Of a stretch of DNA of 64,000 bases, positions 1 through 64,000 are shown piece after piece; within the stretch, counting starts at the first letter, position 1; every line of letters starts with the position of its first letter. Position numbers and translations under genes: made by a program. Origin of the DNA: Octopus sinensis (Eukaryota). Location: contig NC_042998.1 in NCBI RefSeq assembly GCF_006345805.1, forward strand, positions 1,054,001 through 1,118,000, read 5' to 3'. The notes beneath the pieces are model-generated. The model was not told where the DNA came from, searched no databases, and saw only the letters and a list, made by a program, of their open reading frames with translations.

Positions 1-1100
1 GTTTATAAGTTTGTCCTGCGTTAAAATTCTTGTAATATTCAAAATTTCAAAATTGTTATAATAGAAGTGGTTAGGACAGTCATGTACTGGGGGTTAATAT
101 TCTTGTATTTAAACACTTAGTTGTATCCCATTATATCCTGAGTTCAAATTCCGTCAAGATGACCTTTACAGGTTATCCGTGGGAGAGTGTGTCTATAAAA
201 TAATTTCTACAGATCTCGCCAACAAATCCGCGATCTTTTGACGAAGTAAGATACCCATATTTTGAGAGCGACAGGGGTGTGCAAGAAACGATTAACCTTT
301 AATGCCGCGCATTCTGATTTGAAATCTTGCTAACATCGGCTTTACCCAAGACCTAAAATTTGGTGAGTTGGAACCAATGTAAGAAACCAATATTATTTCT
401 GTGTTAGTGGCATAAAGCAAGAAAGGCAAGTCGAATACTCTTCAGTTCTTATCGAAAGGTTAATTTATTCCATTTAAGCTGCTAACAATGTCTTTACAGG
501 AAGTATGGAAGTTACAACAATTCTCTTATTCATTCTTAGAATATAGATTCATGTGTTTAGTTAAAAGAAAATAAATCCTGAGTTGATGTAAGCGTTAAAG
601 TACATTCTCATAAATTAAATTCCAGTCGTTGGTAAAAGAATCAACTGGTATTTTTATAAGTCTTTTCCCAGTAAACTTCGACCAAATCAAAGCAATACTT
701 AAAAACTATTTTTCTTTCAAGAACATTATGATAGGAAGTAAGATTCCAATGAGTTGAGAACAGAGTCTAGCTTTGATTCTCAGTCGATGCCAGTTCACAA
801 CAGTCTCATCACAATTTCCCTTAGGGAAAGAATGAACATCATAATATCCCATTTCTTGCTTCCGTTATGTTATAGGATTTGGGGATATACCTGCCCAAAT
901 TTCTCCAAGGGATTCCAAATAAGCCACCAATGCCAGGATACATCTCAACCAACAACGACTCCCTATTTGAATGGGCCATGATACCACAAAACTTGACTTA
1001 AAAATGATTTAACAGGTCATATCGGGTGGTGCTATTAAATTAGACATGGATTGGGCCAATCAGTGGCCGAAACATATCTACGTTCTCTAAAATATTAATA

Positions 1101-1485
1101 ATCCTTTCTACTAAAGGCACAAGGCCTGGAATTTGGATAAGTCGATTACATCGACCCTAGTGTTTTACTGCTACTTAATTTATCGACTTCGAAAGGATGA
1201 AAGGCAAAGTACACCTCCGTGACATTTGAGCTCAGAACGTAGCGTAGAGCGAAATGCCTATTTCTTTACTACCCACAAGGGGCTAAACACAGAGGGAACA
1301 AACAAGGACAGACGGATTAAGTCGATTACATCGACCCCAGTGCGTAACTGGCACTTATTTAATCGACCCCGAAAGGATGAAAGGCAAAGTCGACCTCGGT
1401 GGAATTTGAACTCAGAACGTAACGGCAGACGAAATACAGCTACGCATTTCGCCCGAAGCGCTAACATTTCTGCCAGCTCGCCGCC
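1101..1485 (-). mobile_element. tRNA-derived SINE family S1 (Deu/Nin-like core), head-to-tail dimer
   Basis: Minus strand reads GGCGGCGAGCTGGCAG head, GAGTTCAAATTCC B-box-like motif, core GCCTTTCATCCTTTCGGGGTCGAT and tail b, then a second head-truncated unit ending in tail a (GGCCTTGTGCC..AGTAGAAAGGAT). Confidence 0.85.
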
Positions 1486-1499
1486 TTACCTAAGTTATT

Positions 1500-1533
<34 letters not shown>

Positions 1534-1947
1534 CGTGTGCGTGTGTGATAAAAAAGTGAGAAAGGTATATTAATGTTGATCTTCAGTTTCAACGTCTGCA
1601 AGTCAACGACTGCATAAAAAAATTTTGGTTGGGGGAAAAAGAAAAAAAAATGTAGATCTGAGGATGAATGAGCAGGTATAGATGCTAGTGGAGAGATAGA
1701 GCTGAGGTGACAAAAAGGAATATAGACGGATATGCTGAGGGGCCTGCTTGATTGAAGATGGCGTGCAACTAGTTAGTTTCGAAGAACAGAGGCCTATTAA
1801 CTGTAATAGAATAATCAGAGGCAGGAGATAACGCGCATGCTACAGACAGCAGCACTGTGTATGTAAATGTTTACCACAATTTGTGTGTAACAGTTGTTGT
1901 AGGTAAAGCACTGTACCATAGATGTAGGGCCAATACTCATTTGTAGC

Positions 1948-2160
1948 AGGGCGGCGAGCTGGCAGAATCGTTAGCACGCCGGGCAAAATGCTTTGTGGCA
2001 TTTTGTCTGTCTTTATGTTCTCAGTTCAAATTCCGCCGAGGTCGAATTTGCCTTTCATCCTTTCGGGGTCGATAAATTAAGTACCAGTTGAGTATTGGGG
2101 TCGATCTAATCGACTTACACCCTCCTCCAAAATTTCGGGCCTTGTGCCTAGAGTAGGAAA
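1948..2160 (+). mobile_element. SINE S1, full length, with 16-bp TSD
   Basis: Same head and core as other S1 copies; AATACTCATTTGTAGC repeated at 1932-1947 and 2161-2176. Confidence 0.92.
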
Positions 2161-2770
2161 AATACTCATTTGTAGCTCTTGATTTTGTTACGTTTTGAAT
2201 GAGAGGTTTCTAGGGAACATAAAATGTTGTGAGGTCTTAAATATGTTTATAGCGATATGAAAAGTTTTGTACAGAACTAGAGAGAATTAAGATAGAAGAC
2301 TGTCTCCTTGATGTGCCATGCTCCCTTTAAGGCTGTGGTTCTCAAATTGATAAATACTATTTTACTCAACCCCTCGAAAAAGTATTCGTGAAAGTTCTTA
2401 TTCGTTCCCTCTTTATTAATGAGAATAAAATTCGTACTTGTTTCCATAAAATTTTTCTATCTTCATCAATGTGTTAGTCAAGTTTAGAAAGTTTAAAACC
2501 ATCTTATTTCAGTTAGCAAAGCATTTTCTCTACCTTCGTCCTTCTACCCCCTCCCAGCTCTCCCCTTCCTAAGAGAAACACTGCATTAGAGAATATCTTG
2601 TATGGTTTTTGTTCATGGAAGCAGTGCGGGTTTAACATGAAGTATCCGGTGATATGTGGATGCCATCTGTCTGCAGATCATTAACGAGTAAAGAGAAATA
2701 TATTTACAAAAGAGTGAGCATTGTGAGAGGTAACAGTGTGTATATTAAAGTGGACTTAAGATTGAACACC

Positions 2771-3095
2771 GTGAAGGCGCGTGACTTAGTGATTAGGGTA
2801 TTCAGCTCATAATCATGAGGTTGTGAGTTCGATATCCAGTGGCGAGTTGTGCCCTTGAGCAAGGCACTTTTATTTCACGGTGCTTCTGTCCATACAGCTG
2901 GAAAAATATGGGACGTACCTGTATTTCAAGGGCCAGCCTGGTCACATTTTGTAACACGATGAATCACTCTGAGAGATACATTAATGTTACGCGCTTCTGT
3001 GGAGTGCTCGGCCACTTGCACGTTAATTTCACGTGGATGGCGTTCTGTTGATCGGATCAATTGGAACCCTGGTCGTCATAACCGACAGAGTGCCA
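2771..3095 (+). mobile_element. tRNA-derived SINE family S4
   Basis: GTGAAGGCGCGTGACTTAGTG head, GAGTTCGAT B-box-like motif, CCCTTGAGCAAGGCACTTT core; homologous to 24412-24700 and 19395-19573. Confidence 0.85.
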
Positions 3096-4294
3096 GTTAT
3101 TGACACTGAATACTTCAAAGGAAGAGATAGACAATAGATACGAATTGATACGAGTACATTGTCGATTCACATGGAAAACTATGCACGCCAAAATAACCGC
3201 ATTGCCGTCGACTTAATATAAAAAGAAGTATTGGTATTAAAATAAATTCATATCATGAACTGAGGAAATTTTATGAAATATCAAATAAAATTTTACATTG
3301 TTTCATTGAAACATGATATTTATCAAGTTTAATTAAAGCATCAACACATCATTATCGATGATTTTCAGTTTATTTTGTTAAGCCTTATAACTCAAAGTTC
3401 GATATTATTCAACGCATCAGTTAACATTATCTACGCAAATATCTTAAGATAATGATTTTATATGGAGCTCATGAATTTTGCTTCGGTTTTGCAGGAAGCA
3501 CGCATTTTACTAGATGACCGCATTTTACTAGATGACCTCCACTGGAGGGCGAATAGGAACGAACGAATGAACTGATTATAAGAACGATGCTTGTCAACAC
3601 AAACGTTGACGAACTTTGTACTAAGGAAATAAACATCAGACAGGTAAAATAAACATCAAAGGTTCTTAGCTACATGCAGAAATGTTTCAAAATGTATCTT
3701 CTATTTCAAAATAATCTTCTGGAGGTGACTAAAGTTATTCGCATCATTTTGATGATATGGAAACCCTTCAGTATTAACAGCAGATAGTTGAGGGTCCTTA
3801 GTCTGTACCTGTCGCCTAAGTGGGGAAGCGAAGACTGAATTACCTTTCGCCGGCAGAAATATTCTATCGGCGGCCTCTTGACCATTACTACCTTGAGCTG
3901 GTTTCAGCTTCCATACCTATCTCCTTAATGACTTTCCTCAGTTATTTGCATTTCAAACAAGTCTTCTTCCAGGAATATTGCTCTGCTCTTGCTGGAAAAC
4001 TGCGGTAGCCAACTACAATAACGAATGAGATCGTATGGCAAGAGTTTTTCAACCAAGTCCCGATATTTGACAACTCTATCCTCTAATGGCACTGTGAATT
4101 CGTTATGGGATTTTAGAGTACCGTTCACATTAAAACGTATGTTCAAGAATCAATTCAGTCTACTGTACGCTTCTTTTAACAATTTGAAGAATAAGCAATG
4201 TAAGAATTCCTCATGTAAAAGTTGCTGTTTTACGAGGTTTAATAAGTTTCGAAATGTTTGTTTCTAATTGAAACACAAAGCAACTTTTCAGAGA

Positions 4295-4415
4295 GTGGGG
4301 ATTAGGTGATATCATTAACCTCAGCTCTAAACCGGTATTGTAACTTATCGATTCCGGAAAGATGAAAGGCAAAATTGACGGCAGCAGGAATTGAACTCAA
4401 AACACAAAAAGCCAC
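4295..4415 (-). mobile_element. Degenerate partial SINE S1
   Basis: GAAAGATGAAAGGCAAAATTGAC..GAATTGAACTC matches the reverse complement of the S1 core. Confidence 0.6.
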
Positions 4416-4825
4416 AAAAAAATTTCAAAATATTGACTCACTTTTGTGATAGTTATATTCATTGAAAATTAAGACTGATATGTAATGTGGTCTCATAACC
4501 AACAACGTGTTTTCTTTGAAATTCAGTGAGTCTACTTTTTAAAAGCTGTAGATTCCAATTTATGTCTGTAAGAGTAAAACGACCGAAGAGTTACTCATAA
4601 GGCGTAAATACATATCTATTAAAGCAGAATTTTCAGTAAGTGTCTTGTCGCGTCAGTTTATTCGGAGTTTCAACTTAGTAAATCTTCCAAGAATATTGTT
4701 TGTGGTAGACTGACACTCAGTTCAGAATGTGAGAGAGGAAAGTGAGATAAGATGGAGGAAAAGAGAGGACGAAAGAGAAGATGAGATTTACTGCTCATTC
4801 TCTTAATATTTATTTTAGTATTATT

Positions 4826-4831
4826 ATCACT

Positions 4832-4910
<79 letters not shown>
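4826..4910. repeat. (AAT)n microsatellite
   Basis: Direct inspection. Confidence 0.95.
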
Positions 4911-5947
4911 TTCTACACAAGTATTGCAGCAGTTGTGGCATTGCAGCTACATTTATCTCTGTTAAGATCTATTTCTTCACTTAGGCTCTCTCTCCTTTAA
5001 TGGTCCATCTAACTTCACAGTCACATTCTGATAAGTTACCTCCTGGCACATGGAAAAATACAAAACACTAACTGACCTCAATGTGAAGCCGAGGCTAAAA
5101 CTGAGAGGAAAATGGCAGAGAAGGGTAAGTGAATAAAGAGAGTGAAAATATAGAAAATAGAGTTGACGCTTAGTTGATAATGACAGAGATAACAATGGAG
5201 TTAACAAACCAGGAAGCGAATTCATTCTTTTCTTTGTAAAAAATTCCTCGCACAGGAAACGATTATATCTACCGGGTTTTGCGTCGAGTGTTTTTGATCG
5301 TAGCTATCATCATTCAAGCGCTAAAACACTAATACGTCTCCAAGGGAGCTTATCCAGATGTAAAAGTTTTTAATTCTTGGTTTGTTTTGTTTTTTGTATT
5401 TGCTTCTATCATAATTGTATCTGTTTCTTAATGTTCCCTTCAGCGATAATGTAATAACAAGAATCCCATATTTTATTCTGTTAAATGAATCAAATAATAT
5501 TCTTTTGAGTCGTTTAAAAAAAAAGAAAAGAAAATGAAAGAAAAACAAAGAAAAGAACATCTCAAAAGAGAAAAAACTGAAAGAAAATGTAAGTGATAGA
5601 GATATGAATGAAGAAAATATATTAAATTAAGTTGTTCCCCAAAGACAGTAAAAGCTAAATGAATGTTTCTTAATTCAGCATTAAATAAAACATCAGAGAT
5701 CTTACTTCCAATAACATACTTCATTGAAACTCGGCTACTTATACTATAATTAAGAGCAGCACATCAAATAATCGTGGTGAATAGATTAAAAACATTGCAT
5801 TCAATGGTATAGGTTCCTTATTTATATTCATATTTTTGCAATGATCCATTTAACATTTTTTAATAATTAAGGCCTCGATTGCAGTACGGTGCTTGCCACT
5901 AATACACTTTTCAAGGGTTTTAAAGTATTTTATAAGTAGCCTGTGAA

Positions 5948-6045
<98 letters not shown>

Positions 6046-6737
6046 GGGGCGTGATTCAAAACTAGGGAGTCAATTACCGCAAGTGCTTGAAAATTTGAAA
6101 CGCCTGTCAAGATAGAAAAAATACCGAAATACTAAGGTCACACACACACACACACACACACAGAAATGCGTGCACGCGTACAAACACACATACACGGATA
6201 TGCATAAACACATACACGTGTACATACACGCTCACACTCTCGTATCAACTGTTATAGGTGTGAATGACGTAGCATGTCATAAAACATGAATGAATTACTT
6301 TTATATCAGTTGTGTTGCTCTAAAATTGTTGGTGGAAGAAAATTTTTAAAGAGAACACGTAGTCGAGTAACGGTTAGAGACTTGGTGATCTGTCTTGTTA
6401 GAGTAATCTCCGAATTGTTTTGGAACAAAGATATGAAATGTTTTCTAGAATGTATGTATATATGTATTATATATGTGGTATGTATGTGTGTGCATATGTA
6501 TGTATTTGTATGTGTATTTGTAAGTATGTATGTGTACATACGGATATGTATATATATATATATTATATATATATATAGGTGAGAAAGTTGGTGTGTGAAA
6601 GCACGTGGTTGGATGTCTAAAAAATAGAAAAGAGTGAAAAAACTACAGAAGGCTTGTTTTATAAGGTTAAAGAATATATTTAAGTCGTTATGTTAGAAGA
6701 ATGTTATAAAATTTTGCATATAGTAACATAGTTTTGG

Positions 6738-6776
6738 GAGAAATTACCGGTTTCGTGTAAACTTTTCAAATTTCTC
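6738..6776 (-). ncRNA. Degenerate minimal type-I hammerhead motif in the PLE 3' terminal region
   Basis: GAGAAAT-TTGAAAA-GTTTACAC-GAAA-CCGGTA-ATTTCTC: 7-bp stem I and palindromic stem III (ACCGGT); the core differs from CUGANGA at 2 positions. Confidence 0.55.
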
Positions 6777-6909
6777 AAATGTCTTTACTTACATCGTGTC
6801 ATGTCTTCGTTATGAAGTGCAAAGATAAGCTCCAGGCAGGGGGGGGGGTAATAAGGGATTTCTTCCGGTATATGGGAGATAATCGCTTTATATTTCTTTT
6901 CCCCTTTTT

Positions 6910-9226
6910 TTAATGAGATGAGTTTCTCTGTATAAGAATGTTAGGATGGTTAAGTTCAGGCTTATATTTTTCAATGAAGAATGTTTCCTTGTTTAATCTA
7001 ATTTGTGTTGGTGTTCCAATAGCACATTGATAGAATGGAAAGATTAAAAATTGTGGTAGTAGTTGCTTTGCGCATTTCTCAATATGCTCACTAAAGGGTA
7101 TCATTCCGTATTCTGGGAATGCAACCTGTTGTCGATGCAGAGTGCTTCTGCGTCTGAGTGATAATTATGTGGACCCTACGTAGTTTTGGTGGCAGCCCGA
7201 GCATCTTATGACATAAATTATGTTTTCAGAAGCACAAGTAAAATTAGATCTGATCTTGAATTTTTGTCCCTCTTTGAAAAGGAATTCTGATCCTTCTAGA
7301 AGGTTTGGGCATGTTGCGCAGTTTGGTCTATCACATTTTTTTACTTTTGCATCCGTAATTTCAGAAAACAATTTTGCCTTTGTGAGAATCTTTTTAAGTG
7401 ATTTAGGTTGTTTGTAGCTTTTAATGATTTTATGTATGTTTAGAATTTCCTTTAATTTGGGATCCTTATGAAGTATTGGTAAATTCTGAGTGATGATGGT
7501 GAAGGCTTCTTTGTTTCTGGAGTTGTATGTGGATATGTAAGGCAGTATTTTCGGGGAAGGTGTGTTGTTGTGTTGAACTTTTCTCAAAGTTTCTATGTCG
7601 ATTTCTGTTGCGCGTCTGATTCCATCCTCTATGAGTTGAACTGGGTAGTGTCTGTCAATTAGAGTGTTTTTGAGTTCTTGTAATCTAAAGTTCCTGGTAT
7701 TTTGTTCTGACACTATTGTGGATATCCTTCTTGCAAGGTTGAAAGGGATGTTTGTTTTAGTGTGTCTTGGGTGGCATGAATCAAAAAGTAGGTATTGTTT
7801 GGCGTCTGTGGCTTTGTAAACTATGTCTGTTTCTATTTTTAGGTTAATTTTTTTAATCAGTATATCTAAGAATGGAAGCTCCTTTTGATTGTACTCCATT
7901 GTGAACTGAATATTTGGGTTGATGCTGTTCAATAGGTTTTTGAATTTTAGGAGTTTATCTGTGTTTTCATTCCAGAGTATAAACAATCGTCCAGGAATCT
8001 TTTCCAATTCTCTTTTATGTATTGAGAAAGGGGGTTTCCAAAGGTAGATAAAGATTCCTAGTATATTATTACTTCCAGGTAGCCCATTGTTAGGTTTGCA
8101 ATGACTGGTGCTGCCCTTGTACCCATAGCAATTCCGAACTTTTGACAGGAAAACGTATTGTCAAACATGCAGTGGTTATTTTGCAGGATGAATTCAACCG
8201 ATTTAGTAATGGATTTTTTACTGATCCTTTTTGGTATTTCTTACGGAAATTGGTCCAGCCAGAACTGTATTGCCTCTAGTCCATAATTATGAGGTATACT
8301 GGTATATAAATTAACTACATCAAATCAAACCATGATTGTTTCTTCCTTGACTATTTTTGGAAGGTGGTTTAACATATCCAAGTCATCTCTGATATGACTA
8401 TCGATGTGTTTAAGGAAGGGTTTCGGGAGGATGTCCATATATAGACTTAATCTGTGTGTTTCACAGGCTGGGCCGGCTACAATGGGTCGTAGTTTTAGGT
8501 CCCCCGGGTTAGGTGTGTGTATGTATGTCTTTGGTGATTTTTTAATGGTTTCATTTATAATTAGGCTAGGTTTGCATTTAAAGTTTGTTAGAAAGCCAAT
8601 CTCTTTGGTTTTCAGTTCCTTTCCATGGGTTTTAATTAGTGAGGACAGAGTTTTCATTATTTTTTGCGGGTGTAGTTGGTGATTTTTTCATAATGTTGAT
8701 TGTCATCAAGCAAGGAAATTACAAGATTTCTATAGTATAATGTATCCATTATTACAACTGCACTTCCTTTGTCTGCTTCCTTAATGGTTATATCTTCATC
8801 ATTTTGAAGTTCTATCAGTTCCTTCCATTGTGCGGTGCTAAAATTTGAGTTAACTGTCTGTTTGTGTATAGTATGGTAGGGAAAGTTCTCAATGTGGCTG
8901 CAGAACTCGTTAAGATCTTTATTTCTTCCTCTGTGGGGGATGTGTTCACTTTTGTTCTTGACTAGTGATTCATCTTCAGTATTGAAACTGGTTGATGCTT
9001 CTGCTAGTCTTAATTTTCTGCAGAATTCTGTTATATCATCCTTGACTTCATTTTGGTTGGCTCTGCGTGGAGTTGGCGTGAATTTGAGCCCTTTTGAGAG
9101 GATGTCAATTTTTATGTTAGAAAGAGGTTTGGTTGAAAAGTTGATTATCTTCGGTTTTTCCTTGTTACTAGATTCCAGCCTGTGTCCTGGTGTCTCTGGT
9201 CTGGGACTAAAAAATGTTGGGTGCAA
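6910..9226 (-). pseudogene. Penelope RT/GIY-YIG polyprotein, frameshifted
   Basis: ORF-track pieces 8657-9226, 8325-8657, 7165-8007 and 6910-7104 are collinear parts of one PLE ORF broken by frameshifts and stops. Confidence 0.9.
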
Positions 9227-9327
9227 TTTTGTTTGTATGAGTTGTCTGTGAGATTATGTATAGATAAATATAAATATATGTATATGAACATATATCTATA
9301 TATCTGTATGCATAAGTTATATATATA

Positions 9328-9358
<31 letters not shown>

Positions 9359-9520
9359 AGTTAAATACGTTTTGAAATCTGATGATTACTATGATCGTAT
9401 GAAAACACTAATTTTGAACTCTATGAAAATTACAAAATATATTTTTTATTCTTAAAATGTAATAAAAAAAACTTGAAACCCAGATCATATTATAACTTTA
9501 TTCAACTGACATATATATAT

Positions 9521-9571
<51 letters not shown>

Positions 9572-9572
<1 letters not shown>

Positions 9573-10440
9573 CTAGTTTCAGCTCACGAGCTGTGGCCAT
9601 GCTGGGGCACCGCCATTCGGTGTTGCTACATGATTTTACTCCACGAATGCTTTTTAGCAATTGACATTTGGTGTATGAGAGAGTTTGATGCAGCTGCCCT
9701 CATCTGCACATCCTGCCGTGAAGTTGGTTCATCTGGGACACCTGACAGGAAGAGATCCAGTTTTATTTTATAAACATCTGCATCCACCCCATGAAGGTCT
9801 CTCATGTCCTTCGGGAGGATATTGAAGAGCTGTGGACCTTTGAAGCCCAGGGTATCACGGTATCTTGTTCTACATCTTGATGGCAAATTTGGAGTCCTTG
9901 GCACTATGCAGTGGCGCCCAGTTCAAGTATTTGTGTAAGTCTCGATGCCAAAGTTTGGGACAAATCCTTCCAGATGTATATTATGGCATATCTTTCTCGC
10001 CTACGCTCTAAGGAATAGAATCTTAATCTCTTGAGTCTTTCCCAATAGCTTATATGCTGCACAGAGGCTATCTTCTTCGTGTAGCTTCGTTGGATCGCCT
10101 CAAGTTCTGTGATTAATTTGACACTGGTTGGTGACCATAGCTGAGAGCAATAGTCAAAGCGGCTTAGGACAAGTGTCCTCCAGAGGACCATCTTGGTTTC
10201 CTGGTCTCTTGTTCTAAAAGCTCTAAGAATCCATCCGGTCAGCCGCTTACATTTCATTGCCAATTTAGCAACATGCACATGAAAGGTTGCATCATTACTC
10301 ACGTAAATACCCAGGTCTCGTACTGATTGTGGTTCTGGGATTGCAATCCCTCCAGGCCCAGTGTATTTATTGGGTATTGCATTTAGTTTTGCATGCTGAT
10401 AGCATAAAGCTTGAAACTTTTCAGCATTGAACTGCATACT
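9572..10440 (-). mobile_element. CR1-group LINE 3' fragment (RT C-terminus + 3' tail)
   Basis: [47 protein letters not shown] motifs; frameshift near 9950; tail GGCGGTGCCCCAGCATGGCCACAGCTCGTGAGCTGAAAC; (TA)n on both sides. Confidence 0.88.
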
Positions 10441-10502
10441 ATTCTTTATATATATATATGCATATATATATATGTGCATATGCATATACATATATATATG
10501 TC

Positions 10503-10555
<53 letters not shown>

Positions 10556-10636
10556 TATATATATTTATATAAATATACATGCACACACGCAAATAATCCC
10601 ACGCATACACACGCACACACAGAAATATATATATAT

Positions 10637-10826
10637 AGTTGAAGTTAACAGAAGAGCAAAGAACAAAAACAAGTGTATAACCAACAAGCGAGTGTATTCG
10701 TTTGACGCTCAGGAAAGTGAGAATGTCTTTTACGTTTCGAGACTACGCTCTTCAGCAGAAAGGTATATGAGGAAGTAAACAGAGAGAGAATAAAAGAACT
10801 TGTGGATTTAGTGACCAGCCATATAA
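10637..10826 (-). mobile_element. PLE-terminus-like module type A with HHR motif
   Basis: Homologous to 35842-36024; contains CTTT-CTGCTGA-A-GAGCGTAGTCTC-GAAAC-GTA-AAAG at 10727-10762; 3' end abuts (TA)n. Confidence 0.7.
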
Positions 10827-10846
10827 TACATACATACATACATACA

Positions 10847-10880
<34 letters not shown>

Positions 10881-10920
10881 CATATATATATATATAATAT
10901 ATAAATCGGTCTTTCAAAAT

Positions 10921-11113
10921 GTGACCTCGTGTGTACCGTTGGCGATTTTTTTTCTCTGTCTTCCCTTCTCTGGATCTTTCCTTCACCTATGTTTCCGACG
11001 AAGAACTCCGCTCGAAACGTTAAACCCTCCTTCTTCCCTCCTTTCCTATATTTGTTCCACGTCCTCGCGTTGTTGTGTTTTTTTTTTTTGTGTTTTCTTG
11101 TTTGGATTAACTT
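10921..11113 (+). mobile_element. PLE-terminus-like module type B with HHR motif
   Basis: Homologous to 35565-35770; contains GTTT-CCGACGA-A-GAACTCCGCTC-GAAAC-GTT-AAAC at 10991-11025. Confidence 0.7.
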
Positions 11114-11219
11114 TATATATATTAACTTTCAGATGGCCAGATAACCGAAGAGATGGTGTTGTGGATTTCCACTCCGGCATCTGAAACTCAGAGTTTTATC
11201 TTGACTATTGAGTAATGTA

Positions 11220-11230
11220 ACATATTATTT

Positions 11231-11263
<33 letters not shown>

Positions 11264-11270
11264 ATGTATG

Positions 11271-11358
<88 letters not shown>

Positions 11359-11390
11359 ATGTATGTATATATATCTATATACATATATAG
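11220..11390. repeat. Interrupted (TA)n microsatellite
   Basis: Direct inspection. Confidence 0.95.
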
Positions 11391-11959
11391 AGGGGGGAAA
11401 TGTTACCGTCACTAATTGTGGCTGATTTACTAAAGCACTTATATTGCAAGACATACGAGTTGAAAACTCTTACTACATATGTGTATATGCATATGGATTT
11501 AAGTGTGTGATGTGTGTATTTGTCTGCGTGTGTACTCGTCTGTCTATGTATGTATATGTGTGTGCGTTAGTTATTAGATATATAGATATACGTAAACCCA
11601 TTAAGAAAGCATTAATTTTTAATGTATAAAATCAGTTTTATAATTCAGTAAATGGTTCATATCTTCATGTTTAGACACGCTCAATTTGGCCTTGCTTTTC
11701 AACTTGAATGTATATAAGGCGTGACAATTTCATACTATACACCAGGACACTGTTTCAAAAGCCTTTTCAAATCGTGACATAAAGACAGATTGATTCCTTC
11801 TTTTCACTCACTTTCATATCGGTCATTATAAGATGAGGAGTGTTCTAGTGCCTGTGTTAAACTCTGAGTAATTATATCGTTTGCCGGTGATGATTGAGCT
11901 GATGGAAATAATTCTTTTCCAGGTGAAATCTAAAAATATTAATAATGATTATGTATTCA

Positions 11960-12031
11960 TATACATACATACATGCATACATACGTACATACAATACATA
12001 CAAATCTGCATGTATATATATACATACATAC

Positions 12032-12062
<31 letters not shown>

Positions 12063-12330
12063 CATACATACATACGTACATACATACGTACATACAATAC
12101 ATACAAATCTGCATGTATACATACATACATACTTACATACATACATACTTACATACATACATACATACATACATACGTACATACATACGTACGTACATAT
12201 ATACGTACGTACGTACGTACGTACATATATACGTACATATGTACGTACGTACATATATACGTACGTACATATATACATACATACGTACGTACGTACGTAC
12301 GTACGTACATGCATGCATACATACATCCCA
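11960..12330. repeat. Compound (TACA)n/(TACG)n array with an internal ~100-bp duplication
   Basis: TACAATACATACAAATCTGCATGTAT occurs twice (~11990 and ~12095); this array is the source of the YIHT/MYVC pseudo-ORFs. Confidence 0.92.
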
Positions 12331-12784
12331 TGCGCCGGAATATAAATCCAAATTCTTATCTCATAAGAATATTACTGGATTTATATATTAACTGTTGGAT
12401 AACCTATGTTGAAGACCTAACTGGACAGCAAGCCGCTAAACATCTGGAGTAACCCCTTATTATTCACAAATATGTATAGACATATATATTAATTGCACAA
12501 CCAACTTTACAGGGATGTACTGGTTTGAACGCCGGAGGCTGTAGTAGTCGTCCTGAGAAAACATCTCATATAGATGTAAGATGCCAAAAATCATAGATGA
12601 TTATGTCGGCATGTCTGTTGGAGGAGACAGTTGCATCACACGGTTGCCACGTCATTTGCGTTTCATCAGCAACGAGCACTCGACAACCGAATGTTAAATT
12701 GAAAGTCCATCGAAATTGCGGAATTTCAGCACGTGTCTACTTACCTCGGTGTGTGTATGTATGTATCTATTATGTATTTATATG

Positions 12785-12869
<85 letters not shown>

Positions 12870-12878
<9 letters not shown>

Positions 12879-12995
12879 CATGATCACCGTGACCGACCAG
12901 GCTATCAGATGTTGATACACATCGCTGGTCACAATGCGCTTCGCATTGTTTTAGCCTTCAAATGACGCCATCCCGCTGGTTAAGCGATCAGGCCA
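12870..12995 (-). mobile_element. Short interspersed repeat fragment (retroelement 3'-end-like)
   Basis: GC-richer 120-bp segment between microsatellites, ending in a TCACGGTGATCATGGTGA-type short tandem tail; family not identified. Confidence 0.35.
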
Positions 12996-13041
<46 letters not shown>

Positions 13042-13125
13042 TTAAATAATGAGGGTGATTGAATATTAATTTAATTAACATCAATTTAAAACCAGTAGCC
13101 TAGAAAATTCAGAAAAATTGTAATA

Positions 13126-13341
13126 CATGCGTATAATAAGTGATGACCACTAAGTGGACATCCAATATGCTAGAAGAAGATTATATACGACCTAAGTACA
13201 AAGAAAAGAATGTTCTCTAGAGAAATTCACCAAACACAAGAACAGTTCTCTAGAGAACATTCTTTTCTTTGTAGTTAGGTCGTAGATGATCTTCTAGCAT
13301 ACTGGATGTCCACTTAGTGGTCAACACTTATTATATGCATG
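13126..13341. repeat. Fold-back inverted repeat (~95-bp arms, ~25-bp spacer)
   Basis: CATGCGTATAATAAGTG..GAATGTTCTCTAGAGA and its reverse complement at 13247-13341; TA on both outer sides. Confidence 0.9.
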
Positions 13342-13358
13342 TATATATATATAGACAG

Positions 13359-13408
<50 letters not shown>

Positions 13409-13412
13409 ATAT

Positions 13413-13474
<62 letters not shown>

Positions 13475-13476
<2 letters not shown>

Positions 13477-14200
13477 GTTTCTTTATTGGCCACACAGGGC
13501 TGCACACAGATGGGACAAGTTACAAGGTAGAGCTTTTCTTTTGGGGGATGAAAAAAAGGGGGTGGCGTAGGTTTTCGATCAAGAGGGATCGTAAAAGGGA
13601 AGAAAAGAACAAAGAAAAAAAGAAAAAAATAGAATAAAAAATAAAAAGAATAAAAGAAAGAAAAAAAAGAAAGGGAAAGGAACAAAAGAAAGGAGAAATG
13701 AAAAAAGAAGAAAAAGGGGAAAAAAAGGGGGAAGAGGAAAGAAAAAAAAAGGAACGATCAATAGGGATCATGTATCACAGTGTTATGATATCTGGTGTAA
13801 AGGGGAAAGCAAGTAATGTTTATCCGTGGGAAGAAAAGCCTACGAAAACGACCACGGTAATCTTGGTCAATATTGTTATATGTTACTACATTTGTTTGCA
13901 AGTGGGTACCCTCTGTTTTCAATTTCTGGGTTCATAGGATTATGCTCAAGGTGGCTTCGTCATTCATACGTGCCATCCTTGCTACATTCACCCATCTTTC
14001 GCTAAACAAAACTTGCCTCTCTACTCTCACTTTCCTTTTCAAGTGGTACTTGAAGAAGTTGATGAGAGATTGACCAGAGAGGAAAGTGTTTGTCTCCAAT
14101 CCTTTCAGACGCGTCCACCAGATACATTCTTTCGCCATAGCCACAAGGATGATGAGAATAGCTCTTCCTTCCCGTTTGAAGGAAGGAGGCGTGACAATAT

Positions 14201-14201
<1 letters not shown>
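13475..14201 (-). mobile_element. Tx1-like (L1 clade) LINE 3' fragment inside (GATA)n
   Basis: [31 protein letters not shown] resembles the Tx1-type ORF2 C-terminus; pyrimidine-rich 3' UTR ending GCCAATAAAGAAAC; (GATA)n on both flanks. Confidence 0.72.
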
Positions 14202-14420
<219 letters not shown>

Positions 14421-14644
14421 GAAATAAATGTGATATCCAAAGTTCGAAGTGTAGGAAGAAAGTGAACTTCAAGCAATCCGGAGAAAAAAAATTACTTTCA
14501 GGAACAACAATGGTTTATTGGAGCAGAAGGTTGTGGATTGTTTTCGTATCGAAGTACGATAAGCTGAAAAAAAGTAATTATATATTTCACGGTACGCAGC
14601 CAGGTATGGGAATAAAAATCCAAGAGTTGAGGAATGCAGTAGAT

Positions 14645-14959
14645 AAAATCCGGGCTACACATGTTTCATAGCGAGCGAAACCTCGGAAGTGATAAATATT
14701 CAAGCGAGGTGTATATCGCAGGCTACTCGTCAGGTCAAGGGTATCTTGATTAAATGAAGTTTACAATGTCGTTAAGGGACCTATTTCAACACATGGAGGA
14801 TTCGATCAGAATGCATGGAGATCACAGTTTGAATGGGGAATCAAATTTCTTTTGATCATGATACTCTTGGTCTGAAGAGTAACCTGCGGTATACTCCTCG
14901 CTTGGATATTTACCACTTCCAAGGTCCGCTCGCTACGAAACATATGTAGCCTGGATTTT
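14645..14959. mobile_element. MITE-like element with ~85-bp imperfect TIRs
   Basis: AAAATCCGGGCTACACATGTTTCATAGCGAGCG..CGCAGGCTACTC (14645-14729) matches the reverse complement of 14877-14959. Confidence 0.8.
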
Positions 14960-15097
14960 GTGCGTGTTTGTGTCTGTCTGTCTGACTGACTGTCTGTCTG
15001 TCTGTCCGTCTATCTGTCTGTGTATGCATGCAAGTGTGTATGTGTAAAAGTGCTTTTGTTCGGTAAGTTGGCATATCAGTACACATCAAATTTACCT

Positions 15098-15376
15098 TAC
15101 TCTTTTACTCTTTTACTTGTTTCAGTTATTTGACTATGACCATGCTGGGGCACTGCCTTTTTTTTTAGACGAGCAAATCGAACCCAGGACTTATTCTTTG
15201 TAAGCTTCGTACTTATTCTATCGGTCCCTTTTGCCGAACCGCTAAGTTGCGGGAACGTAAACACACCAGCATTGGTTGTCAAGCGATGTTGGGGGACAAA
15301 CACAGACCCACAAACACACACACACTCACACACACACACACATACATACATATATATATATATATAATATATATAT

Positions 15377-15419
<43 letters not shown>

Positions 15420-15632
15420 CGCAGCTCTGAGCTGAAACAAGAAAAAAGAACAATATATATATATACATATATTCGACGGGCTTCTTTCTGTTTCCGTCAA
15501 CCAAATCCACTCACAAGCTTTGGTCGGCCCGAGGCTATAGCAGAAGACATTTGCCCAAGGTGCGACGCAGTGGGACTGAAACCGGAACCATGTAGTTGGT
15601 AAGCAAGCTACTTACCACACAGCCACTCCTAC
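15098..15632 (-). mobile_element. tRNA-derived SINE family S2 with internal microsatellite and CR1-type tail
   Basis: Head GTGGTAAGTAGCTTGCTTACCAAC..GGTTCAGTCCCACTGCG; core GCCTCGGGCCGACCAAAGC..GGATTTGG; internal (TA)(CA); tail CAGCATGG..ACTGAAACAAGTAAAAGAGT. Confidence 0.9.
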
Positions 15633-15665
15633 AAATATAATAAAGTAAAGCTACCTATAAATATA

Positions 15666-15700
<35 letters not shown>

Positions 15701-15754
15701 TAAAGAGAGAGAAAGAGAGAGAGAGAGTGTGTGTGTGTATGACTAGGTTTAGTT

Positions 15755-15856
15755 ACAAAGCTTTGGTCGGTCAGGGGCTATAATGGAAGACGCCCAAGAT
15801 ACCGCGCAGTGGGACAGAACCGAAGACCATATTGCTGGAAAGCACTCAACCACACA
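15755..15856 (-). mobile_element. SINE S2 head fragment
   Basis: Matches the S2 head. Confidence 0.65.
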
Positions 15857-16699
15857 CAGATAAATAGACAAATAGACAGAAAGAGAGAAAGAGAGAAACA
15901 TTGATTGCGAGATTGATAAATCGATTGTCTTGACACCTGATGTCCTTGGCCTGATTGTCTGACAGCTAAGGGCACCAAGAGTGGTTGGATTTAGTTATCA
16001 ATTAATAGTCTGATTACATTTATTGTCCAATGTAATCTCTGTTCTACATTTGTTAACGGTAATGAACTTCCGTTGCTAATACTCCAACATGTCTAGTCTA
16101 AGTAAAATAGTGTTGATAAAATTTCTTTTGAGAGGATGTGATGTTTATTTATCAATTATTTGTTAACAAGTAAGGTGGTCTTAGGCGCCGTATGGCAAAG
16201 TGTAAGTTACAGCCATCTACAGACGGTTATTGATTCACAGTTGAAAGCCCCTTCACTACACAACCGATATTAATTTTCTAAGGAAGCATATTAACATGAC
16301 ATGAAAAACAATGTAAAATTGTTTTGTGCTATCCCTACGATCAAAATCGCTTTAGCGACCGTACTGTCATTTGGTGTACTAGAGACTGCATTGTCTAATA
16401 TGGCATTCATTTTTTTAAAGACGATAATATATCATTTTTTTTTTTTTTTTTATTTGAAAGAAAATGTTTATACGATCTCTGACAGATTGATTCACTGCAT
16501 TGAAGTTCCTTCGTTGGCCCGTATAAAGCACAATAGATTGCGTCTATAGTATAGACGCAAACTACTCTGCTTTGTACGGTCGTGATACGTTTTACTATAG
16601 ACTCTATAGTAAAATTTATCACACCCTGACAGTAATTGATATCGCAGTAACAGGAGTAGAGCCTCAACGCCTTTTAGATAATCGACATGATAATAATGG

Positions 16700-16895
16700 T
16701 TTCAAATTTCGGTACAAGTTCAGGGGAGGGGGTAAATTGATTTTATTGATCCCAGTGTTCAACTGATACTTATTTTATCGACTCCGAAAGGATGAAAAGT
16801 CAACTTCGGCGGAGTTTGAACTCGGAACGTAAAGACGGATGAAATGCCGCTTAGCGTTTTTCTCATCGTGCCATCGATTCTGCAAGCTCACCGCC
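16700..16895 (-). mobile_element. SINE S1
   Basis: Head, B-box-like motif and core present. Confidence 0.85.
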
Positions 16896-17191
16896 TTATA
16901 TCAACATGATAATAATAACGGCTTTCCGTCTCTGTTGGGAAGGTAGGCAGTATCTATGACCCTTTACAAGGTCTTAGAGAATAGTGTGAGGCAGGACTCA
17001 AAAAAGCCGGAACAAATATTGTAAGGCATTCTGTCCAACATCCTTACACTTTGAAAAAGTGAATAGAAATGGATTTTCTGATATTTTTACCATTCTAATT
17101 ATTAGATGTTTATAAGTTTACAAAAGGTTATAAACATCTAATTATTAAAGTGGAAAAATTATCAGAGAAGCCATCTCTATTCATTTTTCAA

Positions 17192-17228
<37 letters not shown>

Positions 17229-17247
17229 TACATATATGTGTGTGTGT

Positions 17248-17417
17248 GACGGGTTTCCACGCAGTTTCTGTCTATCAAATTCACTCACAAGACATTGGTC
17301 GGTTCAAGATTATTGTATTGTGGTAGGAGGCACTTGCTCAAGGTGCCGCGCAGTGGGACTGAACCAAAAGCTGCTCGGTTGTAAAACGAGCTTCTTATCC
17401 AAACATCCGTGCCTGCT
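17248..17417 (-). mobile_element. SINE S2 5' portion
   Basis: Matches S2 head and core. Confidence 0.75.
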
Positions 17418-17814
17418 CCTTAAATAGAAAACGAATACACAAATGCTAAAAGGTTTGGTGATCGTTTAGAAATCCTGTTGTGAGTGACGTTACATGATGA
17501 ATAATTTCCGGTTTTGTTGTGGATAATATGAATAATCATTTCTTTTGTTTTCATTTTTATGTCAAATTAAAATTGACGATCTTCAATTTCAGGCATTGAC
17601 TAGTGTTTGTAGTTTAATTATATCAGCAGAATCAGATTTGGAAATGGTGGACTGTGTGCTTGATAACCTTTGAAAGTAACATGATGAATGGACTGTGTTG
17701 AAAACGTGCCACAGAATCAAGGACCATTTTTCGGTAACTCTTACGTAGTTGAAAGAGGTGAGGCGAGGCCCATAAATGCTCAGGTCTTCCTTCCAGGAGG
17801 AATAAAGCGATGTA

Positions 17815-17982
17815 TTATTATTGTTGTTGTTGTTATTGTTATTATTACTATTACTGTTGTTATTTTGTTCTTGTTATTGTTGATTATGCTGTTGTTCTTA
17901 CTGCTGTTAATGGTGTGGCTGGTGTGTTTGTTGTTGTTGTTATTGGTGGTGGTGGTGGTGGTGCTGCTGCTGGTGCTGCTGC

Positions 17983-18028
<46 letters not shown>

Positions 18029-18030
18029 AA
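17815..18030. repeat. Compound trinucleotide tract (ATT/GTT/GGT/GCT)
   Basis: Direct inspection. Confidence 0.9.
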
Positions 18031-18302
18031 GCAACAAGACGGGTAAGGGTGATTAGGTGATGGCCTAGGGCTTAGGGGCGGGAGACCCCAGACCTTGGAA
18101 AAAAAACTTTGGTCGTCTTGTAGTCAAGGGCTCTTCTTTGACGCCCGACACCACTGGATGATGGCCCTCGAAGTCGCTGGAAATGGAGATCTCCAGATCC
18201 AAATTCTTGAACGGCTGCTGCTGTTCAGCTGAAGTTTGATCAAATACATTCATCCTCCTCTCTATAACATTTTTTCAAACATTATATTTTTAAAAATCTT
18301 AT

Positions 18303-18692
18303 ATCTTTTCCGTGCTTCAGTTATTGGACTGTGGCGATGTTGGGGCGCCACCTTGAAGTGTTTGATTTAACAAATCTCCCCCAGTAATTCCTTTTTAAGT
18401 TTAGTTCTTATTCTATCGGTCTTTTTGTCGAACATCTAAGTTACGGTGACATTAACAAACCAACACTGGTTATTAAGTGAGGGTGACGAGGACAAACGCA
18501 AAGACATACACACATATATATACATATATACGACAGGTTCGACGCATTTGCCGTTTACTGAATTCCCTCAGAAAATATCGGTCGCCCCGGAACTTTAGTA
18601 GGACATACTTGCCTGAGATACCGAGCAGTGGGACCGAACTTGGACCGCATGATTGCAAAGCGAGGTTCCTAACCACACAGACATACCTGCAC
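18303..18692 (-). mobile_element. SINE S2, diverged
   Basis: Head, core and tail all recognisable. Confidence 0.8.
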
Positions 18693-19338
18693 TTCAGACT
18701 ATCTCATCCAATGTACCCTGACCGTTTATAAGGTGCCAACGTTGTTCCAGAGAGATTAACCGGCTGTTTTTAGTAGGTTGAGCAGCGGTTTACAGGCTTT
18801 GAACCATGGCTCACGCTCCAGCTTGGTATGGTTGATATGCATAATATTTAGCCTGATACTGGCAGGAAAATCGTACAGGGTGAAGAATTTTCAGAGATAC
18901 ACAGTTATGGGCTGGATTTGACAAGTACTTAGAAGAATCGACAAAAGAAGAGACAGCTGCATCGGATAGATTTATCATACATTTGGCAATTTGTGATGAA
19001 CCTAAAGGTCACTGCAATAAGGGGAAAGAGGCAGGAATAGAAGAATGTACAGTGTATAGGTAAACAATGAGGACAAGTCTTCTTATGAATGATTTATTGC
19101 ATTTTTTTTTATGGATTCAGAATGTGAACGTGCAAGAAGGCAATGTATCATCAATTAGCCAGTGGATCTATCTCTATAATATTGCTTCTCATAAGAGAAA
19201 CAACTGTAAGCTAATGAAGACGATTACGTAGCTCTTTTCTTTTGGCCATTCACGAGTTGAGACTCTCCTGATTCATTCTTTTAAAGCATTGAGTTCGAAA
19301 AACTGGTTATCAATATCGCTATGCCTTAGCGAAATCAC

Positions 19339-19374
<36 letters not shown>

Positions 19375-19394
19375 GTGTGCATTTCAAATGGTAT

Positions 19395-19573
19395 GTACCT
19401 GTATTTCAAAGGGCCAGCCTTTCACACTCTGTGTCCCGCAGAATCCCTGAGAACTACGTTAGGGGTACACGTGTCTGTGGATTGCTCATTCACTTATACG
19501 TTAATTTCATGAGCAGGCTGTTCCGTTGATCGTATCAGCTGGGATCCTCGTCGTTGAAACCGATGGAGTGCTC
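19395..19573 (+). mobile_element. SINE S4 3' portion
   Basis: GTACCTGTATTTCAAAGGGCCAGCC..CCGATGGAGTGC matches 2916-3095. Confidence 0.8.
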
Positions 19574-19574
19574 C

Positions 19575-19582
19575 TATGTATG

Positions 19583-19616
<34 letters not shown>

Positions 19617-19666
19617 TGTATGTATGTATGTATGTATGTATGTATGTATGTATGTATGTATGTATG

Positions 19667-19700
<34 letters not shown>

Positions 19701-19726
19701 TGTATGTATGTATGTATTTAAGTATG

Positions 19727-19760
<34 letters not shown>

Positions 19761-19960
19761 TGTATGTATGTATGTATGTATGTATGTATGTATGTATGTA
19801 TGTATGCATGTATGTATGTATGTATGTATGCATGTATGTATGTATGTATACATGTATGTATGTATGTATGTATGTATGTATGTATGTATGTATGTATGTA
19901 TGTATGTATGTATATGCATACAGACGTACGTATGCACGCACGTACATACATACATACAAA
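19575..19960. repeat. (TATG)n microsatellite, ~380 bp
   Basis: Direct inspection. Confidence 0.97.
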
Positions 19961-20129
19961 CATATGTACGTGTATGCATACATAAGCAGTGAATGCTCAT
20001 AGCCACGCGGTAGCATTTTGCCTTCTCCATTGCAATCGTTTGTTGTTGGTTCGTTTCCTGAACTGGACGGGGAATGGCGCATTTTTCAGTCTACTCAGGT
20101 AAAAATGAATGCCAACTGACTACTGGTGC

Positions 20130-20190
<61 letters not shown>

Positions 20191-20596
20191 TCTCTCTCCA
20201 GGTGTCCCCCTTGATGTCCTCTTGGTCCAAGGGAGGCATAGTAGGGAGGTTGCCTATACTTGCTTGTGACTGCATCGGTACTTAAAACAAGCAGAGAAAG
20301 CATGACATATGCTACCAATCTTTATTCAGTTTTGATGTGGGAGTCTGTATCATTGGGTTACAAATCTGTATATTTTGTTTCTGTATACACTTTTAATGTG
20401 GTGTCATAAAGATACGAGTGAAATCATTAGAACTACTTTCTGCAACGTTTAAGACCATGAAAAATGTGTGTGATGTTAGCCCAGCACTGAATTTTATGAA
20501 GAGGTTGACAGCTTACACGAAAGACAGGCATTGAATTCTTTCTATTGATTTTGAAGAATTTCCAGATATTTTGTTAATTCTGTTCAAATCAACATA

Positions 20597-20857
20597 TACT
20601 CTCTCTTTACTCTTTTACTTGTTATAGTCATTTGACTGTGGCCATGCTAGAGTACCGCCTTTTTTTAGTCGAGCAAATCGACCCCAGGACCTATTCTTTG
20701 TAAGTCTAGTACTTATTCTATCGGTCTCTTTTGCCGAACCGCTAAGTTACGGGGACGTAAACACACCAGCATCGGTTGTCAAGCGATGTTGGGGGGACAA
20801 ACAGACACACAAGCACATACACACACACACACGCATACACACACACACACAGATATA

Positions 20858-20929
<72 letters not shown>

Positions 20930-21076
20930 TTTTCAGTTTCCGTCTACCAAACCCACTCACAATGCTTTGGTCGGCCCGAGGCGATAGTAGAAGATACTTA
21001 CCCAAGGTGCCACGCAGTGGGACTGAACCCGGAACTATGTGGTTGGTAAGCAAGCTACTTACCACACAGCCGCTCC
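20597..21076 (-). mobile_element. SINE S2, full length
   Basis: Close match to 15098-15632. Confidence 0.92.
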
Positions 21077-22149
21077 TTATGTGAATTATTTTCCTAAATT
21101 CTTTCATCTTCAATGTAGATCGATGACAGGAATGAAACCGAATGAAAGCTCTTTAAACTTGAAACGTTTGTCTACTCTTCAGGACCAGAAGATTGCATAC
21201 AATGCAGTCATCAGGATTGATTTAATATCGGTTTCAAATTTTTGCACAAGGCCAGCAAGTTCGTGGGTGAAGGTGAGTCGATTACATCCACCCCAGTGCT
21301 CAACTGCTACTTACTTTAAAGAACTGAAAAACACTACGGATAATTCAGTCCTATGTAAGGGACGGGATGGTCATAGCTGGAACGTCTTTGATAATAGAAC
21401 TGGTTTGGATGACAATCAACAACAACAACCCCTTAAAAAAAAGGGGCTGAAAGAGAGAAAGCCTTCTCTTAAAATACATTGCTTGAATGAGCGCTGCATT
21501 GGTTATGGCAGAGAAAAATATATTTGCAGGTTGAAAAAATACTAGTTACGAGGGAAATCTGGTAATCGCCATAAGGCCACAGGCATTCACTATTTTCTGT
21601 TAAAGACTGAAAACAAGAGATAGGAAAAGAGAATCTGGAATTATCGTTCCTTTATCTATAATGAATGATAAAAAAAGTTATTGCCTAGATTAGAAACCTT
21701 TACACACATACACACACGTACAACTACATACGCATATACACAAACGCACGCATATAGCTGTGTGTACATAGCGGATAAATGTATGTATGTATGTGTATTG
21801 TATATATTATGTATGTATGTATGTGGTGTGTGAGTGTGTGTGTGTCCTTTCGTGCATGTGTGTGTGCGGTATATGTACACATTAATGTACGACACGCCTA
21901 CACAGTTCGTCTTCTCCGCTGTCCTCCTTCTTATAGCCATGCACATTCCCCTATCCCAAATGGCATATTAAACACTTGTTCGCTTACGTTTCTCCACTGC
22001 CCTCACTGTTCCCAAGAACTAACTCACGTACAACATCCCTCGTTACTGAACGAACAAATTCTTAAAGTCTAATTGAAAAGCCTATACATTACAATACATG
22101 TCAGTTTCCATGTTAATTACTTTTTGTTGTTATGTTTACGCATGAATAT

Positions 22150-22229
22150 ATATAATATACACACACACACACACACACTCACACATTTATATATACGTGT
22201 ATGTGTGTGCATATATCTATCTATCTATC

Positions 22230-22268
<39 letters not shown>

Positions 22269-22315
22269 TCACACATTTATATATACGTGTATGTATGTGC
22301 ATATATCTATCTATC

Positions 22316-22347
<32 letters not shown>

Positions 22348-22533
22348 TATATGTATATATATATATACATGTTATATATATATATACATGTTTATATATA
22401 TATATACATGTTTATATATATACACACATGTATATATATAACATATATATATATATATACTACATATAATATATATATAATATATATATAATATATATAT
22501 ATATAATACATACATATATATATATATGTGTAT

Positions 22534-22588
<55 letters not shown>

Positions 22589-22620
22589 TATATATATGAA
22601 TATAACTACACATACTCACG
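22150..22620. repeat. Compound (CA)/(TA) tract with a ~60-bp duplication
   Basis: CACACTCACACATTTATATATACGTGTATGT occurs twice. Confidence 0.9.
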
Positions 22621-23476
22621 CACATTTACTTTCTTTCTAGATTATTTGTGGATTGTTTACCAGTACATTATGTCGAAAAGACGCTTAATACTGTGAATGT
22701 ATCAGTTTTCTATAACAAGTTTTATTGGTAGGAACAGCATTATTATTTTTTTCTTGTATAAAAATCCGTTGTGTAGGCGTGCAGCTCTGCCCTTTTTTTC
22801 ATACACCAAGATATTATTTTTTGTTATATTTGAAATAATTCTATAGTATATTCGACTCTTGAAAATTCGCAACATTGCAAATCTTTTACTGACAACATAC
22901 TTTTATACTGTCCTCAGAAATATACATATATGAAATTCTTGTATTCGACATCTGTTTTTAAATTATTTCAATGTCGTGTTTGCAAGTATTGGAGACGTTT
23001 GTCGTATTCTGTAGTTGCGATTTTGTTATTCAACCGACACCTCGTTCGCTACTGTTGAAGCATTATCACCATTAGCAGACGACACGCTTTATTTGCTTTT
23101 TCTTTCTCACTTATTTTCCTCAAACCAATATTGATGCTCCGGGTTAAGTGTCTCCCTTCGTATTTCTTCTCTCTTTTTTTCTGTTTCTTTTCTCTTGCTT
23201 ATTTTGTATTCCTGTTTGCCTTCCCTCCTTCAGTCTTTCCTATAATTCGGATCTTACAACAATGTCCCTGAACTACAAAACGTGTAGATATTATTACCAC
23301 TCTTTGACAATTGATAAGAAGTTAGTTTCTCTTCTATCTACACATTCTCATTCATCTGCAGCACACGGATCCATAAATACATATGTGCACACCTATATAC
23401 AAGAATAAATACATGAGTCATGAATTAAAAATCACATGAATAAGTACCAGAGAGAAAAGGGAATATATGCAACCAT

Positions 23477-23524
<48 letters not shown>

Positions 23525-24338
23525 TCACGATTCCTCCTCTGTTTCTGAATGTTCACTTCAAACAACAAATATCACCGCCTTCAAATACATGCGAATACAA
23601 CCACAGTTAAATGTGTTTACTACTTCGTATACATACATAGAAATGCTTTCCTACTTATTCTAAGTAATATTATGGACTAATAAATTTGATGAATTGCTGC
23701 TGTCTACAAAGAAAAGAGCGCGTGCATGGGTAAGATAAAAAGGCGGGAAATGTCTGAGGAAGAAAAAAAATATCCCAACATATTCTTTATTTAGTAAGAT
23801 AATATGTCACAAAGTGGGTGGTTTTTGCTGCTTTTCTGTGTTCAATACGAAACATACATGCGAAATTATAGAATATTAAAAAAAATGTTCTTTTTGCTAA
23901 TGTGTTTATTTCTGGAAAATGATTAATTTTCAGCGTCCTGGGATATATCATTTACAGTCATGTTACCTTAAATGCGTCTCTTAAAAATATTTGGTTACAT
24001 CCCTCCTCTTATCTTGTTTAATATATTGCCTAACATGTTCCTTGGAAGCACTTTAAGAAAACACAGCCACTGTTTTGTATGGTGATATAACTAGTTAGCA
24101 AAAATGTAAGAAGAATTGATACAAAGCCACTGGATATCTCACAGTTCGATATTTGTTTCATATTTGGAGAAGAAAATGATCAGAGGTGTTCCAATATTTG
24201 GATGTTACCGAATTGGATGTTACCTCAATAATCTCTCTCTCTCCCTCTCTGTATGTAAGTGTTGTGTGTGTGTGTGTGTTTCTGCATATATATGTGTATG
24301 TATATGTATATGTGTATTATATATATATATTATATATA

Positions 24339-24411
<73 letters not shown>

Positions 24412-24415
<4 letters not shown>

Positions 24416-24700
24416 AGGCTTAGTGGTTAGAAGCATTCGGTTCATGATCGTAAGGTCGTGAGTTCAAATCCCCGGCGACGCGTTGTGTCCTTGAGCAAGA
24501 CACTTTATTTCACGTTGTACCAGTCAGATCAGCTGCCAAAAATAAGGAGTACCTGTACTTCAAAAAGCTAGCTTTGTCCTATTCTGTGTCACGCTGAATA
24601 TCCCTGAGAGCTACGTGTCTGTGGAGTGCTCGGCTACTTGCACGTTAATTTCAGGAGCAGGCTTTTACGTTGAGCCGATCACTGGAGCCTCGTCTCGACC
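24412..24700 (+). mobile_element. SINE S4
   Basis: GTGAAGGC..TAGTGGTTAG head, GAGTTCAAATCCC, core TGTCCTTGAGCAAGACACTTT. Confidence 0.85.
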
Positions 24701-24764
24701 TAACCTAATAGGACTCAGCAAATCTTTGCTGATCCTAATTATAATATATATATATATATATATA

Positions 24765-24830
<66 letters not shown>

Positions 24831-24856
24831 CATATGTGTATATGTTTTTCTTTTTT

Positions 24857-25197
24857 TTGTTTCAATAATTTTGACTGCGGCCCTGCTGGAGCACCGCCTT
24901 TAGTCGAATAAATCGACCCCAGGACATATTCTTTATAAGCCTAGTATTTATTCTATCGGTCTCTCTTTTGCCGAGCCGCTAAGTTACGGGGACGTGAACA
25001 CACCAACATCGGTTGTCAAGTGATGGTGAGGCGACATACATAGACACACAAACATATATACGCACATATACATAGATATATACGACGGGCTTCTTTCAGT
25101 TTCCGTCTACCAAATCTTCTCACAAGGCTTTGGTCGGCCCGAGGCTATAGGAGTAAGCACTTGCTCAAGGTGCCACGTAGTGCGACGGAACCCGGAA
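24857..25197 (-). mobile_element. SINE S2, head-truncated
   Basis: Core and tail match S2. Confidence 0.85.
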
Positions 25198-25204
25198 AGC
25201 CAGG

Positions 25205-26290
25205 AAAATCAGAGTGAACGGACAAAGGAGGAAAGATCACCAAGTCTACACTGGAAGTAGGAGGAAGGGAAAGGGATTTCTGGGACAGGAGAATGGGAAA
25301 ATGGTCGGTATGCGCGCGCGTGTGTGCGTGTATATGTTAGGCATGAGTGCGTAGACGGAGTGAGAATGTGTGTATGTGTGTGTGCACATGTGTATGGGTT
25401 CGTATGTGTGTGTCTCTCTCTCTGTCAATCTGTCTCTCTCTGTATATAGATGTGTGTGTACGTGTGTGCGTGCAGGGATGTGTGTGTGTCTGTGTGCGTG
25501 TGAGTATGTGTGAGTGTCTACGTGCGTGTGATTGTGGGTGTGTATGGCACTGTATGTATGTACGTGCGTGTATATGTGTGCGTTTTGTGTGTCTGTGTTG
25601 TGTGCGTGGATGGTTATGTGTGTGGAGATATATGTGCGTTCATGTGTCAGTGCGTGCATGTGTGTGTGTGCGTGTGTGCACGCGTGAGAGGGAGAAAGGG
25701 GTGAGGTGGAGTGAGTGTGTGGGTGCGTTGGTGTAGCCAAGGGTGTGGGTATTATGTGTGCGAGCGTGTGTGTGTATGCGTGTGTATTGAAGTGTGTGTG
25801 CGCACGCATGTGTGTGTGCACGTGTGTGGGGTGTGTGTACGTATGTGTTGTCGCGCTCACGCGTTTCTGCGTGTGGTGTTTGTGTATGTGTTTGTGTGTG
25901 CGCGCGAGGATGTGTGTGGAGTGTGGTATAGGAATATAAAAATAAAAAATAATACAAATAAATAATGAAAACTAAAAATTATTAATGATAAAAAATAAGT
26001 TAAAAAGATTATGAGAAAAAATCAGTAACAGAAATAAATAAGTTTAAAAAATCTGTAACAGAAAAAATGGTTAACAAAAATAAATAAAAAATAAAACATA
26101 AAGAACGAAAATAAAATAATAAAAAACTAAACGAAGAAAAAGTAAGATAGTATGAAATGACTTTTAAAAAAGGAGGCTGGGGAAAGTCACTGAGAGGTGG
26201 ATGTTGTGTCGAGTCCAAAAGGAGTTTGAGTCCGTAGAGTGAACATTTAACGCTGTTCCAGGCAGAGTCTAGAGTTGGTGGATCCAATTA
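25205..26290 (-). mobile_element. Probable PLE 3' remnant (GIY-YIG C-terminus + CA-rich 3' region)
   Basis: 26190-26285 translates GSTNSRLCLEQR*MFTLRTQTPFGLD, resembling the PLE terminal R..EQ..I..L.T..P.GLN motif; followed by a cryptic (CA)-rich tract. Confidence 0.4.
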
Positions 26291-26300
26291 TGTATATATA

Positions 26301-26715
26301 TCTATATATATATAAAACTCAACTTGTGTGTCTGTGTGTTTAACTTCCCGGCACATCTCCTCCTAGCCAACAAATCGTAGAACCACCAAAAATGGGTCAC
26401 TTAAAGTTTAGGCGAATGAAAATTGAACTGCGCTATTTCTGTTCCGAAATTCACCTCGCAAGTGCAAAATCCGTTTCATTATTAAGGATGGAAAGTAGTG
26501 TGTAGCAAATCTTATATATAAAGCTGAAGTTGTAAGTGTGTGGCAGGTTTGGTAGCCTTCAACTAACACTATCTCCTCCGAGACCCTGCAGCACAAGTTG
26601 ACCAAAATTGAAAGTATGATAGAAGAAGGTTTGCTCTTCATTCTGTAGAAGATAAAATTCAAATCGGACCATGTTAACACCAAAAATTATTTACATCAAA
26701 AAGGTGCTGTTGTTG
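26301..26715 (+). mobile_element. Possible non-autonomous Helitron-like 5' segments
   Basis: Two successive TC(T)ATATATAAA..(TG)-rich..ATCTCCTCC starts (26301 and 26509); no 3' hairpin/CTAG end seen. Confidence 0.35.
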
Positions 26716-26737
26716 GGCTTATATATATATATATTCA

Positions 26738-26882
26738 TTTATTTGTTCCAGTCATTTGACTGTGGTCATGCTGGATCACCAGTTTTAGTCGAACAAATCG
26801 ACTCTAGGACTTATTCTTTATAAGCCTAGTACTTAATCTATCGGATGTCAAGCGATGGTGGGGGACAAACACAAACACGCAA

Positions 26883-26913
<31 letters not shown>

Positions 26914-27094
26914 GACACACATATACGACGGGCTTCTTTCAGTTTCCGTCTACCAAATCCACTCACAAGGCTTTGGCCGACCCGAGGCTATAGTATAGTA
27001 GAAGACATCTGCCCAAGGTGCCATGCATTGGGACTGAACCCGGGACCATGTGGCTGGTAAACAAGCTACTTCCCACACATCCATTCCTGCGCCT
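26738..27094 (-). mobile_element. SINE S2 with internal deletion
   Basis: Head, core and tail match S2. Confidence 0.88.
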
Positions 27095-27446
27095 ATCAGA
27101 ATGAGATAAAAAAAAATCCAAGGATGTGAAAGATTTCAGAACATTTATAAAAAGGTCTTACAGCTATTTCCGGGATATTTTATATATCCTCCTTTCATCA
27201 GAGAAAATGCAAGAAACTGGTTAAGCAATAGCTATTCTAGAGAAGATATGAAATGCGTAGTGAAGTGGAGGAATGAAAGCAGACGTAAGATACGTAAGGG
27301 TATTGTATCTGCAGTTCCATTATTAAAGCAGAATGGTTTACATAGAAGTTCCCTGTACCTTGTGTGTGAGTTCCAGTCTTATTTATAATGGTCATTCCAA
27401 GCATAGAATCTTGTAAAATGTGGTATTCGATCGAGGGTTATTATTT

Positions 27447-27477
<31 letters not shown>

Positions 27478-27758
27478 ATATATATATATATGTATTATGT
27501 ATGTATGTATGTATGTATGTATGAGGTATGTATGTATGTATGTATGTATATATATATGTATATATATGTATATGTATGTATATAGATATATAAATAAATA
27601 AATAAATAAATATATATATACACACGGGGTTAGGATGGGTAAATTGTCGACTTTTTGTATTTTTAATTTCGCTTATTCGCATTGTTTGTTTTTGATTTTG
27701 TCGACTACACAGTCTAGTAGGGTCAGTTGGCTACCGTCTGTGAGAAAAAGACAGTACA

Positions 27759-28192
27759 ATGATGCAATTCATTCTGCCGAAAATTTAGAAAAGGCATGAT
27801 GTACTGCTTGGCATTCGCGCAGGAAACTTTAATACGAACATTTTAATGTTTGGGTGTCAATCTGAGAACAGTGCAGAGGTTTCGGAAAGAGTTGAATGAA
27901 ACAAAATGTGATGATGAATGTACGGCAGCTCGGAAAACTCACTCTGATCATTCAGATAAGAAAAGAACTCTTGAATTTGTTGGTGAGATCCAGGCTATGA
28001 TTGACGACGATCCGTACAAGTCAATCAGGTCAATCGCCAGGGAGATGGAAGTATCTAAGTTTCCAATCAGTTAGAGGATGAAGACATTCAGTATTCTTCA
28101 TACAAGATGAGGAAGAGTCAATTTTTATCCCAAGCCAGCAAGGACAAGAGGAAATATCGAGCTATGAAGCTTTTGAACAAACTCAAGCATTC
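27759..28192 (+). pseudogene. Tc1/mariner-superfamily transposase N-terminal (HTH) remnant
   Basis: GVNLRTVQRFRKEL..KKRTLEFVGEIQAMIDDDPYKSIRSIAREMEVS..YSSYKMRKSQFLSQ; frameshifts; no catalytic domain. Confidence 0.75.
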
Positions 28193-29381
28193 CAAACTCG
28201 CCGTTGAGTGAGAGATTCACCAACTTAAGCAAGTAGACCGTCCAGAGGATTTGGAGGAGATTCAGAAGTCGTCCGTGGTTCAGTGACGATTTTAAGAATC
28301 AATTTACTCTTTAGTATTTCAAGATATTATGTAATTTTGGTGATATGTCGGTGTTATTTACAAAGTTTTATCTTAACTCTGATGCGCACTCTGTATGATT
28401 TTTTTACTCTTTCGTTTTCTCTCTTTTTCTCTTTCTTATTCTTTGACCTCCTTCTCCCACTATTTTATCCTATTACTCTGTCACTCTCTCTCCCTCCCTC
28501 ACTCCTCTTCCCTTGCTCACGTAGCTCCCACGTGACCATCGGCCATCTTTCTTTCTCTCCGTTGTAGCTGGAACAAGGAAGACGTGTTCTTTTGTGTCTC
28601 CTGTCCGAAGCTTGATTTAGACGTTCGCACCCAGAAGCACGTTTAGGCTTAGCAGCCCTTCTTGTTTGTTTTCAGTGTCCTGTTTGTGTTACCAATTTCG
28701 ACACTCCGCAATTTGCTTTGCGCGTGCAACTCTTTTATCGAAAGCGTATATTGTTGTTAAATGCTCGAAATACGAAACTAGAAAAACAGCCAACAACTGA
28801 TGAAGGGTCGTTCTTTATCTTGTTTGTTTTGTTTTCCCTTTGTGTCTTTCGTTGTTGGAAAGAATAGTTTATGTTCCATGTACTCGTGCTTCGTACTTTT
28901 TTGTTGTACAAGTCTGTGACGTCCTGTGTCCACATTTGCACATGCATGTATACGTATAGATGTATGTACATATACGTATGTATATATGCATATATATTAT
29001 TTATATTATTATATGATAGAACGCCACGCACCCTCTTCTAAGTAAGCTTTATCTTAATAATTCTGGTGCGCACTTTATACGATCTTTTTACTCTTTCGTT
29101 TCTCTCTCTTATTCTTTTACCTCCAATTCTCACGCTATTTTATCCTATTACTCTATCACTCTCTCTCCACAGTCCCCCTCCCTTGCTCACGTGGCTCCCA
29201 CGTGACCATCGGCCTTCTTTCTTTCTCTCCGTTGTAGCTGGAAAGAGGAAGACGTGTTCTTGTTTGACTCCTGTCCTAGATTGAAATACGCGTTCGCCAC
29301 CACAACCTCGTTTAGGCCTAGCAGCTTTTCCTGTTTGTTTTCACTGTCCTGTTTGTGTTACCAATTCTGACCCTCCGCAAG

Positions 29382-29746
<365 letters not shown>

Positions 29747-29975
29747 TATGCTTTGCAGGAGCAACTGTTTTATCGAAAGCGTATATTGTTGGTAAGTGCT
29801 CGAAATACGAAACTAGAAAAACAACCAACAACTGATGAAGGGTCGTTCTTTGTGTTGTTTGTTTTGTTTTCCATTTCTGTCTTTTGTTGTTGGAAAAATA
29901 GTTCATGTTCCATATACTCGTGCTTCGTACTTTGTGTTGCATACGTCTGTGACGTCCTGTGGCCACATATGTATA

Positions 29976-30057
<82 letters not shown>

Positions 30058-30061
30058 TATT

Positions 30062-30236
30062 AGTGAATTGAAGAAATGGAGCTGAATATTAAAATTCAAT
30101 TATCGCACCAACGCACGGTTGCAACACCATATGGTTGTACCTCCAACCTGCTGTCTTCTGCTGTGATTTTTGCTACCAAGGTATCGGTTAAACTTTTGAT
30201 AATCTGCTACAAGATTATTCATCTTTCTATTTCACA

Positions 30237-30238
<2 letters not shown>
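30062..30238 (+). mobile_element. Interspersed repeat (module C), 3' end abutting (TA)n
   Basis: ~150-bp homology to 43185-43335. Confidence 0.7.
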
Positions 30239-30305
<67 letters not shown>

Positions 30306-30309
30306 GTAA

Positions 30310-30370
<61 letters not shown>

Positions 30371-30381
30371 AATATATATAT

Positions 30382-30422
<41 letters not shown>

Positions 30423-30463
30423 ATAGACGTAAGTATGTACATATACGTATCTATATATGCATG

Positions 30464-30499
<36 letters not shown>

Positions 30500-31457
30500 T
30501 AGATATAGATATAGATATAGATATAGATATAGATATATATCTGTATGTATGTAGAAACTGGCCTTATTAACATTTGCGCAGAGCGCCTTAATTTTGATTG
30601 TGCTAACATAATAATTAATGACCATCTTCTTAACAAGCTTGCACTTATATAATTCTACGAATCAACTCGTCTTATATATAACACCTGCTTGATGCTTAAA
30701 ATTCGAAAGTTCTAACATAGAGCTTCATGAGCATAAAAGATCGTCCCGCCATGGGGTACTCCCACGTCGAGAGAGGTATTTTGTATTCAAAGGCCGTGTT
30801 TATCCGGCCATAAAATAGCCCATGTTGCTTCAGATGAGATTTGCTGTTTTGTCATTAATATCCTTCTGCCGCACGTTACTTATATAAAGCAGATGCTTTC
30901 TCACATCCTCTTTTACGAGTTAAGTTTCCTCTCTGGCAGTCTTTTGCTTTTACAGGTTTTGTCATTTGGAAGGTCGAAAATTAAGCATAATCCTTAAAAC
31001 ACGCATGTCAATCTGCTTGCTGAGATGTATTTGCAAGACAGAGCTATATGTGCAAATGTGTGAGCGTATATATATACATTTATATATGTATATATATACA
31101 TTCATATTATAACTATATATGAGCATATATGTATAATACATATGTATTATATATATCTGTATCACGTACATATAAACATAGATGTATACACAGACATAGG
31201 CCTATATATGTATACATAATTTTATATATATATATATATATAATATATATTGTAGTATATGTGTGTGTTGGTTCACGAGCGTGTGTTGATTCATACATAT
31301 TCTGCATTACATTTGATTCATTTCGGTGTTTAGTTTCTTCTTCCTGTGTATAATAGTTTTGCTTTTGTTAATTTTTCTATAAAACCGTTAGATTTCATTT
31401 GCAGAATATCTCACGCTTTGTTCTATAGTTGTCACTTCGTTCTTAGCTATTGCATAT

Positions 31458-31648
31458 ATTGATTTCAAATTCTGGCAGAAGGCCAGCAATTTCACGGGAG
31501 AGGTTAAGTTAATTACATGTATTCAACTGTACTCAACTGGTACTTATTTTATCGACCCGGAAAGGATAAAGGGCAAAGTCGACGTAAAGACGGGCGAAAT
31601 GCCGTTAAACATTTTGTTCAGTGCTAATAACTCTGCTACGTCGCCGCC
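31458..31648 (-). mobile_element. SINE S1, diverged
   Basis: Core and head recognisable. Confidence 0.75.
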
Positions 31649-31986
31649 TTCAATTTTTACATATATTAAAAATTTAATTACACTAATAATAATTAACATA
31701 GAGATATTACTATGAATTTGTTGGGATGTTAATAGGGGGAGGAGAGGACACGATTATATAATTGAGTGGCACTTGAATGTACTTTAACTGTACTTTGAAT
31801 GCAAATACTTGACTGGTACTTGTCTAGTTTTGTCGGTAACAGAAAGATGAAAGGCAAAGCTGACCTGGGTGCGAGTCATTAATCTCAAGCCGAGTCATTA
31901 ATCTCAAGCTGTAAAGCCAGAACAAATGACATCAGGTATATTTTATAATACATATGTTTATGTTTCATATATATGTATGTATGTAT

Positions 31987-32046
<60 letters not shown>

Positions 32047-32457
32047 CGTGTTCATATCCACATATCCTTTGTTACATGAATATCTAAATTCTGTAATACT
32101 ATTCCGCTTATTACATGTGTCTCTGTATTCCGCTTACGATTGTTATTCTTATCTCTCGTAGTCAGACAGACTGATTGTAAGACATCAAAGTAGTGGGGGA
32201 AAGGTAATAAGTCTTAATGGGGTAACGGAAATAGCGACGATCAGAAAGAAGATAAATTAAAATGACGACGTAAGATTGTTTGGTAAAACATTAAACACAA
32301 TAAAGTTCTCAACGAAATATTTTGTTCTGTGCAAATACCAGGATTTTCTAATTCTATCAACTGGCCTTACAATATTTTGGGCTAAATTTACTTCGGCTAT
32401 GTCGTCTAGCTCATCTTCAATATTATTCTCGTTTGTTATTATCAAGCGTTCCAAACA

Positions 32458-32473
32458 GTCACGTGACACCAAT
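32458..32473. promoter_or_regulatory. GTCACGTGAC (E-box/CLEAR-type palindrome) adjacent to CCAAT
   Basis: Motif match only, in non-repeat sequence. Confidence 0.25.
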
Positions 32474-34399
32474 GTGTGAGCAAGCATGCGACTCTTCAGT
32501 TCTACCTGTCTCCTTATTTTGCCATCAGTCTTTTAAATGGTAAATAAAATATATATATTTTTTTTTGATACGGCAATCCTGTCTTCATCCATTTTAAACA
32601 AAAACAAAAAGTATCAAACAACAAAAAGAAGCAACACTCTAGTCTCAACATTACCATGAACCCACCTATTGATTAATTCGATGCCATTAATTACACTTAG
32701 TATTCTTTAAGCACCTTTTTAATCTTTCACTTGAATATCTTTGAAACTTTCTCGCATATTCCACATAGGTTGTCAAGGAGGGGAAGTTTCCCTGTTGTCT
32801 ATTTCCACAGCGGAAGCTTTCTCACGTTAGAATGTACTTAAACATGCCAAATATAACTTTACACACATTTATTATATACAATGTGGTGGCTTGCAACTTT
32901 CCTACACACCCATACGCACGCACGCACGCACACATACACACACATAAACATAGACATAGAAACACACACATATAATTTATATATGTGTATATATGTTGGT
33001 GTATGTATATATATATATATATACAAAGTATGGGGGTTTTACTCACAGGTGAAACGATTAGGCACACTGTAAGCTAAGTGATGTAACGGATTACTGGGGC
33101 TCCAAGGTTATAGCCGAGAACGTAGTTATGGGGCCATTGCAGATTTCCGATGCACCTGATATATAATTGTTAAACAGAACAGTAAACATTAAGGCAGGGC
33201 AAGCATTTCAAGTCGTATTCAATATTATTATAGGAAGAAATTCAAAATCCTACAGCTGCTTCTGGGATATCATACTCGGGAATATTCCAGAAACAGCCGT
33301 AAGATTTACACATATACACATATATGAATGTGTATGTGTCTCTGAGTGTAAGTGTGTGAGTGTATGAATGTATATGTCTCTCTGACTGTGTGTGTGTTTC
33401 CATGTTAGGTACGTTATTAAACACACACACACACACCTATACATACATACACACATGTGACGGCTGACATGCGTGGATGTATGTGTCTCTCTTACTATAT
33501 GTATGTGACTATGTGTGAGTGTATGTGTGCGTATCCTCACATTTTGTATATGAATGTCTGTAAGTGTGTGTGTGTGTGTGTGTGGTTGCGCGCCCCTTAC
33601 GTACGTTATTAAACATTTACATACATCTACACATACATATGTGACAAGAACGGTTGGAGGTGAAACTCTTGACAAAAACGTGGAAGGTCCAACTTATATA
33701 AATCTCTTTTTTGGAAATTATTCTTGGTACCAGAGCTGAAAGTCTATCAAAAGCGACGATTTGCACTCTATTTGTTATCACCAAATCTGATCAATGCATT
33801 CTGTCCTTTCCACAAGAATCCAAATATCATACACTTTATTTAGTGAGATTTCTCCTGTTCCACAGTCAGACGATAATAGAGAATAAAGTGACGTAAAGGT
33901 TCGTCATATCATCCCACTCCTTCGGGTATAACCTCCTCTCAGCTCATTTCTGAGTGACACAGGCCACCTTGTTTGTAACATCTTGCCATTTTTATGCACC
34001 TTGTAATTTGCACTAAATCAGATCCTAAGTATGCTAATTGTTACGAAGGTACAGATAACATACCTGGTATAATGGCAGACACTACTGATCAGCATGGAAT
34101 TTGCTCTCCAGGAACCAAATTATCAACGTTTCCTGGTCAATAGATGTTCAAGTTATCACCTGACAACTGCTTTACTAAGTGCCGACCACCTCGATTTTCG
34201 GTATGTCCGATTCTGTGGTTGTGATACTCTTCAAACATGCTAATTCGACTTTCTGTCTCCTATGTCCAAGTTCGAGTAGAATGGAGTAGAATGCTCTTCA
34301 ACAGCTCCAGCATGGCCAAGTGCCAAACTATACGGAATAATCTAACTCAAAATCATTATGGCTACTGTGGTCAACATCTGTCTTGTAGTCGCCGCTACC

Positions 34400-34615
34400 A
34401 TCACTCTTCGCTAAGTCATCATCATCATCATCATCATCATCATCAACATCCACGTCCTGCCCCTTCCTCAATCTCTCCCACTTCCTCCCCCTCATCATCA
34501 TCATCATTATCCTCACCGCTGTACTACCACCACCACCACCACCAATACTACTACTACTACTTACTACAACCACTACCACCGCCGCCACCACCATCATGGT
34601 CATCATCATCATTTA
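34400..34615. repeat. Compound trinucleotide tract (CAT/CAC/TAC)
   Basis: Direct inspection. Confidence 0.9.
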
Positions 34616-35224
34616 TTGAAGTATCAAAAACAAATCAATAAGGAATGGATAAATGTAAACAGGAAGAACTTAAAGAGAAAATACAAAAATAAAGTAAGAA
34701 ATAAACAAAAAAAAATAGAAAGAAAAAGAGAAAGAGAGAAAGAAAATTAAAAACAGAACTGAGTCTTGAAAGTGAGAAAAAACAATGACACACTAGTTTC
34801 GTGAAAAGCAAAAGAGAATATGTAGAATAAATATATATATAGAAAATGAAAAACTAAAATATTTTACAATCGATAAGTCTGCTGTCAGCTCATATATTTT
34901 TAATCTGTAAAAAAAAACTGATTTAACTCCCAGAAAGAAAATATAGGGGAAGAAACGGTAAATTATATGGGAAAATAATATACGCGAAGAATATGTAAGC
35001 AAAAAGATATATTTACGAAGAATGTATATTAATCACGTGATACGAGGAATAATAAGAGAAAACTGATTAGGTTTTTTTTCCTCTTTTTTATTGATAACCT
35101 TTTACTTTATTTTCCAGGTAGTAAGCTAATTGTCCAAACATAAATGGCAGATATTGTGCCAGTTTGTGCGCGTGCGTAGACAATTACATGTTTATGATTA
35201 TGTATATGTATATTTATATGTGAG

Positions 35225-35258
<34 letters not shown>

Positions 35259-35564
35259 GTGTGTGTGTGGTGTGTGTGTGTGTGTGTTGATAAGGAAATG
35301 AACTTTACGATTCTAATCCAGAAACGGTCGTCCATAATTAATCCGGTAGACTGTGTGGTTTCGTTGTTTTCTTTCTTCTTTTGCCATATATGGGTTACAA
35401 ATACTGTTGTTTGTGGAGACTTATTTTTGTAGTAATAGCAGCCCTTTGACTGCTGTTTCTAATATTTTCGGTATGTGGATTAAGCAACTTGTTGCAAAAA
35501 CCCTTATATAATTATGTATTATAATATAATATATATATATATATAATATACATATATATATATA

Positions 35565-35767
35565 AAGTTAATCCAACATGAAAACACAAAGAGAAAACAC
35601 AACCAACGCGAGGACGTGGAACAAATATAGTATTATTGGACGCTCAGGAAGGAAGGGAAGAAGGAGGGTTTAACGTTTCGAGCGGAGCTCTTCGTCAGAA
35701 ACATAGGACAAAACGATCCAGAGAAGGGAAGACGGAGGGAAAAAAATCGCCAACGGTACACACGCGG

Positions 35768-35770
<3 letters not shown>
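35565..35770 (-). mobile_element. PLE-terminus-like module type B
   Basis: Homologous to 10921-11113; 3' end abuts (TA)n. Confidence 0.72.
35668..35702 (-). ncRNA. Intact minimal type-I hammerhead ribozyme motif
   Basis: GTTT-CTGACGA-A-GAGC(TCC)GCTC-GAAAC-GTT-AAAC: full core, perfect stems I and II, loopless palindromic stem III (AACGTT). Confidence 0.8.
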
Positions 35771-35830
<60 letters not shown>

Positions 35831-35841
35831 ATATATATATA

Positions 35842-36024
35842 GTGAGAATTTAGAAAATGCAAAAGACAAAGACGGGTGTGTAAACAACAGATAGATGTTT
35901 TAGTTTAACGCTCGGGAAGTTAGAAAGCCTTTTACGTTTCGAGCCTACGCTCTTCGACAGAAAGGAACACAGAAATAAACAGGGAGAGAAAATAGAAAAG
36001 GCTTAGTGGCTAGCGATCTATCAT
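35842..36024 (-). mobile_element. PLE-terminus-like module type A
   Basis: Homologous to 10637-10826. Confidence 0.72.
35928..35965 (-). ncRNA. Minimal hammerhead motif with A6>U core variant
   Basis: CCTTT-CTGTCGA-A-GAGC(GTAG)GCTC-GAAAC-GTA-AAAGG; stems I and II are perfect. Confidence 0.65.
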
Positions 36025-36859
36025 GGAGAAAAGTTCAAAATTTTCAAACGTCGTTGTGAACACCTTCGAAGCATTGAATGCTCTCGAACTTAAGCTACAG
36101 GGGAAAAACATCAACATTCTCACGCACCTCAACTCCATTCGAACCTTCATGGCCAAACTCAACCTTTGGCAATGTCGAATTCAACAGGGATATACAGCCA
36201 GTTTTAGTTACTGGGATTCACGGTAACATTGATTCTGAGTTAAAGAAACAAATAATCACTCATCTAACTGACTTGAAAACAGAATTCATCAGATACTTCC
36301 CAGATAGAGAGGAAAAGCGTGAAGCTTGGAAATTCATCAGTAACCTATTTCAGTGTGAAGTGAATGATGTTTTGGATGCAAGAAGACTTTTTTGAGCTGA
36401 AGTTCAACTCCCCAGCTAAGGAAAACTTCAAAGAACTAGATCTTGAAACGTTCTGAATCAAGTCCCTTCCTGTTTACCCTCTGATCTCACATCAGGCTCT
36501 TCGGATTTTAACTATGTTTGGATGCACGTATCTTTGTGAAGCTGCATTTTCCACGCTGTCAAGACCAAGTGCAGAAACAGCTTGAACGTTGAAAGGGACT
36601 TACACTGTGCACTCTCGGCCATTCAACCACGCATTCAAGATCTTTTAGAAGCAGTGTCAAGTATCTCACTTATTGTATAATGTGATTATATATAGAATTA
36701 TACATATTTTGTATAATTCATATTGAATTAAAAAGAATAAAAATATATTTTAGATTTTATTTAAAATCTGGGAGGGAAATTTATTGATAGATCCAAGGGG
36801 GGCGTGGAGAAGACAAATACCTGGCGGAGGCGTGGCAGTAGAAGGGTTAAGAACAACTA
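36025..36859 (+). mobile_element. hAT (Charlie/Buster-type) transposon 3' remnant
   Basis: LELKLQGKNINIL..FMAKLNLWQCR; ALRILTMFGCTYLCEAAFS..KTKCRNSL dimerisation-domain motifs; end GGTTAAGAACAACTA followed by CTCTAGAC (NTCTAGAN-type target). Confidence 0.85.
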
Positions 36860-37334
36860 CTCTAGACTGTGAAAAACAAGTAATCCTGAGAACGGACTGG
36901 CGTCCCTTCTGGAGGCGGAGGGGAGAATATATATACCATGGAATACTCGAAACTGGAGTTGGGAGAACCTTTGATCACTTTGATATGGAAGAATAATACA
37001 TTTGTACTCTACTAAAGGTACTGAGCAAACCTTCAGTTTCATGTAAGATTATTTTTATTATAATATAAAACAATTTGGCTGAGAGTAAGACTTAGACTCA
37101 CCTTGTAAACACTAATTGTTTAGAACAATATTTTTCACACCTGTTATATTTCCAAATATGCATTATTATGTTGATAATACACACATGTATTCTTTCAAAA
37201 ACTTCGCATATTTGTAATTTATTGCTTCCAACATAAAGTTTATCACAACAAAAAAAATAATTTTACACTGTCTCTGTCAACTCGCGGAGACAATTATTAT
37301 TACTACATGCTATTACATATAAATATATATATAT

Positions 37335-37378
<44 letters not shown>

Positions 37379-38164
37379 ATAGATATATATATATATACAT
37401 ACATACACACACGCACACACCACACACATATATATATATATACATATGTACTTATGTCTATGTATATATGTATATAAACATATGAATATATATGTGCATG
37501 TAGAAATGGTCGTGCGCGTGTGCATTATGTATTTTCTCTTCTCTTTCTCTCTCTTACTCTCTATCTCTCTCTTTCTCCCTCTCCCTCTCTCTTTCCCTCT
37601 CTTTCTCTCTCTCTCTCTCCCTCTCTCTCTCTCTCTCTGCATATACACTTCACATTTGCAGAAAAGAATGAAAGCAAACCGTTAGAAATTCTCCCTCTTC
37701 GACTTTCACACATACATGCACACACAAACACACACATCAACACACACACACACACGCACATACACACGTACTCGTACTCATATATATTTTTCTATATATT
37801 TAGTTCTATTATTTTTTAAACTGAAACAAATGTCACATGACTCGAGGGCACGAATTTCACTTTCGTCTAAAACAAATCCTCAACATGTAATATTGCACAC
37901 TGCTATCTCATTATATATATATATATATATTATATATATCTATATATATTATATATATTTATATATTATATATATATATTATATATATACATATATATAT
38001 ATGCACATATATATGTGTATATATGTATTAAATATATGTATAAGGCATATATATATGTAAGCTTGCTTGTATGTGTGTATGTACATATGTATGTATTTAC
38101 GTTTGTTATCATAGACATGCATATATATCCATACATATATACATATACATACACACACACACAC

Positions 38165-38207
<43 letters not shown>

Positions 38208-38698
38208 ATATATATATATATATATATATATATGACGTAGATGCACTAATGCGCGACGAATTTCTATAGACTCGAGTAATAGGTTCGTTAATCTCCCACA
38301 GTAGTATAGTGTTATCACTGGATTAGAGCTATTACGCAATCGACAGAAGCACATATGTAATTTAAAAGGACAACCAGAAAAGAAATAGTCGGTATTTCAA
38401 ATAATTCATTACGATCGCTTCAGCTGTCCTTTTAAATTCTCCCTCTCTCCTTCTCTCTCTTCCTTTCTGGCTTTCTCCCTCTCCTTTTCTCGCCCTCTCT
38501 CTCTCTCTCTCTGAATATATATATATATATATAAACATATATACATCAAATATATATACGTATAAGTATATATACACATATATATATATGTATATATATA
38601 TATATGCATATATATATATACTACATTATGTATAATATATATATATATATACATATACATACATACATACATACATACATACATACTACATACATACA

Positions 38699-38733
<35 letters not shown>

Positions 38734-38752
38734 GTGTGTGTGTATGTGTCTA

Positions 38753-38787
<35 letters not shown>

Positions 38788-38793
38788 TATATC

Positions 38794-38825
<32 letters not shown>

Positions 38826-39241
38826 TGTATCTTCTCACGTACAAACGCAAACGTATCTATATACAGTGAGAGACCAAATGGTAGAAGGAAAGCGAGTTAG
38901 AAATGGTTCACAGCCTGCCTACACATTGTATGTTTCAAAATGTTCGTGGAAAGGCTGAGACAAATAATGAAAGAATGTGGTAGTTATGACGAAGCTAGAA
39001 GTTCAAAGGTTAGTCCAGAAGACAATATATCATATATAAAGCTTCATCTGTGTTAATAATTATTCTGTCAGTGACATATTTAATATATCTACAGTGGCCA
39101 GTGGGAAAAGTTTATCTTCCCTGTTCCAGGACTAGTAAAGAAATTTCATACTATGAAATTAAGGGAAAATTTAAAACAATTATGGTATATTATTGAGTAA
39201 ATATGTGAATACATACACATAAACACACCACCATTAATTTA

Positions 39242-39279
<38 letters not shown>

Positions 39280-39471
39280 ATTATATATATGTGTGTGTGT
39301 GTGCTTGTGTGTGAGTGTGCTTACGTAATATTTACTCATAGATATGTGTATGGGTGTGTGTACGTGTGCCCTTACAAGTGTGTGTAAACGTTTCTATTAT
39401 TGTGTGTGTGTGTGTATGAGAGAAAGAGAGAGAGAGAGTGAGAGAGAGTGTGTATGTGTATGTGTGTGTGT

Positions 39472-39657
39472 AGGACGACCAGCTGACAGAATCGTTAGCA
39501 TGCCGGGCAAAGTGAGTAGCGGCATTTCGTCTGTCGTTACGTTTCGAGTTCAAATTCCGCCGAGGTCGACTTTGTCTTCTATCCTTTCAGGGTCGATGTA
39601 ATCGACTAGTCCCTTCCCGCCAAATTTGAGGCCGTGTGCCTTTAAGTAGAAAGGATT
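39472..39657 (+). mobile_element. SINE S1 with tail a
   Basis: Head, core and tail present. Confidence 0.85.
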
Positions 39658-39890
39658 ACTGTAGGCTTGCATGTATGTAGCTATGTAGCTTTAACAAGAC
39701 AAAACATGCAAAAAAAAAATGAACGAAATAGTTAAAATCCTACATTAACCTCGAATTGAAACGCTCACTTCTCTCTATTTCTCTGTCTTACTAAACACAC
39801 ATACACACATATATGCATGTATGTATGTATGTATGTATGTATGTATGTATGTATGTATGTATGTATGTATGTATGTATGTATGTATGTAT

Positions 39891-40185
39891 GTGGAGGCGC
39901 AATGGCCCAGTGGCTAGGGCAGCGGACTCGCGGTCGGAGGATCACGGTTTCGATTCCCAGACCGGGCGCTGTGTGTGTTTATTGAGCAAAACACCAAAAG
40001 CTTAACGAGGCTCCGGCAGGGGATGTTGGCGACCCCTGTTGTACTCTTTCGCCCCAACTTTCTCTCACTCGTTCTTCCTGTTTCTTGAGTAACGCTGCGA
40101 TGGACTGGCGTCCAGTCCAGGTTGGGGGAACACATACGCCATAGAACCGGGGCCCTGAGCCTGGCTAGGCTTGAAAAGGGCGCAA
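39891..40185 (+). mobile_element. tRNA-derived SINE family S3 (V-domain-like)
   Basis: GTGGAGGCGCAATGGCCCAGTGG head, GGTTTCGATTCCC, core GCTGCGATGGACTGGCGTCC. Confidence 0.85.
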
Positions 40186-40281
40186 AATAGGAAAAAATGT
40201 ATGTATGTATGTGTGTGTGTGTGTGTACGCGCGCGTGTGTATGTTTAGACCGAACGATAGACAGATATTGCCATTTGTCTT

Positions 40282-40500
40282 TTATCTGTTTAAGTCATTA
40301 GACTGCGGCCAAGCTGGGGCATCGAGCTGAAGGAATTTTTATTGCATGAATTTTTAATTGAATAAATTTATTTATTTGTTTATTCTTTTTTGTTTTGTTA
40401 AAGTCTGGTATTCATTGTATCAACATATTTTGCCAAACTGCTGCGTTATGGGGTCTTAAATATACCAACACCGGTCATCAAACGGCGGTTAGGGACAAAC
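40282..40500 (-). mobile_element. SINE S2 3' half, diverged
   Basis: Tail and part of core match S2. Confidence 0.65.
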
Positions 40501-40664
40501 ACAAGCAGGGACATACACCACACACATGCACGCATATATTCACACCAACATAAACATATACATACATACACACATACATACATACATTCATACATACATA
40601 CATACATACATACATACATACATACATACATACATACATACATACATACATACATACATGTATA

Positions 40665-41901
40665 TTGGGTCAGCCCATAAATAATGAAGTGCTTTAAATT
40701 GCATGAACTAAAAGTCGGAGTGAGGACGGGATAAACTACCTGCATCAACTTGCTATAAAAGCAGTTAGTGATTTCACCTTGTACTTATTCTTAGTGAAAA
40801 TATTAAAGAGTGCAGTTCAATTTTAACAGATATTTTTTAAAAGCTATAATGGAAGTGACCAAAGAGCATATTCGGCATATTTTGCTTTATGAGTTCTATA
40901 AAGGCAACAGCGCAACGGAAAGTGCGATGAATATTAGTGCGGTATATGGGGATCAGACAATAAGCGTAAGCCAGTGTCAACGGTGGTTCCAGAAATTCCG
41001 AGTCGAAAACTACAGCCAAGAAGACGAGCCTCGTTCGAGAAGATCTGTAGAGATCAACGAGGACGTCCTTCAAAGTCAAAATAACATCGTAACTGTTGAG
41101 GAACTAACAGGGAAGCTTGGATTTGGTCATTCAACCATTGATCGACACCTGCATGCCATCGGAAAAGCCAGAAAACTGGGTCAGCACGTTCCTCACAAAC
41201 TTTCCGAGTTTAATCGCGCGCAGAGAGTGAATGTGTGCTATTCTTTGCTGACACTTCTCACGAATGAACCTTTTGGTACTGAACAGTGACTGGTGACGAG
41301 AAATGGATACTCAATAAAGATATCAAGCGACGAAGACAGTGGGTAGCGAAAGGAGAAAAACCGGTACCCCAAGCTAAAGAAGGTATTCACCTACGTAAGA
41401 AGTTGTTAACTGTTTGGCGGGATATAAAATATTTAGTCCACTTTGAACGTATAAAACCCAAACCAAATGATAAAAAAGGAGATCTAACAGCGAACAGCCT
41501 GAGCAGCTTAAAGTCAGCGCTAGAAGAAATACGGCCATCTTTGATTTCAGGACGAACGGTGTTCTTCCATCAGGATAATGCTTGGCCACATACAGCGAGG
41601 TTGGAGCAGTTTGAACTGGAATCGATACTCCACCCACCATATTTGCTGGTCATTGCCCCATCTGATTATCATTTATTCCGCAGTGTCCAAAATCATTTCG
41701 ACAGTAAAAATATGAATTCTGTAGACGAGGTCAGAACTGTACTGGAGGAGTATTTTGCATCACAGGCAAGTGAATTATGGAAGAGGGGCCTTGCAAGTCT
41801 ACCAGATAAATGGAAGATCATTGTAGAAAACGAAGGAGAGTATATTTTAGATTGAAAAATAAAGGAAGTATAAAAAACGCATTATTGATAGGATGACCCC
41901 G
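40665..41901 (+). mobile_element. mariner transposon, near full length
   Basis: Imperfect ~26-bp TIRs (TTGGGTCAGCCCATAAATAATG / CATTATTGATAGGATGACCCCG); TA on both sides. Confidence 0.93.
40849..41855 (+). pseudogene. mariner transposase, frameshifted
   Basis: MEVTKEHIRHILLYEF, HVPHKL, TGDEKW, HQDNAWPH, APSDYHLF; frameshift near 41285; D-D spacing shortened to 29 by a deletion. Confidence 0.93.
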
Positions 41902-41929
41902 TACATACACACACATGAATGTGGTATAA

Positions 41930-42018
41930 TATATTATAATATTATATATATCTATATATATATATATATATATATAATATATTATATATTAAAAATATAT
42001 AATAATATAGATATATAT

Positions 42019-42060
<42 letters not shown>

Positions 42061-42197
42061 ATATATATATATATATATGTTGTGTATATATATATATATA
42101 TAATATATATACAAATATATATGTATATACAAATATATATATAATATATATAGATATATATACACTATTAATATATATATATATATATATATGTTAG

Positions 42198-42257
<60 letters not shown>

Positions 42258-42311
42258 CATACATACATAAATATATATATAATATATATATATATAACAT
42301 ACATAAATATA

Positions 42312-42353
<42 letters not shown>

Positions 42354-42435
42354 ATACATAAAGATATATATCTATATATATATATATATATATACATACA
42401 TTATATATATATATATTATATATATATATATAAAC
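41930..42435. repeat. Long interrupted (TA)n tract
   Basis: Direct inspection. Confidence 0.95.
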
Positions 42436-42989
42436 ATATTGGTGAATGAAGCGTTCATAAATAAGACCGCACCCATAGCCTTGGTAACAAGTTCTGAAAT
42501 AGATTTAAGATACTACAATACCACTGCAGGGAAATTACTCCTGTAAGACAAACGGGGCTTGTTTTTTCACAGCGGGGGGGTTTCCTTGTCAAGGTAGGCT
42601 TAGATGACACACACACACACACATAAAACATAAAATATATATTATAATTTCTTTATTTTTTTTCTTTCTGCCACCCAACGGTTATCACGGCAGTAGCCAT
42701 GACAGCCGTCGAACGATAAAACGGCACACACGTACACAAAAATGTTTCTACCCCTACGCCAACGCACACAATAAGAACAGTTATACAAACAAACACGTTC
42801 TCTAAGTAGATGTTTTCTCGCCCTTATATAAAACATCCAATATTCTTTAAATAGTCAGAACTTTATCTCGGTCACAAAGAAATCTATACACCCCCACCCA
42901 CATGTTTGACCGATGCCTGACCTTTGAATCTTCAGCCACCGGTTCTCAACATACACTGATAAACAGTTTCGCCATGGGCTCTTAGGAGC

Positions 42990-43335
42990 ACAGTCGATTT
43001 GTTTTTGCTCGCCTATGTTTCTGTTTTTGTTTTTCAACGGATTTCCTTTTTTCTTCCCTGAAGAGAAAGACACATATGGTCCATTATTCAATCGGATTTT
43101 GGTAATTGGCTTTCGAAAACGTGTAGAATATAAAACGATTTCTGTTCAATTGCGTTTCAGCTCCATTTCTTCATTCACGATAATGTTTTAATTTCAATTA
43201 TCCGCACCAACGCACGGTTGCAACGCCAGATGGTGTACCTCCAACCGTGCTGGTCAATGCTGTGATTTTTGCTATAAGGTATCGGTAAACTTTTGATTAA
43301 TCCACTACAAGATTATTCATCTTCTATTTCACTAA
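42990..43335 (+). mobile_element. Module C, longer copy with degenerate HHR-like motif
   Basis: CTGAAGA-GAAAG..CTTTC-GAAA-ACGTGTA at 43058-43125; 3' part homologous to 30090-30238; ends at (TA)n. Confidence 0.5.
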
Positions 43336-43448
43336 ATATATATATATTATATACATACATAAAATTATATATATATATTATAGATTATATATATACATAC
43401 ATAAATAATATATATATATAAAATACACTTTCTTCTTGTGTATGTGCG

Positions 43449-43830
43449 TGCGCATGCGCGTGGCAATATAAACATAATTACAAAGCTACGCACTCACAAT
43501 GTCAACACCGGTCACATGCTTCGCCATATTGCAATGCGAATGTTTCCAACGCTGCCGCCATTTATGTCTAACTACGCAACGTGTTTCCTTATCCTTATTA
43601 CACTTTTAATATTTCTATTAATTGGAGCTAAAAGTAAAAGAGAGCGAAAGTTAAGTACAACACGCAGTCCAAACACAGTGGCGCCGTCTGCCGATCGTAA
43701 TGCAACTTAATTGTACTTTGTTGCACTCAGCCTGTTAATTCGTATATTTCGTCTCTTTGGAGATTTCTCTCCTATGATGTCTGCTTCATTATGCGTAGGG
43801 TAATATGAAAGCTGGGTAAGACGGAAGTCG
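43449..43830. promoter_or_regulatory. CpG-richer unique segment with NRF1-, YY1- and ETS-like motifs
   Basis: TGCGCATGCGCG (43449), CGCCATATT (43522), GCCGCCATTT (43554), ACGGAAGT (43821), donor-like TGG|GTAAG (43816). Confidence 0.3.
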
Positions 43831-44371
43831 TAGCAGTCGGTTGGCGTTTTTAATCTTCCCTATTATTAATTTTTCGTAGGAATATATCATTTCCTAAAGT
43901 TTCTTTTAATCTTACATACATTCATGCATTCATACATAGTGTATTGTGTATGATATTCATGAGCTGATCTCTGCGTTTCCAAAGACGTGTCAGCAAAGAA
44001 TGGCATGTGTGTGTATGTGTGTGTGTGTGTGTGATTGTATGTTTCTGTTTGTGTGTATGTGTGTGTGTATGTTTCTGTTTGTGTGTATGTGTGTGTGTGT
44101 GTGTGTGTGATTGTATGTATGTTTCTGTTTGTGTGTCTGTGTGTGAGTATTTGTGTGCATGTCTGTTTGTGTGTATATATGTGTGTTTGTGTGTGTGCTT
44201 ATGTGCGTAATTGTGTGTATGTATGTGTCTTTGTACATCTGCGTTTGTGTGTGTGTACTTTTTGTGTATGTGTTTGTTGCTTTTTTTCCATGTGTGTGAA
44301 TGTGCATATGTCTGTGTGTGTGTGTGTGCGTGCGCGTGTGCTTATATATCTTTTATCGTCTCTATTGTTTT

Positions 44372-44725
44372 AGTTACTTACTTCAGTCATAGCAATGCGG
44401 CCATGCTGGAGTGCCACAAAAGATGAGTTTTAGACGAGCAAATCGACTCCTGTTCTTATTCTATCGTCTGTCTTGTCGAACCGTTAAGTTACGGATACGT
44501 ATACAAATCAAACCAGTTGTCAAGCGGTAGGGTAGGGCAGACACAAACACACACACATACATGCATATGTATAAACACTCAGACACACAGACACATTTTG
44601 TATATATACGACTATTTCTATCTATCGAATTCACTCACAAAGCATTGCTCGATCCAGGGCTATAGTAAAGATCACTTGTCATGGGGCACACGTGGGACCG
44701 GGCCCAAAAACCCGTCGGTGAAAAG
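44372..44725 (-). mobile_element. SINE S2, diverged
   Basis: Tail, core and partial head match S2. Confidence 0.75.
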
Positions 44726-44902
44726 AGAGGTTCTAAAGCGCAATTTCCATGCCAGCACACGCACTCACAGACACCACTCGCGCGCACACAAACACACACA
44801 CACAGGTTCCAATGTCGACTTTGTTGGCCCAAACTTCGAAGTCACAGTCAATGCTGTTCTTGTTAAAGAATAATAACATTTGTACTCTACCAAATGTATT
44901 GC

Positions 44903-45166
44903 ATGTGGAGGTGCATGGCTTAGTGGTTAGGGTGTCAGCACCATGATCGTAAGATTGTGGTTTCGATTTCTGGACCGGGCGACGCGTTGTGTTCTTGATC
45001 AAAACACTTCACTTCACGTTGTTCCAGTCCACTCAGCTGGCAAAAATGAGTAACGCTGCGATGGACTGGCGTCCCGTCCCGCTGGGGAACACATACGCCA
45101 TAGAAACCGGGAAATGGGGCCCAAGAGCCTGTCTAGGTTTTAAAAAGGGTGCATTTATTTATTTTT
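44903..45166 (+). mobile_element. Chimeric SINE (S4-type 5' half + S3-type tail) with 11-bp TSD
   Basis: AAATGTATTGC at 44892-44902 and 45167-45177. Confidence 0.85.
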
Positions 45167-45454
45167 AAATGTATTGCGTAATCCTTCAGTTTAATGCAAA
45201 TTGTCTTTATTATAACATTAAAAAAACATTGATATTTCTATGTATACATATATATATATGTACATATGAATACATACATGCATATGTATGTATGCATGTA
45301 TGTATGTATGTATGATTTCTCTTGCATATCTAGACATACTCATATATACTTAAATGATAAACTTCTGGAAAATTTTACAGATTTTTACAGTTCCACTGAT
45401 GGTTTGGATCTGTAGTCTTGGAATCAGCTTTCTACTTTCTGGTTTTAAAAAGCC

Positions 45455-45515
45455 TAATTTCCCAAGATGGTATTTAGGCAGTGTGTTACATATCCCAGTG
45501 CCCCAATAATTATAG
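45455..45515 (-). mobile_element. Small R4-like RLE fragment
   Basis: Translates IIIGALGYVTHCLNTIL. Confidence 0.5.
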
Positions 45516-45564
45516 ATGAGAAGCCATGAAAGCCACTGCCTGGTACTGCATCAGGGTATTTATT

Positions 45565-45606
<42 letters not shown>

Positions 45607-46246
45607 CTGAAAGATTCTCGGATAGTTCTTAATTACCAGTTGTTCTTTTCTTGAAAGCAGACAATAACAAATCACCAAAGGTTTCAAGTGGTGCCTTCTC
45701 CTCTGACTCAAAGAGACAATACTCTCCTTAGAATGCGAGCTGTACCCAACAAAGCTGTCTTCTGGATCACCTCGAGCCTGACAGCAGCTCCAGTATTCTT
45801 AATATGTTTTTTCAAAGCACTTGGAAACTGCTCCTAATGCTCCAATTACCACAAGGTATCACCAATACTTTCCTCATGCCCCATAACTTTCCTATCTCGT
45901 ACCGCAGTGGCTGGAATTTCTCAATCTTTTCTGCTTCCTTACATTTCATCTTCGAATCGTCTGGTATCGCGACGTCTTTTAATCTTTACTTCTCTTTCAC
46001 CTTTATCGATGGGCACGATATCTGGTCGTCTCGCCTCTATGACTTGGTCCCTCTGCATCTTAAAATCCCAGAGTATTTTGTAATGTTCGTTTTCCATTAC
46101 ACCCTCTGGCTTGCGTTCATACCATTGTTCGACTCTCTGGTGGTTTGCTTTACCACACAACAACCAGTGGACATATCTGGCCACATTGTCGTGTCTCCTT
46201 TTGTATTCGCGTTGTGCGAGCTTACAACAATCACTGACAATATGGC

Positions 46247-46247
<1 letters not shown>
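45607..46247 (-). mobile_element. R4/Dong-like RLE non-LTR retrotransposon 3' fragment
   Basis: HIVSDCCKLAQREYKRRHDNVARYVHW, KILWDF, ARRPDIV, IDVAIP, VIPVVIGALG, IQKTALLGTARILRRVL; flanked by (AAT)n and (AAC)n(AAT). Confidence 0.9.
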
Positions 46248-46301
<54 letters not shown>

Positions 46302-46559
46302 GATTATTATATATTATTATTATTATACTATTATTATTATTATTATTATTATTGTATTATTATTATATATTATTATTATTATTTATTATATTATTATTAT
46401 TTTATGTTTGACTTTTGCTTTACATTTGTACAAGTTGGCTCCAAGTCTCACCCAAGTTGGAAGTTCATGCTGGTGTTATGCCTAGGGTGCCGTATATTTG
46501 GTTTTGTACATAGTGTTGTTATAGAGAATGTTTAAGAAACCATAAGAAAAATATGTTTG

Positions 46560-46623
<64 letters not shown>

Positions 46624-47225
46624 CACGCCTTGTGCATATAGTAGAAAGGATTAGTATTATTATTGTTGTTGTTGTTGTTATTGTTATTGTTGTTTATGAT
46701 GATGTTGTTGATGTTGTTGCTAATGACTCAAAAATTAAGCAAATATCAAGAAAACGAGAATTGATTTCTCAGTTATATTTGCTTAGGACAGTTTTTTCTT
46801 GCTTTATTCTTATTTGCAAAGAAGGGACAATTTCGGGCAGAATAATATTTGACCGAAACTACAGATCGTTTCAAAGCTTTAAATATATAGAAGAAAGTGT
46901 TACGTGGATTGAAGGCTAAGAGTAATAATATGCATGATTAAAAGTAAAGGGTCCTAATGGAAGTAACTCGAAGAAATGAAAGTTTGAATTTGCATAATTA
47001 AGTTAAATAGTAATGTACTGAATTCCATATGCCAAAAAATTCTAAAATAATTACGATTTTCCTCTCAGTCAGAAAAAAGAAAATATTTCAAGAAACCGAA
47101 GATTTATTTTGTAAGGCATTCCGTACATCATCTTGTAACTTAATTATTCATATTCATATTATTGACGCTTTCCGTTATGTCATTTAGTTCTATTTATCAC
47201 ACACATACACACGCACACACACAGA

Positions 47226-47262
<37 letters not shown>

Positions 47263-47559
47263 CACACACACACACACAGTATATATAAAGAGAGAAAGGG
47301 TGAAAAAAAGAAATGTGTATATAATAATTTGTGAATTATCGAACAAAACAGAAGTACTGAATACCTGTCAGAAAATGATTAAGCATTATTCATTGCAATT
47401 CAGTGAACAAAATGACTAAGAACTATCTGAAGAATATTTCATTTAGCATTCATGCATGAATCATGCAACATATGACTTCAAGTACCAAAGTCTAGTCCTT
47501 ACAGGTATTTATGTAGCGGCAAAGCTAAAAATAACAAACAAATCTAAGGTGCACTCTGT

Positions 47560-47581
47560 ATTATTATTATTATTATTATTA

Positions 47582-47635
<54 letters not shown>

Positions 47636-47681
47636 TATTATTATTATATTATTATTATTATTATTATATTATTATTATTAT

Positions 47682-47717
<36 letters not shown>

Positions 47718-47758
47718 TATTATTATTATTATCATTATTATTATTATTATTATTATTA

Positions 47759-47800
<42 letters not shown>

Positions 47801-47812
47801 CATCATCATTAT
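47560..47812. repeat. (ATT)n microsatellite
   Basis: Direct inspection. Confidence 0.95.
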
Positions 47813-48183
47813 TCCTTCGTAACACGGTGTAGGTAAATATACACCGGAGTCTTTAGTCATCTGTGAAGTCACAACAAGGACCTCAGACAGACAATACTCG
47901 TTAAGATCTACGCTATGCCCAATAAAACTGCTTTCTGCAACAAATCAGTTTTGCATGGGATTTCTAGTTACCTTAAGAAGTCTTGAAGTTTCAATGGGAT
48001 TGAGTCCAACGCTCCGATCACCACTGGTATCACTTTTACATTACCTTCTCGCATTCCATACAGTCTTGCCATTTCCACCTTCATTTCGGAGTACTTGGTG
48101 ATTTTTTCAACCTCTTTAGTCACAACATTCATGTCATTTGGTATGGCTACATCAATGAACTGTAGGAGCTTCCATTTATGCAT
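47813..48183 (-). mobile_element. Second R4/Dong-like RLE 3' fragment (different subfamily)
   Basis: FIDVAIPND..KEVEKITKY..VIPVVIGALD..LQKAVLLG; the 3' UTR runs into (AAT)n. Confidence 0.87.
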
Positions 48184-49467
48184 GGTGCACGTCCTCTTTT
48201 AAACACCATACGTAGCTGGCCAAAGAGGTAATGTTGCGCCTCCTTGGGATCCTAAAAGAGGACGTTTGATTGCTAAAACGTTGCTTGAAAGGAGCCTCTG
48301 TAACGCCAACATATTTCAATGCTTGTCTTCTTGTTACTGGTGCAGCTGCTGCTCGTATTGCTGCTGTTATTACTGGACGCGATTATGTCGTTGTAGTTGT
48401 TGTTGGTGCTGCCACCATCACTGCTGTTGCTGCTGTTGTTGCTGCTATAGCTGTCGCTATTACTCACATAGTTGCTGATATTGCCGGACGTGCTGCTGCT
48501 GCTGGTATGGTTATCGCTGCCGTTGCTGCAATTTTTTCCACTGTTGCATGCGTTATTGGTGGCGCTGCTGTCGCCGTTACATCCGGGAACCACCACACGG
48601 CCACGGATTTACATCGACCCCCTACTTTGCGCTCATTGCTAACCCTGCATGAGAATTCTCCCTCTGTGCGGGGTTTACGGGTGATCGTTAATAGTTTTTT
48701 AACTATAAATGTTAAACGAATACAGTATTTTTTTATTAAAACATTTCCCCTCTGGTATTGAGGTTTTTCATGTTGTTGTTTTTTGCGTTTGTTCATTATA
48801 TTTTCAGGCTATGTATGTGTGTGCATGTAAATCTATGCATGTATATGTACCTATATATAAATATAAATGTGTGTTTGTGTGTGGCGGGGCTGTACGTATG
48901 AACGTTTTTCCTATTTAATATCCATCGCAGGAACAGTATTCGGAAAGTTCGTTATTGCCACAACGGAGTTTCCGAGCTCTGTTCTTGCTGTTTCTCATTC
49001 ATTCCTCCTCCCAAGTCTGCGAAGCTAATCATTTGTCTCCATTGCAAAGAATGATGTTCTTATAATAACAACAACATCAACACTTTCAGCTCATTTGAAG
49101 TAAGCACTGGATTATATTGGATTCCTCATTCTGTTGAAACCAATTAAACGTAAAGATGGTATTCTTATGTTTCAAATTTCAAATTAACTGTTCCCGGTAA
49201 TTCTTCAGAGCCAATAAAATGTGTGTGTGTGTGTGTGTGTGTGTACCATGGAATCTCACCTCAGTTCGTTGTATCTCCATATGAATCTGTTCTGTAAATA
49301 TATAAATGTTTATATGCTTATACATGAATATTCCTCTTCCAAATATTTTCAATTTTTACGTCTCTCTATGTATATTTACATGTATATTTTATATATCAAG
49401 CCCAAGCGTGTTTATTTATTTGCCTCATTATCTCTCTCTCTCGCTCTCTCGCTCTCTCGCTCTCTCT

Positions 49468-49506
<39 letters not shown>

Positions 49507-49712
49507 GATATAAAGTTATAGACATATCGATATTGGTTTTAAATTTTGGAAGAAGGCCAGCAATTTCGATTACATTGAAACCAGTGCTTTACTGGTTTTT
49601 ATTTTACCGACCCCGAAAAGATAAGAGTAAAGTCGACTGCAATGGAATTTGAACTGAGAACCTGGTGGCTAACGAGATACTACGAAGGATTTCGGCCGGT
49701 CTGCTAGGATTC

Positions 49713-49945
49713 TTATTTCTTTATTGCCCACAAGGGGCTAAACATAGAGGGGACAAACAAGGACAGACAAAGGGGTTAAGTCGATTATATCGACCCCAGT
49801 GCGTAACTGGTACTTATTTAATCGACAGCGAAAGAATGAAAGGTAAAGTCGACCTCGGCGGAATTTGAACTCAGACCGTAGCGGCAGACGAAATGCCACT
49901 AAGCTATTTCGCCCGGCGTGCTAACGTTTCTGCCAGCTCGTAGCC
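49713..49945 (-). mobile_element. SINE S1 monomer with tail b
   Basis: Head, core and Tx1-like tail; a degenerate S1 lies at 49530-49707. Confidence 0.9.
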
Positions 49946-49986
49946 TTACAAGATATACACAATATATATATATAGAGACACATATG

Positions 49987-50077
<91 letters not shown>

Positions 50078-50419
50078 ACATACACACACACATACACGAA
50101 ACTGGACTATGTATTTAAAAATACTTTTACATATTTTAAGATATTTATTGCTATTAAGCGCTTGAATTTATATTGCAGATATCATGGCAAAGTTGGAAAA
50201 GGTTATTAACAATAAGGAAGCCTTACTGGCAGATAATGGTGCTCATGAAAACATAATTAGTTGAGAATAATAACCAAAGTTATATCATGAAAATATCGTT
50301 TCTAGTAAATTACAAAGACGTATGTCGATCATCTGTTGTTTACTCTTCGAGAGGTAAATTTCCTGAAATCAGCAGATGTTTGTAAACGGTTTCCAATTAT
50401 ATATGTATATAATATATGT

Positions 50420-50621
50420 CTTTACATTCTGAGTTCAAATTCCGCCGAGGTCGACTTTGCCTTTCATCCTTTCGGGGTCATTACATAAAGTACCTGTTGC
50501 GTACTGGGGTCTATCTAATCGATTGGTCCCCTCCCCAAAGATTTCGGGCCTTGTGCTTTGAGTAAAAAAGAATATTTACATGCTATTATTTTTAGCTTTA
50601 TCAGCTTCGAGATTCACCGTT

Positions 50622-50665
<44 letters not shown>

Positions 50666-51253
50666 TGTGTGTGTGTATGTGAGAAAGAGAGAGAGAGAGA
50701 GAGAGAGAGTGTGTGTGTGTGTGTGTGTATGTATGTGGTGTGTATATATATATATATATATATATACAGCAGACAGAGAGAGACAGACAGACAGAATACT
50801 TAGTGGTATTTCTTATGGCTTTTAACGTTCAAATACTACCAAAGTTAACTTTGCCTTTCACACTTTGAGGTCGATAAAATAAAGTTCATTATCATCCCCA
50901 TAAGCATCACCACCAACGGCGTTGGCAGAATCGTTACCACGCCGGAAGAAAATGCTTAACACCATTTTTTTCGACACATTACGTTCTAAGCTCTAATTCT
51001 GCTAAGGTCGACTTTGCCTTTCGCCCTTTCGGGGTCGATAAATTAATTACGAGTGAAACACTGGGATCGATTAAATCAACTACCCCCTCCCCCAAAATGT
51101 CAGGCCTTGTGCTTATAGTAGAAAGGATTATTATTATTATTGTTAATTCCGCCAAAGGGTCGATAAAATAAGTACCAGTTGCATACTGGAGTCGATGTAA
51201 TCGACTTAGCCCCTATTTCTCGAAATTACAGGCCTTGTGCCAAAATTAAGAAC

Positions 51254-51260
<7 letters not shown>
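50420..51260 (+). mobile_element. Cluster of S1 copies (50420-50565, 50800-50885, 50916-51127, 51140-51260)
   Basis: Repeated core GCCTTTCATCCTTTCGGGGTC and tail a. Confidence 0.8.
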
Positions 51261-51306
<46 letters not shown>

Positions 51307-51362
51307 TATTATTATATTTATTAGTTATTATTATTATTATTATTATCATTATTATTATTATA

Positions 51363-51920
51363 ATTGAGTGAGAGAGCAGTTCATGCCATCAAAGTCACAC
51401 ACTGGGGTAAAATATACGAAGCCCAATATACCCATCATGACTACCCGTCTGATAAAGGTACACCAGGCACATGCATCACAACCATATGTGCGTGACATGG
51501 TGAATCTCATATCAATAAACAGCACATGACCTTGCAGGTGGGGCCCAGTTAGAATTTTCTTCAGGTTGAGTAGCCCATCCCGCTCAAACGGTCCCTGAAT
51601 AAGGGTTGTTTAAGGATGTTGAAAGAACCACCCATGTTTCCAGAGGTGAACTATTCAAACCCAAAGAATCCCTCTCAACACATGGCTATGATGCTCCCCC
51701 ACTACTTCTGCTCGTGATCAGAGATGCACATATCGTCAGCCACTAAGGGGCATGCTCAACTGGTTAAGGTCAAACAACTGACAGACAAATCTGTGGTATT
51801 GAGCAGAATATTTGCTGTAGCCCATCTTTTATACCAAGACAAAACAATGTACATGATAACACTTCCAATCAGTTAAGATCAGAAGCCATGAGAGCCACTG
51901 CCTGGTACTGCATCAGGGCA
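51363..51920 (-). mobile_element. ~560-bp non-coding element X inserted in (AAT)n
   Basis: (ATT)n on both flanks; the first ~45 nt recur at 45515-45557; no ORF. Confidence 0.65.
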
Positions 51921-51969
51921 TTTATTATTATTATTATTATTATAATTATTATTATAATTATTATTATTA

Positions 51970-52030
<61 letters not shown>

Positions 52031-52089
52031 TGTTACTATTATTATTATTATTATTATTATTATCATTATTATTACAGCAACTTACTTGC

Positions 52090-52715
52090 ATTTGTCTGTA
52101 TAACGCAATTGATGCTTACACGCATATATACACACCACAGTCCTTCACACAAGCACTTATATATGCTAATAAAATACCTGCGTTGCCTTCCATGAGGCTC
52201 TTGAACACCTTTATCCCCCCCCCCACCTCCGGCACAGATACGCTTTCATGTCCTAACATATACGCTTACACATAACCCAGCTTTCCCCCCACTCTCAACA
52301 AAACAAAGCAACCTCATTTCCACACCTGTGCACATTCATACACATTCATACACATCGCACAGTAACAATCACGCGCGCACTAATCACCGATTTACCTGCT
52401 TCCAGACTTAAGTACATTCACCTTCACCCCTTCCTCCTTTTTTAACTAACACAAGCATTCTCTCTGATTTCTAACCCTGCGCCTTCCTCCATTGCGTCCT
52501 ATTTTAAAATTCTTTCTTTCTTTCATTCAAACACTCACTATTTCTCTCCCGATGTATTTCTTCATGGTTTGAATTTATTGTTGTTTCTGGTAGGAGACTA
52601 ACGTCCAAAACCATGAGGTTCTTCACTTCCCTTTGAAGCGTTAAAACTAATAACCTATTTTTCAAATTTTGCTCTTCCTCTGCTGTTTTTTAGCATTGTT
52701 TATTGTCGTGAAATA
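52090..52715 (+). mobile_element. CA-rich interspersed repeat (PLE-terminus-like, module D)
   Basis: CACAGTAACAATCACG..CTAATCACC..CCTGCTTC..AAGTACA is shared with 57560-57790; the 3' motif CTTCC..AGCGTTAAAACTAA resembles module A downstream of its HHR. Confidence 0.5.
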
Positions 52716-52769
52716 TGTATATATGAATGTTGTGTGTGTTTGAGTGTGCTTGCGTGTGTGTAATTGTGC

Positions 52770-52960
<191 letters not shown>

Positions 52961-53619
52961 AGAATGGGAGAGGCCAAAGAAAGAGCCTTTTGCTGGTTAT
53001 GGACTAAGAGACAGGAGTTAAGCTGGAAGTCAGGAGATCATGTGCAATGGTTTGGCCACCACTGCTGACCCACAAACGAGAGGATGTTACGGTTTAGGGT
53101 CGAATAGTCTGATGATTGTTGGATACCGTCTGATGACATCAATTCCTCCTGGACAAGGCCTCTTCTGTTATACGTTAGTAATAACACGCGCGTGCGCACA
53201 CATGGCTATGCGTGTAACGTATGTTACATGGACATACATACAACGTATGTAAATATGCATAGTGTGTGTTCATGTGCATGTGTGTGTGTGTATTTGTGGT
53301 ATGCATTTGTTCACTGAAATTTAATACCTGAAGGAATAGTGTTCTAACGCTGTTTCATCTCTTGAATTATTCAAGAATGTTACTGGATTACAATACTGAA
53401 ATGTCACAATATTGAAAACCTTTAAAGTAAACACTGCAAGAAGAAATAATGCCAATAAATAAGAGTTGAGGGCGAAATATTGAATATAAAATTTTCAGAT
53501 GGGATTTCAAATGTAAAAATATAGCGTATAACTTTTTCTAAATAGAATCACGTTATTTAAATGTTTTTGTATTTTCCTATGAATGAGTGATTCCTCTCTT
53601 ACACGATACTCAACTACAA

Positions 53620-53840
53620 TATCCACATTGATTTCAAGTTTTGGCACAAGGCTAGCAATTTTTAGGGTGAGGTAAGTCGATTACATCAACCCCACTGTTC
53701 AACTGGTACTTATTTTATCGACCCCGAAAGAATGAAAGGCAAAGTGGACCTCGGCGGAATTTGAACCCAGAACGTAAAGATGGACGAAATGCTGCTAAGA
53801 ATTTTGCCTGATATTCTAACGGTTCTGCCAGATCACGGCC
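53620..53840 (-). mobile_element. SINE S1
   Basis: Core and head present. Confidence 0.85.
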
Positions 53841-54239
53841 TTAACTACAAAATCTATATTGAAAACGAAGCATACTTAAAGAATTCCGTGCAGATGCACA
53901 TCGTTCTCTAATGCAGGAGTTGATGTTCAACGAGACCATGATACAGCTCCGAATTTTGTTTGGCCTCCTTCCACCGACTTTAGAGTTACTCGGGCTGTGG
54001 GGGTCATCCACCGATGTAGACGACAAAACTCCCACAAAACGGACGTGCTTTGTGCCAGACGCTGCGTCTCTGCTTTACATATCTCTCTTAGATATCTCTC
54101 ATTTTCAATACTTGTTCTTGTTACACCATTCCTTCTCTCCTTTTCTTTCTCGGGGGCTTCCAACAATTTTCTAGTAACATCTTTTTATCCCTTAAATCCT
54201 TCCTAAGTAGCCAATGTCTTCTCTATCTTTTCTTTTATT

Positions 54240-54792
<553 letters not shown>

Positions 54793-55018
54793 TAGCAAGT
54801 TCCCTTTTACTAACCAACAAATCTTACCTTCGTTTATATATATTCGCAGTATATTGACACTTTCCCAATACTTTTCTGAAATAATTTTAGATATGAAAGA
54901 ACAGTAGAATAATATTCTTGGTCTTCCTCAGTTATATTGCTTATTTGACTTCTCTCTATGTCCAGTATTGAGTACTTTTTAAATATTGCTGCTTCGTTTG
55001 TACTGCTGTACAATCGAT

Positions 55019-55069
<51 letters not shown>

Positions 55070-55445
55070 ACGTACACACACGCACACACACACACACACA
55101 CCACTCACACACAAACACACACAACACACACACACTCACACAGACCACACCACACACATATATATATATATGATATATATTATATTATATATATAATATA
55201 TATATATACATCTTAGAATAAGTGTAATTTAGAAATCTATGCAAGTCGGTTGCAGTTATTTAAATAAATATGTTTTTCTAAGAAATATGCTACCAGCAGA
55301 TGGTATATCGATCTCAAGGACAGGTTTTTATTGGCAGCTTAAGCTATTATAATTTACTAAGATAATTGGAAAAAATATATTTCTTCCGTGGTATTTATTT
55401 TTTTTTAACTTTCGTGATGTTTTGTTATCATTTTACTTTCCGTTA

Positions 55446-55512
<67 letters not shown>

Positions 55513-55863
55513 GTGAGTGTGTGTGAGTGCGTGTGTGTGTATGTGTGTGTGTGTGAGTGTGTGTGAATGCGTGTGCTCTTTATTCAATTATTCATAGCGA
55601 CAGTAATTGATGTTTTTGGATGGTTGCCAGTGAATAGCTGAAGTAGACGTCGATGTTGTTCAATGAGCGCAAAATAAAGAATTCTTAGACATTAAGCTAC
55701 TATTTTGAAGGAAATGTCTTGTTCCTGTGTATTGCATTAGTTTTAGTTTTACCGAATCCGGAGGATTTTCTTGGAAAGCTAATCTGAACTCTTAAGTAGG
55801 AGAACGTTAACATTTCTTTTCATTGCGCTCATCTTATTTAGAGAACTATATAGAATTCGTGTG

Positions 55864-56232
55864 TTATTACCTCCGCCATAGCGAAGGCGGTGGTATTGTT
55901 TTTCAGTCGTGTTTGTTTGTTTATCCGTGGACAATATATCTCAAGAATCGCTGGATGGATCTGGATGAAACTTTCAGGGGTGTTTTGCCTTGTTACTGGC
56001 ACGAACTGATTACATTCTGGGATCGATCTGGTACCGGACAAGGATTCTGGATTATTTTTAGTATCTTTTACTTAATTTTTGACAGCGTTAAGGTTCATTT
56101 TTAGTATTCTCGTTTATGAGAGCAGTCGAATTCATTTCATATATTCTCATCTAAAAAATTATCTCTGGCTGATCGTTGAGAGGACGTTTGTGTTGCCTTG
56201 GCGGAGGTTTGCGCTCTCTGAGTGCTCTTGAT
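55864..56232 (+). mobile_element. Helentron-associated non-autonomous element (HINE/DINE-1-like)
   Basis: 5' TTATTACCTCCGCC with hairpin ACCTCCGCC..GGCGGTGGT; 3' sub-TIR CCTTGGCGGAGGT (56196-56208) followed by stem-loop GCGCTCTCTGAGTGC. Confidence 0.65.
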
Positions 56233-56368
56233 TGCATTATTTCTACGCTAAGAAGTAAATACAAATTTAAGCAAACAAACTCTGATTCGCATAACTACAG
56301 ATCTGTGCCATTCTTCCCCGGCCCCGGATTTCTAAAAAATCTGTATACCTTAATAAAATTTTCTACCC

Positions 56369-56651
56369 TAAGAAGCTTGCTTCTCAACCACATGGTTCTG
56401 AGTTCAGTCTCACTGTGTGGCACCGTAGAAAGTGTCTTCTACTATAGGTTTCTGTGTTTCTACCCTACCACCGCTTGGCAACCGGTGTTGGTGTTTTTAC
56501 ATCCCCTAAATTAGCGGTTCGGTAGAGAGTCCGGTAGAATAAGTACCAGGTTTAACAAAAAACAAAAGTACTGGGTTCGATTCATTTGACTAAGAATTCT
56601 TCAAGGCGGTGCCCCAGCATGGCCGCAGTCTAATAACTGAAACAAGTAAAA
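56369..56651 (+). mobile_element. SINE S2 variant
   Basis: S2 head; tail AAGGCGGTGCCCCAGCATGGCCGCAGTCTAATAACTGAAACAAG. Confidence 0.82.
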
Positions 56652-56883
56652 TGTAAATGGTAAATACGCTTCCGGGGATGTAAATCCCGATTATATCGGA
56701 ATGGGATGGGAAAAACATTGTGATAGAGTGAGGAGCATAATCCCCACGTCTTGTGGAAGCATGGAAGGAAAGGAACTGGAGACATTTAGATTATTACAAA
56801 TTTAAGTTTTTCACATCAATACGGATATTATCATAATCTACATCATCTGAACCGTGTTTAATTTTTATCCCTTACTTGTTTTA

Positions 56884-57190
56884 GTGTGGAGGCACATGGC
56901 CTAGCGGCTAGAGCAGCGGACTCGCGGTCGAGGGATCACGGGTTCGAATCTCAGACCAGGCGATGTGTGTGTTTATGAGCGAAACACCTAAGCTCCACGC
57001 GGCTCCAGCAGAAAGTAATGGCAAACTTCTGCTGACTCTTTCGCCACAACTTTCTCTCACTCTTTCCTCCTACATCTTGCAGCTCACCTGCGATGGACCA
57101 GAGTCCCGTCTACGTGGGGAACCTTCATCAGGAAACCGGGAAACAGGCCCTTATGAGTCAGGCATTGCTTGAGAAGGAACAAACAACAAC
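56884..57190 (+). mobile_element. SINE S3, full length
   Basis: Head GTGGAGGCACATGGCCTAGCGG, GGGTTCGAATCTC, V-like core, (CAA)n tail. Confidence 0.88.
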
Positions 57191-57204
57191 ACGTTTTAGT
57201 CGTT

Positions 57205-57535
57205 AGATTGTGGGCATGCTGGGGCACCACCTTAATGGATTTTAGTCGAAGAATCGACTCCTGAACTTATGTTTTTACGCCTGATCCTTATTCGTTCGGT
57301 CTTTTTTGCCAACCGGTCCCAAAGACACACCAACACCGGTTGTCAAACGGTGATGGGGGGGTGGAAATCAGACCCAAAGACACACTCGCACACACAGTTT
57401 CCGTCTACTAGATCCACTCAGAAGGCTTTGCTCCGCCCGAGGCTATAGTAGAAGACACTTGCCCAAGGTGCCACGCGGTAGTACCGAAAATGGAACCATG
57501 TGGTTGGGAAAGAAACTTCTTACCACACGACCAAT
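57205..57535 (-). mobile_element. SINE S2, diverged
   Basis: Head, core and tail present. Confidence 0.8.
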
Positions 57536-59039
57536 GCCAGAAGTAAATATCAGTAAGTCATTCGTTTTCCACACATCTAAACACATACATGTACCACAGT
57601 AACAATCACGTGCGCTAATCACCTCTAATCCTGCTTCAAGACCTAAGTACAAGTATCTACACACACTTTCTTCCTTTCTTCACTAACTTCACATCCCCAG
57701 CATTCGCTCTGGTTTCTAATCTTTCGCCGTCTTCCTGCGTCCTTCTATATTTTCTTATATACTCACTTTCTTTATACACTCGCTAGAAATGTATTTCCTT
57801 ATACACTCACTGCAAATATATTTCTAGAAAATTTCATTAAAAAATATGCATTTTTCAGAAAGTTATAAAGAAAGGAAGTCGGTGGTGGTGTCACCCATCT
57901 GTAGTTTTGCTCTATAATCTTGTAGCTCCTTTTCCGTGGTAGACCTCGGACTGTGTCCATTCTATGTGCGATACACGCTACTTAATCCCTAGAAATCACA
58001 TTATGAAGAAATAGCAGCTATTTAGTTTCAGATAATAATCAAAGAATTACCATAAGCAGTGTAGATTTCTTCCCTTGCATGCATGTACATATTTTAAAAT
58101 CTATATCAATAGATAGATAAATGTTGTTCAGATTTTCATAGGGTAAAGCCTGGAAAAAGACTGCGTAGATAAGTATAATGAGATCCAGTTCTACTTGTTT
58201 GTAGTCTACCATGTTGCATTCATCTTGGCGAAGTCTAAAGATTTCATGGAAATATAATGTCCATGCTAAAGTCGATTAAATGAGCAAAGCCATGGCTACT
58301 TTCCTGGTCATCGTAATTCTACAAACTCAGTGATAATCACCTTATATTAAGTGTGTGAAAGTTGGTGGCTTAATGGTTGAGGTGCTAGGCTCATCACCAT
58401 ACACACGCTAATCTATGGAGTAGGTAGTTCCTGGACTTGATGGCTCGTCTTATCTTTGAGCCAGGCACTTTACATCTTGTTACTCCAGACTACTCAGCTG
58501 ATATGAGCACCAGCTGAATGCTGGTGCCTCCCCTTTTCCTCTCTCTCCTTCCCTCTCATTCCTTCCTTCTCTCTTCAGCTGTCATATTCTAGCTCAATGT
58601 TTTCTAACCTAATTCGCCCCCAGGCCCCACTATAACTTTCCAGAAAAATGTATGCCACACCAGTGGTTGGAAAAAAAAAACAGCTTTACTTTTAATATTT
58701 TATCAATTATTTAATACAAAAGAATCTACCAATAACTCTTTTATCAAGTACTGAATACAAAAAAAGTATATTATTCACTAAAAAAAAAGATTAGGGGTAA
58801 CTAGAGCGAAATTTGGCTGCTGTTTCTAGCAGATCCAGTTATTGAACATACGTTTACCTAGTTTACCTAAGCCACAATGGCCTGTTTTGGGGTCGTTTTG
58901 ATAAATTATTTTATCGTTTGAATGATAAACTAATTGATTTTAATCTACTGGAGAAGTAAACTACGATGCAAAAACAACGATACCAGCTGACAGAAGTAAA
59001 AGAATCAACGTAGATGAACCGATGACAGAACACTTAAGT

Positions 59040-60898
59040 CAGTGCTCCTTTGCCATTTTTTTTTTAGTCAAGGCCCCCTTTGATTCCAATATTACTTGGG
59101 AGATGGGGACCCTCTTGGCCATTTGATGTCTGAAAAGTCCAATCATATTTTTAATGATTAAATATTATTAGAAATTATTTAAAGAAATGTTTAAATATTT
59201 TCTGTATTTTGGAAATATGACCAGTTTATTGTACATAAATTTTAGCAATACCATATAAGGAACTCCTAAGGGTCATAAGGAACTCCTAAGGGTCATAAGG
59301 AACTCCTAAGGGTCATATGGAACTCCTAAGGGTCATAAGGAACTCCTAAGGGTCATATGGAACTCCTAAGGGTCATATGGAACTCCTAAGGGTCATAAGG
59401 AACTCCTAAGGGTCATATGGAACTCCTAAGGGTCATAAGGAACTCCTAAGGGTCATAAGGAACTCCTAAGGGTCATAAGGAACTCCTAAGGGTCATATGG
59501 AACTCCTAAGGGTCATAAGGAACTCCTAAGGGTCATATGGAACTCCTAAGGGTCATAAGGAACTCCTAAGGGTCATAAGGAACTCCTAAGGGTCATAAGG
59601 AACTCCTAAGGGTCATATGGAACTCCTAAGGGTCATAAGGAACTCCTAAGGGTCATATGGAACTCCTAAGGGTCATAAGGAACTCCTAAGGGTCATAAGG
59701 AACTCCTAAGGGTCATAAGGATCTCCTAAGGGTCATATGGAACTCCTAAGGGTCATAAGGAACTCCTAAGGGTCATATGGAACTCCTAAGGGTCATAAGG
59801 AACTCCTAAGTGTCATATGGAACTCCTAAGGGTCATAAGGAACTCCTAAGGGTCATAAGGAACTCCTAAGGTCATATGGAACTCCTAAGGGTCATAAGAA
59901 CTCCTAAGGGTCATATGGAACTCCTAAGGGTCATAAGGAACTCCTAAGGGTCATATGGAACTCCTAAGGGTGATAAGGAACTCCTAAGGGTCATATGGAA
60001 CTCCTAAGGGTCATAAGGAACTCCTAAGGGTCATATGGAACTCCTAAGGGTCATAAGGAACTCCTAAGGGTCATATGGAACTCCTAAGGGTCATAAGGAA
60101 CTCCTAAGGGTCATATGGAACTCCTAAGGGTCATAAGGAACTCCTAAGGGTCATATGGAACTCCTAAGGGTCATATGGAACTCCTAAGGGTCATATGGAA
60201 CTCCTAAGGGTCATAAGGAACTCCTAAGGGTCATATGGAACTCCTAAGGGTCATAAGGAACTCCTAAGGGTCATATGAAACTCCTAAGGGTCATAAGGAA
60301 CTCCTAAGGGTCATATGGAACTCCTAAGGGTCATAAGGAACTCCTAAGGGTCATATGGAACTCCTAAGGGTCATAAGGAACTCCTAAGGGTCATATGGAA
60401 CTCCTAAGGGTCATAAGGAACTCCTAAGGGTCATATGGAACTCCTAAGGGTCATAAGGAACTCCTAAGGGTCATATGGAACTCCTAAGGGTCATAAGGAA
60501 CTCCTAAGGGTCATATGGAACTCCTAAGGGTCATAAGGAACTCCTAAGGGTCATATGGAACTCCTAAGGGTCATAAGGAACTCCTAAGGGTCATATGGAA
60601 CTCCTAAGGGTCATAAGGAACTCCTAAGGGTCATATGGAACTCCTAAGGGTCATAAGGAACTCCTAAGGGTCATATGGAACTCCTAAGGGTCATAAGGAA
60701 CTCCTAAGGGTCATATGGAACTCCTAAGGGTCATAAGGAACTCCTAAGGGCCATATGGAACTCCTAAGGGTCATAAGGAACTCCTAAGGGTCATATGGAA
60801 CTCCTAAGGGTCATATGGAACTCCTAAGGGTCATAAGGAACTCCTAAGGGTCATATGGAACTCCTAAGGGTCATATGGACCCCGGTTGAGAAGCACTG
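59040..60898. mobile_element. hAT-type MITE carrying an expanded internal tandem array
   Basis: TIRs CAGTGCTCCTTTGCC / GGTTGAGAAGCACTG (11/15 match); 8-bp flanks ACTTAAGT and ATGTAAGT (6/8 match). Confidence 0.72.
59259..60878. repeat. 20-bp minisatellite, ~81 copies of GGAACTCCTAAGGGTCATA(A/T)
   Basis: Direct inspection; two variants differing at one base, few other mutations. Confidence 0.98.
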
Positions 60899-60899
60899 A

Positions 60900-61108
60900 T
60901 GTAAGTGGTTGCTTGACCTGTTAAAAATAGATGCTAAATCTCCCTCAAGCTATACTTACAAGTCTTTTTAAAATGTAAGGACCAAATGAATAACATAGCC
61001 ATAGAAACCCAATGGCCGAGAAAAGAACAAGATAGTCGAGGTTGGAACGACTTTTTTGATCGTAGGTTTTCTCATGTAGAGCTTACCAAGGGTTAAAAAA
61101 CAACAACA
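60900..61108 (+). mobile_element. Interspersed repeat with (CAA)n tail
   Basis: Homologous pieces at 21320-21430, 58795-58835 (reverse) and 62135-62305. Confidence 0.55.
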
Positions 61109-61371
61109 GCGAATATTTAACAGTTATAACGAAACAAATAACACACTATTTATTTACTTAGACTAAAGTTTAATGTTTGATTTAGAAGCCATATTCTGGA
61201 CAAAAGTTTGTGACATTTGCGCAACAAATTAATTAATACGGCTTTGTATTACAGTGTATGCCAAATGGGAAACAACCTTGGCCCACCGGCTTCATTTCAC
61301 AGCTTCTCATCTTTCGTGCACCCAAAGTGTTTAAACTTTATCCTCTAACGAAATAGTTATGTATAACTACT

Positions 61372-61427
<56 letters not shown>

Positions 61428-61819
61428 GTATTTATTAAGTCGTGTTTTTCCCGCTTAAGAAATGACTTCTTATCTCCACAATAGATCGACTTAGTGTTAC
61501 AAAACTTTCAATGAATTTTTATTTTCTCTCTTCCGTTTTAATTTTCTTTTCCGCTTTCTTCTAAGCTGCTACACATAATCGTCACTTAGAAGCGGCAATG
61601 TGGATCGACTTCTCTTCACAACACCATCTGGCACTAATGATCTCCAATACAGCAAGTTTACTGCGGTGGATGCCACTTTTTTTCCTCTCTTTCCTTGAGG
61701 TCGGATAGAGTTTGATGTTGGATAACTTTTGCAGGTGTATAATTCTAAACATTTTCACATGACTTCTGTTTTGCTTTTATATCAAATTTCGTACTGTAAA
61801 CTTTTGCTTTTATTTTGAA

Positions 61820-62075
61820 AACAGTTGTTGCTGTTGCTATTGCTGTGTTGTTGCTGTTGTTGTTGTTGCTTTGCTGCTTTTGTTGTTGTTGCTGCTGTTG
61901 TCATTGTTGCCAGTGTTCTTGAATATCTTGGTGAACTTAGTGCTTCTGCTGAATATTTTATCAACTGAGCCTTCTCCCACTCCTCCTCCTCCTCCTCCAC
62001 CGCCTCCACTTCCTCTTCCGCCCCCTCTTCCTCTTCCGCCTCCTCTTCTTCTGTTTCGCCCCTTCTTCCCGCTCT

Positions 62076-62109
<34 letters not shown>

Positions 62110-62110
62110 G
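61820..62110. repeat. Compound trinucleotide tract (GTT/GCT/CCT/ACT)
   Basis: Direct inspection. Confidence 0.9.
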
Positions 62111-62444
62111 AAGGAAGTAGTAGCAGTTGCCTCTATGCAGTTGCTTCAACTATTAGAAATAGCTATCAAAGCTATCAAATACCCTCAAATCAAGCTAGAT
62201 CAGCTCTAAAGAAGGATGTACATACCTTCTCCAAGATATGTAAAAAGACGAATCAGTCATGGCTGGAGAGTCTTCCACCAGAGGCTTCCTTAACCAGAGC
62301 TGATTCACAGAATGACAAATATAAAGAGCTGAAGTATAGTGAATCGAATAAACGCACAGCATAAGAATTATTGGTTCTACTTGCATCGACTTCAGATGAA
62401 AGAAAAGGCAAATCGATCGTGACAAATTTTGAATTCATAATATA

Positions 62445-62657
62445 CGAAGGGGGGGGGTGCTGAAAAGTTCACTTTAAATTTGTCAGGAAGGGCCTGTCTG
62501 GAGACCCAACCTTCCGAGTTCCATTACAGGGCTTAGAAAAGCCGAAGGTGAGCTGCAATAAGTGTGTGCATCTGAGAGAGGAATATGTTGAATAAAATCA
62601 ATTGATCCTCCTGTGTTTTCTTTTACCCATAGCCAGAAACTTTCCATCACCTCCTCG
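62445..62657 (+). mobile_element. Internally deleted mariner (MITE)
   Basis: TIRs CGAAGGGG..GTGCTGAAAAGTTC / GAAACTTTCCATCACCTCCTCG, TA flanks, residual C-terminus CNKCVHLREEYVE*. Confidence 0.75.
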
Positions 62658-62932
62658 TAAATGTACAGAGCAAAAATCCTTTAAGAATTTTGTTCGCTGC
62701 TTCATCGATTTTGTCATCCATCAATCTTTATGTAAGCAAAATACGTAAAATCATTTCGAACATAAACAAAAGTCCATACGTTTTGCTAGAAAGTGTTCTC
62801 ATCGACTAAATCGCAATCCACCATACTTGATTTGCATTATCTTATAATGATGCAAACAAAGCAGAATTTGAACTCAGTTTGTAGAGTCGGAAATAGACAA
62901 CGCAAGATATTTTGTCGGATGAGAGGGAACAT

Positions 62933-63350
62933 AAGCGGCGAGCTGGCAGAGTGGTTAGCACGCCGGGCGAAATGCGTAGCCGTATTTCGTCTGGCATTAC
63001 GTTCTGAGTTCAAATTCCGCCGAGGTCGACTTTACCTTTCATCCTTTCGGGGTCGATAAATTAAGTACCAGTTACGCACTGGGGTCGATGTAATCGACTT
63101 AATCCGTTTGTCTGTCCTTATTTGTCCCCTATGTGTTTAGCCCCTCTGTGGGTAATAAAGAAATAGGTATTTCGTCTGCCGCTACGTTCTGAGTTCAAAT
63201 TCCGCCGAGGTCGACTTTGCCTTTCATCCTTTCGAGGTCGATTAAATTAGTACCAATTACACACTGGGGTCGATATAATCGACTTATTCCCTTTTTCTGT
63301 CCTTGTTTGTCCCCTCTATGTTTAGCTCCTTGTGGGCAATAAAGAAATAA
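62933..63350 (+). mobile_element. SINE S1 dimer with 15-bp TSD
   Basis: Two units, both with tail b; GATGAGAG(G/T)GAACAT at 62918-62932 and 63351-63365. Confidence 0.93.
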
Positions 63351-63734
63351 GATGAGAGTGAACATTGAATTGATAGTTTTCGCCATAAGCTGAAGTAATG
63401 CTAGGTTCAGATTTACTTTCTCACACTATAAATACATTTATGTCATGTTTATTTGTGAAAGCAGCTCTCATGTAATATAGTGGCTTTTTTTTTTGTTTCC
63501 CGGGGATGTACCCTTCATGTAGCTTTTGGCTTCTTATGATTTGGATGTGTTAGGTTGGAACTAAAGTCCTGACGCATTTTTGGTATGATCACTTTGAGGG
63601 TACTTTTGCAAAACGCGCAGTAAAATAAGCTAAGTTTTTACATTCTAATGGCATTTTTATTTATTTCTTTGCAGTTTAATGTATACCATAGTGGTTGAAC
63701 TCATATCGATTTTACCCATTTAAAATTAATTTTA

Positions 63735-64000
63735 ATCAGATCCATATTAAACACTGCTTGCTCTGCAAATTCAAAACAGGTTCTTCAGCAATGGAAGCAG
63801 CAAGAAATATGGGTTTCGTCTTCTGGGAATGAAGCTGAAAGTTTCCAATCCTGCCAATGTTGGCTTCGCTCTGGAATGCTTCTTTCACACGATCCCCTCG
63901 ATCTGGACAATCAATTTCTGTCAATATTGAGCTTCTAAACCGTAGTTGAGGAAAATCGAAAGCAAACCACGAGAATTAGCAAAACAGTTCAATTCAAGTC
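63735..64000 (+). pseudogene. Degraded mariner transposase N-terminus (runs off the window)
   Basis: HIKHCLLCKFKTGSSAMEAARN..PRSGQSI..VEEN..TTRELAKQFNS across frameshifts, paralleling 40849 onward. Confidence 0.6.

What the first reader, a model, noticed from the sequence alone, without database searches (positions are those of the whole stretch)
13475..13535. SINE S1 tail b is homologous to the 3' end of the Tx1-like LINE in the same window
Seen: the LINE end CTCTACCTTGTAACTTGTCCCATCTGTGTGCAGCCCTGTGTGGCCAATAAAGAAAC aligns over ~55 nt (roughly three-quarters identical by eye) with the SINE tail CTGTCCTTGTTTGTCCCCTCTATGTTTAGCTCCTTGTGGGCAATAAAGAAA (1259-1313, 49715-49768, 63111-63164, 63296-63348). 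Known: SINEs borrow 3' tails from the LINEs that mobilise them; Tx1/L1-clade tail sharing is uncommon. The same S1 core also occurs with an unrelated tail a, implying partner switching (inference).
Basis: partly seen in the sequence, partly recalled or inferred. Interest (0 to 1): 0.7.

Follow-up and report, generated by a model that had tools for sequence, protein, structure and literature searches.

The report
Octopus SINE shares LINE tail
The last 50 bases of one octopus SINE variant really are the conserved 3' end of an L1/Tx1-type LINE family, so that LINE very probably copies the SINE: an ordinary mechanism in an unusual LINE group.

Summary
The last ~50 nt of the LINE fragment (minus strand, 13478-13527) match SINE "tail b". 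Single copies give 78-81% identity (BLAST E 2e-6 to 3e-4). The tail-b consensus gives 41/47 plus one 3-nt gap, and no shuffle out of 2000 reached that score.

The match is not a local accident. Four other copies of the same LINE family end in the same module: Octopus sinensis, two in Argonauta hians, and one metagenome contig. Their ORF2 C-termini are only 38-70% identical to the window's. In Argonauta, dozens of copies from at least two SINE families carry this tail.

Full-length relatives encode endonuclease + reverse transcriptase + zf-RVT, and their best solved-structure match is human L1 ORF2p. That places the family in the L1 superfamily. Tx1 membership is likely from a published phylogeny but was not shown here; my direct test was inconclusive.

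"Tail a" shows no significant similarity to the LINE tail, and no LINE carrying it was found. Partner switching is therefore unproven, and the Argonauta data suggest tail b is the older state.

Three of the four tail-b units in the window are internal to composite SINEs. Two of these composites are flanked as whole units by target-site duplications.

Verdict: a real SINE-LINE tail pair, a new member of a known kind, of moderate interest.

The parts
13475..14200 (-). 5'-truncated LINE fragment: last 88 codons of ORF2 plus the 3' UTR. It is the only copy of this family in the window.
   Evidence: tblastn of P0157 gives 65% identity over 92 aa (E 7e-32).
13935..14198 (-). ORF2 C-terminal coding remnant (NIVTPPSF...LSIIL, stop at 13935-13937). 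It starts just downstream of the zf-RVT zinc knuckle seen in relatives.
   Evidence: 65-73% identity to P0001, P0002, P0157 and P0169.
13478..13527 (-). LINE 3'-terminal tail module, the region homologous to SINE tail b.
13591..13754 (+). Secondary insertion of a 164-bp purine-rich tract inside the LINE 3' UTR. It is flanked by 15-bp direct repeats CGATCAA[G/T]AGGGATC at 13576-13590 and 13755-13769. It is not part of the LINE.
   Evidence: The closest relative, L002, has a single copy of the repeat and no tract.
13343..13475 (.). (TATC)n/(AT)n microsatellite directly 3' of the LINE tail.
14201..14420 (.). (TATC)55 microsatellite directly 5' of the truncated LINE. The fragment therefore sits inside one microsatellite.
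62933..63165 (+). S1 SINE, full-length unit with tail b (tail 63111-63164). Left half of a b-b dimer.
63167..63349 (+). S1 SINE unit lacking its first ~50 nt, with tail b at the true 3' end (tail 63296-63349). Right half of the dimer.
62918..62932 (+). 5' copy of the target-site duplication GATGAGAGGGAACAT around the whole b-b dimer. The 3' copy lies at 63351-63365 (14/15 match).
1259..1484 (-). S1 SINE, full-length unit with tail b (tail 1259-1313). Left half of a b-a dimer.
1100..1258 (-). 5'-truncated S1 unit with tail a, joined to the unit above at the same junction (AAATAGG|YATTTCG) as in the b-b dimer. The composite is flanked by ATTATTAATA... repeats in an (ATT)n context.
49714..49940 (-). 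S1 SINE with tail b (tail 49714-49768). It is followed directly by a diverged 5'-truncated S1-like unit with an a-type tail at about 49545-49713.
   Evidence: no clean TSD found.
1951..2155 (+). Example of S1 with tail a (...TTTCGGGCCTTGTGCCTAGAGTAGGAAAAATA) and a 15-bp TSD ATACTCATTTGTAGC. Other tail-a copies are near 16733, 21243, 31474, 39481, 50422, 50923, 51157 and 53673.

Best explanation
Window 13475-14200 (minus strand) is a 5'-truncated copy of an octopod LINE family of the L1 superfamily. ORF2 in this family has an apurinic-type endonuclease, a reverse transcriptase and a C-terminal zf-RVT zinc knuckle. It is probably what octopus annotations call L1-Tx1.

The family carries a conserved ~50-nt 3'-terminal module: ...TCCCCTCTATGTTT-GCCC-CTTGT-GGGC/GGCY-AATAAAGAAAT. 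The S1 SINE variant with 'tail b' carries the same module at its 3' end.

The most likely reason is the standard one. The LINE's reverse transcriptase recognises this tail on its own RNA ('stringent' recognition). A SINE RNA carrying the tail is therefore copied in trans by target-primed reverse transcription, which leaves ~15-bp target-site duplications.

Shown here: the homology, its conservation in independent LINE copies from two octopod genera, its presence on several SINE families, and a TSD directly after a terminal tail b.

Inferred: recognition of the tail by the LINE protein, the LINE-to-SINE direction of transfer, and the Tx1 assignment.
For: 1. Statistics. BLAST E 2e-6 to 3e-4. Consensus score 55 against a shuffle maximum of 36 in 2000. 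The profile finds only the LINE end and the four tails in the window.

2. The tail belongs to the LINE. The tail-b consensus matches the ends of L004, L005 (O. sinensis), L006 and L007 (A. hians) at z = 7.3-14, with 0/500 shuffles reaching the score (sequences). These copies' ORF2 C-termini are 38-70% identical to the window's. The last 50 nt are 74-91% identical pairwise, which is at least as conserved as the coding sequence at 66-80%.

3. Family identity. Full-length relatives have Exo_endo_phos + RVT_1 + zf-RVT. Their best PDB match is human L1 ORF2p, E 5e-68 over residues 4-856.

4. Several SINE families use the tail. A. hians loci hold dozens of copies from at least two SINE families ending in GCCCTTGTGGCTAATAGAGAAATCTAT. 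One of these families is S1-like in its core.

5. Use as a terminus. The b-b dimer ends in tail b and is followed at once by a 14/15 TSD.

6. A small hairpin (GGCC/GCCC - CTTGT - GGCY/GGGC) is kept through a change on both sides in the octopus SINE. Pairing is 82.6% against 28-41% for slid controls.

7. Literature. All octopus L1-superfamily RT clusters fall in Tx1 in a published tree and by RTclass1 (PMC10294476 supplements). L1-Tx1 is the only L1-group class listed among recently active LINE families in O. vulgaris (PMC13282606).
Against: No experiment or genome-wide consensus was available. The evidence rests on one LINE copy in the window, four elsewhere, and four SINE-b units.

Three of the four tail-b units are internal to composites. 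One composite ends in tail a, so in Octopus the b tail may now be mostly a passenger.

The thermodynamic support for a structured tail is negligible: RNAalifold gives -0.24 kcal/mol, and single-sequence z-scores range from -1.7 to +1.3.

The tail contains AATAAA, so part of its conservation could reflect a polyadenylation signal rather than RT recognition.

Tx1 membership was not shown. P0153 scores 245 bits against a bivalve 'L1-Tx1' ORF2 and 233 bits against human L1, while that bivalve element scores 330 bits against human L1.
Confidence: 0.78

Rival explanations
1. Chance similarity of two short, low-complexity 3' ends.
For: The region is short (~50 nt) and T/G-rich, and it contains the common AATAAA motif.
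Against: 0 of 2000 shuffles reach the observed score. BLAST E-values go down to 1.7e-6. The same module recurs at the ends of four further LINE copies.
Confidence: 0.01
2. Local artefact: at this locus a SINE fragment happened to insert at, or recombine with, the end of a LINE fragment, so the LINE itself has no such tail.
For: There is only one LINE copy in the window. The region is full of nested insertions and microsatellites.
Against: LINE copies in O. sinensis, A. hians (two) and a metagenome contig have the tail continuous with their own 3' UTRs downstream of intact ORF2 ends.
Confidence: 0.02
3. The homology is real, but in Octopus tail b is now a relic. It survives mainly as an internal spacer of dimeric S1 elements that are mobilised through tail a by a different, unidentified LINE. 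The b-type LINE partnership is old, and is still dominant in Argonauta.
For: Three of the four b units are followed directly by another S1 unit, and two share the same junction. The b-a dimer is flanked as a unit by repeats and ends in tail a. Tail a is about three times as common in the window. The 21-kb O. sinensis locus holds no S1-b copy.
Against: The b-b dimer ends in tail b with a clean 14/15 TSD, so tail b has served as a terminus. The sample is far too small for frequencies.
Confidence: 0.3
4. Reverse direction: the LINE family acquired its tail from a SINE.
For: Sequence similarity alone does not give a direction.
Against: The tail is present in LINE lineages that differ by 30-60% in protein sequence and come from two genera. 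It is attached to at least two unrelated SINE bodies in Argonauta. One LINE origin explains this more simply.
Confidence: 0.05
5. Tail a is also a diverged version of the same LINE tail, so S1-a and S1-b use two sublineages of one LINE family rather than unrelated partners.
For: Tail a has GCCTTGTGCC at the position where the LINE tail has GCCCTTGTGGCC. It then has an A-rich stretch and (ATT)n. LINE copies L004, L007:4827 and L007:11167 also end in (ATT)n. The best pairwise z reaches 4.0, with 3/500 shuffles as good.
Against: Most pairwise tests are at chance. The profile search gives only E = 3.1 for one tail-a copy. No LINE with tail a was found.
Confidence: 0.25

Closest known systems
Stringent-type SINE/LINE pairs with a common 3' tail (for example eel UnaSINE1/UnaL2; tortoise Pol III SINE/CR1; tobacco TS/RTE), as reviewed in PMC3747384
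   Same: A co-terminal stretch of ~50 nt is shared by the SINE and LINE 3' ends. The tail is more conserved than the rest of the 3' UTR. A small hairpin may be present. Short repeats follow the tail in some copies ((ATT)n). TSDs are present.
   Different: The LINE here belongs to the L1 superfamily, where such pairs are rare. Nothing has been tested experimentally, and the predicted structure is weak.
L1-clade SINE/LINE tail pairs: maize/sorghum ZmSINE2 and ZmSINE3 with LINE1-1_ZM, and Chlamydomonas SINEX-3_CR with L1-1_CR (PMC3747384)
   Same: The LINE is of the L1 group, has a conserved ~45-80-nt 3' end, and shares it with tRNA-type SINEs.
   Different: Those three cases are in plants or algae and end in poly(A) or poly(T). 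This one is in an animal, has no poly(A), and ends in AATAAAGAAAT with or without (ATT)n.
SINEU / Tx1-Mar in crocodilians (Kojima 2015, PMC4494074)
   Same: A SINE is attributed to a Tx1-group LINE partner.
   Different: That link rests on shared target preference and shared U1/U2-derived 5' heads, not on a shared 3' tail. Here the link is the tail, and SINE insertions show no obvious target specificity (the TSD GATGAGAGGGAACAT is not a repeat).
Microsatellite-targeting Tx1-clade LINEs (Kibi (TC)n, Koshi (TTC)n, crocodilian Tx1 in (TTCC)n; PMC4494074)
   Same: The window copy sits inside a (TATC)n array. Short LINE and SINE fragments sit inside (ATT)n arrays (window 46627 and 51157; L007:4827).
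   Different: There is only one LINE copy per context. Other copies (L005, L006) and the SINE-b dimer lie in non-repeat DNA. Microhomology priming on a repeat explains the pattern as well as endonuclease specificity does.
Octopus SINEs annotated as tRNA-Deu / tRNA-Core (OR1, OR2 and OK of Ohshima & Okada 1994; PMC8967140)
   Same: Abundant octopod SINEs with motifs resembling A and B boxes and a conserved central core.
   Different: I could not match S1 to a named family. ARAGORN and Rfam find no tRNA in it.

Membership tests
SINE/LINE pair with a common 3' tail | Statistically significant, co-terminal similarity between the SINE 3' end and the LINE 3' end | tested here: met
SINE/LINE pair with a common 3' tail | The tail is a property of the LINE family (independent copies or consensus), not of one locus | tested here: met
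   L004, L005, L006 and L007 all end in the module
SINE/LINE pair with a common 3' tail | The SINE is a retroposon: dispersed copies with target-site duplications | tested here: met
   15-bp TSDs at 1951-2155 and around the b-b dimer; at least 14 copies in the window
SINE/LINE pair with a common 3' tail | SINE head derived from a Pol III gene (tRNA, 5S or 7SL) with an internal promoter | tested here: inconclusive
   Box-like motifs are visible by eye (TGGCAGAATCG ... GAGTTCAAATTCC), but ARAGORN and Rfam give no tRNA hit
SINE/LINE pair with a common 3' tail | Trans-mobilisation of the SINE by the LINE protein through the tail | not testable with these tools
   Needs a retrotransposition assay
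L1 superfamily of non-LTR retrotransposons | ORF2 with an N-terminal APE-type endonuclease, RT and a C-terminal Cys/His motif, and closest similarity to L1 ORF2p | tested here: met
   Met for full-length relatives, not for the window fragment itself: Pfam domains; human L1 ORF2p E 5e-68 against R2 at E 1e-18 to 8e-21. The window fragment links to them by 65% identity over its 88 codons
Tx1 clade | RT-domain phylogeny groups the element with Tx1 references rather than with L1 proper | tested here: inconclusive
   No phylogeny was possible because no named references came back. The bit-score comparison was uninformative. A published tree and RTclass1 place all octopus L1-superfamily clusters in Tx1, but identity of this family with those clusters was not checked
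Tx1 clade | Target-sequence-specific insertion (typical of the clade, not universal) | tested here: inconclusive
   The window copy lies in (TATC)n and some fragments lie in (ATT)n, but L005, L006 and the SINE-b TSD are in unique sequence
Structured (stem-loop) stringent LINE tail | A conserved hairpin supported by compensatory changes and by folding energy | tested here: inconclusive
   A 4-bp hairpin is kept with one change on both sides (GC to CG in the four octopus SINE copies, so probably a single event). Pairing is 82.6% against 28-41% for slid controls. Consensus energy is about 0, the longer stem is not supported, and single-sequence folds are unremarkable

The most novel reading that the evidence does not exclude
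An animal L1/Tx1-superfamily LINE lineage uses stringent, tail-specific template recognition. It has kept the same ~50-nt 3' module since before Octopus and Argonauta diverged. It is the autonomous driver of several octopod SINE families, and so of part of the octopus-specific SINE expansion. This would be the first described animal example of a shared tail between a SINE and an L1-group LINE.
Probability: 0.45. Interest if true: 0.6.

Novelty: new member of a known kind. Interest (0 to 1): 0.45.

Why it matters
SINEs are among the largest repeat classes in octopus genomes: about 11.6% of the O. vulgaris genome (PMC13282606) and about 40% of transposable-element content (PMC8967140). The LINEs that drive them have not been named in the papers I could search.

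A shared, conserved tail points to a specific L1/Tx1-type LINE family as the driver of at least one S1 variant in Octopus, and of the dominant SINEs seen in the Argonauta loci.

It would also add an animal case to the very short list of L1-group LINEs with sequence-specific 3'-end recognition. That bears on whether 'relaxed' poly(A) recognition in mammalian L1 is derived.

The mechanism itself is textbook.

Tried and rejected
1. The word-index protein search with the 89-aa remnant gave a single hit. The exhaustive profile search was needed to reach relatives.

2. I tried to name the clade from source annotations.

3. Direct Tx1-versus-L1 test. I took the bivalve consensus LINE_T.granosa_5#LINE/L1-Tx1 from a paper's supplement and translated it to an intact 1266-aa ORF2. 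P0153 scores 245 bits against it and 233 bits against human L1, while the bivalve element scores 330 bits against human L1. The test is uninformative.

4. Tail a against the LINE tails: pairwise shuffles were mostly at chance and the profile gave E = 3.1. I dropped my early idea that tail a is demonstrably the same tail.

5. I searched for a LINE carrying tail a. There was none in the window or L005, none in the supplements of the octopus LINE paper, and the exact 26-mer had no hit in metagenome contigs.

6. The metagenome scan with the b-type 18-mer returned 38 loci. Almost all look like chance matches in unrelated DNA, and none has a related ORF.

7. A longer 12-bp stem-loop suggested by single-sequence folds is not supported on the alignment. 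A second hairpin (ATAGA-GAAA-TCTAT) is seen mainly in Argonauta copies and was counted together with the first.

8. ARAGORN and Rfam on the SINE found no tRNA.

9. Exact-protein look-ups of two window ORFs, done to identify the source genome, found nothing on record. The species is not established; the repeats are octopus-like.

10. No convincing TSD was found around the 49545-49940 composite.

Full report
**What is at the coordinates**

The finding's interval lies on the minus strand. Read 5'->3' on that strand, window 14200->13475 is a 5'-truncated LINE fragment.
- It starts with 88 codons of an ORF2 C-terminus ([34 protein letters not shown]...LSIIL), with the stop at 13935-13937.
- A ~460-nt 3' UTR follows, ending in ...GCAGCCCTGTGTGGCCAATAAAGAAAC.
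- The fragment is flanked on both sides by the same microsatellite: (TATC)55 at 14201-14420 and (TATC)n/(AT)n at 13343-13475.
- It is the only piece of this LINE family in the window. Nothing in the window itself can therefore say 'Tx1'.
- A 164-bp purine-rich tract (13591-13754) inside the UTR is a later insertion. It is flanked by a 15-bp direct repeat that is single-copy in the closest relative.

- A full S1 SINE copy used as a BLAST query finds the LINE end at 81% over 42 nt, E 8e-5.
- The LINE fragment used as a query finds three tail-b copies at 78-81% over 42-50 nt, E 1.7e-6 to 2.6e-4.
- The majority consensus of the four tails aligns with 41/47 identities and one 3-nt gap. Both sequences run to their 3' ends. 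The score is 55, against 18.6 +/- 2.8 (maximum 36) for 2000 dinucleotide shuffles.

**Is the tail the LINE's own?**

The 89-aa remnant had one relative in the word-indexed database. An exhaustive profile search found 205, and a second indexed search gave longer members. These included proteins from Argonauta hians (P0166, P0026), Octopus sinensis (P0179), an unnamed NCBI assembly (P0157, 912 aa) and metagenomes (P0154, P0169).

I fetched the DNA around them. Every contig that reaches the 3' end of the element ends in the same module:
- L004...TTTCCGGGCCCTTGTGGCCAATAAAAGAAATC(ATT)n
- L005, O. sinensis...TGTCCCCCTCTATGTTTGGGCCCTTGTGGCTAATAAAGAAATTGG
- L006, A. hians...CTGTGTCGGCCCTTGTGGCTAATAAAGAAATCTAT
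- L007, A. hians...GTCCCCTCTATGTTTTTGCCCTTGTGGCTAATAAAAGAAATAATT

The tail-b consensus scores z = 7.3 to 14 against these four ends, and 0 of 500 shuffles reach the score. Their ORF2 C-termini are only 38-70% identical to the window's. The terminal 50 nt are 74-91% identical pairwise, at least as conserved as the last 240 coding bases at 66-80%. That comparison is rough, because gapped global alignment inflates the baseline.

The 'SINE-derived cap at this locus only' reading is therefore rejected.

**More SINEs use this tail**

A fuzzy motif scan of the two 21-22-kb A. hians loci found dozens of SINE copies ending in ...TCTGTGTTCGGCCCTTGTGGCTAATAGAGAAATCTAT. They come from at least two families with different bodies.

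One family has an S1-like core. The octopus S1-b query aligns from its core through its tail at ~72% over 130-150 nt, E down to 2e-12.

The combination 'S1-type core + b-type tail' is thus shared by Octopus and Argonauta. This makes b the likely older tail of S1 and makes the partnership old. The age of that split was not checked.

**What kind of LINE**

Full-length relatives (~1150 aa) have Exo_endo_phos + RVT_1 + zf-RVT. Their best solved-structure match is human L1 ORF2p, E 5e-68 over residues 4-856. R2 proteins come far behind at E 1e-18 to 8e-21. That places the family in the L1 superfamily.

I could not run a clade phylogeny, because no named Tx1 or L1 references came back.

As a substitute I took a bivalve consensus labelled LINE/L1-Tx1 from a paper's supplement. 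P0153 scores 245 bits against it and 233 bits against human L1. The bivalve element itself scores 330 bits against human L1. The test is uninformative.

Indirect support for Tx1:
- In Martelossi et al. 2023, all O. sinensis and O. bimaculoides L1-superfamily RT clusters sit in the Tx1 clade next to Tx1_XT and Koshi, and RTclass1 calls them Tx1. The L1-proper clade there holds only reference sequences (PMC10294476 supplements).
- L1-Tx1 is the only L1-group class listed among recently active LINE families in O. vulgaris (PMC13282606).

I therefore call Tx1 likely but untested.

**Tail a**

At least ten S1 copies end instead in ...AAATTTCGGGCCTTGTGCCTTTAGTAGAAAGGATT(ATT)n, or in the variant ...GGCCTTGTGCCAAAATTTGAAAYCAAT.

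They share a GCCTTGTGCC core with the LINE tail, at the equivalent position. Like L004 and two L007 LINE ends, they are followed by (ATT)n.

The similarity is not significant. Pairwise z is mostly below 3 and at best 4.0, and the profile E-value is 3.1. I found no LINE with tail a.

'Unrelated' is thus fair as a description. 'Partner switching' remains an inference with an unknown second partner.

**Composite elements**

Each of three tail-b units is followed immediately by another 5'-truncated S1 unit.
- Two composites share the same junction (AAATAGG|YATTTCG).
- The b-b dimer at 62933-63349 is flanked as a whole by a 14/15 TSD, GATGAGAG[G/T]GAACAT.
- The b-a dimer at 1100-1484 is flanked by ATTATTAATA... 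repeats in an (ATT)n context.

So a dimeric S1 subfamily exists in which one tail b is internal. Only the right-hand unit of the b-b dimer shows tail b acting as a true terminus. This tempers any claim that b is currently the working tail in Octopus.

**Structure**

On 39 aligned tails, a 4-bp hairpin (GGCC-CTTGT-GGCY in LINEs, GCCC-CTTGT-GGGC in the octopus SINE) keeps pairing through a change on both sides. This is probably a single event. Together with a second small hairpin it gives 82.6% paired cells, against 28-41% when the partners are slid, and 15 double-change cells against 5.2 in shuffles.

The consensus folding energy is essentially zero. A longer stem is not supported, and single-sequence folds are unremarkable. 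The structure is suggestive only.

**Context from the literature**

- Shared SINE/LINE tails are the classic basis of SINE mobilisation.
- For L1-clade LINEs they are rare: 3 of 58 catalogued pairs, all in plants or a green alga, despite more than 800 L1-clade entries (PMC3747384).
- For Tx1, the SINEU/Tx1-Mar link rests on shared targets and shared heads, not on tails (PMC4494074).
- I found no paper naming the LINE partner of octopus SINEs. Repbase entries could not be consulted.

**Verdict**

The LINE is of the L1 superfamily and probably Tx1. The partner-switching story is unproven. The finding is a new member of a known kind, of moderate interest.

Noticed in passing
window 62918-63365 and 1100-1525: Dimeric S1 SINEs: a full unit with tail b joined to a unit lacking its first ~50 nt, with the same junction in both. 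Each dimer is flanked as a whole by target-site duplications. This suggests a dimeric subfamily, or template switching during reverse transcription.
   Followed up: partly
window 13576-13769: A 164-bp purine-rich low-complexity tract is inserted in the LINE 3' UTR, flanked by a 15-bp direct repeat (14/15). The closest relative (L002) has one copy of the repeat and no tract. It looks like a heavily truncated retro-insertion.
   Followed up: partly
window 13343-14420: The LINE fragment sits inside a single (TATC)n microsatellite, with arrays on both sides. Likewise, a ~30-nt tail-a fragment at 46627 and the SINE at 51157 sit inside or against (ATT)n arrays. This could mean microsatellite targeting or microhomology priming.
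   Followed up: partly
window 13141-13330: A near-perfect long inverted repeat (arms of about 85 nt, ...CCACTAAGTGGACATCCAATATGCTAGAAG...) lies next to the microsatellite. It looks like a foldback or MITE-type element.
   Followed up: no
window 40810-41855 (+): Two adjacent ORFs match the Mos1-type HTH (HTH_48, E 6e-21) and a mariner transposase DDE fragment (Transposase_1, E 1e-7). This is a decayed mariner-family DNA transposon.
   Followed up: no
window 15540-15640 and 15780-15870 (-): Two copies of a different SINE-like repeat with a CORE-like motif (...CACCTTGGGCAAATGTCTTC...), by eye. Possibly the octopus tRNA-Core class.
   Followed up: no
window 33869-33988 (-): A weak RT-like tblastn hit to P0157 residues 539-576 (47% over 40 aa, E 5e-4). 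Possibly another decayed LINE fragment.
   Followed up: no
L006 12262-12283 and 12627-12649: The A. hians LINE copy has two successive 3' UTR/tail units downstream of one ORF2 end. This could be a tandem tail duplication or a nested truncated copy.
   Followed up: no
L006 and L007 (many sites, e.g. L007 5177, 5334, 15207; L006 5125): Argonauta tails end in ATAGA-GAAA-TCTAT, a 5-bp hairpin with a GAAA loop. A few copies have ATGGA-GAAA-TCCAT instead, which changes both sides. Octopus tails lack this feature.
   Followed up: partly
[quoted passage not shown]: This bivalve L1-Tx1 consensus also ends in ...GGGACAATAAAAATAC..., which recalls the octopod ...GGGCAATAAAGAAAT. It may be no more than a shared AATAAA signal.
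   Followed up: no
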